Part shown: piece by piece, positions 1 to 64,000 of the stretch
How positions within the stretch are numbered: position 1 is the first letter of the stretch
How the letters are laid out: every line of letters begins with the position of its first letter
Notes under the pieces: generated by a model
The model's database searches: none
What the model saw: the letters and a program-made list of their open reading frames with translations, nothing else
Told to the model about the DNA's origin: nothing
Virus record (IMG/VR): IMGVR_UViG_3300032322_001011
Location: 20,696 to 84,695 of that record
Source: a virus
Length of the DNA stretch: 64,000 nucleotides
Direction: 5' to 3' (one strand)
Program-made: the position numbers and the translations under genes

Positions 1-225
1 GTAGTAAGTGAGCGCAGGAATAACTGGCAAACAAATACCACTCGTGTATAAATCATCAGCAATGTCAATTGCTGTGTTCACGTTTTCTTCTGAATCGCTA
101 TGTACGCAAGTACCAACGATGTATACGTGCGGCAAAAGGATGTGAGCAAGCGTTCTCATAAACTCTTTGTTTACTCCCTCTGCCATGATGTCCTCTGAGT
201 AATTCCTCAGATGGAAGTCAGCCAC
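1..225 (-). CDS. Partial CDS running off the window, possibly nucleoside deoxyribosyltransferase-like (DUF4406-type); not in ORF track
   Basis: Manual translation from GTG at 225 is open to the edge: ...HVYIVGTC...ENVNTAIDIADDLYTSGICLPVIPALTY. Confidence 0.45.
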   Translation of the reverse strand, partial: MADFHLRNYSEDIMAEGVNKEFMRTLAHILLPHVYIVGTCVHSDSEENVNTAIDIADDLYTSGICLPVIPALTYY

Positions 226-301
226 TACGAATTCCTATTCATATTAGAACGAATAGCCATGTAGTAGCAAGCAAGTGCAAAAACAATGAATACTTTTGTC
301 A

Positions 302-523
302 TCACTTTTCCTGTAACCATTTCAGACCATTACGAAGATATACGGTGGCGTAGCAGAAGGCCATGAATATAAATCCGTATTGCTTGGTTTGAACAGCAAA
401 GATAATCCAAAGCAATTCATTGACTGAAAGAAAAAAGAATGCGTGAGCGTGTTTCTTTCCCACGTACCACATTCCCGTAACGCCAAAGATGGCAAGCACC
501 CATGACCATATTTGTCCACTCAT
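302..523 (-). CDS. Small membrane protein, PnuC-like fragment type
   Basis: Three hydrophobic segments, W-rich (WSWVLAIFGVTGMWYVGKK...NELLWIIFA...QYGFI); AGGAG RBS. Confidence 0.6.
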   Translation of the reverse strand: MSGQIWSWVLAIFGVTGMWYVGKKHAHAFFFLSVNELLWIIFAVQTKQYGFIFMAFCYATVYLRNGLKWLQEK

Positions 524-566
524 TGTGTACTCCTAATATCCGTATTAGGAATACCTTAGTACAGAT

Positions 567-806
567 TTACTTCTCTGTACTCCAATGGTGAACTGATTGG
601 ATTAGGACACCCAAGACATCATCAGCATTTTCGTCTTCATTGACCAACGACTGGCAATACGAGGAAGCGGTCTTGGCAACAGATTCTGCCATTTCCAACT
701 TCTTAGCCATTGCTTCAATCATCTGGCGAAGAGCCTGCTTGTCATCGTACGCACGAGCAAGCGATACTTGAAGGTCTTGAATTACTGCAAACTCAAATGA
801 CTCCAT
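567..806 (-). CDS. Hypothetical coiled-coil protein
   Basis: 79 aa ORF fitting the gene packing. Confidence 0.6.
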   Translation of the reverse strand: MESFEFAVIQDLQVSLARAYDDKQALRQMIEAMAKKLEMAESVAKTASSYCQSLVNEDENADDVLGVLIQSVHHWSTEK

Positions 807-858
807 AAAACCCCATTTCCTAGGTTATGTACAAGCGTACAACCTATGAATGGTCTTG

Positions 859-2295
859 TCAAGCCTCATCCGAAAGATCAAGGATGTCTGCGTACATACT
901 GTCAGCCTGGTTAGCATTCAAACCACCACCTGTAAGTTGCCTGGTGGCTTCGCCTACTTGAGCGCCAAAGATACGACTAAGTACCCCTGCACCGCCACGT
1001 GCTTCAACCTCAAGACGCATGACATCACGAGTATCTGAAATGTCTTTGAACTTCTCAACTAAAGCGAACAACCGCTCAACCTCATCGGACAATGCTGGGT
1101 CAAGACCTTGACCTTCCAGTTCTTCGGCAAAGCGAGCGAACAACACTCGGCTCATTTGCATCTCCAATAATGCCCTCATCGCAGCCTGTAACTGATCTTT
1201 AGTTTTGATCTCTACGGGCAACTTGAATCCACAATCAGAATTCTCCTTGAATGCAGGACAACGGCTGGACAAATAACAATGATTGCACTGCCTCAAAAGG
1301 TTACTTTGATACTGCAAAACAGGTGTTGAAAAAGCCTCAGAATTGCCCTCATCCTCAAGTTCTGTAAGGTTTTCAGCAATTTGTGGTGTGATGTTCTGGA
1401 TACCGATAACTGGTAACAATACTTTTTCGTCTTCGTGCCGCTTGTCAGCACCCCTAATCATAATACTTGTACCCCCAGAAGCCACATTTTGGACATTACC
1501 AATATTTTGCAAATCATTAGGATTTGTACTATTTTCCGATAGACCTATTTCTTGTTCGTCATCGTCATTTGCAGGGTCATAGACCCCAAAAGCACCCTGC
1601 TCCCACGCTTGCCAAGACTTGATTGCCAACTTTGCAACCTCAGCATTATCGTCTTGGACTATCTGTTCATAGTCAATTCCTAACCGAATAATGTCGGCTC
1701 GGTGCTTCTTTCGGGCAGAATCTTTCTGCTGTGCTGGGTATCGGCGTAGACCGTGACCATCCCATACCTGAGTTTCCCCGTAACGCACAGCCGATGTCCA
1801 CGACCCCACGACTACTGAATCCCAAGGTAGTGATTCAATGACATCTGGTTTAGATGACAACCCCACTAACTTGGCATCCCACCTCTGAATGAGGTTACGA
1901 ATACGGGAAATGTTTTTACCGTTTACAGCCTTATCGCTGACTGCGGCCCTGCCATGACGTTGGCATAAATACGCCAAACGCTCTAAATCGTCACCATCAT
2001 TCCATAAAGGAATATACCGTTCGTTTAGCCATGCCCCATCATAATCAGGGCGACCAATGACCATTGCAATGTTTTCGTAGTGCTGACGTAGGAAATCATC
2101 GTAACGAGTGACATCTTCGTCACTTTCTGAAGTATACAAAACGACCTCACCGCCATTGCACATTACAGATAAATCTAGTTCTTTTTTCTTAGGCACAGCC
2201 AAATGGGTGAGGTTTATGGCGTATCTGGTTACCCCAGAAGCGGACAGCAAAGATCGGTGAGAGGACTTTTCGGCATTAGCAAAATAGATTTTCAC
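859..2295 (-). CDS. Degenerate tRNA-guanine transglycosylase (TGT/DpdA)-like barrel fused to a Cys4 domain and helical C-terminus
   Basis: MKIYFA start; YIPLWNDG, KLVGLS and PWDSVVVGSW...RYG recall phage TGT-like motifs; C-terminal CNHCYLSSRCPAFKENSDC. Confidence 0.5.
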   Translation of the reverse strand: MKIYFANAEKSSHRSLLSASGVTRYAINLTHLAVPKKKELDLSVMCNGGEVVLYTSESDEDVTRYDDFLRQHYENIAMVIGRPDYDGAWLNERYIPLWNDGDDLERLAYLCQRHGRAAVSDKAVNGKNISRIRNLIQRWDAKLVGLSSKPDVIESLPWDSVVVGSWTSAVRYGETQVWDGHGLRRYPAQQKDSARKKHRADIIRLGIDYEQIVQDDNAEVAKLAIKSWQAWEQGAFGVYDPANDDDEQEIGLSENSTNPNDLQNIGNVQNVASGGTSIMIRGADKRHEDEKVLLPVIGIQNITPQIAENLTELEDEGNSEAFSTPVLQYQSNLLRQCNHCYLSSRCPAFKENSDCGFKLPVEIKTKDQLQAAMRALLEMQMSRVLFARFAEELEGQGLDPALSDEVERLFALVEKFKDISDTRDVMRLEVEARGGAGVLSRIFGAQVGEATRQLTGGGLNANQADSMYADILDLSDEA

Positions 2296-2774
2296 TCGTC
2301 ACCTCCATTAGTGCGGTACAACGACTGTACTTCAAGTTCACGAGTCAGGTCTGTCCAGACCTTTCTTTCCCTAGGCTTATCATTTCGCCATTCTGGGCGT
2401 ACAAAGTTGGGCAAGCACATCAAAAGACAAGGAATAGCATCCTGCATCACCAAAGTCACAGTTTCAGGATTGGTGTCTACAAACCAGTCAATTTTTCCGT
2501 ATACGGCGTTCAAATCTCGTACACGGTCACGCACATCTGAAGGTTTTCCAGACTTGGCTACCTCAACAGTGGCAAATTTATAACCTTCACGTTTTGCCCA
2601 CTCTGTCAAAATCTCAGCGCCAACATCAGTACCCAAAATAATAAGCCTGCCGTTGTACCGTGCAAATAGCGCTTCGTACAGTTTTTGACCATCGGGAATA
2701 GGTTGTCTTGCACCAGGGGAGAACGCTTTGTCAGTATTTGCATACGCTAATACATCAAAAGTAACAACAAGCAT
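2292..2774 (-). CDS. HAD-fold-like protein (degenerate)
   Basis: N-terminal VVTFDVLA, IIILGT and WFVDTNP resemble HAD motifs I, II and IV. Confidence 0.45.
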   Translation of the reverse strand: MLVVTFDVLAYANTDKAFSPGARQPIPDGQKLYEALFARYNGRLIILGTDVGAEILTEWAKREGYKFATVEVAKSGKPSDVRDRVRDLNAVYGKIDWFVDTNPETVTLVMQDAIPCLLMCLPNFVRPEWRNDKPRERKVWTDLTRELEVQSLYRTNGGDE

Positions 2775-3232
2775 CAGTCGTACATGCCCATCGCTTTACG
2801 TTCTTTGGTTGCTACGTAACCTGAACCTACTGGGCAGAAATGGCATAGATATTGCCATTGTTCTTTTGGAACACCAGTCTTGCGACCAATCGTCTTAGAT
2901 TCATCTTCCCAGTCAATACAACTACCTTTAGGAGCACCGTGGCGTTGGAAGCATTTGAGGGCTTCTACTTTGAGGTCATCACGAACTTCACGAACCTCAA
3001 TCTCATTCTTCATCAATTCTTTTTTGATCCCTGTCTCACCGTCAAGGGCATCATATGTTGCTTGGTCACAACGGAAGATTTGAGACAAGTGTGCTTCAGG
3101 GGAAGGGTTTTGAGCACGAGCAAGATGCATCTTGATAATTTCTTGCAACTCCATGTCATTATCTGCGTTACCGTCATAATCACGCATTTTGTGCATTGTT
3201 CCACAAGAATTGCAAACTAGAAGTCTTGGCAT
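2774..3232 (-). CDS. Hypothetical Cys/His zinc-binding protein
   Basis: CNSC, CFQRH...C and CHFC motifs. Confidence 0.7.
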   Translation of the reverse strand: MPRLLVCNSCGTMHKMRDYDGNADNDMELQEIIKMHLARAQNPSPEAHLSQIFRCDQATYDALDGETGIKKELMKNEIEVREVRDDLKVEALKCFQRHGAPKGSCIDWEDESKTIGRKTGVPKEQWQYLCHFCPVGSGYVATKERKAMGMYD

Positions 3233-3256
3233 GTTGTACTACTTTCTATGAACTTG

Positions 3257-3691
3257 TTATTTAGTTGATGCTTTTAGTTGCCAACTCCACTTTGCATGCA
3301 TATCGATCCGATCAGCAAGGAAGTTGGCAATTCCTTGTTGATCTTCTTTTACTGCCAAATCAAATGCTACCTTGACTGACTTGGCAACTTCATCGTTGAT
3401 ACGCAGTAACTCTTTAGCCATTGCTTTAGGGTCTGGCTTTACTTCCTTGGATTCTACCGTACGGCTGTCCAAGAAGGTTTTGAGGCTAAACGGGGCGTAA
3501 ACATCCAACTTGCGAAGGTTTTCAGCAAGAGGATCAATGCTCCCATAAACATCGCTGTAAATCTCTTCAAACAAAGCGTGATACTGGCTAAAGTCTGAAC
3601 CTTCTACGTTCCAGTGGTATCCGTGCGCTACGAAGTACTCCGTAACTACATCGGACATCAATGTTTTGAGAGAATCAGCAAGTTTAGCCAT
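3257..3691 (-). CDS. dps: Dps family DNA-protection/ferritin-like protein
   Basis: HGYHWNVEG..F..YHALFEEIY...IDPLAENLRKL and HAKWSWQL Dps signature; start MAKLAD overlaps the upstream stop. Confidence 0.93.
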   Translation of the reverse strand: MAKLADSLKTLMSDVVTEYFVAHGYHWNVEGSDFSQYHALFEEIYSDVYGSIDPLAENLRKLDVYAPFSLKTFLDSRTVESKEVKPDPKAMAKELLRINDEVAKSVKVAFDLAVKEDQQGIANFLADRIDMHAKWSWQLKASTK

Positions 3692-3972
3692 TAGCAATCC
3701 CACGCTCTAAGTGATTTATTGATACGACTATCAGGGTCATTAGCGGTTTTGGATGAAGTGTTTTTCTTCTTCATACCTTCCATACGGGCGCAAAAAGAAT
3801 CACGGCGAGCAGCAGACTTCTTAGATTTAGCGGCCTGCTCTTTTTTAACAGGAGGCTTGAGGTCAGAACCAGGGTTTGCTCTTTCGTAGGACTTACGACC
3901 TTTTTCGTTGAGTCCACCCTTTTCGTTCTTGCCCTCTTTGCGTTGCCACGCTTCTGATTTTTTAGTTGCCAT
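3691..3972 (-). CDS. Basic phage protein (DUF6321-like)
   Basis: AWQRKEGKNEKGGLNEKGR...RRDSFCARMEG...SRINKSLRAWDC. Confidence 0.75.
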   Translation of the reverse strand: MATKKSEAWQRKEGKNEKGGLNEKGRKSYERANPGSDLKPPVKKEQAAKSKKSAARRDSFCARMEGMKKKNTSSKTANDPDSRINKSLRAWDC

Positions 3973-4136
3973 TACTTTTTACCTTTTTTACTGACAGCCA
4001 TATTGTCAACTAAGTTTGGGTAGGGGCGACCAGCAGCCTTAGCACGAGCCTTTGCCTCTGATTTTTGTTCAGGGGACAATTTAGTTGATTTCTTTTTAGG
4101 ATTTGGTTTATCCCAAACGTCTTTTTTAGAAGCCAT
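3972..4136 (-). CDS. 54 aa Lys-rich protein (not in ORF track)
   Basis: MASKKDVWDKPNPKKKSTKLSPEQKSEAKARAKAAGRPYPNLVDNMAVSKKGKK; TAATG overlaps at both ends. Confidence 0.8.
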   Translation of the reverse strand: MASKKDVWDKPNPKKKSTKLSPEQKSEAKARAKAAGRPYPNLVDNMAVSKKGKK

Positions 4137-4189
4137 TATTTCTTCTTCTTTTTGTCCTTACAAGAACAACCACATGATTTGCAAGCCAT
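4136..4189 (-). CDS. 17 aa Cys/Lys micropeptide MACKSCGCSCKDKKKKK (not in ORF track)
   Basis: Exactly fills the gap; its stop overlaps the next ATG (TAATG). Confidence 0.6.
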   Translation of the reverse strand: MACKSCGCSCKDKKKKK

Positions 4190-4191
4190 AG

Positions 4192-4296
4192 TTATTTCTT
4201 CTTCTTCTTAACGGCTTTTTTAGCGGCTTTCTTTTTGCCCTTGCCATAACCTGGTGCTTTTTTATCTGTCATCATGCAACCACATTCTGCACACAT
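4192..4296 (-). CDS. 34 aa Cys/Lys micropeptide MCAECGCMMTDKKAPGYGKGKKKAAKKAVKKKKK (not in ORF track)
   Basis: Tightly packed between neighbours; CxxCGC head plus histone-H1-like tail. Confidence 0.7.
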   Translation of the reverse strand: MCAECGCMMTDKKAPGYGKGKKKAAKKAVKKKKK

Positions 4297-4297
4297 A

Positions 4298-4477
4298 TTA
4301 CTTACCTGCCTTTTTCTTGGTTTGCTTTTTGGATTGACCTGCTTCAGACAATGCTATCGCAATTGCCTGCTTCTTGGAAGTAACCGTAGGGCCTTCTTTA
4401 GAACCTGAATGAAGATCGCCTTTGGCATATTCTTTCATTACTTTGGCAACCTTCTTTGCACTTTTTTTATCACTCAT
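4298..4477 (-). CDS. 59 aa basic protein, DUF6496-like (not in ORF track)
   Basis: KVAKVMKEYAKGDLHSGSKEGPTVTSKKQAIAIALSEAG matches the recalled DUF6496 pattern. Confidence 0.8.
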   Translation of the reverse strand: MSDKKSAKKVAKVMKEYAKGDLHSGSKEGPTVTSKKQAIAIALSEAGQSKKQTKKKAGK

Positions 4478-4790
4478 TATCAGTGTCCTTAAATGCTTGA
4501 CCTAATGTGTAATGAAAATCTGGATTCATTGCTAAATCCCACCGAACAGTATCATAGTCTACAGTCTTTGTTTGCTTTGGAATATGACCAAAACCAGAAC
4601 CCAATTCGTGAATTGTGGAATCTGGAAATCCCTTCAAAAGATCAAAAGTCTTTTGATGAAACAGTCTTTCATCAATTTGTCTTTTAGCATCACCAAACAA
4701 CCCTTGACCAGCAGGGTGAAACTGGCGTTGATTTAGTTGCCGTTCAGCCTTCTTCTTGCGGAAATCCGCCATGTCAACGATGTCACCCAC
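4470..4790 (-). CDS. Hypothetical protein
   Basis: 106 aa ORF; N-terminal IVDMADFRKKK and QLNQRQF motifs. Confidence 0.7.
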   Translation of the reverse strand: MGDIVDMADFRKKKAERQLNQRQFHPAGQGLFGDAKRQIDERLFHQKTFDLLKGFPDSTIHELGSGFGHIPKQTKTVDYDTVRWDLAMNPDFHYTLGQAFKDTDNE

Positions 4791-4800
4791 ATTACAACCT

Positions 4801-5001
4801 TTATAGGCTAATTACTGGCTCAGTTGCCTCAGCAAGTGGGCTACGAGGGGTAACCCCGTATTGAGGTTGGAGAACCATATTGCGCTTGGTTACATACTCC
4901 ATCTCAACAGCACCACCACGGCCTGGGGTAAGCGATTTATATGTTCCATCCATGATTCCTTTACGGAGATCATCGTTGGCAGAGCGTTCCATGTTTTGCA
5001 T
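4801..5001 (-). CDS. Hypothetical protein
   Basis: 66 aa ORF, AGGA upstream. Confidence 0.6.
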   Translation of the reverse strand: MQNMERSANDDLRKGIMDGTYKSLTPGRGGAVEMEYVTKRNMVLQPQYGVTPRSPLAEATEPVISL

Positions 5002-5015
5002 AAAGATCCTTTTAC

Positions 5016-5897
5016 TCAGTAGATATTAATTCTATCAAAATCAGCACCTTGTGCTGAAGCACCACCAGATTGTGCGTTTCCACCACGCATTCCACCAATT
5101 GAAATAAATGGGTTGCCTGGAGAACCAGAAGTACCTGTTGAAGCACCACCATTTTTGGGGGCGTAAATTTGTGGAGCGTTGTTTACGTTTGCGCTGGTGT
5201 TTGTATTGGTGGCAGCAGGTGGTTGCATCGCAGGCGTAGATTGTGCAGCAGTTTTAGGTTGACGTGGTTGACGAACCCTACCACCAGCAACACCTTGCGT
5301 TTGAATACGCTGTTGTTGATCTGGGGTTCCATTCTTTGAAATGTCCGTAGCAAGAGCACGGCGAGCACGAGCAGTAGCGTTTCTACGATCCCTTTGCTCT
5401 TGGGTTAACTGTGGGCGTTGCCTGGGAGTTTGTCCTGCTGGATTTTGCCCTACTGGTTGCTGACCTGTTGGTTGTTGAAATTGAACTCCAGCAGATCCTC
5501 CACCAAAATCACCACGCCCAAGGTTTTCTTGGCTACCAAAAGTTGCTCGTTGGTCAAGGTTGAACGTATATGTAGTTGTTGGGCTTTGTGGACCTTGCTG
5601 TTGCTGTTGCTGTTGCTGTTGTTTTCTTCCACGACCCCAGAAACCACGACCACCACTACGACCAGCACGATAGTTGTAAAAGTTATTTCGGTTTGCAGGA
5701 TTCATCATCCATGCGTTCATACCTTGTGCAAGCATGCTGTCTTGTTGTGGTGGGCCAGAAGTTGCACCCCAATTACGTTGCATAGAACCAGCACCAGCGT
5801 TGTATGGTTGTGGGGCTGCAAAGTTTCCACCTTGAATCTGCCCAGTTGGGGCAGACATATTCTGTTGAGGGACACCACCGAAAGGGTTATTAGCCAT
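5016..5897 (-). CDS. Low-complexity G/Q/N/P-rich, probably disordered protein with RGG and poly-Q
   Basis: RAGRSGGRGFWGRGRK followed by Q9; few hydrophobic residues. Confidence 0.75.
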   Translation of the reverse strand: MANNPFGGVPQQNMSAPTGQIQGGNFAAPQPYNAGAGSMQRNWGATSGPPQQDSMLAQGMNAWMMNPANRNNFYNYRAGRSGGRGFWGRGRKQQQQQQQQQGPQSPTTTYTFNLDQRATFGSQENLGRGDFGGGSAGVQFQQPTGQQPVGQNPAGQTPRQRPQLTQEQRDRRNATARARRALATDISKNGTPDQQQRIQTQGVAGGRVRQPRQPKTAAQSTPAMQPPAATNTNTSANVNNAPQIYAPKNGGASTGTSGSPGNPFISIGGMRGGNAQSGGASAQGADFDRINIY

Positions 5898-5903
5898 GTC
5901 TAA

Positions 5904-6227
5904 TTATACCCAAAGACTTTGCATTGAGTATCGCCCAGAACCACTGAACTTATCATCGTTCATTTGTGCTCTCTGGAACATCACAGGAGCACCTGAAACC
6001 CATGAACGGTATTGGGGTGTCCAACGATCCACTGACAAAATGTCCACAATCCCAAGTTCCTGCTTTAAAAACCCACGTGATTGTGGAAATGCTTGCTGTG
6101 GGACAACAGGGCGAGTAGCACGAATAGTTTCTGGGTCAGAAATAGCAGACTGCAAAGCAATATCGGTAAGCAACTCTTCACGAGACTGCCACGGGCGTGT
6201 GCTTCTGTGGTTATCTACAGTAGGCAT
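5904..6227 (-). CDS. Hypothetical protein
   Basis: 107 aa ORF coupled to the upstream stop (TAATG). Confidence 0.7.
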   Translation of the reverse strand: MPTVDNHRSTRPWQSREELLTDIALQSAISDPETIRATRPVVPQQAFPQSRGFLKQELGIVDILSVDRWTPQYRSWVSGAPVMFQRAQMNDDKFSGSGRYSMQSLWV

Positions 6228-6493
6228 TAGTGCTCTGGTGGGTAAAAGTTAGGGTCATAACTTGACCAATTTTCAGGTGCTTCAGGATGGTATTGTTCAT
6301 CATTTGATTTAGCAACACCATCGTTGCCGTAAGCATCCAAATACGCTTCAAACTCTTCATCATTTTGCGTATGTTTTCTAGCCTGACGTTCACGAGATTC
6401 CATTTGCATTTCTTTTATTTCGTTATGCATGTCCATAGCATCACGCCCAACTTGGCGACCCATGTGATGACGAGTGTCTTGTCCTCTAGGCAT
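6227..6493 (-). CDS. MPRG-leader family protein 1
   Basis: MPRGQDTRHHMGRQVG leader, acidic body; TAATG-coupled. Confidence 0.8.
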   Translation of the reverse strand: MPRGQDTRHHMGRQVGRDAMDMHNEIKEMQMESRERQARKHTQNDEEFEAYLDAYGNDGVAKSNDEQYHPEAPENWSSYDPNFYPPEH

Positions 6494-6801
6494 TATTTGA
6501 TTGGCTTTCCTCTAAATGATGGGTTATTGTTTTCATCCCATGAGAATAGCGGTTTCTTTTCAACTCTTCCAGTACCACCCTTGGCTTTATCAATCAAGTT
6601 GCGAGGAGCAATGTCAGACAGACGGGCTTCTTGACCTGTGTACTCAGGTGTGTTTGGATCATCCAAGTCAGGGTTTCCTGGAGGCCCAATCAATGCATCT
6701 TTAATGCGTGACATCATTGAAGGCTTTGCCTTTTTAGCACGATGTGCATCAAGACTTACGATGCGAGCACCGTGGTGTCGGGTGTCTTCACCTCTAGGCA
6801 T
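6493..6801 (-). CDS. MPRG-leader family protein 2
   Basis: MPRGEDTRHHGARIVS leader; TAATG-coupled. Confidence 0.8.
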   Translation of the reverse strand: MPRGEDTRHHGARIVSLDAHRAKKAKPSMMSRIKDALIGPPGNPDLDDPNTPEYTGQEARLSDIAPRNLIDKAKGGTGRVEKKPLFSWDENNNPSFRGKPIK

Positions 6802-7007
6802 TATTGATACCTACTTTCTGGTCCAAGCACTTTACCGACAAAAGAACGCTGAACAGAAGGTTCATCTAGTTCAGAAACATGTTCAGCAATATCTGCTGGG
6901 TTGATACTTCCCCACACTGCTGTTTGCTGTTGGATAATACGATCAAGAATGGCTTCTTTGTCAACCCTACGTTTCTCGTGATTACGAGTATCTTCACCTC
7001 TAGGCAT
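6801..7007 (-). CDS. MPRG-leader family protein 3
   Basis: MPRGEDTRNHEKRRVD leader; AAGGA RBS. Confidence 0.8.
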   Translation of the reverse strand: MPRGEDTRNHEKRRVDKEAILDRIIQQQTAVWGSINPADIAEHVSELDEPSVQRSFVGKVLGPESRYQ

Positions 7008-7018
7008 AAACTATTCCT

Positions 7019-7297
7019 TTATTGTGGTGTGTTTGACCACGTGTTTGTAATTGGGTCAATTAGGATGTTCCCAGTACCTTTTCGGCGTGGTGCTCCCTTA
7101 ACATCACCAGGATGCCCAATTTCACCTTCTGGTATTTGGTATGACGGGTGGTCACCGCTACCAGGACTTGTAAATTTGTCAGAACCTGATGTCTGGCGAT
7201 CAATAAAAGTAGGAAGTCTTTCTGAAGACCTCGCAGCAAACCCTGAACGGTCAACCCTGCGGTTAGGGTGGTTATTTGTGTTTTCTCCTCTAGGCAT
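7019..7297 (-). CDS. MPRG-leader family protein 4
   Basis: MPRGENTNNHPNRRVD leader; TAATG-coupled to the 764 aa gene. Confidence 0.8.
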   Translation of the reverse strand: MPRGENTNNHPNRRVDRSGFAARSSERLPTFIDRQTSGSDKFTSPGSGDHPSYQIPEGEIGHPGDVKGAPRRKGTGNILIDPITNTWSNTPQ

Positions 7298-9591
7298 TAT
7301 GGCTTCTTTCTACGTGGGTTTTTTGGTTCAGAAGCAGGTGCTGGTGCTGGTGCAGAAGCAGGTGCTGTATTGTTTGTTGTTGGGCGACCTGCACTCTGTG
7401 CATTTTTTGCACGTGGGTGTGAAGGCTGACCAGAACTTGCAGGGCCACCCGTTGAAAGAACGGTTGCTCCCCTGTTTGTTGATGTTGCACGACCAGCAGT
7501 GCTCGCCACTGTTGGGGTAGTGTTAACAGTTCCACCAGTGATGTTTCCAAATGTGGATTCACCAATTACTTGTGGGGCAAAGTTTATGTTTGCGCTGTTA
7601 TTAACATTGATTCCACCGCCGTTGCCACCACCAAAATCACCACGACCAAGGTTTGTTTGATCACCAAAAGTAACTGGTCCTGAAATGTTATAGAACGAAC
7701 CAGAACGACTTGATGGAGCAGACGGAGCAGGCGCTGAAGAACTTGGACCTGCTGGTGCTGGCATTGCACTTGGTTTTCCACCACCTGATACCGATGGGGG
7801 TGTCATTGGTGTATTAGTTGCAGGAGTTGGTGTACCTCCAGCACGACCACCTTTTCCACCACCAAAGAACGTACGCATACGACCACCTAAACCTGGTTTT
7901 GAGGGTGAAGCAGGTGATGCAGGAGTTGGTTCTGTTTCCGAACCCCAATCATAGAAGTTCCCATCAGCAGGGCGTGGAGCACTCTCCGAAGTCCGCATTG
8001 TTCCGCCTTCACGAGCAGTACGAATTTGGCGAATACGCTCTGCGTTTGCCTTAGCCTCTGACGCAGTTCCGTAAACAGGTTCACTCGTTCCGCTCTTGTC
8101 AGTGTTAAGAATGAACTTACTGCCACCGCCAGTTGATGCTTTTGGAGTAGCACGTTCTGCTTCATCAGCATCAGAGCCAAAGCGAATTACACCGACCTCA
8201 TCTCCGTAGGCATCAGCATCCAGTGCTGCTTCTTCTTTATCCCTAACAGCAGCCATTCCTGCTTCGCTCATTGCTTTTTCTTCTGGTGTCATTGAGTCAA
8301 GAAGTGCGCCGTACTTTTCTCGGTAATAACCTGGCTTGTTTTTGTCAGGTGCAGCAGTCTCAGCAGCAGTTTCTGCCGCAGTTGGCTTACTAACATTTGG
8401 AAAGTTGCGCTTCTTTTTAGTTTCGGCAGGTGCTTCCATTGCAGCATCTATCTCAGCCTGCTTCTGTGCAGTTTTTTCTGGGTCGTTAATATCTGCCATG
8501 TACTGTTCTATTGCGGTCTTCTTTGGTTCTTCTGGTGGTCGTGGCTTCTCACGTTGGGCAGAACGCCCTGTAGCAAGTTCTTCTTCAACTGCCTCTGGTG
8601 AACCCACGGCAGGAGCGGAAGGCTTCTTTTTACCCTTACCTTTTGCTTTTGGAGCAGGAGCATCTGCTTCACCATCAGCCACTTCTCTAGTCCCACGGAA
8701 GTCAGGATGTGCTTCAATTTCTGCTTGAAGTTTTTCTCTAGCCTTACCAGTTGCTCTGCGAGTGTTTGATTTACGTGCTTTATCAAGCGCTGCTGCGGCT
8801 TCTGCTTCAGTTCCAGTAATGCCAGGCATTCGGCCTGCGGCAAAATCCTTTTCACTTTGTGAAGGAATGTATTCTGATTCGTTTTTCTTTTTCTTAGCCA
8901 CAGGCTTCTCCGATGCTGAAGGTAATGCAGGTTCTTCTACTTTACCAGTTTTATTAGAAGTATTGAGAAGTGAATCTCTAGAATTCTCGTATGTTTCTTT
9001 TACCTTTAGTCTGTTTGCTTCTCTTTTTTTAGTTTCTTCTGCACCAGCCTTTGTAGGTTTGTGTTCATACAATGGTGTAGTTGGTGGGGGAGTAGGAAAT
9101 CCAGTGCGATAAGAATTAACAGCATTTCCTATCCAGTCTGGGATTTCTCCACCTCTATGATCGTTTTGACCATATAGTTCATGGCCTGGTCCTTCACGAG
9201 TATCGTGTATGTCTAGTCCGTAACTGTAATAGTCATCAGGCCATTGATCAGGATTAACAGGGGTTGTTCGGTGTCCGTGTTCATTGACATTGTATTTTAT
9301 GAAGTTACCTTCTTCATCAATTGGACCTGGACCAACACTACCAAGTGTTCCCCATTGGTACGGTGTTACCATTCCTTTTTCTAAAAGATCGGCTCGTCTG
9401 TCCCATTTTGTTTTAAGCATGTCTTCTTCACCATGCCCTTTTGATTTCCAATATTCATCATGTGATGCACCAGACCTACGATGACGCATACCTAAGAGTT
9501 TGTTAACTTCTGGTACGGGCATAAGGTCTGAAGGATCAACATCAAACCGTGTAAGGTTCGCTAATGGGTTATCTTGTTTTTTCTTAACCAT
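7297..9591 (-). CDS. Large, probably disordered protein (K/E/A/P-rich middle, G/S/P/T-rich C-terminus)
   Basis: 764 aa ORF of low complexity, no recognisable domain. Confidence 0.8.
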   Translation of the reverse strand: MVKKKQDNPLANLTRFDVDPSDLMPVPEVNKLLGMRHRRSGASHDEYWKSKGHGEEDMLKTKWDRRADLLEKGMVTPYQWGTLGSVGPGPIDEEGNFIKYNVNEHGHRTTPVNPDQWPDDYYSYGLDIHDTREGPGHELYGQNDHRGGEIPDWIGNAVNSYRTGFPTPPPTTPLYEHKPTKAGAEETKKREANRLKVKETYENSRDSLLNTSNKTGKVEEPALPSASEKPVAKKKKNESEYIPSQSEKDFAAGRMPGITGTEAEAAAALDKARKSNTRRATGKAREKLQAEIEAHPDFRGTREVADGEADAPAPKAKGKGKKKPSAPAVGSPEAVEEELATGRSAQREKPRPPEEPKKTAIEQYMADINDPEKTAQKQAEIDAAMEAPAETKKKRNFPNVSKPTAAETAAETAAPDKNKPGYYREKYGALLDSMTPEEKAMSEAGMAAVRDKEEAALDADAYGDEVGVIRFGSDADEAERATPKASTGGGSKFILNTDKSGTSEPVYGTASEAKANAERIRQIRTAREGGTMRTSESAPRPADGNFYDWGSETEPTPASPASPSKPGLGGRMRTFFGGGKGGRAGGTPTPATNTPMTPPSVSGGGKPSAMPAPAGPSSSAPAPSAPSSRSGSFYNISGPVTFGDQTNLGRGDFGGGNGGGINVNNSANINFAPQVIGESTFGNITGGTVNTTPTVASTAGRATSTNRGATVLSTGGPASSGQPSHPRAKNAQSAGRPTTNNTAPASAPAPAPASEPKNPRRKKP

Positions 9592-9599
9592 ATACAGCC

Positions 9600-10214
9600 T
9601 TAGTCAAATAAAGATGGTTGTTGAAATACAGGAAATTGTTGAGCAGAAATATGAGTTTTAGCGTTTGCTACAGAGTTATCACTTATGGATTTTGTTACTG
9701 GTCCATATTTTTTAGATCCTTCAAGTTCTTCTTTTGGCTTTAACAAATCACCTGCTGGTTCATACGTTCCAGGAGATGTTTCTTTAAAGTTCCATTCACC
9801 ATTCCCACGCATTCCCCACCAACTACGCATACCGTGTGGTTTAAGTTGCTTTATGATTTCAGCACCTTTGCGCTCTGCCATACTTTCAAAATCTGAAAAA
9901 GGAACACCATTTTCTTTGTGCATCCTTGTTGCCATATCTTCTAAATGAAGTTGGTTTTCACGGTGAGTGCTGTATTTTTCCCAAAAGTCATCGTCTGAAC
10001 CATCACCAATAAATGCGCTATTTGATTTACTGACTGCTTCCATTGCATTTTTATACTCAGGATTAACTTTGCTAAATGCTTGATCCCGTAATTCAGTTGC
10101 CAACCATAGTTTGTGGCTTTTACCCCAAGAATCTTCTTGTTCTTGTGTTTTTGAAGGAGTCCAATATGCGGCTTCGCCAGTACCCTTTTTAGACCGTTTT
10201 TTCTTTTCAGCCAT
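9600..10214 (-). CDS. Hypothetical protein with basic N-terminus and HISAQQF...QPSLFD tail
   Basis: 204 aa ORF. Confidence 0.75.
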   Translation of the reverse strand: MAEKKKRSKKGTGEAAYWTPSKTQEQEDSWGKSHKLWLATELRDQAFSKVNPEYKNAMEAVSKSNSAFIGDGSDDDFWEKYSTHRENQLHLEDMATRMHKENGVPFSDFESMAERKGAEIIKQLKPHGMRSWWGMRGNGEWNFKETSPGTYEPAGDLLKPKEELEGSKKYGPVTKSISDNSVANAKTHISAQQFPVFQQPSLFD

Positions 10215-10217
10215 TAT

Positions 10218-10718
10218 TTATCTCCAAGAAGGGCGAAGCGATTGGAGTTTGGCACGGCGTTCAGCGTCAATATAGTCTTGATTAGGTTGGTCAATAACCC
10301 GTGGGATTCCTTTAGGACCAACTTTTCCGTCATTAGTCAATTGTACAGGCACTGCGCCTGGGGGTGCGAATTTCTGACCTCGTGACTCATGGGCGATCCC
10401 AGTCCAAAGATTGAACTCGTTAGGCCATAGGTAATCGCCTTGGTTAATACGCTCACCTTTGTGGACACCACGAGAATATTGACGGGCGTTATTGCGACTA
10501 AGCGTTCCAAGAATCTTGTCTTGTCGGCGGTTAGACGACATTGTTCCAAGGTATCCGTCTGGATACGTAGTATCTGAGATAGTCCGATAACCAGCAAGTT
10601 GATAATCCTTGTTGTTACGGAAAACAGGAGCAGGACCAAATTGGTTTTGGGTTGCACCACCAGAAGCCTCAGATGGGCCTTGCCAATGGTTAAACGAGGT
10701 CTGCGAAGACCCAGCCAT
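10218..10718 (-). CDS. Hypothetical phage protein
   Basis: 166 aa; YPDGYLGT and YSRGVHKGERI segments; TAATG-coupled. Confidence 0.75.
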   Translation of the reverse strand: MAGSSQTSFNHWQGPSEASGGATQNQFGPAPVFRNNKDYQLAGYRTISDTTYPDGYLGTMSSNRRQDKILGTLSRNNARQYSRGVHKGERINQGDYLWPNEFNLWTGIAHESRGQKFAPPGAVPVQLTNDGKVGPKGIPRVIDQPNQDYIDAERRAKLQSLRPSWR

Positions 10719-10930
10719 TAGTTGTACCAGCCGTTCCTGTACCTATTTTCACGAGACTCTTCATATGATTCTTGATACTCAAAAGGCTTTCTAGGTGGCT
10801 GCTCGTTATCGCCATACCCACCAGTCTTAGTTCCTGGTTTCTTAGGTGGAGTCGTACCACTACCACCAGTAGAAGTTTGTGGACCTACTTGGCGCTTAGG
10901 GTGATTGCGAGTATCTTGTCCTTTAGGCAT
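10718..10930 (-). CDS. MPRG-leader family protein 5
   Basis: MPKGQDTRNHPKRQVG leader; TAATG-coupled on both sides. Confidence 0.8.
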   Translation of the reverse strand: MPKGQDTRNHPKRQVGPQTSTGGSGTTPPKKPGTKTGGYGDNEQPPRKPFEYQESYEESRENRYRNGWYN

Positions 10931-11052
10931 TAAATTGTTCCGATGCTAGTAATGAACCCACCAGCCGCACCTGCCGCAGAGGTGATGGGGCGTGGGGCAT
11001 CCTTTTTAGGAGCAACTTTCTTTTTAGCAGCCTTTTTCTTCTTAGCAGCCAT
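10930..11052 (-). CDS. 40 aa Lys/Ala-rich histone-H1-like peptide (not in ORF track)
   Basis: MAAKKKKAAKKKVAPKKDAPRPITSAAGAAGGFITSIGTI; TAATG overlaps at both ends. Confidence 0.7.
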   Translation of the reverse strand: MAAKKKKAAKKKVAPKKDAPRPITSAAGAAGGFITSIGTI

Positions 11053-11231
11053 TAGTAACCTTGACTATCGGACCATCTATTATCTCGGAAACGTAAAGCA
11101 GCATCACGTGCATCTCTTGCCGTATCAGTCGTGTTTATTGGGGCAGATGTATTATGCGCTTGGTCAACTTGGCGGCGAGCCTTACGACCACCGTACTTAA
11201 GTGTTTCAGCAGTTCTTGGGCGATTACGCAT
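11052..11231 (-). CDS. 59 aa Arg-rich protein (not in ORF track)
   Basis: MRNRPRTAETLKYGGRKARRQVDQ...RWSDSQGY; TAATG overlaps at both ends. Confidence 0.7.
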   Translation of the reverse strand: MRNRPRTAETLKYGGRKARRQVDQAHNTSAPINTTDTARDARDAALRFRDNRWSDSQGY

Positions 11232-11791
11232 TACTTTCCCATTCGCCCACGGTTTTGACCTTGACGGTACTTTTGTTCACCCTTAGCACCACCTGCAAGG
11301 TACGCAGATTCGCTACCAGATGGTTTTTCCGCAAAGGAATCACCGTCTTTAAGACCAAGCATTTTGTTATTTTTCATGCGCCTTGTTTCGTCTGCTTTAG
11401 CAACATCAAATGATTGTCCTGCGGCTTTTGACTCAGCCATTACTTTAGGACTGTTTACGTTCTTCAAAGCCTTTGCAGTCTTTTTCTTGTCTTTAAGAAT
11501 TGCCTTACCTTCTGGGGAACCTGGTTCATGGTAAGTGGTGTATTCAGCACCAATCTTTACCCTCTCCCTTGGATTCATTGCATCTGAACCATCTGGTTTG
11601 ATGTAGCCAGAGTGTGCTGGTTTTGGTGCAGCATCACGGTCTGCACGGCGCTGGGTCATTGCCTGTGTAGTGTTTTGGCTGTCGTCACGCACCGTGTGGG
11701 TATCTACTTTTGCACCCACTCGTGGGCGGTGTGCGCCACTGTTTGCGTACGGGGTGATCCCGTTTACCTTGTCACGATTAAACCAGCCCAT
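11231..11791 (-). CDS. Basic, probably disordered hypothetical protein
   Basis: 186 aa, K/R/G-rich; GAGGT RBS. Confidence 0.75.
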   Translation of the reverse strand: MGWFNRDKVNGITPYANSGAHRPRVGAKVDTHTVRDDSQNTTQAMTQRRADRDAAPKPAHSGYIKPDGSDAMNPRERVKIGAEYTTYHEPGSPEGKAILKDKKKTAKALKNVNSPKVMAESKAAGQSFDVAKADETRRMKNNKMLGLKDGDSFAEKPSGSESAYLAGGAKGEQKYRQGQNRGRMGK

Positions 11792-11794
11792 GTT

Positions 11795-12085
11795 CTACCT
11801 CACTACGGGTTTGAAGGATATAGCGGAGATATTCTCTCCATTCTCTCCAATAATATCATCAAAGCCAACAACAAAAGATAGGTCAATGCCACGTGGGGCA
11901 ACAAAGCCTCGTGCGATAGCACAGGCTTTAGCGGCTTGATTTACAGCGCTTGCGCCAATAGCCCGAATCTTGGGCAAATGACCAGCCACAATAGAACGAG
12001 CAAGGATAGAACCCACACTCTGGGGGTTACTTGATCCTGATACTTTCAGGACATCTTCAACTTTTGTATTCAATTCTTGGGACAT
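11795..12085 (-). CDS. spoVS: Stage V sporulation protein S family (Alba-like fold)
   Basis: VLKVSGSSNPQSV..ILA...IRAIGASAVNQAAKACAIARGFVAPRGIDL...F.DI...GE.ISAI signature; AGGAG RBS. Confidence 0.92.
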   Translation of the reverse strand: MSQELNTKVEDVLKVSGSSNPQSVGSILARSIVAGHLPKIRAIGASAVNQAAKACAIARGFVAPRGIDLSFVVGFDDIIGENGENISAISFKPVVR

Positions 12086-12127
12086 ATTGACTCCTAGTTA
12101 GGTAAACAGTTGTCCCAATAATATCAT

Positions 12128-12499
12128 TTATGCGTAACCAGCATCCTTGAGCAATTTAAGCATGTCTTCTAACGGCATAATTGCATAGGATTCACCAACA
12201 GCAGCAGCACCTTTTCCTGGTCGTTTAACCACCAATAGAGGTACTCCACAAGTCAATCTAGATGCCTGCTCCACAGTGGCATTGAGCCATTCACTTAGTT
12301 TGAATGACTTCTGATTCTTGCACTGAATGGCAAGTTCTTTGGCAGGTATCTCACGAGCCTGAACCACACCGTGGATGTCACCAGCATCATTCTCCCCAGC
12401 AAGGGCTGTGCGGCGAGCATTACAGAAATCTTGCTCTTTGAGGTAGTTAACAATAAGGGTTTCAAACGATGTCCCTTTTGCTTTGTGTTTATTTCCCAT
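12128..12499 (-). CDS. Holliday junction resolvase (Hjc-like PD-(D/E)XK)
   Basis: KAKGTSFE...DAGDIHG...AIQCKN. Confidence 0.8.
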   Translation of the reverse strand: MGNKHKAKGTSFETLIVNYLKEQDFCNARRTALAGENDAGDIHGVVQAREIPAKELAIQCKNQKSFKLSEWLNATVEQASRLTCGVPLLVVKRPGKGAAAVGESYAIMPLEDMLKLLKDAGYA

Positions 12500-12540
12500 C
12501 TGGGTCTATCTCCGAATTTTGGTGTGTGGGTACAAACTTT

Positions 12541-13011
12541 TTATGGCGTAAATCTGTGTTGGCGAAGTTCCTTGCCTGACATACCAATGCGGCGTGACAG
12601 TTCACGGGAAACTACTTGAGCACCACGTTCGCAGCGATCAAACACAGTGTCTACCAACTTACGGTACGCACGTTTCTGTGTGTGTACTTCAATCTGATCT
12701 TGGATCTTTGGGTCAACATCTCGCTTGGCTTTAGCCACGGTAACCAGATCACCCTTAGCCTTGTCACCCCACTGCTCAATCAATACAGATGACTGTAGGT
12801 ACTCAAGGATGTTGCGCTCACGTTCTTCTGAAATCTCAGCCTGAACTAGTTGAGCCTTGGCATAGACCAACCATGCCATAAAGTCGGTGTACAACTCCAT
12901 AAGATCGGAGTCTCCGATGTCTCCAATGTTACGAGGAAGTTCGGGGAGTAGTCCCTTTGGCTTTTCTGGTAACGGGAAGTTTTGTTTGAACAGTTCCATC
13001 TCTGGATTCAT
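12541..13011 (-). CDS. Coiled-coil protein, possibly UvsY-like recombination mediator
   Basis: Long amphipathic helices ending SRELSRR; lies in the RecA operon. Confidence 0.4.
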   Translation of the reverse strand: MNPEMELFKQNFPLPEKPKGLLPELPRNIGDIGDSDLMELYTDFMAWLVYAKAQLVQAEISEERERNILEYLQSSVLIEQWGDKAKGDLVTVAKAKRDVDPKIQDQIEVHTQKRAYRKLVDTVFDRCERGAQVVSRELSRRIGMSGKELRQHRFTP

Positions 13012-13882
13012 CGTCTAGTCTCCAACATGTGTTTTTATAAGGACAGTATTTGCAACCATTGCATGTGGGTTCTTCTGCCCACATTGGTCGCATTGGTGGA
13101 ATATCTCCGTTCAATGCTGACATAAGTCGCTTGCAGTTGTCAAGCATTGGTTGCACTAATTCTGGAGTAAACCCAACTACAAACTCTTTGACTTCTTGTG
13201 TTGGTTTCCATTCGTATAGAAATGTCATTTGGTGGATACCAGTGCAATACATATACAACAAACCTTGACGTATATGGCTTGCAAAAGGTTGACGAATCTT
13301 TTTCCACAAACCATCAAGTGTTATTTCACCCTTTTGATATGCGTAATACAAATCGGGGGCTTCAAAACGAACTGAACCAAGGCCAACTGATTTAATCTCA
13401 ATCAAGGTACGACCTTGCTTATCGTTAACAATACCGTCAGCATGACCAAGAATGTGGTGTTCTTCGTTACTAATTGGAACTTCACGGTAAATAGGTTTTG
13501 GAGTTCCGCATGATGGACACTTCTCTGGACTCACCGCTTCCCATTTGTGGTTACAAATATCGTTCTTACATTGCCACAAACCTTCAAGAACACCAGCGTT
13601 GTTCAACCAGTCCTGCCATTTAGCGTGAATGTAGTGACCCTCAGCAAACACATTCAAGCGCTGAAACGAAAAGTTGTCTGGGTCTTTAGGATGCTTCTTA
13701 ATGGTGTACCAATTAGAACGTGGACACCAATCACGCTTTGCTAAATCGCTTGGGTGAATGTGATCTGTATCCCGTGTGGACTCCTTGACATTACGATCTT
13801 TTAGGATCTGCATAGCCACAGTAGGAAGCACACGACCATTCATGGTCAGCAACTTCTTGTAGTCATGCATCTCACTCATCAA
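12929..13882 (-). CDS. Cas4-like PD-(D/E)XK exonuclease with Fe-S cysteines and a Zn-ribbon insert
   Basis: HPSDL...WCPR, GHADG...IEIKS, QGLLYM, CKYCPYKNTC. Confidence 0.85.
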   Translation of the reverse strand: MMSEMHDYKKLLTMNGRVLPTVAMQILKDRNVKESTRDTDHIHPSDLAKRDWCPRSNWYTIKKHPKDPDNFSFQRLNVFAEGHYIHAKWQDWLNNAGVLEGLWQCKNDICNHKWEAVSPEKCPSCGTPKPIYREVPISNEEHHILGHADGIVNDKQGRTLIEIKSVGLGSVRFEAPDLYYAYQKGEITLDGLWKKIRQPFASHIRQGLLYMYCTGIHQMTFLYEWKPTQEVKEFVVGFTPELVQPMLDNCKRLMSALNGDIPPMRPMWAEEPTCNGCKYCPYKNTCWRLDDESRDGTVQTKLPVTRKAKGTTPRTSS

Positions 13883-14210
13883 TCATCTCCAAGAAATCGT
13901 CTTCGGGTATAACTACATAGCGTCTGCCGCCAATATCAAACTGCAACACAGGAACTCTTTCTTCAATGATCGCTCGCTCACGTAACTCAACAAGGTCAAG
14001 AGCCTTAATAGTTATTTGAGTTAATCCTGTCGTGAGTTTGTTTTCAATGAGGAAGTTTTCCGAACGAACATCATTCTTGCGAAGCCAACCAGCACCAGAG
14101 CGAGCATTACGAGATCCCTTATACGCAGTAGCGGTTCGCTTCTCTTGTTTAACAGACGCTTTATTAATGTTTCTTCGGTCATCTGCTGGGTCCTTTCCTA
14201 TAATCTTCAC
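13872..14210 (-). CDS. Small PD-(D/E)XK nuclease / resolvase-like
   Basis: QEKRTA...SGAGWLRKNDV...FLIENK. Confidence 0.7.
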   Translation of the reverse strand: MKIIGKDPADDRRNINKASVKQEKRTATAYKGSRNARSGAGWLRKNDVRSENFLIENKLTTGLTQITIKALDLVELRERAIIEERVPVLQFDIGGRRYVVIPEDDFLEMIDE

Positions 14211-15229
14211 CGTGCAACACCGTAGTGGGCTTCAACCTTGGCAATCAAATCTTTCTGCATGTCAAGGTCTTCACGGAATGCATCAAGCATCTTGTCTTTA
14301 CCTTGCCAGCGACCCTCACCAAATGAATAGTACGCACCAGCACGAGTAATGATGTCAATAGCAATACCGATATTCAACATGTCTTTGAGAGTGTCGTAGT
14401 CACCTTTCTCAAACCCTTGTGTGTCTGCAAAATAAAAGTCAATGATCGCACTTTGGTTAGGGCGATAAGTCTTGTTCTTGAGTGTACGAGCCTTGATGGT
14501 TTGACCAACAACTTCATCTTTGTCTTTTAGCCATTCGTCACGCTTTACTTCAACACGGCAGAAGTAAGCAAAGTTCTTTGCCAGCCCACCTGGTGTTGTG
14601 CGTGGGTCACCCCACATAACACCAATCTTTTGTCTCCATTGGTTGATCATCAATCCAGTGCAGTTGCGCTCATCGGTAATAAGTGAACGCTTCTGTGCCT
14701 CTGATGACTTGCGGAAGAACTTAGATGTAAGACGAGCACCAAGACCTACAGTGAACTCTTCCATCATCTTTTCAGATTCATCGTCTGGAACAAGTGCAGG
14801 TAGTGAGTCAATAACAATCATGTCAACAGCACGATTAGCCATGACATTGATAACCAAGTTGTACGCCTGCTCCATGATGTTGGTTTCAACAATCCACAGA
14901 CGTTCTAGGTCAACACCTATAGACTCTGCATAATCAGGAACAAACTCTTCGGCAGCAATCCACAAAGCAATAAAGTCTGGGTTGAGTGCTTGGTTAGTTG
15001 CAATAGTTTTAAACGCAAGAGCGGTTTTACCAGATGACTCTTCACCAATGATTTCGCTCCATTGGTTTACGGGCCAACCACCACCAAGCATGAGGTCGTA
15101 GGACAAGATACCTGTAGAGATACGCTCTAACTTGCCACGGGTTTCACTACCCTTAACAATTGTTCCTGCACCATATTGTTTGTTAACCGAATTAATGATT
15201 GAAGACAGACTGTCCCAATTGTTTTCCAC
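14207..15229 (-). CDS. recA: RecA recombinase
   Basis: STGILSYDLMLGGG, Walker A GEESSGKT, IVIDSL, INQWRQKIGVMWGDPRTTPGG, AGAYYSF. Confidence 0.96.
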   Translation of the reverse strand: MENNWDSLSSIINSVNKQYGAGTIVKGSETRGKLERISTGILSYDLMLGGGWPVNQWSEIIGEESSGKTALAFKTIATNQALNPDFIALWIAAEEFVPDYAESIGVDLERLWIVETNIMEQAYNLVINVMANRAVDMIVIDSLPALVPDDESEKMMEEFTVGLGARLTSKFFRKSSEAQKRSLITDERNCTGLMINQWRQKIGVMWGDPRTTPGGLAKNFAYFCRVEVKRDEWLKDKDEVVGQTIKARTLKNKTYRPNQSAIIDFYFADTQGFEKGDYDTLKDMLNIGIAIDIITRAGAYYSFGEGRWQGKDKMLDAFREDLDMQKDLIAKVEAHYGVAR

Positions 15230-15237
15230 GTATACTC

Positions 15238-15615
15238 CTATACCCAGTTTGATTGTTCACCTTGATCATACAGGGAGTTCCACCCACATTGAAAGCATCT
15301 TGGAGCAGGAACTTTTCCACCTGCTGATGCATTTGATCTACTAAATACGTTACTACTTCCGCATCGTGGACAAGTTTGGTTACCATCAACACGATGTGCT
15401 TCTCCACCTTTCCAAGAACGAATGGCAGTACCCATGTCAGTTTGACCGTTAGGATCAGCCTGTTGAGCAACCTGTGTTTGATGCTGTAACGGCGACTGCA
15501 TTACACGTTGTTGCGCTTGCTGTTGTAGTGCAGGCAAAACTACTCGCTCAGACGGTAACGCCCTACGTTCTTCTTGGGGTGCGTTGTTTAACTTCCTATC
15601 CCACCAACTGCTCAT
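15238..15615 (-). CDS. Zn-ribbon protein
   Basis: CPRCGS...RCFQCGW. Confidence 0.7.
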   Translation of the reverse strand: MSSWWDRKLNNAPQEERRALPSERVVLPALQQQAQQRVMQSPLQHQTQVAQQADPNGQTDMGTAIRSWKGGEAHRVDGNQTCPRCGSSNVFSRSNASAGGKVPAPRCFQCGWNSLYDQGEQSNWV

Positions 15616-15625
15616 TATTGTTTCC

Positions 15626-15976
15626 TTATTCTAACGGAGAGATTATCGCAATCATTTGATTTTCTAATAGTTTTTGAACAAGTGCCATTCCATAAGAAAT
15701 TAACACATTCTTTGAACTTTCAACCGCAGCCAAAGGTGGTAATTCCTCGTCATCTAGGCTAGTGGTTAGAACCTCTGTAAACCAATCAACTGACTCAGCA
15801 ATCTCATCAAAGATTCCAAAGTCATGTAGGAGTTCCCACTGCTCATCAATCTGTTGTTGCTCTAATTCCTGAACATCTTCAGAAGATGGGGTAAAGCCTA
15901 ACTTTACAGCAACGTCTTGCCCTGATGGAATGGAAAGCATAAGACAGAAGTTTCTTTTCTCAGTAATAAGATTCAT
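15626..15976 (-). CDS. Hypothetical acidic protein
   Basis: 116 aa ORF overlapping the polymerase stop. Confidence 0.65.
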   Translation of the reverse strand: MNLITEKRNFCLMLSIPSGQDVAVKLGFTPSSEDVQELEQQQIDEQWELLHDFGIFDEIAESVDWFTEVLTTSLDDEELPPLAAVESSKNVLISYGMALVQKLLENQMIAIISPLE

Positions 15977-18024
15977 TTTCCTTTTGCCTCCGACCAGTTA
16001 GTTGCTGCATGACACGACACTTTAAGTGTGACCCCCATAATACTCCTATCGTGACCCATCGCAGTAACTAGGGTGGACATTGCAGAGATTTCGTCTTCTT
16101 CTGGGGCAATTGCTACAAGTTCGTCATGCACTTGTACAAGCATCCTTGCCTGTGTCCCTGTAAAAGCCTTGTCCACATCAATCATGGCTTGCTTACAGAT
16201 ATCTGCGGCGCTTCCCTGAATAATGGCGTTAATGGCTTGGCGTTGTGCTCGTGACTGTGTAAACGAATCTTTTGATAACAACTCTGGAAGCCTACGCCTG
16301 CGACCACTAATCGTGGACACATACCCAGAACGAACAGCCTTGGTAATAGCAATCTGCTTCCACCTAGTCAACCCAGCAAAACTCTTGTAGTAGTTATCAA
16401 GTATCGACATAGCGTGTTCTTCTTCAATACCTGTTTGTAGGGCAAGTTTCTTATGACCACCACCGTATGCGGTGAGGAAGTTAACACCTTTACCAATCTG
16501 TCGTTCTTCAGACGTTACCTCTTCTAAAGGCTTCTTAAACACGGCAGCCGCAGTAGCGGCGTGAATGTCTTCGTTGTGTTTAAAAATATGAAGCAACCGT
16601 TCATCTTGACTAAACATTGCCATGACTCGGAGTTCAATCTGGTCGTAGTCAGCCACCAACATGGTGTACTTATCTGGTGGTACAAACAAACTACGGATGG
16701 TGGAGTCTCGTGGGATGTTCTGCAAGTTTGGATTAGATGAAGACAACCGACCAGTGGCGGCTCGGTGCATGTTAAACGATGGGTGCAACTTACCGTTGTT
16801 TAACTTAGGTATAAGACCATCAACATATGTTGATTTCATCTTCCCAAGTTCTGACCATTGCAATAAAAGTGGGATCAAGGGATGCTTGCCTTTAAGTTTC
16901 TCAAGAGCATCCGCATCAACTGATGGAACTCCCTTAGCGGTCTTCTTAGTTGGCTTAAGACCTAGGCCACCTGCTCGCTTACCTGTAAACAAGTACGTTT
17001 GTTTGTCCTTATTAGAGTCTGGGTTAAACCCTGCGTAGGAGTTGTCTACAATGTCCAGTAGGCACTCACGCATCTTGGCATCCAGTTCTTTCCTCAATAA
17101 CTTAAGTGAGGCTGAGTTAACTGTAATCCCTTCTTCTTCCATACACATGAGCACCCGAAGAACTTCAGACTCTTGCTGAACGGCTGGCTGTAAATCTTCA
17201 ATAAGGTTTAACTTAGAACGCAACTTAGAGTAAAGCAACCATGTCCAACGAGCATCTAAGTGAACGTACTTAGCCGCAGAACTAAAAGGAACAGTGTTAA
17301 TAACAGCACCAAGTTTTCCTTCCTTGGCGTAAGCATCATGCCCACCAAAGTTCTGGGCAATTAAGTTAGTCAACGAAAACGATTGTGAGTTCTCATTCTC
17401 TAGATGTTGAAGAATCATCGTGTCCATGTATGGACCTGGTGGTAACTCTCCGTAGTACTTCTTAATAGAGCGAGCGTCAAACTTTACGTTGTGACCAACC
17501 TTTACAAGGTCGCTAAAGAATATTGGGCGCAACGCTTCAAAAACTTCATAGCGAGATAACTGCGCTGGTGGGTCTGAATAGACACCTGGAATCACATACT
17601 TGGCTTTAGCCATTGACTCCTTACCGCTTGCTGTTACCTTGCGATATCCAGATGGTGGGATGGTTGTACCGTCACCACGTTCTTCTGGAATAACTATCTC
17701 ACCAAGCAAATGACCCATAGGTATAGCCCATGAGTGACCGTAGGTAGCAATGCCAATCCAAAACACCTCGTTACGTAGAGGGTCTAGCGCTAAATCTTTT
17801 AGGTATCGTTGGCGAATTGCTTCCGTTGATGAGGCAACAATTGAATCCGTAGGGTTCTTGAGCGTTGCAATGTGATCTTTACACTCTTTCAAAAAAAGTG
17901 TATTGATATCATCATGGCGCTCAATAACCCCACGGGACTCAATGTCAAAGGCAAATTCCCCTGCCTTTGTAACTATCTCAACAAGTTTGTGCAACTCTTC
18001 AACGGTGTGAACCGTCTGTTGCAT
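15973..18024 (-). CDS. polA: Family A DNA polymerase with 3'-5' exonuclease
   Basis: FDIE (ExoI), GHNVKFD (ExoII), TGRLSSSNPNLQNIP, ADYDQIELR, KGVNFLTAYG, QVHDEL. Confidence 0.97.
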   Translation of the reverse strand: MQQTVHTVEELHKLVEIVTKAGEFAFDIESRGVIERHDDINTLFLKECKDHIATLKNPTDSIVASSTEAIRQRYLKDLALDPLRNEVFWIGIATYGHSWAIPMGHLLGEIVIPEERGDGTTIPPSGYRKVTASGKESMAKAKYVIPGVYSDPPAQLSRYEVFEALRPIFFSDLVKVGHNVKFDARSIKKYYGELPPGPYMDTMILQHLENENSQSFSLTNLIAQNFGGHDAYAKEGKLGAVINTVPFSSAAKYVHLDARWTWLLYSKLRSKLNLIEDLQPAVQQESEVLRVLMCMEEEGITVNSASLKLLRKELDAKMRECLLDIVDNSYAGFNPDSNKDKQTYLFTGKRAGGLGLKPTKKTAKGVPSVDADALEKLKGKHPLIPLLLQWSELGKMKSTYVDGLIPKLNNGKLHPSFNMHRAATGRLSSSNPNLQNIPRDSTIRSLFVPPDKYTMLVADYDQIELRVMAMFSQDERLLHIFKHNEDIHAATAAAVFKKPLEEVTSEERQIGKGVNFLTAYGGGHKKLALQTGIEEEHAMSILDNYYKSFAGLTRWKQIAITKAVRSGYVSTISGRRRRLPELLSKDSFTQSRAQRQAINAIIQGSAADICKQAMIDVDKAFTGTQARMLVQVHDELVAIAPEEDEISAMSTLVTAMGHDRSIMGVTLKVSCHAATNWSEAKGK

Positions 18025-18029
18025 AAAGA

Positions 18030-18710
18030 TTATTGAGCGTCAAGAATGTCTGTTGCTACTTCCAACAGTTCTGTGCGAGTAGGGATCTTGATGATGCTTG
18101 GATCGTAAGCATTGTTGTTCAACACCTTCATGGTGTCTTCATCAAATGCTTTGAGATTCCATTCTTCAAGGTCACGCTCACGTACCATCTGCAAAATGGT
18201 TTGTGTCTGTGCTCCCTTACCAGTCTTGGATACTGCCCAATAATTCTTGGACAGAGGTCCTTGACGTGGGTCAAGGTGGAAGTTCTTTAGTTGGTCAATC
18301 AGACGAACGCCAACTTCAAACGACTTAACAATTGCTTCTTCTTCATTGCTAAGGACTGCAATGTTGAATGCAAACTTCGTGCTTGGGCGATTGCCTGCAT
18401 CACAAAGTGGGCAACCATTTGGATCGTCATGCAAGCAGACAAAAGACTTCTGGCCTTGACGACCATCAATCCAGTGTGTGCGGAACGATGCGTATGGTTC
18501 GTCTTCCAAGAACTTGATGACTTGTGTGTCTTCAGTTACCTTGAAGCGCTGTGCGTACGGTGAGGATGCTTCCTGAACACGGTCTGCTGCACCCCAACCA
18601 CGCTTGATTGATCGTGCTGCTGGTGCTTCAGTTGCGTCTGTTTGCTTTGCTTTTACTGGCGATGCAATTTCTTGCTCGTCATCTTCATATTCGTCATAAC
18701 GGTTTGACAT
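18030..18710 (-). CDS. ssDNA-binding protein (gp32-like)
   Basis: IKFLEDEP..FRTHW...SFVCL...CPLC...VSKTGKG; adjacent to the polymerase. Confidence 0.75.
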   Translation of the reverse strand: MSNRYDEYEDDEQEIASPVKAKQTDATEAPAARSIKRGWGAADRVQEASSPYAQRFKVTEDTQVIKFLEDEPYASFRTHWIDGRQGQKSFVCLHDDPNGCPLCDAGNRPSTKFAFNIAVLSNEEEAIVKSFEVGVRLIDQLKNFHLDPRQGPLSKNYWAVSKTGKGAQTQTILQMVRERDLEEWNLKAFDEDTMKVLNNNAYDPSIIKIPTRTELLEVATDILDAQ

Positions 18711-18732
18711 GATGTACCTTGCTTTCGTGTGT

Positions 18733-19173
18733 TTAATTTGACCAGTGTGTATGTATGTGTTTTTTGAATGCTACCCAATCTACATTTTGTCCTCGTGCTT
18801 TATTGAGTCCAAAATGATCAACTGCGTATAGCAGTAACTCTACCTGACTTCGGCTGTAAAGCCTACGCCCCTTGGAACTTTTTCCAGGAATTTGATTCCC
18901 CTCTGGAGGAGAAGTCCGAAACTTTGGAACAGGAATAATTCCATCATGTTCCCAGTGTCGTAATGTATCTGGTTTTCTTCCAAGTGCTTTGGCAACCTCC
19001 CCAATTGTGTAGAAGGCCACCTTTTCCCCACGCACCTGGTAGTACGTTGCGTGAAGAAATTCAAAAGGATCTTCTTCCTTACTCTTTTTAGTTTCCGCCC
19101 TGTTTTTAGGCGGCTTCTTTCCAGGGTAGTTAGGAAGATCCTCAAGAAAACTATCTAAGCCTTGAGCGCCCAT
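18733..19173 (-). CDS. MerR-like HTH DNA-binding protein
   Basis: YTIGEVAKALGRKPDTLRHWEHDGIIP...RRLYS. Confidence 0.85.
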   Translation of the reverse strand: MGAQGLDSFLEDLPNYPGKKPPKNRAETKKSKEEDPFEFLHATYYQVRGEKVAFYTIGEVAKALGRKPDTLRHWEHDGIIPVPKFRTSPPEGNQIPGKSSKGRRLYSRSQVELLLYAVDHFGLNKARGQNVDWVAFKKHIHTHWSN

Positions 19174-19574
19174 GTTTCTTTCTCAACATAAAACGTCTTA
19201 ACTTTCTCTTGAATGTTTTCGTCATTCCAAGCAAGACCAAGCAACTTGTCCTCACTAAGAACTTCAATAACTTCTTTTACAGTGTCCCAATGACCGTTCT
19301 CCTTAGCCCATGCTTCAGCAGCACTGGTGTTAAACGATTTGGATACACGGCGCTCACGCTTAAGTTCTACATCTCCCAAGTCAATCCAGATGTTTCCCTT
19401 TTCATCTGGGTTACCGTGAGCAACAAGCATCTCAGTTAGTTCTGCTTTAAGAGCGTCTGCTCTTTTCTGAACTTGGTCAAGCATTGACTTGTGGTTCTTG
19501 TAATCCTCAACCACTCGCCGTGCATGCGCTTCATTAAATTCTGATGCTGGTGTTTCTCTTACAATCTTTGCCAT
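19155..19574 (-). CDS. Hypothetical coiled-coil phage protein (Gam-like architecture)
   Basis: N-terminal coiled coil followed by LKRERRVSKSFN. Confidence 0.6.
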   Translation of the reverse strand: MAKIVRETPASEFNEAHARRVVEDYKNHKSMLDQVQKRADALKAELTEMLVAHGNPDEKGNIWIDLGDVELKRERRVSKSFNTSAAEAWAKENGHWDTVKEVIEVLSEDKLLGLAWNDENIQEKVKTFYVEKETWALKA

Positions 19575-19575
19575 G

Positions 19576-21120
19576 TTATACCTCGCTGTTTGTTAAGAAC
19601 GAAGACAATGCGCCTAAGTTCAGTTGAAAGTTTCCTTTGTGGTCGTGACCACCATCAACAAATGCTTTGTTGATGTTCCTTTTCTCTTGCAACATTTCGT
19701 ATTGCCTCTCTTCAATACTCCCCTTCATTACGAATGAGATTATGTTAACGTGCGGAAACTCAGATGACAACCTGATAATTCTGGCTTCTCGTTGGTCTAG
19801 TTTTCCAGCGCTCCAAGGAAGGTCATAGGAAATCAAATAGTTAGCCACAGGTAAGTCCACACCGTAGCCACCAGCATCCGATGATAAGAACAAACGGGTG
19901 TTTGGATCGTTAGCAAACTGTTGTTTTGCTCTGTCTCTAGACATCATATCCATGCCACCCATAAACAAAACGCTGTTGGTTAGCCCTTTTGTAGCGTTTT
20001 GAATTAGTCGTAAATTGTTTTTAAAGAACGAAAACAATACAACTTTATTCTTTGGATCTTCATTTAAAACGTCTTCAATGTACTGAAGCACCGCATCTAA
20101 CTTGGGGGTGTTAAACCTCTCTGGAATAAGACCCTGTGCTACAACTTGAGAAGCATGCTTACTACCTTGATCGTTGTTGTCGTCTAGGTATTGCTCTGCG
20201 GATATCTTTACCAGTTCTGGATTATCACAGAACATACGTAGGGTAGTCAATCGGGACATGACATCCCCTTGTGCTTCCATGTTCTTATTGTTTCCGTAAT
20301 AGTGCGCCCACAAATCAAACCCTCTGCCATGTTGGGTTATTGCTTTTTGAATAGAATCAAGCAAGTCATTAGACAACTTCCTATACACAGCAGCACCTGC
20401 GGAATCAAATGGTACTGGAATGAAGTGGTTGATTACTTGGGGCAACTGATCCTGAATATCTTCACGAGTTTTGCGGACCATTACGTCTTGCATACTTTCA
20501 TTTAGAGCCTTAAGATTTCGATATCTGCTTGGCTTACCAAAATGATCACGCACAATAAAGGTGCGGTCAAACACTTCAAACTTCCCAAGTACTGCTGGGT
20601 CAACAAACTCCATAATAGAAAACAATTCTTCTGGGCGATTCTCAATAGGCTGACCAGTGAGCGCAAACCTGTAATGGTATTTCTTACCTATGCGTTTGAT
20701 AAGCCTAGAACGCTTGGCTCTTGGGGTCTTAATCATGGTTGCTTCGTCAACCACAATTGCATCAAACTTATGTTTTTCAAAATGAGCCAAGTCGTTAACT
20801 AATGATTCAGGGTTAACAACAACGTACTTTGCGCTGAGTGCGTTACGCCATTCTTTCTTTCTAGCGGCAGCAGAACCATCAATAACAACGACATCAGAAT
20901 CAGTAAACTTTTTAATTTCTCTAGCCCATTGATACTTCAATGCAGATGGGACTACCACAATTACTTTCTTTATCTCACCAGACTCAAACAACTTTTCTAG
21001 TGCAGCAATAGTAGTAACAGTTTTACCAGCACCCATCACTAGGGCTAACAACATTTGACCACGGTCAACCATGAGTTCGGTTGCCTCTTCTTGAAACGGA
21101 TAAAGTTTCCCTTTAAACAT
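19576..21120 (-). CDS. SNF2-family DEAD/H helicase
   Basis: MGAGKT, VVDEA, LTGQPIEN, SDAGGYGVDL, DQREARIIR. Confidence 0.93.
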   Translation of the reverse strand: MFKGKLYPFQEEATELMVDRGQMLLALVMGAGKTVTTIAALEKLFESGEIKKVIVVVPSALKYQWAREIKKFTDSDVVVIDGSAAARKKEWRNALSAKYVVVNPESLVNDLAHFEKHKFDAIVVDEATMIKTPRAKRSRLIKRIGKKYHYRFALTGQPIENRPEELFSIMEFVDPAVLGKFEVFDRTFIVRDHFGKPSRYRNLKALNESMQDVMVRKTREDIQDQLPQVINHFIPVPFDSAGAAVYRKLSNDLLDSIQKAITQHGRGFDLWAHYYGNNKNMEAQGDVMSRLTTLRMFCDNPELVKISAEQYLDDNNDQGSKHASQVVAQGLIPERFNTPKLDAVLQYIEDVLNEDPKNKVVLFSFFKNNLRLIQNATKGLTNSVLFMGGMDMMSRDRAKQQFANDPNTRLFLSSDAGGYGVDLPVANYLISYDLPWSAGKLDQREARIIRLSSEFPHVNIISFVMKGSIEERQYEMLQEKRNINKAFVDGGHDHKGNFQLNLGALSSFLTNSEV

Positions 21121-22024
21121 TTATCCACCAAGGTATTACTGATGCTTGCTTTATTGCCGTTAGCGTTTCGTCTTGAGTCATTTCACCGATGTCTTTTGCG
21201 TTCGTGTGTGCGTAGTGTATATATTTTACACCATACCTAAACGCTGGTAACTGCTTTGTAATACGTTTTGCAGACTCAATCCCTGCCTCATCATTATCCA
21301 TAGCAATAATTAACCCGTCAGCATGTTCGGATAGAAGACGTATCTGGGCCTTACTTACGTGTGCTCCAAAAGTTGCCACGGCACTTACCCCATCCATAAC
21401 AGTGTCAACCCTGACTACATCTAACGGGGACTCAACAACCATTACAATCTTTTGAGAAACTTTGTCTAGGCCAAATAACGTATCTGACTTCTTAATCCCG
21501 ATTGGATAGTTGCGAACCTGTGACGGTTCTTTCTCTTGCCACCCAAGCAATTCACCAAAAGAAGAAACTATGGGAAGAATCCATGCTTGTTTCTTCTCAT
21601 CAAACCTAACTCCGTACTTCCTTGCAGATGCTCTATCAAGACCACGAGTCCACAACCAGTTGTCAGAGGGCGCTGGAAAAGAACTAAACACTTTCCAATC
21701 TACTTCTGGCTTTAACTCAGCAACAGGTTCTGCTGTCAATCTTTCAAGACCAGAATTAATCAAGAAAGTATGTACAGCAATAATACTGTCTGGCTCACCA
21801 GTAAGTTCTGAAACAAGGGTTGACAATGTTCCTTTAGCACCACAGGAATAACAAATCCACAAGCCAGTGTTTGCATTCATTGACCACGATGGTGACCTAT
21901 CTTCTTTACCAGTTCGTGATGCGTGTACAGGGCAACACCCAGATATTTCCTTCTCACCTACACGCTTTACGGTTACTCCTAACTGAGTTAGGACACCAGC
22001 AATATCAGTAGTACCAGTTGTCAT
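21113..22024 (-). CDS. DNA primase (CHC2 zinc finger + Toprim)
   Basis: CPVH...CYSC; VESPLD and MDNDEAG; start probably MTTGT at 22024. Confidence 0.9.
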   Translation of the reverse strand: MTTGTTDIAGVLTQLGVTVKRVGEKEISGCCPVHASRTGKEDRSPSWSMNANTGLWICYSCGAKGTLSTLVSELTGEPDSIIAVHTFLINSGLERLTAEPVAELKPEVDWKVFSSFPAPSDNWLWTRGLDRASARKYGVRFDEKKQAWILPIVSSFGELLGWQEKEPSQVRNYPIGIKKSDTLFGLDKVSQKIVMVVESPLDVVRVDTVMDGVSAVATFGAHVSKAQIRLLSEHADGLIIAMDNDEAGIESAKRITKQLPAFRYGVKYIHYAHTNAKDIGEMTQDETLTAIKQASVIPWWINV

Positions 22025-23270
22025 TGTCCGAGTCATTATCATCCCCATCTTCTCCTACCTCTGTAAAGTCCATGTTGTTCCAGTCCCAGTTAATTCTGAT
22101 CTCTCCTTGTGGGGCTGAACGTGCAATGACTACACGAATGATTCCTTGGTTCTCAATATCTGGATCAGACTCAACTGCAATAACAAGGTCTGAGTCTTGA
22201 GCAAATGACGAGGTGTAACCAATTGAGTCAACCGTTACCTTGCGTGACTTCTTGTTACCCAACTTCCATGAAAGAACCTGGGTAGTACCAACAATTGGAA
22301 TGTCAGCAGTCTGTGCAAGACGCTTTAAAGACCGAGTGATGTTTGTGAGCGCCTGTGGCGAACCCTTTGGTTCTCCTTGCTCGTCATCCATTAGATACAC
22401 ACCGTCAACAAAAAGAATGTCTGGCTTGTACTCTTGCACCTTTGCCGCAAGTGAACTAACGGTGGTGAGTGATGATGTGTCCTCAGTGATAACAAACGGA
22501 TGCATGTTCTTACGCATACGCAAAGTATTACGAACACGCTCAAACTCTTCGTCAGAAAGACTTGCTCGCAAGATGTTGCTGTATGGAACTTTGGCAACAA
22601 TCGCATCGTAACGTGCCGCTTGTTCTTCTGCTGACATTTCAAACGAAACAAAGAGTGGGCGTTTACCGTGGATGTGGGCTGCGTTAGCCATCATCAACGT
22701 CATCAACGACTTACCTTTCTTTGCTTCACCAACAAATGTAATCAACTGTTGTGGGCGAAGACCCGAAGTGATTCTGTCAAGACCTTGAATACCTGTAGGA
22801 ATACCACGAATAGCATTAGGCATCTTACGTAGTTCGTCATATTTTGAAACACGTTCTTCCCACTGCTCAATAAGGTTTACATCTCGTAGGCGAGCAACAT
22901 CTGCTCCAGCCTTCTGTACACCTGCGGCAAGCAACTTAAACGCTTCACTTGTGTCCCCAGCATTGAGTGCAGGCATCGCTGCTGACATGGCCTCAACAAG
23001 ATTGCGCTGGCGGTAACTTGCATAAAGTTCATCTACCAATGCGGTAAACGGTTCTGGTTTAGCATCAATTACTTTGATGTCTCCAAACTCCATACCAAGC
23101 GCACGTTCAGTTGGAACTGACCCATGATTACGCCAGTATGAAGTAATCCATGTCCAGACATTCCCCCACTCTTTAGTGAAGTGCTCAGTCTTTACGCCAT
23201 GCTTTAACGGAAAGGAAATGTCTTGGTCTTGAATGACCTTACTGATTAGTAATTGTTCTGCACTAGCCAT
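22005..23270 (-). CDS. dnaB: DnaB-like replicative helicase
   Basis: GIPTGIQGLDRITSGL, GEAKKGKS, SFEMS, FVDGVYLM, FAQDSD. Confidence 0.93.
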   Translation of the reverse strand: MASAEQLLISKVIQDQDISFPLKHGVKTEHFTKEWGNVWTWITSYWRNHGSVPTERALGMEFGDIKVIDAKPEPFTALVDELYASYRQRNLVEAMSAAMPALNAGDTSEAFKLLAAGVQKAGADVARLRDVNLIEQWEERVSKYDELRKMPNAIRGIPTGIQGLDRITSGLRPQQLITFVGEAKKGKSLMTLMMANAAHIHGKRPLFVSFEMSAEEQAARYDAIVAKVPYSNILRASLSDEEFERVRNTLRMRKNMHPFVITEDTSSLTTVSSLAAKVQEYKPDILFVDGVYLMDDEQGEPKGSPQALTNITRSLKRLAQTADIPIVGTTQVLSWKLGNKKSRKVTVDSIGYTSSFAQDSDLVIAVESDPDIENQGIIRVVIARSAPQGEIRINWDWNNMDFTEVGEDGDDNDSDNDNWYY

Positions 23271-23710
23271 TAGGAAGACCACGCAGTCTTTGGTGAGACT
23301 ACGGTTGCCCTAAGCCCAATAAGTTTGTAGTGCTCCTGATCTGCAACATATATCTGCGTGATACCACGATTGATGCTGAGGTCATAAGCAAGTTCTTTGA
23401 TGTCTTGAAATGAAACCACGTTAGTTGAAATCCCCTTCTTAATTAACCACCTGTCAATCGCATCAGCGACTGGCGGAGGAAGCAGTGTATAAACCTCTGT
23501 ACCGATACCCAACCTGTTTATTGAATCACTAAGAGATTTGATTGGGAGAGTATTTGGTTCCCACATTCTTAGGTACTGATCCCATTTTTCATTTCTCAAA
23601 AAGTATGCGGCTTTTATCTTTGCGATACCTTCAGGCTCTGAAGCAAGCACACCTTCAAACATTGTTGCTTGCGACTTTTGTGAAAACGATGACAGGTCAT
23701 TTCGTTCCAT
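23270..23710 (-). CDS. Hypothetical, degenerate HAD-like
   Basis: MFEGVLA...EVYTLL...IYVADQEH; start probably MERNDL. Confidence 0.5.
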   Translation of the reverse strand: MERNDLSSFSQKSQATMFEGVLASEPEGIAKIKAAYFLRNEKWDQYLRMWEPNTLPIKSLSDSINRLGIGTEVYTLLPPPVADAIDRWLIKKGISTNVVSFQDIKELAYDLSINRGITQIYVADQEHYKLIGLRATVVSPKTAWSS

Positions 23711-24353
23711 ACTGAGTAATTCGGTAATCCTTTCCTTCAAATGGAATCTGCAATGTTGAGTCCTGGAGTATTGAAGATAGCCGTGGACCATAAATTTTAG
23801 ACAACGAAGCAATGCTGTACTCCGATGTAACGATTGTGATCAGTTTCTGCTCGTACCTACTGTTAAACAATGATACAAGAGCACCCTTTGTAAATTCAGT
23901 CTTCTTCTCGCTACCAAGCCCGTCAATAACTACAACGTCATAGACAGCGTTTAAGTACTTTAGCAAGTACTCATCACCGTATTCCATCGGGAGTTCACCA
24001 TCATTGCGAATCTCATCGTAAGATGCCTCAACAAACTTCTCAGCAGTAATAAAGAAACCACCAAGTTTGTGCTTCTCCAATAACTCAGATAGCAAACCTG
24101 CGGCAAGATGAGTCTTACCAGTACCAGTGGAACCGCACAGATACAAACCTTCACCGTTCAAACGGTTCTCTTCAAAGTTTCCCATCCATCCACGAATGGC
24201 TTTAACAACTCCCCAACTACCTACTTCTTCATCGTAGTTGTCTAAAGTTTTTTCAATGTATCGGCGTGGTATGTGTGCGTTATCCACACGTTCTTTTGGT
24301 TGTCGGTTGCGCCAGTACCGAGAACCGTGCCACTCAGTATTCATCGTCATCAA
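23697..24353 (-). CDS. DnaC/IstB-like AAA+ helicase loader
   Basis: IPRRY..TLDNY, GSTGTGKTHLA, VVIDGLGSE, TIVTSE, GPRLSS, GKDYR. Confidence 0.9.
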   Translation of the reverse strand: MMTMNTEWHGSRYWRNRQPKERVDNAHIPRRYIEKTLDNYDEEVGSWGVVKAIRGWMGNFEENRLNGEGLYLCGSTGTGKTHLAAGLLSELLEKHKLGGFFITAEKFVEASYDEIRNDGELPMEYGDEYLLKYLNAVYDVVVIDGLGSEKKTEFTKGALVSLFNSRYEQKLITIVTSEYSIASLSKIYGPRLSSILQDSTLQIPFEGKDYRITQYGTK

Positions 24354-24576
24354 TCAAAGTCCTTTCAACGCTCTTCTTATTTTCTTTGTAATACTTTTTT
24401 ACGTAGTCTTTCATTGCTTGCAAATCAACTTGTGTTTGAACAAGCCAAGTCTCTGCTGATTCCCAATCACGCCACTGAAGAGCGATGTCGTACTCATGTC
24501 GTGATTCAAGATAATCAACCATGATGTTGATTGCTTTCTTTTCACCCCTCAAGGTACTTCTCCAATCGTGGATCAA
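24334..24576 (-). CDS. Hypothetical protein
   Basis: 80 aa ORF filling the gap in the replication operon. Confidence 0.5.
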   Translation of the reverse strand: MIHDWRSTLRGEKKAINIMVDYLESRHEYDIALQWRDWESAETWLVQTQVDLQAMKDYVKKYYKENKKSVERTLIDDDEY

Positions 24577-24949
24577 ACTTCATCTCTTCAGAAGTGGACT
24601 GCACTGTACTACCTTGAACACGCTTAAACAACTCACCTCGTCTGGCAGCAAACGCTCTCCAAGGTGTCTCTTGTTCTTTTAACGGTGTGCGCTTAATGTC
24701 ATCAGCAAACAAATCAATCATCTGATATATCTGATCATGTGTAACTGAATCTGCAATCATGGTGCTAAAGATTTTCATCATGGCTGGTCCGTTAACTGGA
24801 GCGTTTAAAGACATGGACATACCAGTCGTGCGGTCTTGAAGGTACATAACTAACTTTTTGAGGCTTGGACCTTTTTGTGGTTCAACCTTCGGCTTGTCTT
24901 CGTCAGCGCCGATTACCTTGACATCCCAGTCATCGTGTTTCTTTTTCAT
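24542..24949 (-). CDS. Hypothetical protein following the initiator
   Basis: Probable start MKKKHDD overlapping the initiator stop. Confidence 0.6.
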   Translation of the reverse strand: MKKKHDDWDVKVIGADEDKPKVEPQKGPSLKKLVMYLQDRTTGMSMSLNAPVNGPAMMKIFSTMIADSVTHDQIYQMIDLFADDIKRTPLKEQETPWRAFAARRGELFKRVQGSTVQSTSEEMKFDPRLEKYLEG

Positions 24950-25461
24950 TCCGACTCCAAGTTTTTTATCTGGCGCATCCACCTAGGGTCTTGAAGCATA
25001 AACGTAGGAATTTTTCCATCCTTTTTTCTGGCCCCCTCTAGAGAATGATTAGTCTCTATAGATTGGGTGTCACGGGAGTCACCCTCCGAGGGTGTCCCTG
25101 GAGTCACTAGGGGGGTGACACTGGAGACACTATGGGGGGTGTCCCTGGAGACACCCTCCCTTGATTTAGGGTTGTTGAAATCCACGGTGTACAAGTTGGT
25201 TTTATTGTTGCCGCCTTTAGCCCTGCGAATGGTCTTTCGTAGTACCCCAGAAGACTCAATGCGCTTCATGGCACGGAGTATTGTTCTCCTGTTTAATCCA
25301 GTCTTTTCAGCCAGATGGTCGTAAGACGTTGTGAACTGTTGAGTCTCATTGTCCATGTATTTCATTGCGTTTATCAATACGCATAAAGCAATTGGATCAT
25401 TTCCAATGTATTCCATGACCCAACTTGGGATCGGGATAAATGTTCCACTAAACTTTGCCAT
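24946..25461 (-). CDS. Replication initiator (HTH_36, lambda O-like)
   Basis: TSYDHLAEKTGLNRRTILRAMKRIESSGVL wHTH, TNLYTV; internal iterons; GAGGAG RBS; upstream of DnaC/DnaB. Confidence 0.8.
   Translation of the reverse strand: MAKFSGTFIPIPSWVMEYIGNDPIALCVLINAMKYMDNETQQFTTSYDHLAEKTGLNRRTILRAMKRIESSGVLRKTIRRAKGGNNKTNLYTVDFNNPKSREGVSRDTPHSVSSVTPLVTPGTPSEGDSRDTQSIETNHSLEGARKKDGKIPTFMLQDPRWMRQIKNLESE
25065..25154. repeat. Four 18-bp quasi-palindromic iterons (GGGTGWCMCKGGAGWCAC), probable replication origin
   Basis: Copies at 25065, 25090, 25113 and 25137 inside the initiator gene. Confidence 0.8.
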
Positions 25462-25500
25462 ACTTGTCTCCTCTTGTTTGTTGTGTTACGCTTTGTTTAC

Positions 25501-25605
25501 GGAAGGAAACCTTCATCCTTCCTGCCATTCCGCTCCCCTTTCTGGCGGAATTGGCTTTATGGGATTGAGGGCGGTGGGTTTTTCTCTTCTTTGCCCACCG
25601 CTCTC
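25501..25605. promoter_or_regulatory. Three tandem stem-loops upstream of the initiator gene
   Basis: Stems 25501-07/25516-22, 25524-33/25545-55 and 25567-78/25594-605. Confidence 0.6.
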
Positions 25606-25607
25606 TC

Positions 25608-26180
25608 CTATAACTGTTTGGTTTTGATAGACCCGTCAGAATAGACGGTAATCTGCATTACAGGCTCTACAACGCTCAATACTTTCTCCATGCGTGGGGT
25701 AGACACCACCTCTGGTTTTGGTGCATCCTGGGGCTTCCTAGGGGCCTCTGGGGTGCTATCTACGGTCAGTGGGGCAAGACCATTGGTCAACTCCAAGCAA
25801 CTCAGGTTGCGGTCATGCGCTCCAAAAACTAAACTCTGAGTAAGGTCTGTTGCTTCCTTAGTCTCATCTTCGTCATACAGGACAAGGACTGCTAGTGAAT
25901 TCTCTGAACGAGTTTGGGCTTGAAAAAAAGCGTCTTCTACAAGGCTGTCTACCTTGACAATTGAATCGGAAGCCTGACCAACTGCTGGGGGGACTTTTCC
26001 AGATTCTGTATAGACCGTGAACTTTGCACTGTGGTCAATCATCCAGTCAAGGACTCGTGCCTGACCTGCGGTTGGTTTACCTGTCCACAAGATGTGAAAC
26101 CAACTTCCTTTAAGGTCACTAAGACCAGATTCAATTACGTTTGCTGATGCGTTACCAGTACCACCGATTAAGTAATCCAT
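25608..26180 (-). CDS. Hypothetical protein
   Basis: 190 aa; AGGA RBS. Confidence 0.7.
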   Translation of the reverse strand: MDYLIGGTGNASANVIESGLSDLKGSWFHILWTGKPTAGQARVLDWMIDHSAKFTVYTESGKVPPAVGQASDSIVKVDSLVEDAFFQAQTRSENSLAVLVLYDEDETKEATDLTQSLVFGAHDRNLSCLELTNGLAPLTVDSTPEAPRKPQDAPKPEVVSTPRMEKVLSVVEPVMQITVYSDGSIKTKQL

Positions 26181-26189
26181 GTTCTTTCC

Positions 26190-26462
26190 TTATTTGATTG
26201 AGCGTTTAAACGACATGTCCCCCATTAGAGTCAGCAAGCGTAGCAGGGTGTGTACCGTTCCTGCAAGTGTCGCTACTGCTAAACCTGCTAACCATCGGTC
26301 ATCAAAAGGAACGATAAAGATTGAAGCGTAAGACAAAACTGTTCCTACCAATACCTTGACCCACGGCATTGCTTCCCGTGGAGAAATTGCTTCAAGTATT
26401 TGAACTGCTTTGTAAACGGCTAATGCACAGATTATGTAGTTCATTCTTTTCCTGGAATCCAA
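26190..26462 (-). CDS. Small membrane protein
   Basis: Three hydrophobic segments; start may be MNYIIC. Confidence 0.6.
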   Translation of the reverse strand: MDSRKRMNYIICALAVYKAVQILEAISPREAMPWVKVLVGTVLSYASIFIVPFDDRWLAGLAVATLAGTVHTLLRLLTLMGDMSFKRSIK

Positions 26463-28069
26463 TCGTATATAACTTCGTATCCTGTAAGACCTTTAATCAA
26501 TACTGTAACTGGAATGAGGGTTGGCAACAACTTGTTAATTGCGTTTTTTGTTTTCTGTTTGTTTGTAGTGTACAAAGAATAAGAAGCGTATTGACTACCA
26601 CTCCAAGCGTAGTCAGCAAAGTTGTTTTGATAAATAAACCCACCAAAGTCTGAGTCACCGTTGAAGAATGTTCCATAAGTTTTTGGTTCAACCATCCACT
26701 CTGAAACTGTCATGGTTTGCCCAGCGTTTAACTTAAACAGCATTACTGGATATGCCATAGCACTAGCGCTATCTGGCATAAGAGTTACACGGCGGCCTGT
26801 GGGTGAAAGGTTCACTGGGATCAAAGAATCAGTTTGTTCGGCTGTGTTCCATGTTGCCCACCCAGCAGATGCTGACCAGTATGAACCGTACACAGATCCA
26901 TTACCAGATACTTTCATAGAAGACCAGTAATCTGTTTCTGCATCTACAGGTACGGCTACCATTGAGGTAAGGGCAAATTGTGCTGAAGCACCGCTTGTGT
27001 TTGTAACTGTGAGAACTTCATTTGATTTGGTGTACGAGCATGATGCAGTAGAAGAACTAAATTCCCATTTTTTAACCCCTGTTTCAATTACAAACAATGA
27101 GTCAGCAACAAGGTTTACCTTTTCGGAGTACACACGGAAGGTGTATCGGGGGTCTGTAGTGTTTTCAACTACATCAACTTGGCAACCACTTAGCGCCGTA
27201 ATGTATTGTGCTGCTGCTTCAATAGTTCCTTTACGTAAACGGTAGTAACCAATGTCTTGGATGATCTGGCGGATACGTGAAGTACCGATTTCTTCTGGTG
27301 TTATTTCCAAACCAAGCATGTTTGTTAGATGAGAAATTGATGTTGATTCATTTAACGAAGGGTCATACCCAGTCATAACTGCATCAATAAGGGTTTGTGT
27401 TCTATCCATTTCAAAACCAAAAATTGAAATGAACCTACGGAATTGTCCTTGACCTTGGTTGTACGGGTCAATATCTGCCCCAGATGTATCCGAAGAACGA
27501 AGATACTCAGGAATTCTTTTCCATAACTTGTCAGTTGATCCGTGGTTATAAGGAACTAATTCTTGTAATGTCGCTACACGTTCGTACCAACTAACACCAG
27601 TAGGTCCAGTTCCATTTTGGTTCCAATGCAAGAACAATGAATAGTAAGCCCATCTGCCTTGAGGAAGATCATGGTGTTCCACAGCCCAAACAATGTCGTC
27701 ATACTGTTGTGCTTTAATTACGACACCATCAGCGACAGTTTCTGGAGCACCATTTTTTCCGTAGACAACTACAATTTCATATATTCCAGACTCACCAGAT
27801 CCATTTTCAGAAGGGTTGTTCATTCCAAATTGTGACCATTCCAAATTAATTGTTGCGTAGTCAACCGCAGTAGCAGTAAAAGTTGCGTTGACAACTAGTT
27901 CTCCAGTTGCTGCAATGAACCCATCAGCACGTAGTGCGTTATCTGATGTATCTCTAGTTAGTCCAGTTGGTGCTGTTGTATCCGTACCACGAAGGTACGA
28001 ACCAAATGGGTTAGAGTCAGGCGCACCAACGGTGTCTTGCCTACGAACACGGAACGAGGTGTATGCCAT
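26441..28069 (-). CDS. Baseplate wedge / tail protein I-like
   Basis: LWKRIPEYLR...FISIFGFEMD...YYRLRKGT; follows baseplate J. Confidence 0.7.
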   Translation of the reverse strand: MAYTSFRVRRQDTVGAPDSNPFGSYLRGTDTTAPTGLTRDTSDNALRADGFIAATGELVVNATFTATAVDYATINLEWSQFGMNNPSENGSGESGIYEIVVVYGKNGAPETVADGVVIKAQQYDDIVWAVEHHDLPQGRWAYYSLFLHWNQNGTGPTGVSWYERVATLQELVPYNHGSTDKLWKRIPEYLRSSDTSGADIDPYNQGQGQFRRFISIFGFEMDRTQTLIDAVMTGYDPSLNESTSISHLTNMLGLEITPEEIGTSRIRQIIQDIGYYRLRKGTIEAAAQYITALSGCQVDVVENTTDPRYTFRVYSEKVNLVADSLFVIETGVKKWEFSSSTASCSYTKSNEVLTVTNTSGASAQFALTSMVAVPVDAETDYWSSMKVSGNGSVYGSYWSASAGWATWNTAEQTDSLIPVNLSPTGRRVTLMPDSASAMAYPVMLFKLNAGQTMTVSEWMVEPKTYGTFFNGDSDFGGFIYQNNFADYAWSGSQYASYSLYTTNKQKTKNAINKLLPTLIPVTVLIKGLTGYEVIYDWIPGKE

Positions 28070-28070
28070 A

Positions 28071-29882
28071 TTATGCCGTTACAATTCCGCCACTAGATGT
28101 AATTACCAACGAAGATAACAATAAAAGTGTTCCAGTTGTAGTTGTAACACCTTTAACGCTTGGGCTAATCCCAACAGTGTCAATTGTGTTTGGACTACTT
28201 GTTGTGGTGAATTGATTAATGGTTACGTAATCAACTCCAGATACATCAAGTATTGTCCTATACAAAGTTCCTAAAGTTACCACCTGGTCAAATGAAACAT
28301 TTGAAAAAGAGAACAAATCTTTAATTGCGTTTGTTACATCATCTTCAACGCTTTGTTTAACATATGTTGGCATTACGTTTAATGTAATGTCAATATTTAC
28401 AGGTGTTAAAGTCACTGTTGGCATAACTACAGAGTTAACACCAATCATTTGACGTGGATTGATGTAGTCATATACTTGCGTACGAGTAAACGCATCTACA
28501 TAAAGTGGTGATGTTGTTGGTGATACATCTAGTGTTCCGTCATAAATTGCTTGGTCAGTGAGTGCGTATATTCTAATGTTGTCGTTACGCCATAAAGCAG
28601 TAGCAGAGTTAACTGCAATAGATGCGGTGTTTGAGTACCCATCATCTATTGCATAAGCCAATGTTGTTGCTGATGCCGTAGTTAGTTGGAAAGAACCATC
28701 GTATGGTTCTCCTAACCCAGAAACTCCAATAATATTAGAAACTGTAAGTCCATGTGCTGATGCTGTCTTAAGAATTACATAGTCATTAGTAATTTGTTTA
28801 GACGTAATAAGACCCTGGTAGGAAACACTTGCACTCACAGCAGCAGTTGCTTTTACAACGCTAGGAACACGAAGAGTTAAATCGCTGTAGTCGTTTAAGG
28901 ACACAGCACGGTCTTGTGAACGGAACGATGCTGGGATGTTATTTTGAAGTGATGCAATGCTTTCACTATCAGAACCACCAAATGCTTTAGTTGTGTTTGG
29001 AGTAATTTCAATACCATCATAGGTAGGTCCATAAATGTTGTTAAGTGATTCAAAACCTTGTACAGCGTTTACGTCTACGTTTCCAGCAGCACCACGACTA
29101 CGCCTGTACACAATACGAACAAGTGCGTTTGTGGTTGGGATTTTTCCGTGTACTGAGTTACCAAATACAATTGTGGATGAATCATCAGCAGCAAGAGATA
29201 CAGCAAATACTAAGTCTGAGTTTGTTGTCTCAATTAAACGATCAACTTTGCTATAAGTTACTTCAGCGCCGTTAGTTCCTTCAGCAATATATACTTCAAC
29301 CGAAGAGTCAATTACACCCGTGTATGACAATGTGTATTGTTGTGATACCCGACCATCACTGGTAAATGATTCCTCAAATAACTCACCTTCAGTAAGGTTT
29401 AGATTTACTGGTTCTGTTTTTTGGTATGTTGCATACCCAGATATAGCAGCACCAGTTGAGTTAAATGCAATAGCAGTATCAGATGTAAACACAACATCGT
29501 CAGCAGTATCCAACAGTGGTTTAGCCAAAAACCGTGTGTACTTTGGTATAAGAATGGGGGTAGCGTCTGTGGCCGAAGAATTTGTTGCGTCTAAAACAAT
29601 GTTTGTTGCTGCTGCGGTCCTACCTGCTGGTGTGTAGTCCAACAAGTTAGCAATTGCCAAAATACTTTCACGTTGTGTTGCTGTTTCTAAGAACGATTCT
29701 TGAGCAGCACGATCAATATAGTAATGAAGAATGTCTCCCATATAAGCCCAAAGGTCTACAAGTAACATACCGAAGTCAGATGAATCACGGGATGTCCATT
29801 CTGGTAGAACTTGTTCAGCACGTGCCAAAAGGTCAGTTTTAATTGAGAAGTAATCTCGGCTTGTGTAATCAAATGTGGTCAT
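28071..29882 (-). CDS. Baseplate J / gp6-like wedge protein
   Basis: DYTSRDY..IK..L...PEWT..D.SDFG; FLETATQRES; GGSDSES...QDRAVSLNDY. Confidence 0.9.
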   Translation of the reverse strand: MTTFDYTSRDYFSIKTDLLARAEQVLPEWTSRDSSDFGMLLVDLWAYMGDILHYYIDRAAQESFLETATQRESILAIANLLDYTPAGRTAAATNIVLDATNSSATDATPILIPKYTRFLAKPLLDTADDVVFTSDTAIAFNSTGAAISGYATYQKTEPVNLNLTEGELFEESFTSDGRVSQQYTLSYTGVIDSSVEVYIAEGTNGAEVTYSKVDRLIETTNSDLVFAVSLAADDSSTIVFGNSVHGKIPTTNALVRIVYRRSRGAAGNVDVNAVQGFESLNNIYGPTYDGIEITPNTTKAFGGSDSESIASLQNNIPASFRSQDRAVSLNDYSDLTLRVPSVVKATAAVSASVSYQGLITSKQITNDYVILKTASAHGLTVSNIIGVSGLGEPYDGSFQLTTASATTLAYAIDDGYSNTASIAVNSATALWRNDNIRIYALTDQAIYDGTLDVSPTTSPLYVDAFTRTQVYDYINPRQMIGVNSVVMPTVTLTPVNIDITLNVMPTYVKQSVEDDVTNAIKDLFSFSNVSFDQVVTLGTLYRTILDVSGVDYVTINQFTTTSSPNTIDTVGISPSVKGVTTTTGTLLLLSSLVITSSGGIVTA

Positions 29883-30289
29883 AATGGGCTTTCCTCAGTC
29901 AATGAAAGGGGGGATACAAGGTCTATTTGGATACTTCGCACCCCACCAATTGGCAATTTATACTGTACATCAATAAGCATTGTGTTCTCGTTTGAGCCAT
30001 TACGCTCAGAGTACCCACCAGGGATCATACGCATATCAAGTATTGCTGCCCCAGAAATATGCTTTTGTAATTCTCGTAATGTCTCCATTTTAAATTCAGA
30101 AAATATCATTGAATCAAAGTTTTCATATACAAGCATTTGGCTGTTAGCACCATAAGCAGATGACATAGGCCGTTCATACGTGTTTGTCAATATATAGTTT
30201 GCTACCTTTTGTGAGGTAACAGACGATGCCTCAGTAACTACTGCAACTTTTCCAGAGGGTGCTATTGAAAATGGTTCTTTAATAATCAT
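29879..30289 (-). CDS. gp25-like baseplate protein
   Basis: PFSI...ILTNTYERPMSSAYG; position. Confidence 0.8.
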   Translation of the reverse strand: MIIKEPFSIAPSGKVAVVTEASSVTSQKVANYILTNTYERPMSSAYGANSQMLVYENFDSMIFSEFKMETLRELQKHISGAAILDMRMIPGGYSERNGSNENTMLIDVQYKLPIGGVRSIQIDLVSPLSLTEESPL

Positions 30290-30291
30290 AA

Positions 30292-30519
30292 CTATCCTGT
30301 CGGTTTTATATTAATAATAAATACGTTTGTAAAGTGTTCGTCATCTGCGCCAACTACAACTTGGTTACCAACTGCTGGGACATCCCAAGGTGCTGACCTA
30401 CCGTAATACGAGATTGGAACAGTTACATCTGGTCCAAACTTTGAAGGTATACGGACTTTTATTTCTCCAGTACTTGCATTTGAATACGCAACTACAGCAC
30501 GGTACAAATTAGTAGACAT
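30292..30519 (-). CDS. Baseplate spike OB-fold (gpV/gp5 N-terminal-like)
   Basis: YRAVV...GEIKVRIP...PAVGNQVVV. Confidence 0.7.
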   Translation of the reverse strand: MSTNLYRAVVAYSNASTGEIKVRIPSKFGPDVTVPISYYGRSAPWDVPAVGNQVVVGADDEHFTNVFIINIKPTG

Positions 30520-31672
30520 AAGAAAATTCCTTTTGGGTTATCCATGTGTTATTAACCAATCGTGACCCTGGATGTTTTTTATACGTTCTTCCAGAACCAA
30601 GGGTCATAGAAGCAGCGTTAGTTGAATCTGTTTTTATATGTAAATGTGTTAAGTAATGATCAGTATTTATTACATGCCTTACTTCTTCTACAAACCAGTA
30701 ACCATCAAATTCCGATTGGTATTTATTAACAATAACAAGTGACCCAGGGAATACTGTAGAAATACCCAGTGCAGTAACATCAGCATGTAGAGGCACGGAT
30801 TGTTTTATGTATCCGTCTGCGTATTGTCGCAACGCTTCTTTAGATACAGCGTTCATGGTTACCTCTTGAGTAAACCTACGGTTTACTTTTTTACCTAAAC
30901 CACTTCCAACATTGTTTTTAGTTGAATACTCAACATTCTTTCCTTTTGCATCTAATGTTTTTATAACATAGTTATGGCTAGAACCGTGTGGTGTAACATC
31001 ACCAAATGTTCCTTTAAACTCCAAAATGTTTCCTGGGTTCCGTTCTGAACCTTTGTCTGCTTCTAATGAATTTAAAATAGTGACTGGCAAGGAACGATAA
31101 TACGAAGAAAAGGGGTCGTATACAGATATATGTGTATCAGTAACTGTGACGTAATAACCAAGTTGCTTTGCTGTACTTACAAGAACTTCCCAATCTGATT
31201 TAGAAGATTGATCTATTGATGGAATTACAAAGTTATTGTTTGGTACTGAGTAAGAAAAGTTATATCGGTTGGCAATAGTTTTAACTAACTTAGGCAAAGT
31301 AATATCTTTATAAACAATAGACCTAGTTGGCTTCATGTTATAACTAACACCAAAGCAAACCACTTTTGCTTCTTGAATGCGTGAGTCGTTTACAAGGCCC
31401 ATACGTGTATATGAGTTAGCCTCAACGTAGGCAACATACCCATGAAACTCTTTAATGTTTGCTTCGTTATTTCCAAACTTAATGTATACAGGTAATCCTG
31501 AGTACGCAGTTACAGCCTGTGGAGGAAACCCTGAATAAGTTAAGGTAGCCATATCGTGTTTGTTTTCAGAGAAAACAATTTCTGTAGAAACAACGTCAGC
31601 AACTGGTACTGTTCCGCCAACCACTTCAATCTCAATGATTGGGGCATCTTTATACGCATCCCTTCTAATCAT
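30509..31672 (-). CDS. Baseplate hub (gpD/gp27-like)
   Basis: EFHGYV, DQSSKSDWEVL..AKQLGY, FDGYWFVEEVRH. Confidence 0.8.
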   Translation of the reverse strand: MIRRDAYKDAPIIEIEVVGGTVPVADVVSTEIVFSENKHDMATLTYSGFPPQAVTAYSGLPVYIKFGNNEANIKEFHGYVAYVEANSYTRMGLVNDSRIQEAKVVCFGVSYNMKPTRSIVYKDITLPKLVKTIANRYNFSYSVPNNNFVIPSIDQSSKSDWEVLVSTAKQLGYYVTVTDTHISVYDPFSSYYRSLPVTILNSLEADKGSERNPGNILEFKGTFGDVTPHGSSHNYVIKTLDAKGKNVEYSTKNNVGSGLGKKVNRRFTQEVTMNAVSKEALRQYADGYIKQSVPLHADVTALGISTVFPGSLVIVNKYQSEFDGYWFVEEVRHVINTDHYLTHLHIKTDSTNAASMTLGSGRTYKKHPGSRLVNNTWITQKEFSYVY

Positions 31673-31917
31673 TGCGGAATACGGATAACCATCCCTGGTT
31701 CTAAATCTAAAGGAAATTGTACTTGTGGATTAAGGTCTGCGATTCTCCACCACAATGATGAATCACCATAGATTTCTGCTGCAATAGATTCAATTGTGTC
31801 TCTCATTCTTACTGTGTACTTCTGAACATAGACATCACGGACTTCTTTACGTTCAGCAGTACGCAATCCATTTAAGTTGACATCTGCGTAGGTATAACGA
31901 GAAAGAACTGTAATCAT
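31669..31917 (-). CDS. LysM / tail protein X
   Basis: YTVRMRDTIESIAAEIYGDSSLWWRIADLNP...GMVIRIP. Confidence 0.85.
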   Translation of the reverse strand: MITVLSRYTYADVNLNGLRTAERKEVRDVYVQKYTVRMRDTIESIAAEIYGDSSLWWRIADLNPQVQFPLDLEPGMVIRIPQ

Positions 31918-33743
31918 CAGTTAATCCTTTTCTTTTCAAGGTACGCAGGGGACAATGAAACTGATTTCCATAGTTGTTCGTCATCTGCTTGAAGACCCCT
32001 GTATGACTTAACTATTTTCTGTGGAGCGTACAAGGTTTGACCACCACGTGTTACTTTAATGTTTATTTCAAGATCAACATTAAACTTGTCTTGGTTAAAT
32101 GGTATTGGCAAGTTAGCAATTGGGCGTTCCCATTTATAGTGCGCTTCGTAATCATCATCACTTGCCAAACCAAAATAACAAGTGTCTGAGAAAGTATTAC
32201 TTACATCATATTTTGTATGAAAGTCTTGACAACTTAATGTAAATGGAGAACTAGACGTACCCCAAGACGATAGTGATATGCCACCAGTTGCTGCTGACGG
32301 TGGAGCACCAGTTTTGTATGTCCAACTACCACCAGCACTTGTTGGAATTGTTGACCTAGAGTTTGAAGCACCATCTACGTAAGAATGCCACCAAATCTTT
32401 ATTCTTCCAGAAAAAGTAATTGATAATCCACCACCAGTTTTACCTTTTGCAGTTGCTGCTTGGTAGAAGTCATGTCCTTTTTGTGAAACTTCAGAAGTGA
32501 AGTTAAAGATTTGGTCATTCTTTGCATTGTTAAAGATTGAGTCAATCAGACTTCTAGGTCCATTTTTTCCTTCTTGCCAATAAACTGTTCTAAAGAAGTT
32601 TTCCATTCCTTGTTGGGTTTGGGCAACAATTGCTTTGTCTGCTGCTGTCTGTGTCCCAGTAACAACTGGAGCACCAGTCCCTGGGTCTGATGAAACATCC
32701 AGTGTTGACAAGAACGTATTCTTTTGGGCAAAGCCAAAGTACAGTGCTTGTATTTGCAAACCTACAAGAGCCTGAGTAGGAACCATGTTTGGTGTGAACT
32801 TGTTAAATACGACCTGGCTACTCATTACAAAGCCTTCAATCATAAACAATTCAGATATCAATAAACGAATAGGTGTTGGAACCAAGAACGCCTTGTTACC
32901 CATGTTTGAAGCAAACGGTCCTAATTTTGCAGAATTAAATCCTGACGCAGCATCAGTGCTTGATGTATCTGTTTCATCTTTTCCTGTAGTGCTATTACCA
33001 GTTGAGGTAGTTTTAAATGCTGATGCATTTTCAATTAAGTCTTGTGCTATACCTTGACCAATAATGTCATCAAGAATTTTAAGGTCTGCAAGAACACCTA
33101 TTTCTGTAACCCATTTTGGATCATACTGTTCTGTAATGTAGGCTGCTGGATTAGTTGCAATGTTACTTGTTTCGTAAGAATTACCTTTAAGTAACTTCCC
33201 ATCTTCCCCACGGTACATATTTGTAGCAACTTCTGCTTCACGGTTAAATAGCAATTCAATTGAGAATGTTGATTGACCAGGAATAGGTTGAGCAAGTTGG
33301 TCTGGGCTTTGGTTAAAAAAGAACTGCATGTCGTAGTTTGCTTGAACACTGCGACTAATTGTTTGTGGGTTGAATTGAAAGTTGCAACGCAAGGTGTCTA
33401 AGGTTGGAGAACCTTTGACATGGTTGTAGTACTCAGTAAGTCTACGAATATACCCACGTTTAATTCCAAGTTTTGTTGAGTCTGTATTACTGTCATTTAA
33501 GGTAGCAATACGCTCTGCTGGTGTTGGGTATATGAATGGGGGATTTTTCTTTGAATATTGTGTATCTTCAGTAGCCTGTTCTCCCCATTTGATATCACTT
33601 TTAACACCAGCAGAGGGTGGTGGCGATGGTGATGTGACCTTACCAGCAGCCTTAATTGCGGCAGGGCCTTTACCTTGTGCTTTTGCAGCGATGGATGCCC
33701 AACGTGCTGCTTGTGCATCAATTGCTTTTTGATTGTCAGACAT
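31917..33743 (-). CDS. Tail tube initiator / baseplate-associated protein
   Basis: NFQFNPQTI...FSIELLFNR...KFTPNMVP; sits between the tape measure and LysM genes. Confidence 0.65.
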   Translation of the reverse strand: MSDNQKAIDAQAARWASIAAKAQGKGPAAIKAAGKVTSPSPPPSAGVKSDIKWGEQATEDTQYSKKNPPFIYPTPAERIATLNDSNTDSTKLGIKRGYIRRLTEYYNHVKGSPTLDTLRCNFQFNPQTISRSVQANYDMQFFFNQSPDQLAQPIPGQSTFSIELLFNREAEVATNMYRGEDGKLLKGNSYETSNIATNPAAYITEQYDPKWVTEIGVLADLKILDDIIGQGIAQDLIENASAFKTTSTGNSTTGKDETDTSSTDAASGFNSAKLGPFASNMGNKAFLVPTPIRLLISELFMIEGFVMSSQVVFNKFTPNMVPTQALVGLQIQALYFGFAQKNTFLSTLDVSSDPGTGAPVVTGTQTAADKAIVAQTQQGMENFFRTVYWQEGKNGPRSLIDSIFNNAKNDQIFNFTSEVSQKGHDFYQAATAKGKTGGGLSITFSGRIKIWWHSYVDGASNSRSTIPTSAGGSWTYKTGAPPSAATGGISLSSWGTSSSPFTLSCQDFHTKYDVSNTFSDTCYFGLASDDDYEAHYKWERPIANLPIPFNQDKFNVDLEINIKVTRGGQTLYAPQKIVKSYRGLQADDEQLWKSVSLSPAYLEKKRIN

Positions 33744-36478
33744 TAGTTAGTCCTCATTGCTTGTTTTTTAAGTTCCGTTTCAACCATCTTGATGATGTAT
33801 TCAGACAACTTACGTGCATCCCTTTCCGAACCACCACCACCAGTTAAGTTAATTACTGGGGCAATACTTATGTGGGTATCTCCACCTACTGCAACACTGG
33901 TTGAACCAGAACGAGTTGGTGCTCCCATTGGCATAGGGTCGCCTTTATCCACACCAGCAGATTTTGCGGCAGCCTGTGCTCGTGGCATCCAATCACCAGT
34001 TTTTGCTAAAGCATCACCCTTAATACCCCAAGGCGCTAGGTTCTTACTAACACCACCACTAAGAATCCATGCTGCTTTTACGTTTGTTTCTGGGTCAAAC
34101 AAATCTTCGTATTTGCTAATATTAAATTTCTTTAGACGATCAGGTCCAAGTTTTCCAAGCATGTTGATTTGGAAAAGACCATATGAGTTATCTGGTGGTT
34201 TTCCGTTGTGTGCTCTTGGCTTCCAATTGGATTCACGACCAGCAATAGCAAGCATGTTTACTAGATGATCGCCACGGAACCCTCTCTTATACAAGAGTTT
34301 TGCAAGGTCTTCTCCCTTCATTGATCCAGCAGAAAGGGTATAACTTGTTTGGTTAGTTTGTAATGTTGAATCAACATTAGTATTCCCAGAATACTTTGAG
34401 TACTTAGTACTAACACTAGTTACTTGGTTTCTGCTTTGGAGAACACTCATTTGCTCAACAGTACCAAGCCCTTGATATGCATCATACGTTGTTGGCTTGT
34501 TTGAAACGCTTTGTGATTGGTATTTATCTCCAACAACATCAGAACCAATTGGTTGTCCTGTAGCGTTATCTATTGCTACAGCACCACGAGAAGAACCAGC
34601 AGGCATACCCCATTGAGCGCCACCTTTTTCATAATCAAATCGTGAGTTAGGAAGTTCTGCTGGTTGTACGTGCCAAGGTTCACCGTTTACACCAGCAAAT
34701 GTTTTAAGACCGTATCTTCCAGCATTTTCTTGTACCCAATCAAGATCACCTACAAGGTCAGCAGCAAGACCAATTTCGTGCATAGAGTGTCCTGGGGGAG
34801 TTGCAGGAGCACCAGATACACGCTTCCAGTTTTCACCTTCCCAATTAACTTCACCGTTAGGGTCTTTCTTGTATCGTGACAAGAACAATTGACGCTGTTC
34901 TGATTCAGAACGAGAACCTTGACCAATACCTACGTTTGGGTTGTCTGCGATCATTTGGAACAAACGATCCCTAAACTTAGAATTCAAACCACGTACAGTA
35001 CTGCTATTTTGCATTTGGCTAAACGAGATTCGGCTCTTTCCATATGTTGGAACCATCGTGTCACCAGCAGGCATGCTTCCGTCACCCATAGCCAGTTGTC
35101 CACCAAGCATCATTAGTGGGACACCAAATGCTGCGCCAGCACCAGTCATTGAAGCAATACCACCACCAAGCATCATGGCAGCGCCAAGTCCTTTTCGTGC
35201 TAGTCCACCTTTAGTACTAATTCCAACACCAATTATTCCACGGAGTTTGTGTTCAAAATCTGCCAATGCTTTTGTTGTTGCTTGAATACCCTTTTCCATT
35301 TTGGCGTAGTTATCAGCCTGATCTTTATAAAACTGCTCATCACGCTTATCTTTAACCATTGTGGTCTTCTCTGCTTGAGTAGCAAAGTTATCCTCAATGC
35401 CCATCAACTTACGTTGGGCGGCGCTTGATGGGTCGTAATCACCTTTTCCACCCTTACTGCGGTAGGTGTTATTTCCTTCAGCATAATCAAATACCAAGTT
35501 TTGAATGTCTTCACTAACACCCATTGCAGACAAACGAGTACGGGTTACCGAACCACTTTGCCTTGCGCCTTTAACTAACGTAGGGTTAGAAAGCAGACCA
35601 GAGTTTCTTGCAATGTCTTTTACAACTTGGTCTATTGAACGCTGTTTGCCACCAGGCCCATAAAGACCAGTACCAAGCATCATGGTCATTCGGTTGTTGG
35701 TTTGTGCAGAGCCAAGGTTTTGAGCCATACCTGCAATGTCACCTGTGCTTAGTGAGAACCCAGACAACGCACGAAGACCTTCAACTCCAGCCACGTTTTG
35801 TTGGGCGTTAATACCAGTTTGTGCTTGCAACGCAAGTAGTGTGTTAATTCCACCTTCACCAAGCATTCTTCCAGTCATTGGTTGGCGAACTTGGGATTGG
35901 TATTGCTGTTGACTAATACCCATCACTTGCTGATAATAAACACCTAACTTGTCAGCACTCTGTGCTTTTGCATAACCAGAGTTGGCACGAGTATCCATTG
36001 CTTGTAGTGCTGTTGATAGTATTTGGGTTAGCCCAGCAAATGCTCCAGAACCACGCACTGGTCCATCATCTACTCCACCGTATCCACCACCACTAGGGGC
36101 TGTTGGAGATGGAAGTACAAACGTATTTCGTGGAGCATAAATTTGTGGAGCAGAGATTGCGTTTGCGCTGGTGTTGTTTAGAAATGGGTTTACAGCAGCA
36201 CTGTATTGAGTCTTACCCCCACCAGCAGCAGCACCACCTGAAAGGTTTGAAAGGTTTAGTCCTGCAATCTTGGCAAGTGTTCTGTAAGTAGTATCTAACT
36301 TAGTGTTAATTGAAGAAAGGTTTTGATTCAAATACATAAAAGACGATTTGATATCTTTTACGTTTGTAGACATTTCCTTTAAAGATTGGTTGTCTATTTT
36401 AAAGCGAGCACGAATATCGGCAGCAGCGCTGCCTCGTGGGATTGACCCTCGCCCTCCAGTTAAATCATTTTCAGCCAT
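33743..36478 (-). CDS. Tape measure protein with M15 peptidase and SLT lytic transglycosylase domains
   Basis: A/G/Q-rich helical N-terminal part; PPGHSMHEIGLAADL...EPWHVQ; AIAGRESNW...SYGLFQINM...NVKAAW. Confidence 0.88.
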   Translation of the reverse strand: MAENDLTGGRGSIPRGSAAADIRARFKIDNQSLKEMSTNVKDIKSSFMYLNQNLSSINTKLDTTYRTLAKIAGLNLSNLSGGAAAGGGKTQYSAAVNPFLNNTSANAISAPQIYAPRNTFVLPSPTAPSGGGYGGVDDGPVRGSGAFAGLTQILSTALQAMDTRANSGYAKAQSADKLGVYYQQVMGISQQQYQSQVRQPMTGRMLGEGGINTLLALQAQTGINAQQNVAGVEGLRALSGFSLSTGDIAGMAQNLGSAQTNNRMTMMLGTGLYGPGGKQRSIDQVVKDIARNSGLLSNPTLVKGARQSGSVTRTRLSAMGVSEDIQNLVFDYAEGNNTYRSKGGKGDYDPSSAAQRKLMGIEDNFATQAEKTTMVKDKRDEQFYKDQADNYAKMEKGIQATTKALADFEHKLRGIIGVGISTKGGLARKGLGAAMMLGGGIASMTGAGAAFGVPLMMLGGQLAMGDGSMPAGDTMVPTYGKSRISFSQMQNSSTVRGLNSKFRDRLFQMIADNPNVGIGQGSRSESEQRQLFLSRYKKDPNGEVNWEGENWKRVSGAPATPPGHSMHEIGLAADLVGDLDWVQENAGRYGLKTFAGVNGEPWHVQPAELPNSRFDYEKGGAQWGMPAGSSRGAVAIDNATGQPIGSDVVGDKYQSQSVSNKPTTYDAYQGLGTVEQMSVLQSRNQVTSVSTKYSKYSGNTNVDSTLQTNQTSYTLSAGSMKGEDLAKLLYKRGFRGDHLVNMLAIAGRESNWKPRAHNGKPPDNSYGLFQINMLGKLGPDRLKKFNISKYEDLFDPETNVKAAWILSGGVSKNLAPWGIKGDALAKTGDWMPRAQAAAKSAGVDKGDPMPMGAPTRSGSTSVAVGGDTHISIAPVINLTGGGGSERDARKLSEYIIKMVETELKKQAMRTN

Positions 36479-36648
36479 TACGACTCCTGTTTACGCCATC
36501 TACTCATTGCTGACCAGTAAGTTCTTTGTCTTACAGTCATCGTTTTTATATCGTTGAGCGAGAAGCCCTTGTAGACAGATGCAATTGAATCGTATTCCCA
36601 ATATGTTACTACTAAATTAGCCGAATAGAAGTGAGGCCCAGTTGAGCA
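36478..36648 (-). CDS. Start-less frameshift extension of the tail assembly chaperone (not in ORF track)
   Basis: +1 frame encodes ...YWEYDSIASVYKGFSLNDIKTMTVRQRTYW...; stop overlaps the tape measure ATG. Confidence 0.7.
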   Translation of the reverse strand, partial: CSTGPHFYSANLVVTYWEYDSIASVYKGFSLNDIKTMTVRQRTYWSAMSRWRKQES

Positions 36649-37411
36649 TTACAGGGAATTGCTTTTCGCAATGGGCGCAGTGGGCTTCCACCTCCTTGAT
36701 TTCTGGGCCAGGTTGTGCTTCTAATAGGGCTTCAATAATCTTTGCTCGGTCCTTCATACCTAACTTTTTTGCCCAAGCCAATGGGTTTGCTGGCTTGTTA
36801 CCGTCTTCCCAAACGGCACAACGGGAAATAAGAATGGTATTTTGCTCAGGTACTGTCTTAGCCTTAACGCTTACATATTGTGTATCTGCACCAGAAACCA
36901 ATCGGAAACTTTGTGATGTCCCATCACGCATAACAATTGTTACACCGTCATGCGTTGAATTTGATCCTTGTTTAATTGGGAATTCAGAGACATTGATATG
37001 GACATCGTTTGACTTTTCACAGTGTGGGCAAAACATTTGATACTCACGGTTTTCACCGTACGTTGCTTTCACCGTAGCCAAGAACAGCATGTCTCGGTCA
37101 CCAATAATTAGGTTGTCAATAACCGATGGGTTATCTTCAATTTTGATGTTTCCGATACTGGCAACACTGCGCTTAAGCAATGCTGACATGTACTTAGCGT
37201 ACAAGTAGTCATCATCGGACTCCATTGAAGCAAGGGCTTCCTCGTCTTCACCAGTAAGTTCTTTTACTGTAGCGAGTGTTTCCCACTCCTTAGTTTCAGG
37301 GTTTTGAACACCCCTGAACAACTCAATGGTCGTTTCAGGGGCGTTCTCAATCCGTGGAACTGGGTCCGTCATTGCGGCGTTTACTGCTGCTGCTTCCGAT
37401 TGTGTAGACAT
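36617..37411 (-). CDS. Tail/baseplate assembly chaperone (T4 gp26/gp51-like, two CxxC)
   Basis: VKELTGEDEE, IIGDRDML..TYG, CPHC, QPGP...CAHC; between tube and tape measure. Confidence 0.75.
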   Translation of the reverse strand: MSTQSEAAAVNAAMTDPVPRIENAPETTIELFRGVQNPETKEWETLATVKELTGEDEEALASMESDDDYLYAKYMSALLKRSVASIGNIKIEDNPSVIDNLIIGDRDMLFLATVKATYGENREYQMFCPHCEKSNDVHINVSEFPIKQGSNSTHDGVTIVMRDGTSQSFRLVSGADTQYVSVKAKTVPEQNTILISRCAVWEDGNKPANPLAWAKKLGMKDRAKIIEALLEAQPGPEIKEVEAHCAHCEKQFPVMLNWASLLFG

Positions 37412-37439
37412 TTATTCTCCTAGTTATTAAATATGTTAT

Positions 37440-38084
37440 TTAGTTATATGCGTCAATATTTGCAATCTCATCTTGCTTCCATGCAACATGGAAACCTTCG
37501 TGGTGCATAACCATTGACTGTACCATGATTCCGTTGTCACCAGCGTTGAGATCGCTAAGTGCATACGTTCCAGGCCATGCGTTGAACAATTTGTAAGCCA
37601 ACTTTACGTTTCCTGGCTTAATGTTTACTGAGCCACCATCGCCACTGTCGTACGAGTAGTTGGTGTCTCCACCTTGTACTTGACCAGTAAATGGGTGATC
37701 GTAAATCTTTACAATGATGTTGCAACGGTAATTAGCGTCATCACCAATTGATCCGCCATCAAATCCACCTACACCACCGCTAACCCATGCATGCATGAAC
37801 TTTTGCCATTTCCAAAGAGCATCTTGGTTAGCAAACGCACCTCGTGCAAATGATACTGGTGGGAAGTCAGTAAGACCGATCATCTTGTGGGTGTGTGTAT
37901 TCATACCACCCTCACGGTAAGGGATTACTTCGTTGTTAACGGCAAGACCGCCCATTGAAGCGAATCCTAGGTCACCAATGCCAGTTACCAACTGCTTGAG
38001 TCGGTCATCCAACGGAACAAAGTTAACAGTGAACTTAAAGTTACGTAGTGGATCAGTGCGTGTTGTTTTTGCTTGTAATGCCAT
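37440..38084 (-). CDS. Tail tube protein (T4 gp19-like)
   Basis: DPLRNFKF, GF..MGGL..EVIPYREGG, LFNAWP..Y..SDLNAG, HEGF. Confidence 0.92.
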   Translation of the reverse strand: MALQAKTTRTDPLRNFKFTVNFVPLDDRLKQLVTGIGDLGFASMGGLAVNNEVIPYREGGMNTHTHKMIGLTDFPPVSFARGAFANQDALWKWQKFMHAWVSGGVGGFDGGSIGDDANYRCNIIVKIYDHPFTGQVQGGDTNYSYDSGDGGSVNIKPGNVKLAYKLFNAWPGTYALSDLNAGDNGIMVQSMVMHHEGFHVAWKQDEIANIDAYN

Positions 38085-38092
38085 GATTTCTC

Positions 38093-39640
38093 CTAGGCGT
38101 TAGTAGTTACGGATGAACCACCAGTCCACTGACTGATAGTAATTACAATGAATTCAGCAGGAGACTGCAAAGCGACTCCGATAGTTACGTTTACTTTTCC
38201 GTCTTCAATATCTGCTTGCGTGTTGTTTGTTGAGTTACAGATTACGTAGAATGCTTCGCTAGTCGTCTTACCTTTAAGACCCCCAGTTCCCCAGAAGGTG
38301 GTAAGAAGAGCCGAAACACGAACAGTGATGTCTGACCACAAACGCTGATCGTTTGGCTCAAACAAAGCAAACTGTGTCTTAGCCTTAACAGCATCCTTAA
38401 GGTAGTTCAACGAACGGCGAACCGTGATGTACTTTTCAGAAGTGTTACGGGCAAGTGTACGTGAACCATTGATGATTACACCAACACCAGGTACTACGTT
38501 AAACAAGTTAATTTGACTTTCCTTGTAAACAGTTCCTTGCTGAGTCTCGGTGAGGTTTCCAACAAGACCGTATACGTTACGGATGTCCAATGAGTAACCA
38601 GCAGGTGCTTTTGAAACACCACGGGCGATCTCTGAGCGAACCATTGCACCAACTACTGCACCACCAGCATAGGTGTTGCGGATTGCAGCAGCACCAGTCT
38701 TCTTAGGATCAAACATCTTAAGTGCTGGTCCGTAAACTGCTGCGTAACTTGACTTGGTGTATCCCGATACAGCACTCTGCAATTGGTCTGCTGTTGTAGC
38801 GGTAAGTGGGGTGTCAACAATAAGCATTGAGTTTCCACGTGTTTGCATTACCGTAATGGCATTGTTAATAATTGTTGATGAGGTTTGACCCACCAAGTTA
38901 AACAATAGTCCAGATGTAATTGTTTCATGAGACTCAACAGCGTTTTCCCAGTCAGTTGCGTCAATTGCGCCTCCACCCTCAGAACCGTTTGTAAAGGATG
39001 TTGTTGCAACATAGTCGTTAGCAGCAATCCCAGTTACGGTAAGGGCGGCTCCAGCAGCAACAGTTGCTACTGTTGATGCACTTACGTATGATGAGTAAAG
39101 ATCAAGAACTGTATCAATGTACCGAACATTTTCTGGATCAACGGACAGGTTGTTCCAGCGTTCTACTTCAACACTGTTCAACTTTACAGTAAGGGTAAAC
39201 AACGAATCCTTGGTGACCTTTGGGGTTGTTTCTGGGGTAGTTAATGTTTCTGGATCAAAGGTGTAATCAACAGTTAGGTCGTTACCCCATGAACCTGCTG
39301 ATTTAGTTACCAACAGAACAAGGTTTCCAAGACTTCCACCAGTTGGCGTGGCAGTCAATGCACTCTGTGCAATTGTTGCGGTTGCGTCAATAACACGAGT
39401 AACGTATGCAGTTTGACCACCGTTAGCGAAGTAGTGGTAAACGGCGTAACCTAGATCATAGGCATTGCTCAAATCACCGAACAAACTTGTGTACTGGTTC
39501 CATGACGTAATCAGTGTTGGGGTGGTCGGACCACGGTCTGCAAGACCAACAAATGCAGCAGCAGTTGGTCCGTTGGTTGTTTGAATGTTAGTTGCAAACG
39601 TACCTTCCTGTACGTATACTCCTGGGCGTTCGTATGCCAT
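38093..39640 (-). CDS. Tail sheath protein
   Basis: YERPGVYVQE, GPTTPTLITSW..Y..LFG, KAPAG, YITVRR, FEPN, PAEFIVI. Confidence 0.96.
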   Translation of the reverse strand: MAYERPGVYVQEGTFATNIQTTNGPTAAAFVGLADRGPTTPTLITSWNQYTSLFGDLSNAYDLGYAVYHYFANGGQTAYVTRVIDATATIAQSALTATPTGGSLGNLVLLVTKSAGSWGNDLTVDYTFDPETLTTPETTPKVTKDSLFTLTVKLNSVEVERWNNLSVDPENVRYIDTVLDLYSSYVSASTVATVAAGAALTVTGIAANDYVATTSFTNGSEGGGAIDATDWENAVESHETITSGLLFNLVGQTSSTIINNAITVMQTRGNSMLIVDTPLTATTADQLQSAVSGYTKSSYAAVYGPALKMFDPKKTGAAAIRNTYAGGAVVGAMVRSEIARGVSKAPAGYSLDIRNVYGLVGNLTETQQGTVYKESQINLFNVVPGVGVIINGSRTLARNTSEKYITVRRSLNYLKDAVKAKTQFALFEPNDQRLWSDITVRVSALLTTFWGTGGLKGKTTSEAFYVICNSTNNTQADIEDGKVNVTIGVALQSPAEFIVITISQWTGGSSVTTNA

Positions 39641-39675
39641 TATTGCTCCTAAAAGTTAGAGGGAATTAAAAAAAC

Positions 39676-40362
39676 TTACGGGTTAAAAACATAGGTCTGA
39701 GGGATAATTGTACTACTAATTTCTTGCACGGATTGAGTTCCTTGCAGTTGATCAAGCGTTAGATGCGTGATCTCTGCTGACATCTTGAGAGTTAATACCT
39801 TACGGAATATGCGCTTTCGGTAACCCGACTCCATATCCAGTAAGTCTGCGTTGGTCCAGTCAAGTAGGTCAAAACGGCGAACCGTATTGTCTGCTTGTAT
39901 TTGGATAGAGTTCCAACGAAATGGGGCAACCCTAGACATGATCCCAGCAGATAACTGACGGTCATGTAGGGCAGAACGTGAATAAATAGACACCTGGTAG
40001 AGTAAGTCTACGGGGATAAAATCATCTGCTATAACAAACTGCCCAGCCGATGCAGAGGTAGCACTTGCTGAAATGTGATCAGCCTCGCTAGGCCAGTAGT
40101 CAAAGAATGCTGGGTGGTCTACGAACATGTCGCTTTCTGTGGTGTCTGCGTAGATAAGGACATCAGAATGCTGACGCTCGGTAGCGTGAAGAACGTCAAT
40201 AAGTTCAATAGTGACAAATGGATATTCTCGCTCTGTTTCCCCTTCTGGGTATCGGAAGAAAACCTTTACTGGGCGGCGAGCATTACGATCATCGGTTACG
40301 TATAAGCCACTAAAACGAAGTTTAATAGCCTCGTCTTCGGCAAGGAGAAAACCAGTTCTCAT
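39676..40362 (-). CDS. Tail terminator / neck protein
   Basis: YPFVTI, PVDLLYQV..YSR..HDRQL; directly upstream of the sheath. Confidence 0.65.
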   Translation of the reverse strand: MRTGFLLAEDEAIKLRFSGLYVTDDRNARRPVKVFFRYPEGETEREYPFVTIELIDVLHATERQHSDVLIYADTTESDMFVDHPAFFDYWPSEADHISASATSASAGQFVIADDFIPVDLLYQVSIYSRSALHDRQLSAGIMSRVAPFRWNSIQIQADNTVRRFDLLDWTNADLLDMESGYRKRIFRKVLTLKMSAEITHLTLDQLQGTQSVQEISSTIIPQTYVFNP

Positions 40363-40775
40363 ATTCCGCCGTTTGTTCCTGTGAGTTTATCTAGGTCTTT
40401 GTTGATGCGCTTGGTCAAACGGGCAGCACCTTGAATGCATTGTTTACGCAGTATTGACCTAGCAGGGGGGCCAAACTCTAAAGCCGTGGCTTTTTGTCTA
40501 GATTCTCCAGTTACCTTATAGGAAAAGGTTTTATCTGATTTGTTGTAAGTGATATTAAAGTCATTTACTAATTCAGCATACTGGGCTTCATCGGTAATCA
40601 AGGCTTCTTTGGCTACCTTGACTTCAGCCTCAACTGCTCGGTTTACAATCTCGCCTAAGTATTCTTCTAGATTTAGCATTAAATCACCGTAAAAAGCAAT
40701 GGGTGAAGCGGTTCCCTGAACGTACTTATGCGTAGCAGAACTAAGGTTAATCTTGGTTTTAGGTTTGCCAGCCAT
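40359..40775 (-). CDS. Neck-region hypothetical protein
   Basis: ALEFG motif; start MAGKPK with AAGGAG RBS. Confidence 0.6.
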   Translation of the reverse strand: MAGKPKTKINLSSATHKYVQGTASPIAFYGDLMLNLEEYLGEIVNRAVEAEVKVAKEALITDEAQYAELVNDFNITYNKSDKTFSYKVTGESRQKATALEFGPPARSILRKQCIQGAARLTKRINKDLDKLTGTNGGI

Positions 40776-40825
40776 AGGCACTCCTTAGTTCTAGGCGATG
40801 TTTGCATGCCGCACGGCATGCTTTA

Positions 40826-41359
40826 TTAGTTTACCAGGAATGTAGGGAGTGTTGAAGGCCAAGGAAGATCATTGACTGACATCTCCTCTGGACCTGGATC
40901 AAAAGGCATTTCTTGATCAATATAAACTTCAATGCCTTCAACAACGATTAGTACATCGTCAGTTGCACGACCACGAACTCGGTACATTGACACTGCGTAA
41001 TAACGACCATCATAAAAGAACATGTCATTTAAATGGTTTTGGTATTCAAATGGATTAGTTAGACCAGCATCACGAGCATCTTGAATAGACAATACGGCGT
41101 TTACAATTTGAACAGGCTGGCGACCTTCAGGGATTGCTCTCTTGGTGTCTTCAGTTTCTGTAACCATAAGTACAGGAAGGGTTATCCCTTTTGCGTAAGT
41201 CTTTCCACCTGCCCCAGCATTTCCTTCGTCATAGATATCGTCAATAGTGCTTCCAGATTCAAAGTCAATAAACTCAAACCAGGTGATGTGCTCACCTACA
41301 TGGCGGTGGTATTGCCGATAATGCTTTCGTATTTGCCCAAGTTCTCTACGGGAGTCCAT
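40826..41359 (-). CDS. Head-tail connector/stopper-like protein
   Basis: DDIYDEG...HLNDMFFYDGRYY; position. Confidence 0.6.
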   Translation of the reverse strand: MDSRRELGQIRKHYRQYHRHVGEHITWFEFIDFESGSTIDDIYDEGNAGAGGKTYAKGITLPVLMVTETEDTKRAIPEGRQPVQIVNAVLSIQDARDAGLTNPFEYQNHLNDMFFYDGRYYAVSMYRVRGRATDDVLIVVEGIEVYIDQEMPFDPGPEEMSVNDLPWPSTLPTFLVN

Positions 41360-41362
41360 GAG

Positions 41363-42199
41363 TTACCAGCCAACGACTGCTGCGGTTGAATTCCCCTGTG
41401 GAGGTTCTAGTTCAAGGTATACGTTTTCACGCATAGGTTCTTGAGTATCTTCAATAACAATATCTCCATGATTAATTTCAGGCCATTGACGCTCAAGTGG
41501 GTTCATGTCGCCAAGTTCACGAGCACGGTAGATAGGTACAAGGTATCCAGTTGTGCGAGATACACGGCGAAGATTCATGATCTCAATACGCTCAAGACCG
41601 ATGTTTAGAGCACGAGCCTGCTGCTGATAGTTACGGGTCCAATAATCCAACATGGATTGAACCATTCGGAAACGCTGGCTGGCAGGGATATGCACGGACT
41701 CTGAAGTCGTTACGTCAATGTCACGGCTGTATTCAGTAAGCAAACCCCATAAGGTTTCAACCACAGTAGCCATTCCAATGGTGTCATAAATAATTGGCGT
41801 AAAGTTCTCTAAGTGAACATCAATGTTGTAGGTGTGCTGCTCAATAGCATGTGCAGCAAAATACTCAAGGTCTTTAGGGAGTACCCATTCAAAGTAATAC
41901 CCTTCAACCATTACCTTTGTATTTGCTGGAAGTGAGCGGTTAAAACGAAGAATACCGTTACGCTCATCTAACGAATAATAGGTTGATGCACTAGTATTTG
42001 AGGTAACTTCTACAGGGTCATTTCCTGATGTATATGTAGCCACCCATAGGCTTTCAGCCTGGATGTTTGGGCTACCTAGTTCGTAAGTACGCCCAATGGC
42101 ATCAAAAGATACTTGGAAGAATTTAGGGTAATCACGAAGGAACGTACGAGCAATTCTCGTAATCTTATCCATTGTCTCTTGGGTGTAGTTAGCGTACAT
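41363..42199 (-). CDS. Head-tail adaptor-like protein
   Basis: DIDVTTSESVHIPASQRF...LRRVSRTT; position after the capsid genes. Confidence 0.6.
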   Translation of the reverse strand: MYANYTQETMDKITRIARTFLRDYPKFFQVSFDAIGRTYELGSPNIQAESLWVATYTSGNDPVEVTSNTSASTYYSLDERNGILRFNRSLPANTKVMVEGYYFEWVLPKDLEYFAAHAIEQHTYNIDVHLENFTPIIYDTIGMATVVETLWGLLTEYSRDIDVTTSESVHIPASQRFRMVQSMLDYWTRNYQQQARALNIGLERIEIMNLRRVSRTTGYLVPIYRARELGDMNPLERQWPEINHGDIVIEDTQEPMRENVYLELEPPQGNSTAAVVGW

Positions 42200-42211
42200 A
42201 GATAAAGTTTA

Positions 42212-42379
42212 CTATTGATCCGCAGAGCCTGTGCCAGGAACTGTCTTCTGCAAGTCTTGACCAATCGCAGGTTGTTGTTCACGAAAACGTGGAATGTGAA
42301 CTCTACGAATTTTTGTAATGTCTAATACAGAACCAGCAGGTTTAGGTAACTCTGATACGTAAGGCTCTCTTTCAGCCAT
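42212..42379 (-). CDS. 55 aa hypothetical protein (not in ORF track)
   Basis: MAEREPYVSELPKPAGSVLDITKIRRVHIPRFREQQPAIGQD...; TAATG-coupled to the upstream gene. Confidence 0.6.
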   Translation of the reverse strand: MAEREPYVSELPKPAGSVLDITKIRRVHIPRFREQQPAIGQDLQKTVPGTGSADQ

Positions 42380-43023
42380 TAGATACCTGCAAACAAAAAT
42401 GGGTGAAGTGGATCTTCACGTACTCCTTCATACTTAGCAAGGTTTTGCCAAGCGCTATCTACGTATACGTATAACGATGATTGTTCAGTTGCAGGTGCTG
42501 TACCTGTACGAATGTACAAGTCACCTTGATCTGCTGCTTCAGATGGGATACCAGTACCAGTTCTATGTGCCATGTTTAAGAACATGCGCTTATCAACAAC
42601 ACTCAATGTATTAAGTGTTAAACCAGACTTCCTGTAGATTGCATACAAAGGAAGTTGGCTAGATGAAAGTGTTGGGAAGATTGGGTTAGTTGAACTAGCC
42701 GTTCCTTTAACTACACCATATTGGAAAGTGTTTGCATCAATACGGGTTACAACAAGTATGTCAAATCTTGCATCTGCTTCAGGGGCATCAAAAACTACGG
42801 TGCTTGCTGACACATACCCGTAATGATTATTTACATAAACATATGAAGCAGTTAACGCAGCAGAACCGTTGTCTGCTGAATAGACAGTAATGTCTGCACC
42901 AGAAAGTACACCGTAGTTGTGATTACCAAGGATTTTAAAATCAAGAGAATCTGGTTCTGCTTGATCAAGGCTCTGGATTGTTACTCCGTACTCGCTTGCA
43001 TTAGGTACTGTAAATCCAGCCAT
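42379..43023 (-). CDS. Putative virion structural protein
   Basis: DQAEPDSLDF..LG...GVLSG, ARFDILV, HPFLFAG tail. Confidence 0.65.
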   Translation of the reverse strand: MAGFTVPNASEYGVTIQSLDQAEPDSLDFKILGNHNYGVLSGADITVYSADNGSAALTASYVYVNNHYGYVSASTVVFDAPEADARFDILVVTRIDANTFQYGVVKGTASSTNPIFPTLSSSQLPLYAIYRKSGLTLNTLSVVDKRMFLNMAHRTGTGIPSEAADQGDLYIRTGTAPATEQSSLYVYVDSAWQNLAKYEGVREDPLHPFLFAGI

Positions 43024-43030
43024 TTAAACC

Positions 43031-43288
43031 TCAGAGGGTGTCGTAGATGTTGCCGTTCTTCTTTAGGTATTCAAACAATCCACGAGGAAGTTTATAACGA
43101 TGACCGTCATTAAAGATCCAAGTGTCTTGACCCCAAAACATTGTCCAAGAACCTTTAACACGAGCGCTAACTTCACTGCTCTTTAATGAGGTTTCTTTTA
43201 CTTCTGTATCAGGGATTTCCGAAACAAAAAGAACATCTTCTTCTTGCTCTACAAATTCTTGAACTACTGATTTCTTACGTGCTGCCAT
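43031..43288 (-). CDS. Small capsid-region protein
   Basis: Follows the MCP; GGAG RBS before MAARKK. Confidence 0.65.
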   Translation of the reverse strand: MAARKKSVVQEFVEQEEDVLFVSEIPDTEVKETSLKSSEVSARVKGSWTMFWGQDTWIFNDGHRYKLPRGLFEYLKKNGNIYDTL

Positions 43289-43310
43289 TTTATTCTCCAA
43301 TTGAAAGGGG

Positions 43311-43343
43311 TTGGGGGAGTCGGGTTTTACCCCGACCCCCCAA
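43311..43343 (-). terminator. GC-rich hairpin downstream of the major capsid gene
   Basis: TTGGGGGAGTCGGG...CCCGACCCCCCAA inverted repeat; weak U-tract. Confidence 0.7.
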
Positions 43344-43358
43344 TACTAGTTGACTTAA

Positions 43359-44438
43359 TTACGAGGAGGAAATTGATCCGCCCTTGGTGTTCAACAATAC
43401 ACGTGATTCATGCGTGATCATGCCGAAGCCCCAAATTGCGTACCAAGCAAGTCCATGCTCACGACCGAAGTCAATTACGCCACCGTCACGGAGTTCAACT
43501 GGCAATGCAATTGCATGTCCAAATGCGTTGTCTCCAATCATGATTGCGTTGTACGAGTCTGCGTTCATTGCTTGCGTACCCGATGCTGAGTTGTCAATGT
43601 CTGCTGGACCTGTGTTCTTTGCAACCTGTGTGGTTTCAATGAATACTACGTCATACAGACGACCAATTTCACCAAGCATGAAGTTGCCAGGTGCAGCGTA
43701 CTTGGTTACTTCAATGAATTCAGGCCAGTCACGGAGCGCACGGCTCTGTGATGGGTGAACGAAGCAAACATAAGTGTCGCCAAGACGTGGGATGTTCTGA
43801 CCAGCAAGAATTTCAACTGCATCCTTAATGGTTGCAGGTGAGAGGTAGCCTGGGTTGCTTGCGTCACCCAATACACCACCATCGTATGGGGCGATTGAAC
43901 CACGAGTTGAACCAAGTGTCTTGCGACCAAACACTACGTTTGGTGGTACTGCTGCACCGCCACCGAATGGGATTGCGGTCTTGTACAAGGTGTTGCGAGC
44001 CTGAATGTCCATAGACTGTGCCATGTGACGACCAAGCAAGCGGCTTGACGATGCCATAACGTCATCAAATGATGCGTTAAGGAGCAACTCAGTAACTGCA
44101 AGAGCCTGACCTTGTTCACCAACGGTGATTTGAATCTGTGATGCTGACAGAGCAACTGGCTCCATACGCACACCTTCATCAAGGGTTGCTCCTTCGGTCT
44201 GATCTACTGCAAGGTTGCTGTAACGCATGAAGTTGATGGTCAAACCAGGCTGTACGCCAAGTTCGGTCTTCTTCACTGCAAACTGTTCAAAGCGCAGAAC
44301 AGGCATTGCCTGGAACAAGATTTCCTTGGACCAGATAGTTTGAATTGCTGGGGATAGAGCGGTGTCGCTACTGTAACCAGTTGAACTAATGTTCGCTGTT
44401 GCAGTAATCGCACCGCCTGCTGGTGCTGGGAATGCCAT
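43359..44438 (-). CDS. Major capsid protein (N4 gp56-like)
   Basis: IWSKEILFQAMPVLRFEQFA...PGLTINF.RY, CFVHP.Q...L, GEIGRLYDVVFIET, DFGREH; AAGGAG RBS. Confidence 0.93.
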   Translation of the reverse strand: MAFPAPAGGAITATANISSTGYSSDTALSPAIQTIWSKEILFQAMPVLRFEQFAVKKTELGVQPGLTINFMRYSNLAVDQTEGATLDEGVRMEPVALSASQIQITVGEQGQALAVTELLLNASFDDVMASSSRLLGRHMAQSMDIQARNTLYKTAIPFGGGAAVPPNVVFGRKTLGSTRGSIAPYDGGVLGDASNPGYLSPATIKDAVEILAGQNIPRLGDTYVCFVHPSQSRALRDWPEFIEVTKYAAPGNFMLGEIGRLYDVVFIETTQVAKNTGPADIDNSASGTQAMNADSYNAIMIGDNAFGHAIALPVELRDGGVIDFGREHGLAWYAIWGFGMITHESRVLLNTKGGSISSS

Positions 44439-44470
44439 GATGTCTCCTTAAGTGACTATGGATAGATTAT

Positions 44471-45250
44471 TTAAAAACGACCTTTAGGTCGTGAACTTAA
44501 AAGCCTGTCTCGCATTTTAACATACTGGTCCATTGTCATGTTTCGGATATCCTCCGCATTCAATGTTTGGTATTCCGTTTGAGTTTCCATTGGCCCAACA
44601 GATGGAGCCGTTACCGACACACCTTTAACACGACTCGGTTGAGTCGCTTGTTGGATACTCTCAATGATAGCAGCACTGCGCTGACGAAGGATTTCCACTG
44701 ATGCTTCAATCTCTTCTGGCGTGTTTCCTGCTACGAGATCAATCAGTTCTGGAATGATCTCATCTTGAGACTCGTGTACACGGCGCTGGCGGTAGGTTTC
44801 AACCTCACGCAACTGGCGCTCTTTATCTAGAAGGGCAGACTGCGCTTGGCGTTCTGCTTCAATCTGAGCAAAGCGACTCTGCCATTCTGCATCAACATTC
44901 TTAATCTTGACATTGAATTCATCCTCTGTTCGCTTGAGAAGTTCTTTAGCACTAAGTTCATCAAACTCACGTTGACGGCGGATTTCTTCTTCCTTACGGG
45001 CAATTTCCTGCGCCTCACGGATAGCCTTCTCACGGTCTTGGGCGAGTGAAGTTACTTGCTCTTCCATCGTCTTGTAGCGGTTTTCCGCTTCTTCAATACG
45101 CTTGTAGAGTTTGTCTTTCTCTTGCTTACGGATGTTTTCTACTTCGTCTTCAGTGAAGACTTTGCCCTTTGGGGCAACTATGTTTGCCTCCGCATGGAAG
45201 GCTTCTGTAGCCTCCACAGGGATGACAATTTCGTCATTACCTTTTGCCAT
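44471..45250 (-). CDS. Capsid scaffolding protein
   Basis: Long E/K/R coiled coil, IRKQEKDKLY, IIPELIDLV, IRNMTMDQY; between portal and MCP. Confidence 0.8.
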   Translation of the reverse strand: MAKGNDEIVIPVEATEAFHAEANIVAPKGKVFTEDEVENIRKQEKDKLYKRIEEAENRYKTMEEQVTSLAQDREKAIREAQEIARKEEEIRRQREFDELSAKELLKRTEDEFNVKIKNVDAEWQSRFAQIEAERQAQSALLDKERQLREVETYRQRRVHESQDEIIPELIDLVAGNTPEEIEASVEILRQRSAAIIESIQQATQPSRVKGVSVTAPSVGPMETQTEYQTLNAEDIRNMTMDQYVKMRDRLLSSRPKGRF

Positions 45251-45303
45251 GATTTTCTCCTAAGTGTTGTTTAGCAAATATTGACTTGTGTTATTAATAC
45301 GTA

Positions 45304-46998
45304 TTATTTGTCTTCATCAGGGATACGGCGTTGGGCGAACCTCGCACCATATGCCCTGCTAGTCATCTGGTTCATCAATTCCATTTCTACTGGTGGTACA
45401 GCAGTTCCTGGAAGCACTCCACCCCCTTCGGGGCTTCCTGCGCTAGTTACATTATCACCTCCAGCAGAGGTCTGCTCTAAGCCGCCTCCACCAGTTGGAA
45501 GTAATCCTGTAGCCATCATTACTGCTTGACCAATCTGAGCACGAAGCATGTCAAGTGCTCCTTGGTCAATAGCATCATCTCTGAGTTCTTCAAAGATTTC
45601 AATCATCTTTTCGTTCGGGAATTCTTCGCCCAACAACTTCAATGCCCCACGTTTGGACTCAATACCAAGAGCCATTTTAGATTGAACTTCATTAAGTTTG
45701 ATAAGGGCATCAACAGGTAGCGGTTCAGGCCAGTGGATTGTTGTCTTGTATGTGTTTGGGTCGTTAGGGTCCAACTGTGTCAACATCTCAGGCTCAGGCT
45801 GTGCTGTTTGAGATGGGTCATACATCAACAGTTCTGGAACAAATACCGCAGCAGTCTTAATGATTACCTCATTAAGTTTCTCAAGACCCTTAGTAAAATG
45901 GATCTTCTTCATTTGATAACGGTTCATCAAAGGCTGGTATTGAATAGCCAAAGCAACACCCGATGTGTTTGACACTGGTTGGAATTGCCCAAGTGCAGTC
46001 TCAGGTACACCAGTGATTTCATGCATGGCTCGCTTAATCATCTGAACGTACTCAATAGCACCAGCCATTTCACCACGGGATTCAAGGTTAAATACTTGTG
46101 CTTCTTTAGGAAGACCAGCCCATACCTTTTTAGGACCACGCTCTAGTTGTGAAGCCTTAGCGCCAGTAATGATGGTTACTGGGGCAGCATGGTAGTTAAT
46201 GATGTCTGAGATTTCAGTCATCTTTTCATTGAGTTCACGGTTCAATTGGATAATGTCCCAAATGTCTGACTGACCCCAAGGTGACGAAGTTATTGTAATG
46301 TTCGGAATGTGAACAATAGGAACTTGACCAATTGGGTTTGGGTACTCATCAATTAGTTCATCGTTAATAAATTGCTGAACATTTCCATCCGTAAGGATTT
46401 CTGTAAAAGTATAAACCTGACGAGTTCCTTCTGGTGATGTTCCCCAGAAGCGATACTTAAGTTTAAACCGCATTAACCGTTCACGGTCATGTGGGTGATA
46501 TTCAGGGAAACAATGTGCTGGGTTCAATGGGAGAATGCGAATACGGCCTGGGTGCATCATCCCAACTGCATCTTGGTACGGTTCATCGTACGCAACTTTG
46601 ACAAATACGTCACCAGTTACTGATGCAAGTTGTCCCATTTCCCAAAGCAAATAATGCTTGTTGTTATGGTTATCCCATACTTCATGTAACAAGCGAGGAA
46701 TGATTGCTTCGTTTTCTTCAGGTACTTTAAACTGAATACCTTTACCAAAACAAAAGTTTGTAATGAAATCCGACATGGTTTTCACGTAGTTCATGGTGAC
46801 GTTGTTGTCACCCATCTCACGGCGGTGCGACCAGTGGTGTCCTAGATACCAAGCCCATGCAGCCGCATACCTGTTGAGTCTTGGTCCGTGAACTTCAAAC
46901 TCTTCGTCAGCAAGTTCAACCAACCCAAGTGGACTAATCGCTACGGTTAAGTCACTAGATGCCGCCCTATAAGACGGGGACCAAAAATCAACAGGCAT
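45304..46998 (-). CDS. Portal protein (SPP1 gp6-like)
   Basis: GDVFVKV, NPIGQVPIVHIPN, WGQSDI, SNTSGVAL..Y.PL. Confidence 0.92.
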   Translation of the reverse strand: MPVDFWSPSYRAASSDLTVAISPLGLVELADEEFEVHGPRLNRYAAAWAWYLGHHWSHRREMGDNNVTMNYVKTMSDFITNFCFGKGIQFKVPEENEAIIPRLLHEVWDNHNNKHYLLWEMGQLASVTGDVFVKVAYDEPYQDAVGMMHPGRIRILPLNPAHCFPEYHPHDRERLMRFKLKYRFWGTSPEGTRQVYTFTEILTDGNVQQFINDELIDEYPNPIGQVPIVHIPNITITSSPWGQSDIWDIIQLNRELNEKMTEISDIINYHAAPVTIITGAKASQLERGPKKVWAGLPKEAQVFNLESRGEMAGAIEYVQMIKRAMHEITGVPETALGQFQPVSNTSGVALAIQYQPLMNRYQMKKIHFTKGLEKLNEVIIKTAAVFVPELLMYDPSQTAQPEPEMLTQLDPNDPNTYKTTIHWPEPLPVDALIKLNEVQSKMALGIESKRGALKLLGEEFPNEKMIEIFEELRDDAIDQGALDMLRAQIGQAVMMATGLLPTGGGGLEQTSAGGDNVTSAGSPEGGGVLPGTAVPPVEMELMNQMTSRAYGARFAQRRIPDEDK

Positions 46999-47035
46999 TC
47001 GTTACACCTTTTCTAAAAAGAAGAATACTAAGATA

Positions 47036-47305
47036 TTACTTCTTTTTTGCTGGTGCGGCTTTTTTGGCTGGAGCCTTCTTAGCAACAGGTGCTGCTTCTA
47101 GGGCTTTAGTTGCCACGCTCAAAAGAAGAGCCGTGTTCTTTGGACCAATCTTGGTTGATACAACCGAGACAAGTGCTGCTGCCGCAGGCAATGCGAGTGC
47201 GATTACCTCTGGGGTCAAGTCCAACTTGGCTCCTACATAGGTAAGCACACCCAATACTGCGCCCTTAATTGCTGCGTCTGCTGTTTCTACTTTTGCTTGA
47301 TTCAT
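47036..47305 (-). CDS. Two-TM membrane protein with PAKKA tail
   Basis: Hydrophobic core plus APVAKKAPAKKAAPAKKK; AAGGAG RBS. Confidence 0.7.
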   Translation of the reverse strand: MNQAKVETADAAIKGAVLGVLTYVGAKLDLTPEVIALALPAAAALVSVVSTKIGPKNTALLLSVATKALEAAPVAKKAPAKKAAPAKKK

Positions 47306-47332
47306 GTTAACTCCTTAATAGGGGATACCCGA

Positions 47333-47965
47333 TTATACAGGCTTACGGGTTTTGTTTTGTTCGTACTCCTGAATGTACGTGTGATACGGGGGTCCCGTAT
47401 GAGGATCAAACCTAGCACTAACGGCGAGAGCCTTCAGCGCATGGTTTTTAGCCTGTTGCACAGTTAGTTTCTTATTGTGCGTAAGTACATGCATAGCCCC
47501 TAATGCGTACTCTCCGCCAGACCCAATTACGTATAGCCCACTGGACTCAGAAGCCCAAGCGTAGTCACCGTCAACAATATAGATTGTGCCGTTAATGACT
47601 ACAAGTATTAACGACCCTTGTTCAGCAATGTGCTGTTTGTTTTCGTTGAGGTCTGGGATTGAGTAGCCTTGTGCATCAAAGCATTCTCTGAGTGACGGGA
47701 TAAACTTCGCCGTAAAGAACTGGTCAAGTTTCTTCCCTTTAAGGTTTGGTGGTGGTGTTGGCGGTTGGAACACATGATGGAGAATGTTGATGGCCCGTAC
47801 ATCTCCAGCAGCACCGAGTAAATATTTTCCATTAGTTGATACCTTGCTACTTCCCTCACGAAGAGTTCCTATTTGCGTAGCAATGCCCCCGTCAATAGAC
47901 GAGATACGAGAGTCCACGCAGACGACTGCGAACCCATCACCTTGTACAGCGACAATAGTAGTCAT
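47333..47965 (-). CDS. Ntn-hydrolase, HslV/proteasome beta-like peptidase
   Basis: M-TTIVAV N-terminal Thr, DSRIS, K, GAAGD, IGSGGEYALGAM, DPHTG. Confidence 0.85.
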   Translation of the reverse strand: MTTIVAVQGDGFAVVCVDSRISSIDGGIATQIGTLREGSSKVSTNGKYLLGAAGDVRAINILHHVFQPPTPPPNLKGKKLDQFFTAKFIPSLRECFDAQGYSIPDLNENKQHIAEQGSLILVVINGTIYIVDGDYAWASESSGLYVIGSGGEYALGAMHVLTHNKKLTVQQAKNHALKALAVSARFDPHTGPPYHTYIQEYEQNKTRKPV

Positions 47966-47967
47966 GG

Positions 47968-49134
47968 CTACTCAGCGATGAATTCCTTCCCATGATACAA
48001 CGCCCAACCGTTGTAAATGGGAATAACATCGTATGCGAACCTGTGATTTCCGTCATCCTCATAAGTGACAACACCGATACCTTGCTGCCAATTCTCGTGA
48101 CGAGTTAATGGGCGACCATCAAGATCCACACCACCTCTAGTGGATGGGATAGCACCGTCAATACGAGCAAGGCAACCAGGAGAAGCAGCCATGATGGTGC
48201 GTGGACCATCAAAGTCTTCACGTGTTTTAAACGCTGTCTCAATGCGATGAATGTGTCCGTAGATTACGCTGGTCTTCTCATTGTTTAAGTAAACGTGTGC
48301 GGTTGAACCTGATGACTTAACACGGTCACCGTGAATGATACGAAGTTTTTCATTGACCCAATAGTCTGATGCTGGGTAACCTGGCTTGTACTCAATCCCA
48401 AATTCATCCATACGGCAGAGATACGGGACTGAAAGAACAGGCCATGATTCTGGGGTGTTTCCCTTGCGAAGACCATAAGCAGCACCTGCGTTTTGTACAA
48501 GGTACTTAGGCATACGCTCTTCGTGGTTACCAGCAAGCCAGATGATCTTCGCATTTGGAGCAGCAGCACGAAGTTGAGCGCAGAACAAAGTCGCACGATC
48601 AATTGATGCTTGTGTAGTTTGTGCATATGCAGGGTACGTCACATACTTACCCATTTCAGGAAGGTCAAGGTTGTCACCAACGAGAGCAATAACTTCTGGC
48701 TGTAGGTCTTCTACAATCTTGATGCAAATATCAAGAGCCTTTTCGTCATGTGTTGCTTCTAAGTTACCTTCACGATTGCGGTAGTAACCAATCTGAATAT
48801 CTGGTGGAACTACACAGGTTTTAAATCCTGTTGCTTTCTTCTTAGATACTTTTGGTGTTGGTAGTTTGATAGCAGGACCTTGTTGCACAACAGGCCATTC
48901 AGGACCAGACTCCCACTTAGGTGAGAACTTAAATTGCACACCAGCAAGGTCATGGATTTCTGCTTCACCTTCTTCGTTTTTAGTAAGTGACTGGTAAAGA
49001 GATACTCGTTGTATTTGACCAATCTCATCTACGTCAATACCTTGACGAGCAAATAAATCTGCTAATTTACCGAGTACTTCTTTAGGACTTTGAGGTCCTG
49101 CAACTAGTTCTTCTTTAATGGACATCGCAACCAC
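47968..49134 (-). CDS. Calcineurin-like metallophosphoesterase
   Basis: PDIQ, GDNLD, GNHE, IHGD, GHIHR, NWQQG. Confidence 0.9.
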   Translation of the reverse strand: MVAMSIKEELVAGPQSPKEVLGKLADLFARQGIDVDEIGQIQRVSLYQSLTKNEEGEAEIHDLAGVQFKFSPKWESGPEWPVVQQGPAIKLPTPKVSKKKATGFKTCVVPPDIQIGYYRNREGNLEATHDEKALDICIKIVEDLQPEVIALVGDNLDLPEMGKYVTYPAYAQTTQASIDRATLFCAQLRAAAPNAKIIWLAGNHEERMPKYLVQNAGAAYGLRKGNTPESWPVLSVPYLCRMDEFGIEYKPGYPASDYWVNEKLRIIHGDRVKSSGSTAHVYLNNEKTSVIYGHIHRIETAFKTREDFDGPRTIMAASPGCLARIDGAIPSTRGGVDLDGRPLTRHENWQQGIGVVTYEDDGNHRFAYDVIPIYNGWALYHGKEFIAE

Positions 49135-49396
49135 ACATCTTTCTACTATGTTTTTCGACCATTCGGAATGTTATGTCATGCCCATGTTTTTTAAGCAAGT
49201 CAGTTAACCATTTATAGGTATAACCACTAGTTTGAATTGAACGTGGTGATGAATTTTTATCACGTATTTTTTCAAATGCGTCATCAAGTGCTGCTCGTTC
49301 TTCTTCGGTCATACCGCTACGAATCTTCTCAACCCCACATTGTTTTAATGGGGGAGAACCTGCTTTAAGTTCATTTAAAAGACTATTTTTTGACAT
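49115..49396 (-). CDS. Small HTH/Cys protein upstream of the phosphoesterase
   Basis: CGV...WLTDLLKKHG...HSRKMCGC. Confidence 0.65.
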   Translation of the reverse strand: MSKNSLLNELKAGSPPLKQCGVEKIRSGMTEEERAALDDAFEKIRDKNSSPRSIQTSGYTYKWLTDLLKKHGHDITFRMVEKHSRKMCGCDVH

Positions 49397-49526
49397 TCTT
49401 TTTCTCCAACTTTTGCCGTTCTTTTTGAAGCACTTCTATTACCCTAAATAGTTCTTCAGCATCGGCAGGCCCAACAAAGACCTTTCCGAGGTAATAGATA
49501 ATACGATCAATGTCATGTACTTTCAT
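49383..49526 (-). CDS. 47 aa hypothetical protein (not in ORF track)
   Basis: MKVHDIDRIIYYLGKVFVGPADAEELFRVIEVLQKERQKLEKKNVKK. Confidence 0.55.
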   Translation of the reverse strand: MKVHDIDRIIYYLGKVFVGPADAEELFRVIEVLQKERQKLEKKNVKK

Positions 49527-49584
49527 GCTACCACCCTTTTGTAGTTAGGTTGTGTAGCGTAGCCTACCTAAGTAGGTTTGTCAA

Positions 49585-50124
49585 TTATCCTTGAAAGGAA
49601 GCGACAGCCTCTGGCATATTGTCACCACAGACATAACGAAGATGCCAAGGCTCACTAGGAACTACTTCCCACGAGAAGCCAAATTTCTTTACGTTGGCAA
49701 TCAACCAATTAAGACGCTTAGGCTCTGATGCTGAATGAACGTCAACGGCGATGCCGAGGTTATGCTGGGACTTACCAGGTGTCGCCAACATTGCCATACC
49801 CTTTTTCAGATACCAAGTCTTGCCTTCAAATGTTTTGGTGCTTTGACCTGGAATTGGTTCAAGTTGGTAGCGAGTGAGGAAGCCTTTTTTCTGGGTTTCG
49901 TAATCACGATATGTGTCGCCTGCTGAAGTCGGCTTGAGTTCAATACCATCAGCCTTAGCAGCAGCAACCATTGCGGCCCATGCTTTTGCTGCAATGTGGT
50001 GCAGTTTACCGCCACCTACGGCAGGGACAAGGAGGTTTGCTGGTAACTTTCCAGGAGTTACTCCCTTAAGGTCTTTTGGCAATACCACGGGAACAATGTA
50101 GTCCCAAGCAACTTTCTTACTCAT
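49585..50124 (-). CDS. M15B (VanY-like) peptidase, probable endolysin
   Basis: TYRDYETQ, ATPGKSQHNLGIAVD, WL..N..KFGF, EPWHLRY. Confidence 0.88.
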   Translation of the reverse strand: MSKKVAWDYIVPVVLPKDLKGVTPGKLPANLLVPAVGGGKLHHIAAKAWAAMVAAAKADGIELKPTSAGDTYRDYETQKKGFLTRYQLEPIPGQSTKTFEGKTWYLKKGMAMLATPGKSQHNLGIAVDVHSASEPKRLNWLIANVKKFGFSWEVVPSEPWHLRYVCGDNMPEAVASFQG

Positions 50125-50399
50125 ACAGTCTCCTCGTTATTAGGTGTTTCGTTGTTTTTGGCGTTTCTTCCCGTTGAGATCATTAGACCAGCCAACGTTC
50201 CAGTAATGAATGTCGCTACTGAGGAAAGAACACTAAAGAACATTTTATCATTTTCAGCCTGAGCGCCAATTGGCTGAGTCACAAAAACAAGGGCGTAAAG
50301 AACCCCGATTGTGGTGATTGTTAACACACCTGCCAAAACACAGCCAACTACAAACTTTAACCGTGCGTCAAGGTCTTCTGGGGTTAGTTTATTTTTCAT
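50121..50399 (-). CDS. Two-TM membrane protein (lysis cassette)
   Basis: Start MKNKLTPE; two long hydrophobic helices. Confidence 0.75.
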   Translation of the reverse strand: MKNKLTPEDLDARLKFVVGCVLAGVLTITTIGVLYALVFVTQPIGAQAENDKMFFSVLSSVATFITGTLAGLMISTGRNAKNNETPNNEETV

Positions 50400-50632
50400 G
50401 GGGCTACTGTTTCCTCTGTTGGGAGTAATTCGTTTAACGAAGGGTTTACCAAGTCTTCTAAGGATGGGTTGAACCCAAGTAATGTTTCTGTACAAGCGCC
50501 ATCTACTTCGCATATTGGCGGAACACATTCTTCACTACCCCAGTTTTCTGGATCTTGGCATGAATATCTGTAATGTCCGTCATACCCACAGCCAGCGATG
50601 AACAAAGTTCCTATTAGGATTAACTTCTTCAC
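50396..50632 (-). CDS. Small lipoprotein with Cys-rich ectodomain
   Basis: MKKLILIGTLFIAG-C lipobox; YRYSCQDPENW..EECVPPICEVDGAC. Confidence 0.75.
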   Translation of the reverse strand: MKKLILIGTLFIAGCGYDGHYRYSCQDPENWGSEECVPPICEVDGACTETLLGFNPSLEDLVNPSLNELLPTEETVAP

Positions 50633-50883
50633 TCAATTGGTTCCTTCTTTGTTTTTTTATCTACTTTGTTAAACACTTCATTTATTTCAGAAAGTGATAG
50701 TTTTCCATCGTCAAGGAATGCACGTGACAAACCTTCAATTACTGTTGCAACACCAGCAATGCCAGCCATGAAAATTGCTTTGTAAAGAGGAACTCCAGCG
50801 ATTGTTCCAGCACCAATCACACCTAATCCAGACGCTGCAAATGTTGCGAGAATACGCAAAAGAATGTTTTGAAGTTGTTTCAT
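50629..50883 (-). CDS. Holin-like membrane protein
   Basis: Two TM helices plus basic C-terminus (DDGKLSLSEIN...KKTKK). Confidence 0.65.
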   Translation of the reverse strand: MKQLQNILLRILATFAASGLGVIGAGTIAGVPLYKAIFMAGIAGVATVIEGLSRAFLDDGKLSLSEINEVFNKVDKKTKKEPIE

Positions 50884-51098
50884 TTCTTTTCCTTATCCAT
50901 GTGCCAATCAATATGTGTGTTTAAGCGACCAGCCACTGCATCAATACCACTGCGAACTTTACGAAGTTCAACCATTACGTTTGCGTGGTCTTGGCGATTT
51001 TCTATTCTGAAGTTTTTGAATTCCCTTATAAGAAAACCGACTCCAGTTCCGACTACGGGTATAGCAGCCGCAATGATGATCGCCCATGCATCTGTCAT
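50880..51098 (-). CDS. TM + coiled-coil protein (holin-associated type)
   Basis: N-terminal TM; ENRQDH...RLNTHIDWH. Confidence 0.7.
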   Translation of the reverse strand: MTDAWAIIIAAAIPVVGTGVGFLIREFKNFRIENRQDHANVMVELRKVRSGIDAVAGRLNTHIDWHMDKEKK

Positions 51099-51101
51099 CT
51101 G

Positions 51102-52307
51102 TCACTCGCTCTCACCGAATTGTTGACCACTCATGTGGTTACGTACACGGCTTGAAGCACCTTGCGGTGTACTATCAAGAATTCCCTTAATCTTTTGGCG
51201 TTGTATAACATCAGGAGATGCGTACTGCTTAGGAATACCACCAGGTTGACCAACTGGAATGTCAGGGCGAACAGGTCGTACAAAACTTGATTCAGTTGCA
51301 GCGCCTTCCATTGTTTTCAATCCTGCTGTGCGTTTTACAGTCAACCCACCAGTTTTTCCAGCAAAACCACGAGCAACATCATGCATGCGAGCGTCAGTGT
51401 TATCTGCATCGTAAAGATGAAATTCTGCTTCATTACCATGTGGATCTTGCATTACCCATCGTTCTGGTTTTGGTTCATCTTTACCTAACCACAATGCTGC
51501 TTGGGTAGTAAGCCCAGCATCGTGTCGTTGCTGTACACGCTTTGTAGGTGTCTGTTCACTGATGCTTCCAGTGAGATAATAGTTTGATGGTGCATCTGCT
51601 TCAGGTTCTTTTTCTCCTGGGCGAAGAACACGGTTCATCTTTTCTTTTGTATAGTTCATGTGGGTCATCAATGGGTGATCTTTTGCAAGACCAATTGCTT
51701 CTGAGTCTGTGCTTCCCTTACCCTCAAAGTCTGCAATCCAAGGTCCAGCCAAAGTTGTTTTATGCCAAGGAACGTCTGTCCACATGTTGCTACGCATAGC
51801 AGGTATCATTCCAATTTCACGAGCAGCACGAGCACCTCTTCGTGATTGAATTACAGCAAGTGCTCCAGCAAACTGTGGGTTTTCTGCCCAATAAGCGGAA
51901 CGAACTTGCTTTGCCCTATTTGCAGTACCTTTTTCCATTCCATAGTGTCCTGAATGAGAATTGCATAACGCAGTACATTCTGGTGTTCTACAACCGTGAC
52001 ACCCTTCAAATACACCACTAGTGTCTGCGTTTGCTAAAGACATACTCATTTGATGAGTTGCCCTAACAAGTTCGCTTGGGTGATTTGCGTTTTTAGCAAT
52101 CTTTAAGTTAGTTGATTTTGCTTCTGGGTCAATGTCACTAATCATTGTTAAACCAGCGCCACCACCACGGCTTTTTTTAAACTTATCCCAATCTTCCATT
52201 ACCTTTTTAGGTTGAGCAATTGCTTGGCGATATTCTGTTTCACTAACTGAGTTAGCAATATCTTGTAATGTTGGAAGTTTTGGGGTTACTTGTAGTTTCT
52301 TAGCCAT
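51102..52307 (-). CDS. Gp88-like (Fe-S/radical-SAM-related) protein with terminal extensions
   Basis: CRTPECTALCNSHSG, RSNMWTDVPW, NYTK, NYYLTGSISE, DADNTDARMHD, GLTVK echo the family motifs. Confidence 0.6.
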   Translation of the reverse strand: MAKKLQVTPKLPTLQDIANSVSETEYRQAIAQPKKVMEDWDKFKKSRGGGAGLTMISDIDPEAKSTNLKIAKNANHPSELVRATHQMSMSLANADTSGVFEGCHGCRTPECTALCNSHSGHYGMEKGTANRAKQVRSAYWAENPQFAGALAVIQSRRGARAAREIGMIPAMRSNMWTDVPWHKTTLAGPWIADFEGKGSTDSEAIGLAKDHPLMTHMNYTKEKMNRVLRPGEKEPEADAPSNYYLTGSISEQTPTKRVQQRHDAGLTTQAALWLGKDEPKPERWVMQDPHGNEAEFHLYDADNTDARMHDVARGFAGKTGGLTVKRTAGLKTMEGAATESSFVRPVRPDIPVGQPGGIPKQYASPDVIQRQKIKGILDSTPQGASSRVRNHMSGQQFGESE

Positions 52308-52321
52308 GTCCTATTCTACCT

Positions 52322-52858
52322 TTACTGTCCAAAATCGTTTTCGTCTTTGCGGCCCTTGCTAACGTGAATCGCTCTACGGCGCAAATCGGTTTCCTTAACT
52401 AGGCGACCTTCTTCTTCTGGGCGAGGAGTATCTTTAACTTTTCCATCAAGCATTGGCTTGCCCCTGCTAAACACCGAGTCAATAGGATCAGCATTTGGGT
52501 CTGGGCGTGATGTTTGTTCTTCTTGCATAGCGTCAGATGCTTGCAACTGGCGAGTCACGGAAAACCCAGTAGGTTGATAAACATTGACATTCAAATTTCT
52601 TTTTACAAAAGAAGAAAGAACATACTGTGGCCTATGCTCATATGTTTTCTTTTTTTCAGAGCGTGGGATAGAACCTTGGAATGCGGCGGAACGACCAAAT
52701 GAAAGGGTAGGGGTGTACTGACCGTATGGAGTTAATCCATACGATTGAGCAATACCTTCTTTTAAATCATCGGTTGAGGTCAGCGCAGGAGAAGGGTCAA
52801 CCCCTTGTCCTGAAGTTGTGCCAGCGTCAACGCTTTCGTTGCCACCGCCAGTTTCCAT
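52322..52858 (-). CDS. Hypothetical, probably disordered protein
   Basis: 178 aa ORF. Confidence 0.7.
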   Translation of the reverse strand: METGGGNESVDAGTTSGQGVDPSPALTSTDDLKEGIAQSYGLTPYGQYTPTLSFGRSAAFQGSIPRSEKKKTYEHRPQYVLSSFVKRNLNVNVYQPTGFSVTRQLQASDAMQEEQTSRPDPNADPIDSVFSRGKPMLDGKVKDTPRPEEEGRLVKETDLRRRAIHVSKGRKDENDFGQ

Positions 52859-52860
52859 GA

Positions 52861-53262
52861 TTAGTCGGTAACTACCGTCACGTTTGGTCGGTTCATGTGC
52901 ATGCCTGAGTTATATGAATACTCAAACTTAGGCATGTCATCTCCTGCCATTGCGCCTTCAACAAACTCTGAAAGTACCGAAGGTGCTTCTACCCACGATG
53001 CCGAGCCAACGTGTGCTCGTTCACGCATCGTGTCTGCTGCATGCTTGTAGAACATTTCTGGGTTGTTCTGGTTTTGACGGAGTGGCGATGGAGCAGTGTC
53101 CTCATATGCGCCACGACCAAAGTCATTTGGTACGTCTGTGTCTGTTGCAATTCCTTCTTCAAAGCGAAGAGGTCCTTTGTTTCCAGGGATGCTTGGAGCA
53201 AAGTTTCGTTCAAAAACTGGCGAAAACTTCTCAGGGAACATAGGTGCTGGTGCTACTGTCAT
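52861..53262 (-). CDS. Hypothetical phage protein after the terminase
   Basis: GPLRFEEGIATDTDVPNDF, ERAHVGSASW; GAGGAG RBS. Confidence 0.75.
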   Translation of the reverse strand: MTVAPAPMFPEKFSPVFERNFAPSIPGNKGPLRFEEGIATDTDVPNDFGRGAYEDTAPSPLRQNQNNPEMFYKHAADTMRERAHVGSASWVEAPSVLSEFVEGAMAGDDMPKFEYSYNSGMHMNRPNVTVVTD

Positions 53263-53301
53263 ATTGACTCCTCAGTAAATAGGGGTGTCCATAGAATACC
53301 A

Positions 53302-54864
53302 TTAATTGAAAAACGGGTTTTCTCCAACTTGAATTGTCGGCATTGCATCTTGAACGGTCATATAGCAAGCAATCGCTAGTGAATCTGGGTAGTCATCAAA
53401 CGCTCCCTTTTCATCAGGCGCTTCTGCCAGCATGTACGGACCACGGTAGACCTTCTCAAGATCATTCATCTGTTGGTTAAACCGTTTCCAGTTACGGGTA
53501 CGGCGAGCCTTAGAGTGTCCAGGGATTACTAACTGCTCTCGCTGGATTAATTCTGTTAGGTGTACCCATCGTTCGTTTTGTGCTTTTGAGTCCGAACTAA
53601 TTGGTAAGACTTCAATGTTTGGAAGAAGTACTTTAAGACGTTCTGCTACAGCCCCACCAACACCTTGTGCGTCTACCCCGATACGTAGTACATCGTAGTT
53701 ACGCAAGAAGTCAATGATCTGGAAGTACTGCTGTTCCCATTCCTGGTCGTTGATTTCCAACCAGTTAAGAATTCGGTGTTCATAAAAACCAAACGGATCT
53801 GGATGATCCCAGTCCACCCAGCAAACGGTCACTACGGTGGAGTCGTTGGATCGGGCAACGTCAATACCCACCACGACTGGGGTTCTCCACCACTGTTTGA
53901 CCATAGGCATGGATGAGTCGTAGAGTCTTTCCATCCGTTCCTCAGTTACGAACATTCCCTTTTCCAACATCCAATGATTGCAGTAGGACATTCTGAACTC
54001 ATCAGAATCCTCACCAATACGGAGTTTTTCTTTGGCAATAAACTTTCCGTAGTTTGGGTTGTACTTTGACGCAACTCTCCAGTCGTACTCAAAGTGTGCA
54101 TCTCTGATGTTTCTAGCCTGTGTAGCACGGCGCTTGTTGTACTGGATCATCTTGTAGAAATAAGACTTGGTACGGGAAGCAGTTCCAGTAAGCATGATGC
54201 TTCCGTTGTTAAACGCCAACATCGGCTTGATTGACTTAGTAATCATAAACTCATCTGCTTCTTGGGCCTCGTCAATAAGCACGAAGTGATATGTCTTTGA
54301 TTCAATCTTTGCCTTTGGGTTACAAGTCTGCATACGGCAAAGCGACCCAGAACGCTTCATCGTTATGATTTTTCCTTTACCACGAGTACCACCAGACTGT
54401 GCTTTGTCATCTAGTTCTGGGTCAAGTAAAAACTCAAGAGCATGGTCACTAGTTAACCGACTTACGATACGACTGAATACAGTGTCTGCTTGATCTTCAG
54501 TTGGAGCAAATACACCAACCCAAAATCCTTTTTCAAACTTAGACAACCACGTTGGGTAAACCTTAGCCAATTTAGGAAGGATAACCATCTGTGCAGCGAG
54601 AACATTAGAAAGCACTTCAGACTTACCAGACTGACGAGTAGCAACAAGGGTTAGTTCTTCACCGTCACCTAAAACAATAGATTCAATAATCCGATATGCA
54701 ATTGGAATTTGGTACGGAAACAATTGCACATTGCAAAACTGTTCGGTAAAAAGAACAAGTTTGGTAACTAACTGGTCAACAAATTCAGCCGAGGTTTCGT
54801 CAAGTTCCTCAACTATTTCCTCTGCTAGTAACTCTTGTTCTTGATCTAATACGGTATCCGACAT
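53302..54864 (-). CDS. terL: Terminase large subunit
   Basis: ATRQSGKSE Walker A, FAPT..QA, LIDEAQ, LTGT, GIDVAR..DSTV, DDYPDSLA. Confidence 0.95.
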   Translation of the reverse strand: MSDTVLDQEQELLAEEIVEELDETSAEFVDQLVTKLVLFTEQFCNVQLFPYQIPIAYRIIESIVLGDGEELTLVATRQSGKSEVLSNVLAAQMVILPKLAKVYPTWLSKFEKGFWVGVFAPTEDQADTVFSRIVSRLTSDHALEFLLDPELDDKAQSGGTRGKGKIITMKRSGSLCRMQTCNPKAKIESKTYHFVLIDEAQEADEFMITKSIKPMLAFNNGSIMLTGTASRTKSYFYKMIQYNKRRATQARNIRDAHFEYDWRVASKYNPNYGKFIAKEKLRIGEDSDEFRMSYCNHWMLEKGMFVTEERMERLYDSSMPMVKQWWRTPVVVGIDVARSNDSTVVTVCWVDWDHPDPFGFYEHRILNWLEINDQEWEQQYFQIIDFLRNYDVLRIGVDAQGVGGAVAERLKVLLPNIEVLPISSDSKAQNERWVHLTELIQREQLVIPGHSKARRTRNWKRFNQQMNDLEKVYRGPYMLAEAPDEKGAFDDYPDSLAIACYMTVQDAMPTIQVGENPFFN

Positions 54865-54885
54865 ACCCTACTAGGCTACCCCAAT

Positions 54886-55122
54886 TTAGAACAACGATAA
54901 TTGGTCAGGGTTATTTGGGGCGTACATACGGCGAGTGGCTTCTACTTCTTCTACAAACTTCTCTACTTGAAGAAGGAAATCAAGCATGTCATCTGTCTCT
55001 GCTACTAGGCGGTAATCAATCCTCTTTAATAGGCCATTGCGTGGGTACGCCTGAGTGCGTACTGCAAGATCCTTTGCCAAAGCAATCGTGCGATCCATTT
55101 TAAGTTCATCTGGTGATCTCAT
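54886..55122 (-). CDS. Small protein ending in QLSLF
   Basis: 78 aa; C-terminal DQLSLF. Confidence 0.65.
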   Translation of the reverse strand: MRSPDELKMDRTIALAKDLAVRTQAYPRNGLLKRIDYRLVAETDDMLDFLLQVEKFVEEVEATRRMYAPNNPDQLSLF

Positions 55123-55361
55123 TGTTTTCTAGCCTCTATTTCTTCCCAAATAGTCTGTAATGCCTCTAGACAATCTTTGACTTCACTGGCTGGTGCTGAC
55201 TTATATCTCCAGGCATCAAATGCCTGTCCTAAGTACATAATCGTGTTATCCATTGTTGTGTATAAGCCACTTGTTTCCATCTTGGAAGCACGTTGTTGTG
55301 CCTTAGTAGGTGGAAGGTTTTCAATCTTTTTTGTTTCTTTTTTAAAAACATTTATGCCCAT
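55119..55361 (-). CDS. Hypothetical protein
   Basis: 80 aa ORF in a packed operon. Confidence 0.6.
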   Translation of the reverse strand: MGINVFKKETKKIENLPPTKAQQRASKMETSGLYTTMDNTIMYLGQAFDAWRYKSAPASEVKDCLEALQTIWEEIEARKQ

Positions 55362-55621
55362 GTTTTGATTTCCTTCACAGTTGTATCCAGTTCACGACCA
55401 CCCACAGCAAATAGTAATCCTTCTGTTTCATCTTGGATCTTATTCTTTTTGCACAAACCAAATTGAAATAAGTACTTACCAAATCTAAGTTGGATTCCTC
55501 TTCCCTTCCGCCAGTACCCACCAAGTTCTTGGCACGTACCCATTGCGATGTGTGGAATATTAGAATCACCAGTGTCACGGGCGATCCAATAGAGGAACAA
55601 AAGACCTTTCATTTTATTCAT
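55352..55621 (-). CDS. Hypothetical protein
   Basis: 89 aa; WRKGRGIQLR. Confidence 0.6.
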   Translation of the reverse strand: MNKMKGLLFLYWIARDTGDSNIPHIAMGTCQELGGYWRKGRGIQLRFGKYLFQFGLCKKNKIQDETEGLLFAVGGRELDTTVKEIKTWA

Positions 55622-55635
55622 GTTGTAACCTTACC

Positions 55636-56208
55636 CTAGTCTATTTCTCCCCAGTTTAGACCAAGTTGATCTTGGTACAGGTTACGCTGTACAGGATTTA
55701 CTTCCTTGCCCTCTGCCTCAAATAGTGTCTTCTGCTGGTTATCCTGTGGTGTAACTATTCCAGACATAAACTTTCTTCCAAGAGGTGTTCCTGGTTGACG
55801 AGCAAAGTATTCAGACTCACCACCTTGATGTTTGTAATAACCAAATTGTTCTAATTCTGGCGTGGATTTACCCTTAGATAGTGCATCATAGATTCTTCTA
55901 GCGGCATAAAGTGGAACTCCTGAATACACGTACTCGTCACCCCTACGGCGGAACTTTACATAAAAGTTACCAGACATCGTTTCTGGGTCAAAGAAATACT
56001 GGGCGTGGGAAAGACGGGTACTGTCTGTTCCGTTAGTGTTTACACCAAGCATTGCTGGAACTGCGTTGTTAAACCCAGGACTGGCAGCAATCCAAGGATC
56101 AAATGCTTCTTCACGACTACTCTTAGCACCACCAACATCTTTAGAGGTAGCGTTAAGAGATTCTTTAATCCTGTCCTTGCCGTATTTCCCTAAACCACGT
56201 TGTGCCAT
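55636..56208 (-). CDS. KTSC-domain protein
   Basis: STRLSHAQY...YVKFRRRGDEYVYSGVP......ALSKGK. Confidence 0.7.
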   Translation of the reverse strand: MAQRGLGKYGKDRIKESLNATSKDVGGAKSSREEAFDPWIAASPGFNNAVPAMLGVNTNGTDSTRLSHAQYFFDPETMSGNFYVKFRRRGDEYVYSGVPLYAARRIYDALSKGKSTPELEQFGYYKHQGGESEYFARQPGTPLGRKFMSGIVTPQDNQQKTLFEAEGKEVNPVQRNLYQDQLGLNWGEID

Positions 56209-56215
56209 GCAGCAA

Positions 56216-56797
56216 TTATAGTTTGTTATTAACCTTTAGGCAGAATTGCCAATAGTACTTACCAACAACAGGCCATTCAATTTGGCTTTCTGCATCAAAC
56301 CATGATTTACCTGCTGGGTTATTAGGTATCACATCAAATAAATTGACAACATTGTTAAACTCCAATAAATTCAACAACTTCTCAACTCTTGACTCATGGC
56401 AATTCCAATGGTGGTGAGCGCCATCCCACCATTCCAATCCAGGAACATGGGTATCAGGAACATCTAAGTGCTCCATAACTGACTCCACCAACCACCAAGG
56501 CTCTAAACCCTCTTTCCAGCGTTTAATAGTTCTATGAACATCTGGACCAACGACAAGCATTGGGGCATTAGGTTTAGCGATACGTTGCATGTCTTTAAGG
56601 AATGCAGACACCTCTAACCAAGGAATGTGTTCCAGAACATGACCCATGTAGATAGCATCAAACGTGTTATCTTCAAAAGGGTACGGTTTACCAGGGGTTA
56701 CTTTGACATCTGGTTTGGTGTCATCTGTTTCCCATGTATCTGTATTTACCCAACCTTGTGCGTAATGGGTTCCACAACCAACATTTAAAAGTTTCAT
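56216..56797 (-). CDS. Class I SAM-dependent methyltransferase
   Basis: LLNVGCG...GWVNTD, PFEDNTFDAIYMGHVLEH, RIAKPN..VVGPD. Confidence 0.9.
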   Translation of the reverse strand: MKLLNVGCGTHYAQGWVNTDTWETDDTKPDVKVTPGKPYPFEDNTFDAIYMGHVLEHIPWLEVSAFLKDMQRIAKPNAPMLVVGPDVHRTIKRWKEGLEPWWLVESVMEHLDVPDTHVPGLEWWDGAHHHWNCHESRVEKLLNLLEFNNVVNLFDVIPNNPAGKSWFDAESQIEWPVVGKYYWQFCLKVNNKL

Positions 56798-57561
56798 GAA
56801 ACAGGACCACCTTCTAGTGGGAAATACCACCCACCGTTATGACTTTTTGCTGTCGGCATATCTTGACGATGATTAATCCCTGAATAGTGGGCAATCAAAG
56901 ATTTACGTGGCATACCCACAACATTAGGCTCAGAACCACGATGTAGTAAACGACCATGCCAGAACAACACGTCACCACGCTCTGGAAGGTAAGTGATTAC
57001 TTCAGCGTTTCGCTTTTCAATCTCTGCTTCAAACAATGGGGTAAGTAACCGTTCACTGTGTTTGGGCCACGTGTGATCACGTTCAGATGGTTCTAACGCA
57101 TCAAGAATCTTTTCTCTAGTAACCGTAGGCCACCTATGTGATCCACGAACAAACTGGAATGGACCAGAGTCTGGGTGGATAGTTTCAAGAGCAATCCAGA
57201 TAGCAGCGTAGTAATCACCCACGTGGTCTGGATTTAAGTAAGAATCTTGATGCCAATTACGGCGAGTAGTAACCCACCCCGTTAGATTTAAATGAAGACC
57301 AGCAGGTTCACCAATCAGTTCTTGCATGGTGTCGCTGATGCCGCTATAAGTAAGAATCTCCATGACCTCTGGGTGTCTGCGGTACGGTGTGCAATCAGGC
57401 CAACCACCAGGTCGTTCAGCATTGTTTTCCATCCAGCACTGTTCGTAGTTAACCATTAACTCTTCTGGAACTAAGTTTTTCTTAATAACAAATCCGTCTG
57501 CATTCCAATCCATCGGTCCAATGGGCGGTGCAGGTATTGTTAGGTCATCTAAGGTGGTCAT
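56794..57561 (-). CDS. Phytanoyl-CoA dioxygenase (PhyH)-family 2OG-Fe(II) oxygenase
   Basis: WHQD, WIALE...SGPFQFVRGSH, GDVLFWHGRLLHRG, RKS. Confidence 0.9.
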   Translation of the reverse strand: MTTLDDLTIPAPPIGPMDWNADGFVIKKNLVPEELMVNYEQCWMENNAERPGGWPDCTPYRRHPEVMEILTYSGISDTMQELIGEPAGLHLNLTGWVTTRRNWHQDSYLNPDHVGDYYAAIWIALETIHPDSGPFQFVRGSHRWPTVTREKILDALEPSERDHTWPKHSERLLTPLFEAEIEKRNAEVITYLPERGDVLFWHGRLLHRGSEPNVVGMPRKSLIAHYSGINHRQDMPTAKSHNGGWYFPLEGGPVS

Positions 57562-58640
57562 AGTGCTGCAATCTTCTCCATTACTTCGTTCCATTCAAAG
57601 CCACGCTTTTGCATTGAAAATTGGTCTTTGACTATCTCGTAGTTTACCATTGCGTCATCTTTACGCATTTGTGGGTCTAGCAACTCAGTTAAATGGTAAG
57701 TCCATTCCTCTGGACTTTTAGCAATACGCCCAACCCCAGCATCAGCAAGATACTGGTACTCAGGTGAATACGATGTAATAAATGGCACACCAGCCGCTGC
57801 ATATTCAAGACCCTTAATAAAGGACTTAGCGTGGTTAAATTCAAGGTTGTTAAGAGGAACCAATCCAACATCTACTGGTGGAAATAGTTTTGGATAATCA
57901 AGAATAGGGGCCATTGGCATTATTGTTGATTTTTGTCGGATATAACCAATTTGTTCATACGCAAAAGGTGCATCTGCTGTATGACCAGAATGGTGGAAAG
58001 TCAAATTGTGTTTCTTCAAAAATTTAGGAACGTATGGATTTAAACTTTCTAAATCTTTGGAACGCCACGGGGTAGCACCAACCCATCCAACAACTGGTGA
58101 TCTTTTTGCCTTGTCTTTTCTCATCTTCCAACGGTCAATGTCAATACCGTTGCGAACTAGAAACACATTGTTACGCTTACTTGCGTAGTAGTCGTACAAA
58201 AATGGTGTTGATGTAATTACAGCATCTGCTTCGTAAATCATTTTTATGTAATGGTCACGATTGTTATCTGGGTGTAACTTTGGATCGGTAGCCATATATG
58301 CACGATTAGATGGGTCAAGACCTTCAAAGAAATCGTCAATGTCTACTACTATTTTCTGACCTTTAGACTTTGCTACTTTTACTTGGTCGGTGATTTCCTT
58401 ACGCATCACTAACTTGAATACAAGTATCTCCCAACCGTGTATGGCTTTGTCGTTAGATATAACTAACCCATATCCGTACTCGTCATGCCAGCGTGGAAAT
58501 CCAAGACCTGTTTTCCAACCAAACTTCTCTAGTTCGTTTTTAGGTAGCAGACAGCGATACCATGCACAACCATTTGGTTGTAGTGGCTTTGTCCCGTGCG
58601 CCCAGTCGTATGTCAAAAACCCAATCGTTTTGTTACCCAT
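57558..58640 (-). CDS. GT-B glycosyltransferase
   Basis: WYRC..P, VVDIDD, VITSTPFL, RNGID, VGWVG, DVGLVPL...FNHAKSFIKGLEYAAAGVP. Confidence 0.9.
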   Translation of the reverse strand: MGNKTIGFLTYDWAHGTKPLQPNGCAWYRCLLPKNELEKFGWKTGLGFPRWHDEYGYGLVISNDKAIHGWEILVFKLVMRKEITDQVKVAKSKGQKIVVDIDDFFEGLDPSNRAYMATDPKLHPDNNRDHYIKMIYEADAVITSTPFLYDYYASKRNNVFLVRNGIDIDRWKMRKDKAKRSPVVGWVGATPWRSKDLESLNPYVPKFLKKHNLTFHHSGHTADAPFAYEQIGYIRQKSTIMPMAPILDYPKLFPPVDVGLVPLNNLEFNHAKSFIKGLEYAAAGVPFITSYSPEYQYLADAGVGRIAKSPEEWTYHLTELLDPQMRKDDAMVNYEIVKDQFSMQKRGFEWNEVMEKIAAL

Positions 58641-58646
58641 GAACCT

Positions 58647-58823
58647 CTACTCTTCGTCTGTGTCACTACCCTTTCCAGCAACAGCAACGAAGTGTACAAC
58701 AAGACCAGCGACTGTGATCCACACACCCCAGGTTAATGTTTGACCAGACAGGGTAATGAGAACCATTCCCGTTCCTGCCAAGGTCCAAACAAGACCATGT
58801 ACTTCTTCCCAAAGTTTCTTCAC
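58647..58823 (-). CDS. 58 aa two-TM membrane protein (not in ORF track)
   Basis: GTG start with AAGGAG RBS: MKKLWEEVHGLVWTLAGTGMVLITLSGQTLTWGVWITVAGLVVHFVAV... Confidence 0.7.
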   Translation of the reverse strand: MKKLWEEVHGLVWTLAGTGMVLITLSGQTLTWGVWITVAGLVVHFVAVAGKGSDTDEE

Positions 58824-58902
58824 AATTCTCCTTAGTAGGGGTCGTTTTGCCTATTTACGCTTGTCTACGGGCCTCCTAAGAGGCTCTACGGGGATTGTGG
58901 GG

Positions 58903-60762
58903 TTATAGTCTACGACTAGAAACTACTGGTGCAGGCAGTATAAATGATACCGTAGTCACGGCTACTACGACACGGCGAGCGCCTACGGAAATCGTTGAAT
59001 CCGTAGGGATGTAATTATCAAATCCACCCTCAAAGACGTTAATCTCTTCTTCAAAGGCTTCTCGTACTTCTGTTGGCGCATCTTGTACAGCCTCAACAAT
59101 GGCTTCTGCTTGTTCTCCTGTAAGTTCGCCAGTGTCAATTGTGGCAAAAATCTCAGTTGCTTGGTCAGCAGTTACGTTCTCCAAGACTGCGGCGCTAGTG
59201 GCAAGTTCAGTTGCTTGGTCACTAGAGATTTCTGTAGCCAAGATAGTGTCCACAACTTCTTGAACCTGTTCTTGGGTAATGCTGTCTGACTCCAGTATAT
59301 CTAATACTTCGTCTAAAATCTCTGCCGTAATCTCAGTAAGGGTGTCCAAATTTTCCACCACAGCATCCACAATGGCTTGAACCTGTTCTTCTGTGATGTT
59401 GTCGGAGTTAAGGGCATCTACAACTTCTGACAAAACTTCTGGGGTAATTTCTGTAATGTCAGTTAACTCCTCAATTACAGCAATTATTTCCTCTTCAGCA
59501 ACAACTTCTTCAGGGGTAGTTGTAGTTGTAGTTGTAGTTTCTTCTACGGTAGTATCGGGGTATGTTTCAGTTGTTGTCGTTTCTGGCTCAGTCGTTTCTG
59601 GCTCTGGCTCAGTTGTCGTGGTTGTTTCTTCTGGAAGCGTCACCTCTGGCGTGGGTTCTTCTACTACTGTCGTTGTGGTCCCTGTCGGCACTTCAACGAT
59701 CACTTCGGGTACGGAGGTGGTCGTAGATGAAGTTGTTGTGGTGGTGCTTGTTGTATTCTCCACTAACGTGGTACTTGTTTCTGGCACTGTTGTGGAAGTC
59801 GTTGAAGTTGTGGAAGAGGTCGTAGATGTTGACTGCTCTGGTAGTAGTGTCGTGGTCGTTGTTGATTCTGGCAATGTTGTTTGGGGTACGGAAGAAGTCG
59901 TAGTTGACTGAGGAATAGTTGTACTCGTAGTACTTGTGCTTGTTGAAGAAGTCGTACTAGTTGTTTGAGGAACAGCAGATACCGTGTAAGTTTCGGTCAT
60001 TGATGAGTACACACTTAAAGTGTCGTTGTCAGCACGAACCCTAAACTGGTAAGTCACACCGTTATCCAAGTTACCTACGGTTGCAGATGTTGTATTAGAT
60101 GCAATTGCAAAAGATGATTGCCAGTTATTTGAACTAAAAAACACTGCGTAGCGTTCAACTTCAGCGTACCCAGGACCACCTTCTGGAGCATCCCAAGTGA
60201 GGCTTACACTCTCATACCCTGCAACTGCCTGAAGGTTTGTCGGGCTACGCATTCCCAATGGGGGGAGTGTTGTAGTTGTAGTTGGCGGAACAGTTGTAGT
60301 TGTAGTCGTTGTAGTCGTTGTACTAGTAGTTGAGGTAGTCGTTGTAGAACTAGTGGTTGTGGTTGTGGTTGTCGTTGGTGCATTTGACGGAGCGATGCTT
60401 ACATCAACTACATACGATGTTCCGTACCAACGATTGGGGTCACCACAACAAACACCTGTACGAAGTCTGTAAGTCCCAGCATCTAGGTTTCTTGTAATGT
60501 ATGAATCAAGACCAAACCAGTCATCGTTTTCGGCTAAAAGCATATTGTTTGAGTCGTATAACCACAGCATTGAGTCAATGCTGTATTGTTGGGCAAAGGT
60601 ACGCACCGTAAATAACTGCGCTTCTTCTAGGGTAAAGAAATAATCTTCAGCACCTGTAGTTGTAAAAGAATCTGCGCTAACAGAAGAAACACCAACTGGC
60701 GCAAGCCAAGCCAGAAGCGCTACAGGAAGGTAAAACCAAAATCCTTTGCGTAGTTTAGGCAC
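58903..60762 (-). CDS. Secreted mucin-like surface protein (signal peptide, PPC-like domain, FN3, Thr/Ser tracts, acidic helical stalk, C-terminal hydrophobic anchor)
   Basis: Signal peptide ...VSA-D; DSMLWLYD...ENDD; PTNLQA..VSLTWDAP...YQFRVRA; long T/S/P runs; RRVVVAVTTVSFIL. Confidence 0.85.
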   Translation of the reverse strand: MPKLRKGFWFYLPVALLAWLAPVGVSSVSADSFTTTGAEDYFFTLEEAQLFTVRTFAQQYSIDSMLWLYDSNNMLLAENDDWFGLDSYITRNLDAGTYRLRTGVCCGDPNRWYGTSYVVDVSIAPSNAPTTTTTTTTSSTTTTSTTSTTTTTTTTTTVPPTTTTTLPPLGMRSPTNLQAVAGYESVSLTWDAPEGGPGYAEVERYAVFFSSNNWQSSFAIASNTTSATVGNLDNGVTYQFRVRADNDTLSVYSSMTETYTVSAVPQTTSTTSSTSTSTTSTTIPQSTTTSSVPQTTLPESTTTTTLLPEQSTSTTSSTTSTTSTTVPETSTTLVENTTSTTTTTSSTTTSVPEVIVEVPTGTTTTVVEEPTPEVTLPEETTTTTEPEPETTEPETTTTETYPDTTVEETTTTTTTTPEEVVAEEEIIAVIEELTDITEITPEVLSEVVDALNSDNITEEQVQAIVDAVVENLDTLTEITAEILDEVLDILESDSITQEQVQEVVDTILATEISSDQATELATSAAVLENVTADQATEIFATIDTGELTGEQAEAIVEAVQDAPTEVREAFEEEINVFEGGFDNYIPTDSTISVGARRVVVAVTTVSFILPAPVVSSRRL

Positions 60763-60796
60763 GGCCCATTATAGCCGTTACCACTTACTTATGGAG

Positions 60797-61774
60797 TTAT
60801 CCACAAAGCGTTCCACACACGGCACAACACGTTCCAACACATTCGTACCAACCACCGACTGCGGCGGCACAACCAATACATGGGTTTGGTGAACCCGTGT
60901 AATAAAAAATGTCATAGCAAACAATGTGTGTATTGCCAAATATACCGCAGGTTCCACAGTTACCACCTTCAGTTGCTTTAAACGAAAAAGTGCAAGATGA
61001 GCAGTTGGGTATTGATGTTCCTGATACAAGACCATTATCTGATGAAACAAATCCGCTTCTTGAAGCAGTTACTGTGACTGTTGATGAAGCACCGTTAGCC
61101 AAACCAGACGCTGTAAGCCCACTTCCAGAACGGGAAATGCTTCCTGAGTTTGCGCTTATTGTGTAGGTATTAGCAGCGTCATAGTTTGTAATGGTCGCTG
61201 TCCAACCACCTTGTGTAGCAGTAGAACCACTAAAAGTTGGTGTAGCCAATTTAGATTGTGATGTTCCAGAAAATGATGTGGAAGCAGAAACAAAACCTGA
61301 TCTAGAAGCGGTCACGGTTACTGTTGCTGAAGCGTTGTTACCTAGTCCAGTTTGGGTAACAGTGTTTGTAGATACAGAAACGGAGCCAGCAGTAGTAGTT
61401 GCTGAGTATGAGTTTGCACCATCATAGTTAGTTATTGTTGCTGTAAAACCACCAGCAGTTGCAGTCGCTGCACTAAATGTTGGGGTAACTAGTGCTGGAA
61501 GAGAAGAACCACTAGCAGTTGCTGTGTCTGAGTTTTCAAAACCAATACGAGTAGCCTGAACAACTACAGAAGCAGAAACGTTGTTTCCTAAACCAGAAAC
61601 GGTAATAGTTCCACTTGAGTTGGAGGCGCTACCAGCAGATGGGGTTAGTACGTAAGTGTTTGATGCGGAATAGTTTGTAATGGTGAATGTAAACCCACCA
61701 GCAGCATTGGTTACTGAACTCAGGGTAGGGGTAAATAGTTTTTCTATACCACCAACCCCACCCACGATTTGCAT
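60797..61774 (-). CDS. Tail-fibre-like protein: three ~80 aa Ig-like repeats plus Cys-rich tip
   Basis: Repeats L.TPTFS...AGGFT.TITNY...ASATVTVTASRSGF; Cys-rich C-terminus. Confidence 0.7.
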   Translation of the reverse strand: MQIVGGVGGIEKLFTPTLSSVTNAAGGFTFTITNYSASNTYVLTPSAGSASNSSGTITVSGLGNNVSASVVVQATRIGFENSDTATASGSSLPALVTPTFSAATATAGGFTATITNYDGANSYSATTTAGSVSVSTNTVTQTGLGNNASATVTVTASRSGFVSASTSFSGTSQSKLATPTFSGSTATQGGWTATITNYDAANTYTISANSGSISRSGSGLTASGLANGASSTVTVTASRSGFVSSDNGLVSGTSIPNCSSCTFSFKATEGGNCGTCGIFGNTHIVCYDIFYYTGSPNPCIGCAAAVGGWYECVGTCCAVCGTLCG

Positions 61775-61776
61775 GG

Positions 61777-62484
61777 CTACACCGTTGCTGTGGTTACGTT
61801 ACCGACTAGCACCCATTCATCAGAGGCAATTTTTACCAAGGTAGCAAGTGCGTACTGACCATTCAGTTTGTTTTTCCCACCCTGCGAGCGTATTGTTGCG
61901 CTAGAGGAAATAGTTACTTGACCAGCACCAAGTTGCATGATGTTTACTTGATCACCAATTGCAAACGCTGTAACACCATTTGTAGGAATAGTGAGCGTAA
62001 TCCCAGAAGCGTTATTGAGCGTGACCAACTTGTGGGCATCTGAAAGTGTCAACGTGTAGGTCGTACCAGTTTGGGCGTTTAATGTTAGACCGTCATATGC
62101 GGCTGAACCAACTGATCGAGAAGCAACCACGTTTTTGGAAAGAAGTTCCCAGGTATTTGAACTACGTTTTACAAGAGTTGCTGAAGCCCACTGTCCGTTA
62201 AGAGAAAGAGAACCATTGAATCCGTTGATAGTGACTCCGCCTGCGGCTGAAAATGTCACAATCCCAGCACCAGTCTGAACCACTTCCATGACATCTCCGT
62301 CATAGAAAGTAGTGGTTGAGTCGGAAGGAACAGTAACGGTAATTGCACTGGCGTTATTAAACTCCAGAATCTTTCCACGATCATCAAATACGAGGGTGTA
62401 AGTAGTTCCAGTTTGGGCATTAATTGGGCGGTTAATGCCCGTCAAATCCCTAGTTGTACCTACCTCAGAAAGGCGTGAAATCAC
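61777..62484 (-). CDS. Tail fibre-associated protein with tandem duplicated domain
   Basis: Two copies of NAQTGTTYTL...NNAS.IT.T.P...Q.GAG.VT...LNGQ..ATLVK...W. Confidence 0.75.
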   Translation of the reverse strand: MISRLSEVGTTRDLTGINRPINAQTGTTYTLVFDDRGKILEFNNASAITVTVPSDSTTTFYDGDVMEVVQTGAGIVTFSAAGGVTINGFNGSLSLNGQWASATLVKRSSNTWELLSKNVVASRSVGSAAYDGLTLNAQTGTTYTLTLSDAHKLVTLNNASGITLTIPTNGVTAFAIGDQVNIMQLGAGQVTISSSATIRSQGGKNKLNGQYALATLVKIASDEWVLVGNVTTATV

Positions 62485-62810
62485 GAAATCTCTACTCCAA
62501 AGATTGAAAAGGAAAGGTTGGCATTAGATGCGTAAATGGTTACTACGTCTGTAGTTGCCAAGGTAAAACCAACGCTTAAAGTAGCGGTGTCTTTCGGCAA
62601 GATGTTTGCATCAAAGATGATGTAATGCTGGTTAGCAATTGCTGCTCCAACAGGGCGAATAGCCACACGATAGGTGGCTGCCGTAGTACCTCGGTTACAC
62701 ACGGACAGCGTTGAAGCCACTACGGATTTACCAGCACCTACGGTTAGAAGGTCTGTATTAGTGGTTGCTGACGGTGCAGATTGGGCAAGAACCTTATATG
62801 CTTGGGCCAC
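62481..62810 (-). CDS. Small virion structural protein
   Basis: YKVLAQSAPSATT..DL.TV...SVCNRG...SFSIFGVEIS; AAGGAG RBS. Confidence 0.7.
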   Translation of the reverse strand: MAQAYKVLAQSAPSATTNTDLLTVGAGKSVVASTLSVCNRGTTAATYRVAIRPVGAAIANQHYIIFDANILPKDTATLSVGFTLATTDVVTIYASNANLSFSIFGVEIS

Positions 62811-62868
62811 GGGCGCTCCTTAGAAGTCTGTAATGCTCTTATTTTACACCACGTAGGGTTATGTGTAA

Positions 62869-63096
62869 TTACCACTTACCTAATGGGCATTTTGCGTTTT
62901 TTAACTTAACTTTCAATGTCATGAGACAGCCACATTGTTTACATTGTTTTGCTAGTCCCACTAGTTCAGGGCATTTTTCACAAATATCTAAACGAGCCTG
63001 TGCGTCTTCGTCAAGGCTTCGTGGTTCATTTGGGTTAAGCAAATCCCAAGGTCGGGTAGTTCCTAACTTTTCTTTATAACGTTCCCAGGGTGTCAT
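62869..63096 (-). CDS. Cys-rich small protein (DUF6171-like)
   Basis: RLDICEKCP...QCKQCGCLM..K..L...KCPLGKW. Confidence 0.75.
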   Translation of the reverse strand: MTPWERYKEKLGTTRPWDLLNPNEPRSLDEDAQARLDICEKCPELVGLAKQCKQCGCLMTLKVKLKNAKCPLGKW

Positions 63097-63383
63097 TATG
63101 CACCTGCTGGTGGATGAAAAGTACCATCATATGTCCAACCACTAAGTACTTGCCCCAGCAAAGGCTCAGGTACTTCAACAATTTGTGGACTAGATGACAT
63201 AACTGCAACAAGGTATTCAAGTGACACAGATACTGTTTGCATCCAGACAACTTCCCCATTTATAACAAATGCGTACCATTTAATGGGTTCTAGTGATTTA
63301 AACTTATTCTCTTCTGGATCAAATACGATATTTGGTTTGTGTCCAGAGTTGTCATTTTCTGGAATTAATGGTTGGTCTGACAT
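63096..63383 (-). CDS. Putative tail-fibre assembly chaperone-like protein
   Basis: YAFVINGEVV...GWTYDGTFHPP; directly follows the fibre gene; AGGAG RBS. Confidence 0.5.
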   Translation of the reverse strand: MSDQPLIPENDNSGHKPNIVFDPEENKFKSLEPIKWYAFVINGEVVWMQTVSVSLEYLVAVMSSSPQIVEVPEPLLGQVLSGWTYDGTFHPPAGA

Positions 63384-63402
63384 ATATTCTCCTAATTAGT
63401 TA

Positions 63403-64000
63403 TTAACAAGTTCCGCCACAAGCATACCACCCACCAATTGCGGCATTACATCCAATACAGCCAGAAGGGTTACCTGTGTACACAGTAATGTTATAGCAAC
63501 ATATTTGATTTGGTGCTCCACACATTCCAGTACAACAACAGTTACCACCCTCAACCTGTGTATAGGCAAATGTACAACTGGAGCAGTTAGGTCTTGAGGT
63601 TCCAGTACGAGTTGCTGTATCAGAGGATACAAATCCAGAACGACTCGCAGTGACGGAAACAGTTGCAGAAGCGCCGTTTGCCAACCCAGATTGGGTTATA
63701 GTTCCACCACTACGAGATACGCTTCCAGCGCTAGTGCTTATTGTATAAGTGTTTGCGCCATCAAGGTTATCAATTGTGAATGTAAAACCACCAGTTGTTG
63801 CAGTTGTGCCACTCAGCGTTGGAGTTGCAAGTTTGCTTTGCGATGTTCCAGACACAGTTCCGCTGTTTGATGCAAACCCAGACCTGCTAACGGTAACAGT
63901 AACCGTTGATGAAGCATTGTTGCCAAGACCACTTTGAGTGATAGTTCCAGAAGTCTGAGAAGCAGAGCCAGCCGTAGTGCTCAAACTATAGGTGTTGGCG
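63403..64000 (-). CDS. Partial paralog of the 60797-61774 fibre-like protein (5' end outside the window)
   Basis: Same Ig-like repeats and PNCSSCTF...CIGC...GGWY.C tip; frame open to the window edge. Confidence 0.8.
   Translation of the reverse strand, partial: ANTYSLSTTAGSASQTSGTITQSGLGNNASSTVTVTVSRSGFASNSGTVSGTSQSKLATPTLSGTTATTGGFTFTIDNLDGANTYTISTSAGSVSRSGGTITQSGLANGASATVSVTASRSGFVSSDTATRTGTSRPNCSSCTFAYTQVEGGNCCCTGMCGAPNQICCYNITVYTGNPSGCIGCNAAIGGWYACGGTC

Follow-up and report, generated by a model that had tools for sequence, protein, structure and literature searches.

Only a handful of portable address peptides have, to our knowledge, been described from phages, the classic example being the capsid-targeting sequence (CTS) of T4. 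In the T-even internal proteins IPI, IPII and IPIII, which are small and otherwise unrelated, the CTS forms a short conserved peptide at the N-terminus, and the ip loci are hyperplastic, with conserved flanks and accessory, highly diverse cargos (PMC3012670). The locus analyzed here is alike in both respects: a conserved N-terminal peptide begins at residue 1 of proteins whose bodies fall into ~51 clusters, and the genes form an array of 0–5 copies in a hyperplastic slot with conserved flanks. However, the leader has no sequence relationship to the T4 CTS, and the hosts here are Actinobacteria. Unlike the T4 internal proteins, the cargos of the leader appear disordered, reach 163 aa at most, and none of them matches a known enzyme family.

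Encapsulin cargo-loading peptides are also short and portable, and address diverse cargos into an HK97-fold shell; these tags are usually C-terminal and hydrophobic, and they load enzymes into a shell of the cell. They would parallel a packaging role of the leader, although C-terminal hydrophobic tags, enzyme cargos and a cellular shell were not seen here. In RiPP families such as prochlorosins, the N-terminal leader is constant, the part that follows it is hypervariable, and several precursor genes lie in tandem. The layout is alike, while the "cores" of the present family are far longer and lack RiPP residue patterns. SLiMs of viral disordered proteins that hijack hubs (e.g., clamp-binding peptides) are, like the leader, bounded peptides in fast-changing disordered sequence; the leader differs from them in being confined to the extreme N-terminus, and is unlike any known hub motif. 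The design seen here, a constant putative address label combined with variable cargo, is undescribed.

The leader and its five genes

An earlier note on this DNA had listed five small ORFs that share an N-terminal leader and are otherwise dissimilar. All five were present in the window (the whole stretch of 64,000 nucleotides that was analyzed), every one on the minus strand, with the listed starts and opened by MP[RK]G[EQ][DN]T..H..R.V. The degenerate DNA pattern of the leader had 5 matches in the window (0.01 expected from shuffles), and no further copies were found elsewhere in the 84.7-kb genome. The dissimilarity of the bodies was confirmed as well, with Smith-Waterman z scores of −0.9 to 1.1 from residue 17 on for the pairs among the five proteins, all within shuffle range. 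The note had placed the end of the leader at about residue 15; its conservation does end sharply, but at residue 17. Information content is 2–5 bits per position up to there and <1 bit afterwards, and the last two residues of the conserved block (residues 1–17) are usually [GSD][RK]. The wider consensus is M-[PA]-[RK]-G-[EQ]-D-T-x-[NH]-H-P-x-R-x-V-[GSD]-[RK], in which the invariance of G4, T7, H10, R13 and V15 is overstated, because the motif set was partly gathered with patterns fixing those positions. No conserved cleavage motif was recognized after residue 17 in the leader protein set.

Four of the genes, D, C, B and A, adjoin in tandem, and E stands apart, in agreement with the earlier note, as is the TAATG stop/start overlap, which is present at every start but that of C. 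Protein A (88 aa, 6227..6493, leader codons 6443–6493) has an acidic body, and its orthologues, with ~60% identity, were found in loci L007, L009, L010 and L016. Protein B (102 aa, 6493..6801, leader codons 6751–6801) has orthologues with 79–99% identity in many relatives, and in L130 its body stands behind the variant leader MAKGNDESRNGARIV. Similarly, the body of protein C (68 aa, 6801..7007, leader codons 6957–7007) stands behind a longer variant leader, MAGPRDDGTSPEDKAHHQGRKV, in L117. Bodies related to that of protein D (92 aa, 7019..7297, leader codons 7247–7297) were found in L105 and L152. Protein E (70 aa, 10718..10930, leader codons 10880–10930) is encoded upstream of a gene for a 166-aa protein, away from A–D, and is ~36% identical to its orthologues, among which are longer ones of 114–159 aa. 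In the window genome, two genes on the same strand intervene between the tandem D-C-B-A on one side and the 166-aa gene and E on the other. One encodes a 764-aa low-complexity protein (7297..9591); the other encodes a 204-aa protein (9600..10214), lies between the 166-aa and 764-aa genes and was found, among the loci compared, only in L055, the closest relative.

Distribution and array organization

A profile scan for the leader had been proposed in the earlier note. Search of 1.84 billion proteins with the leader profile returned 49 clusters of proteins of 54–159 aa, in all of which the motif begins at residue 1 and the matches are confined to residues 1–30; a functional name is attached to none of the 49. 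From the fetched contigs, ~104 distinct leader proteins were obtained; their bodies fall into ~51 clusters, and hydropathy is negative throughout. The cargo proteins are all ≤163 aa, and their bodies of 40–140 aa are hydrophilic and heterogeneous, with CxxC pairs in only some of them. The motif is widespread and not confined to one genome, and the structural claim (constant leader, unrelated cargos, tandem arrays) is supported far beyond the window genome. The remark that no description of the motif was known also stood: a full-text search for motif strings found no literature description, and comparison of A–E with Pfam, PHROGs and PADLOC assigned no family, the sole sub-threshold match being DUF7240 (14 bits, cut-off 27).

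The phages that carry the leader form an uncultured group with kinship to Streptomyces Borockvirus, at least 144 related contigs being present in IMG/VR, and the presence of two WhiB genes in the window genome points to an actinobacterial host. No in-frame N-terminal match to the leader was found in 185,579 prokaryote genomes; the matches seen in bacterial genomes were dismissed as out of context, internal or in high-GC frames. A tblastn search of 50,697 phage records for the leader likewise returned none, and a match of Streptomyces phage BRock to the leader profile was spurious (antisense, inside a RecA-like gene). The leader is absent from Borockviruses and BCD7, though these have the head-gene lineage in common with the leader-bearing phages, a point against the role proposed below.

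Comparison of the loci revealed that the leader genes form a variable array of 0–5 copies in a single hyperplastic slot enclosed by two conserved genes, with the conserved order 166-aa gene, array, F. The upstream flank in the relatives, the conserved 166-aa protein (10218..10718, minus strand), was found in 26 loci, has 40 invariant positions over 34 sequences and has a counterpart in BRock, gp48. The downstream flank, the conserved 107-aa protein F (5904..6227, minus strand), which begins within a TAATG that also holds the stop codon of A, was found in 38 loci with 58–96% identity and matches more than 438 metagenome clusters; judged by eye, BRock gp47 seems distantly related to F. Both flanks are present in BRock and the array is absent. 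When 80 loci were picked via F alone, 51 of them were found to bear 1–5 canonical leader genes. F itself was considered as a degenerate sixth leader protein and rejected, since its N-terminus is variable and gives no match with the leader profile. In other lineages, the same slot holds small genes with a different common N-terminus.

The leader variant follows the genome and not the body, the same bodies being found behind canonical and variant leaders. Besides the canonical form, the leader types include AEDKAHH, NDES..NP.RRP and MAFN. For leaders of unrelated bodies, similarity was 0.63 within genomes and 0.54 between genomes (exceeded in 0 of 500 permutations), a likeness that could also reflect recent duplication or gene conversion. 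The bodies are mosaic, in that parts of one protein match different members of the family. A body with FPQM and a zinc-ribbon tail recurs behind three leader types, and a second short motif, D..P..G[IMT].RP, recurs in several bodies. The suggestion that the shared 5' end lets cargos be shuffled by recombination is borne out in part: the mosaic proteins support shuffling, but the exchange points lie inside bodies too, and not just at the leader.

Proposed role and rival explanations

We lean towards the view that the 17-mer is a portable peptide, serving as an address or for docking, on hypervariable small, hydrophilic, probably disordered proteins. The leader would bring all members of the family to one common partner, this partner would co-evolve with the phage lineage, and individual activities would reside in the variable tails. 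The version that we rate highest is tentative: by analogy with the T4 CTS, the proteins may be loaded into the procapsid and ejected together with the DNA, possibly as anti-defence cargo for a phage in which a DpdA-like enzyme probably modifies the DNA. A rather unlikely elaboration of it, built on the same analogy, would make the 17-mer the capsid-loading and ejection address of a large group of uncultured actinophages, functionally equivalent to the CTS yet independently evolved, with lineage-specific tags matched to the head interior and hypervariable small disordered anti-defence proteins delivered with probably 7-deazaguanine-modified DNA. Less likely still is the next version, in which middle-expressed takeover proteins dock on one host or phage hub in the cell. 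In the window genome and its low-GC relatives, replication and recombination genes precede the array, which follows them without large gaps and is not part of the head module; such a location is more in keeping with middle than with late expression. In two high-GC relatives, the genes for portal, scaffold and MCP come directly after the leader genes. The scaffold N-terminus MAKGNDE was considered as a leader-like signal but dropped for lack of conservation in relatives.

It seems improbable that the family consists of ordinary paralogues of one duplicated small gene, in which only the N-terminal peptide is functional (e.g., as an inhibitor that plugs its target) and the tails drift or are replaced without having a role. 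Such a history would account for bodies that are short, hydrophilic and poorly conserved even between orthologues (as in A and E) while the leader is kept, and for a copy number ranging from 0 to 5. However, B is strongly conserved among its orthologues, the zinc-ribbon-tailed body occurs behind three leader types, and the bodies are mosaics of recurring modules with a second common short motif, which together argue for selection on the tails too. Processing of variable cores by a modifying enzyme or protease that recognizes the leader, as in RiPP precursors, is highly improbable; an enzyme-recognition leader had been one of the options in the earlier note. The constant leader, variable C-terminal part and tandem genes may recall multi-precursor RiPP clusters, but the cores are hydrophilic, 40–140 aa long and without a common Cys/Ser/Thr pattern, and among the scanned neighbors no modifying enzyme, RRE domain, protease or exporter was found by Pfam and PHROG. 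An HslV-like peptidase does not strictly accompany the leader. Its gene is absent from G011 and G012, two complete relatives carrying leader genes, so the peptidase was rejected as an obligatory leader processor, and the link to an Ntn protease considered in the earlier note is weakened. Search for the S78 prohead protease (PF04586) gave no match while its control worked; search for the S77 gp21-type protease (PF03420) gave no match either, with a control that likewise matched nothing.

The least probable of the explanations has the conserved 5' end act as nucleic acid (an initiation enhancer, the target of a regulatory RNA or the boundary of a recombination cassette), with the peptide as a by-product. 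Codons 3–6 are indeed purine-rich and Shine-Dalgarno-like (AGAGGAGAA), and at four of the five starts translation is coupled via TAATG. However, the five leaders are only 61–73% identical in nucleotides, 37 of the 104 pairwise codon differences among them are synonymous, and the relatives use AGA, AGG or CGA for Arg3, thereby drawing on both codon families, and CGC, CGT or CGG for Arg13. Furthermore, the peptide is kept in phages from 42% to 66% GC, and the region is without an Rfam match. Because of the synonymous differences and the switching of Arg codons, which for Arg3 extends across both families, the peptide is the constrained level, as the earlier note had proposed; selection acts on the leader peptide, not on its DNA. 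In a promoter and terminator scan, counts were not above those of shuffles.

The 17-residue tag is sharply defined and easily searchable, and marks dozens of unannotatable small proteins in abundant environmental actinophages. Read as an address or docking peptide, it unites ~50 orphan protein types as one functional class, whichever partner applies, and predicts a single common interaction, in which lineage-specific variants should co-vary with the partner. If the capsid is the partner, the leader proteins would be injected effectors and the tag would be usable for protein packaging in actinophages; it would then also be a ready handle for finding injected effectors in metagenomes.

Neighboring genes of the block

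Downstream of F, the minus strand encodes a protein of 293 aa (5016..5897), variable and with a high content of Q, N and G, whose slot holds proteins of 222–632 aa in relatives. The block is closed by a conserved 66-aa protein (4801..5001, minus strand), which was found in 18 loci and is resembled by BRock gp45. AF2 models of the two array flanks were of too low quality for fold searching (pLDDT 48 for the 166-aa protein and 58 for F), and sequence searches of the flanking proteins against PDB and the ESM Atlas returned nothing usable. Comparison of the neighboring disordered proteins with the tape measure revealed no significant link (E = 7.4). The 764-aa and 293-aa proteins have the segment TFG.Q.NLGRGDFGGG in common (E = 6e-7).

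A constant leader and its variable bodies

The five open reading frames with a common N-terminal leader (the 17-residue M-[PA]-[RK]-G-[EQ]-D-T-x-[NH]-H-P-x-R-x-V-[GSD]-[RK]) were present as the earlier note had described them, all on the minus strand: A (6227–6493), B (6493–6801), C (6801–7007), D (7019–7297) and E (10718–10930). The start codons of A, B, D and E overlap the preceding stop as TAATG and that of C does not, which agrees with the four overlaps counted before. A degenerate DNA pattern of the first seven leader codons has five matches in the window, against 0.01 expected from shuffles, and none beyond these five in the 84.7-kb virus record. The bodies had been said to lack evident similarity, and past residue 17 the five proteins indeed resemble each other no more than shuffled sequences. 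The proposal that the peptide rather than the DNA is constrained was also borne out: pairwise comparison of the five leaders gives 104 codon differences, of which 37 are synonymous, relatives encode Arg3 by AGA, AGG or CGA and Arg13 by CGC, CGT or CGG, and the motif is kept in contigs with 63–66% GC, which together show that the peptide is under selection. Directly upstream of E, and overlapping its start in TAATG, is a 40-aa Lys/Ala-rich ORF resembling a histone H1 tail (10930–11052, minus strand).

The bodies of the 104 distinct leader proteins collected fall into about 51 clusters and are all hydrophilic; their isoelectric points range between 4 and 11. Information content is 2–5 bits per position up to residue 17 (an invariance owed partly to the collection procedure) and below 1 bit thereafter, with a weak [DE]-A-hydrophobic preference at residues 18–20. 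Bodies are mosaic: one 163-aa protein joins the post-leader module of locus L015 to the module found directly behind the leader in locus L031. Several bodies carry CxxC...CxxC at the C-terminal end, and 13 of 134 proteins contain another short motif, D..P..G[IMT].RP (0.04 in shuffles), which is often followed by a zinc-ribbon-like CxxC...CxxC tail (many loci, e.g. L112 6197, L145 6750 and L039 296). The family architecture, a constant N-terminal tag with a variable disordered tail, is established.

Exact-pattern scans of IMG/VR recovered the leader in 11 further contigs, often in two or three copies each, and a JGI metagenome scan in about 30 contigs, each time directly after the start codon. 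A search of 185,579 prokaryote genomes gave five matches, all of them internal or out-of-frame chance hits. The profile scan suggested in the earlier note, run with the first 30 residues, yielded 49 clusters (E below 1e-3) from 1.84 billion representative proteins, all of them clusters of proteins of 54–159 aa matching at residues 1–30; the members checked came from metagenomes and none had a functional name. The earlier note knew of no description of the motif, and none turned up here: Pfam, PHROG and PADLOC profiles gave no family match to the five leader proteins, no isolate among 50,697 phage records carries the leader, and a literature search found no paper containing the motif strings. 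The tag family is real, widespread and apparently undescribed.

Phage genome and the slot of the array

The IMG/VR contig containing the window is estimated to be 89% complete, with all genes on one strand. Its genes for terminase, portal, major capsid protein (MCP), sheath and baseplate proteins identify it as a myovirus; a replication module, a SpoVS homologue, a Dps-like ferritin and a DpdA-like transglycosylase are also encoded. The MCP shares about 60% identity with its counterpart in Streptomyces Borockvirus phages, and two WhiB-family genes are found just upstream of the window (genome 18640–18837 and 20280–20474); the host is therefore most likely an actinobacterium, despite a genome GC of only 44%.

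In low-GC relatives the gene order is conserved: SpoVS, one or two small genes, a 166-aa protein, the leader array, F (102–107 aa), a variable Q/N-rich protein, a 66-aa protein, two unknown genes and the DpdA-like gene. In the window, genes for a 204-aa (9600–10214) and a 764-aa protein (7297–9591, both minus strand) stand between E with the 166-aa gene (10218–10718, minus strand) and the array D-C-B-A, which F (5904–6227, minus strand) follows. Streptomyces phage BRock has no leader genes: its 166-aa homologue gp48 is followed directly by the F-like gp47, and gp45 resembles the 66-aa protein. Since the flanks are directly adjacent there, the array is an insertion hot spot between core genes. 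The 166-aa protein and F are very conserved (40 and 22 invariant positions), match no known family, have AF2 models of low confidence that are largely non-globular, and are core genes common, at least in part, to Streptomyces Borockvirus. The low-complexity 764-aa and 293-aa (5016–5897, minus strand) proteins share TFG.Q.NLGRGDFGGG (E 6e-7) and N.SAN.N.APQ (E 0.015); their resemblance to a tape measure protein was not significant (E 7.4). Promoter and terminator counts did not exceed those in shuffles, so they do not indicate when the genes are expressed.

Among 80 IMG/VR loci sampled through F alone, 51 had canonical leader genes in one to five copies, and many of the remainder had variant leaders, one form being seven residues longer (MAGHRDDG..AEDKAHHP.RKV) and another containing NDES..NP.RRP. 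The scaffold candidate (44471–45250, minus strand) starts with MAKGNDE, an N-terminus that relatives do not conserve; its likeness to the NDE variant is therefore probably chance. In some lineages the same slot holds two small genes sharing a quite different N-terminus, MAFN[IL][PR][GS]I[LA]GRN or MGIKDTMRGG (L147, 5826–6711; L156, 5332–6778; L160 and L166, about 6350–6995), which suggests that this slot, between the 166-aa gene and F, generally holds genes for N-terminally tagged proteins. Two high-GC contigs have leader genes directly upstream of portal, scaffold and MCP. Several small ORFs upstream of the window (genome 2065–3348) have another common N-terminal motif, ending in QF (e.g. MAAHEGINWDQF and MEDKKSLSSQF).

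Leader type and possible function

Leader type goes with the genome rather than with the body. Each of the B, C and FPQM/zinc-ribbon bodies is preceded by different leader variants from one phage to another, and rare variants (MAGG, DERHN) are common to the leader genes inside one genome. Proteins with unrelated bodies had a leader identity of 0.63 when paired within a genome and 0.54 when paired across genomes; none of 500 label permutations gave so large a difference. Such likeness would be expected if the tag co-evolves with a single partner specific to each lineage; part of it could also stem from recent duplication or gene conversion.

With moderate confidence, we read the tag as a peptide that would dock the proteins carrying it onto, or address them to, a single shared partner. 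Among known systems the T4 capsid targeting sequence comes closest; it is a precedent for the tag design, from which the family differs in motif, host group and disordered cargos. By this analogy the leading specific model, still a tentative one, is that leader proteins may be packaged and then co-ejected. Small, unfolded cargos, leader genes adjoining the portal gene in two lineages, lineage-specific tag variants and flanking proteins that are predicted to be non-globular yet highly conserved speak for packaging; however, the array lies in a replication-side operon in the window's clade, a cleavage site is not recognisable, and Borockviruses, with the same head genes, lack the leader. Docking of the tag inside the cell, on a hub belonging to the host or to the phage, would be nearly as likely as packaging. 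Less likely are a RiPP-like leader, an RNA-level element and plain drifting paralogues. The neighbouring genes scanned matched no family of modifying enzymes, which speaks against a RiPP-like leader; the switching of Arg codons speaks against an RNA-level element; and some bodies are well conserved (B is 79–99% identical to its orthologues), which speaks against plain drift.

With regard to the partner of a docking tag, an HslV-family Ntn threonine peptidase (starting MTTIVAV; 47333–47965, minus strand) is encoded two genes upstream of the portal gene. Of 20 related IMG/VR genomes, 8 encode this peptidase; it is absent from phages BRock and BCD7, and is ruled out as an obligatory leader partner because two complete relatives (G011 and G012) have leaders without it. 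Since no S78 prohead protease was found, the HslV-like peptidase could be the head protease of the window's lineage.
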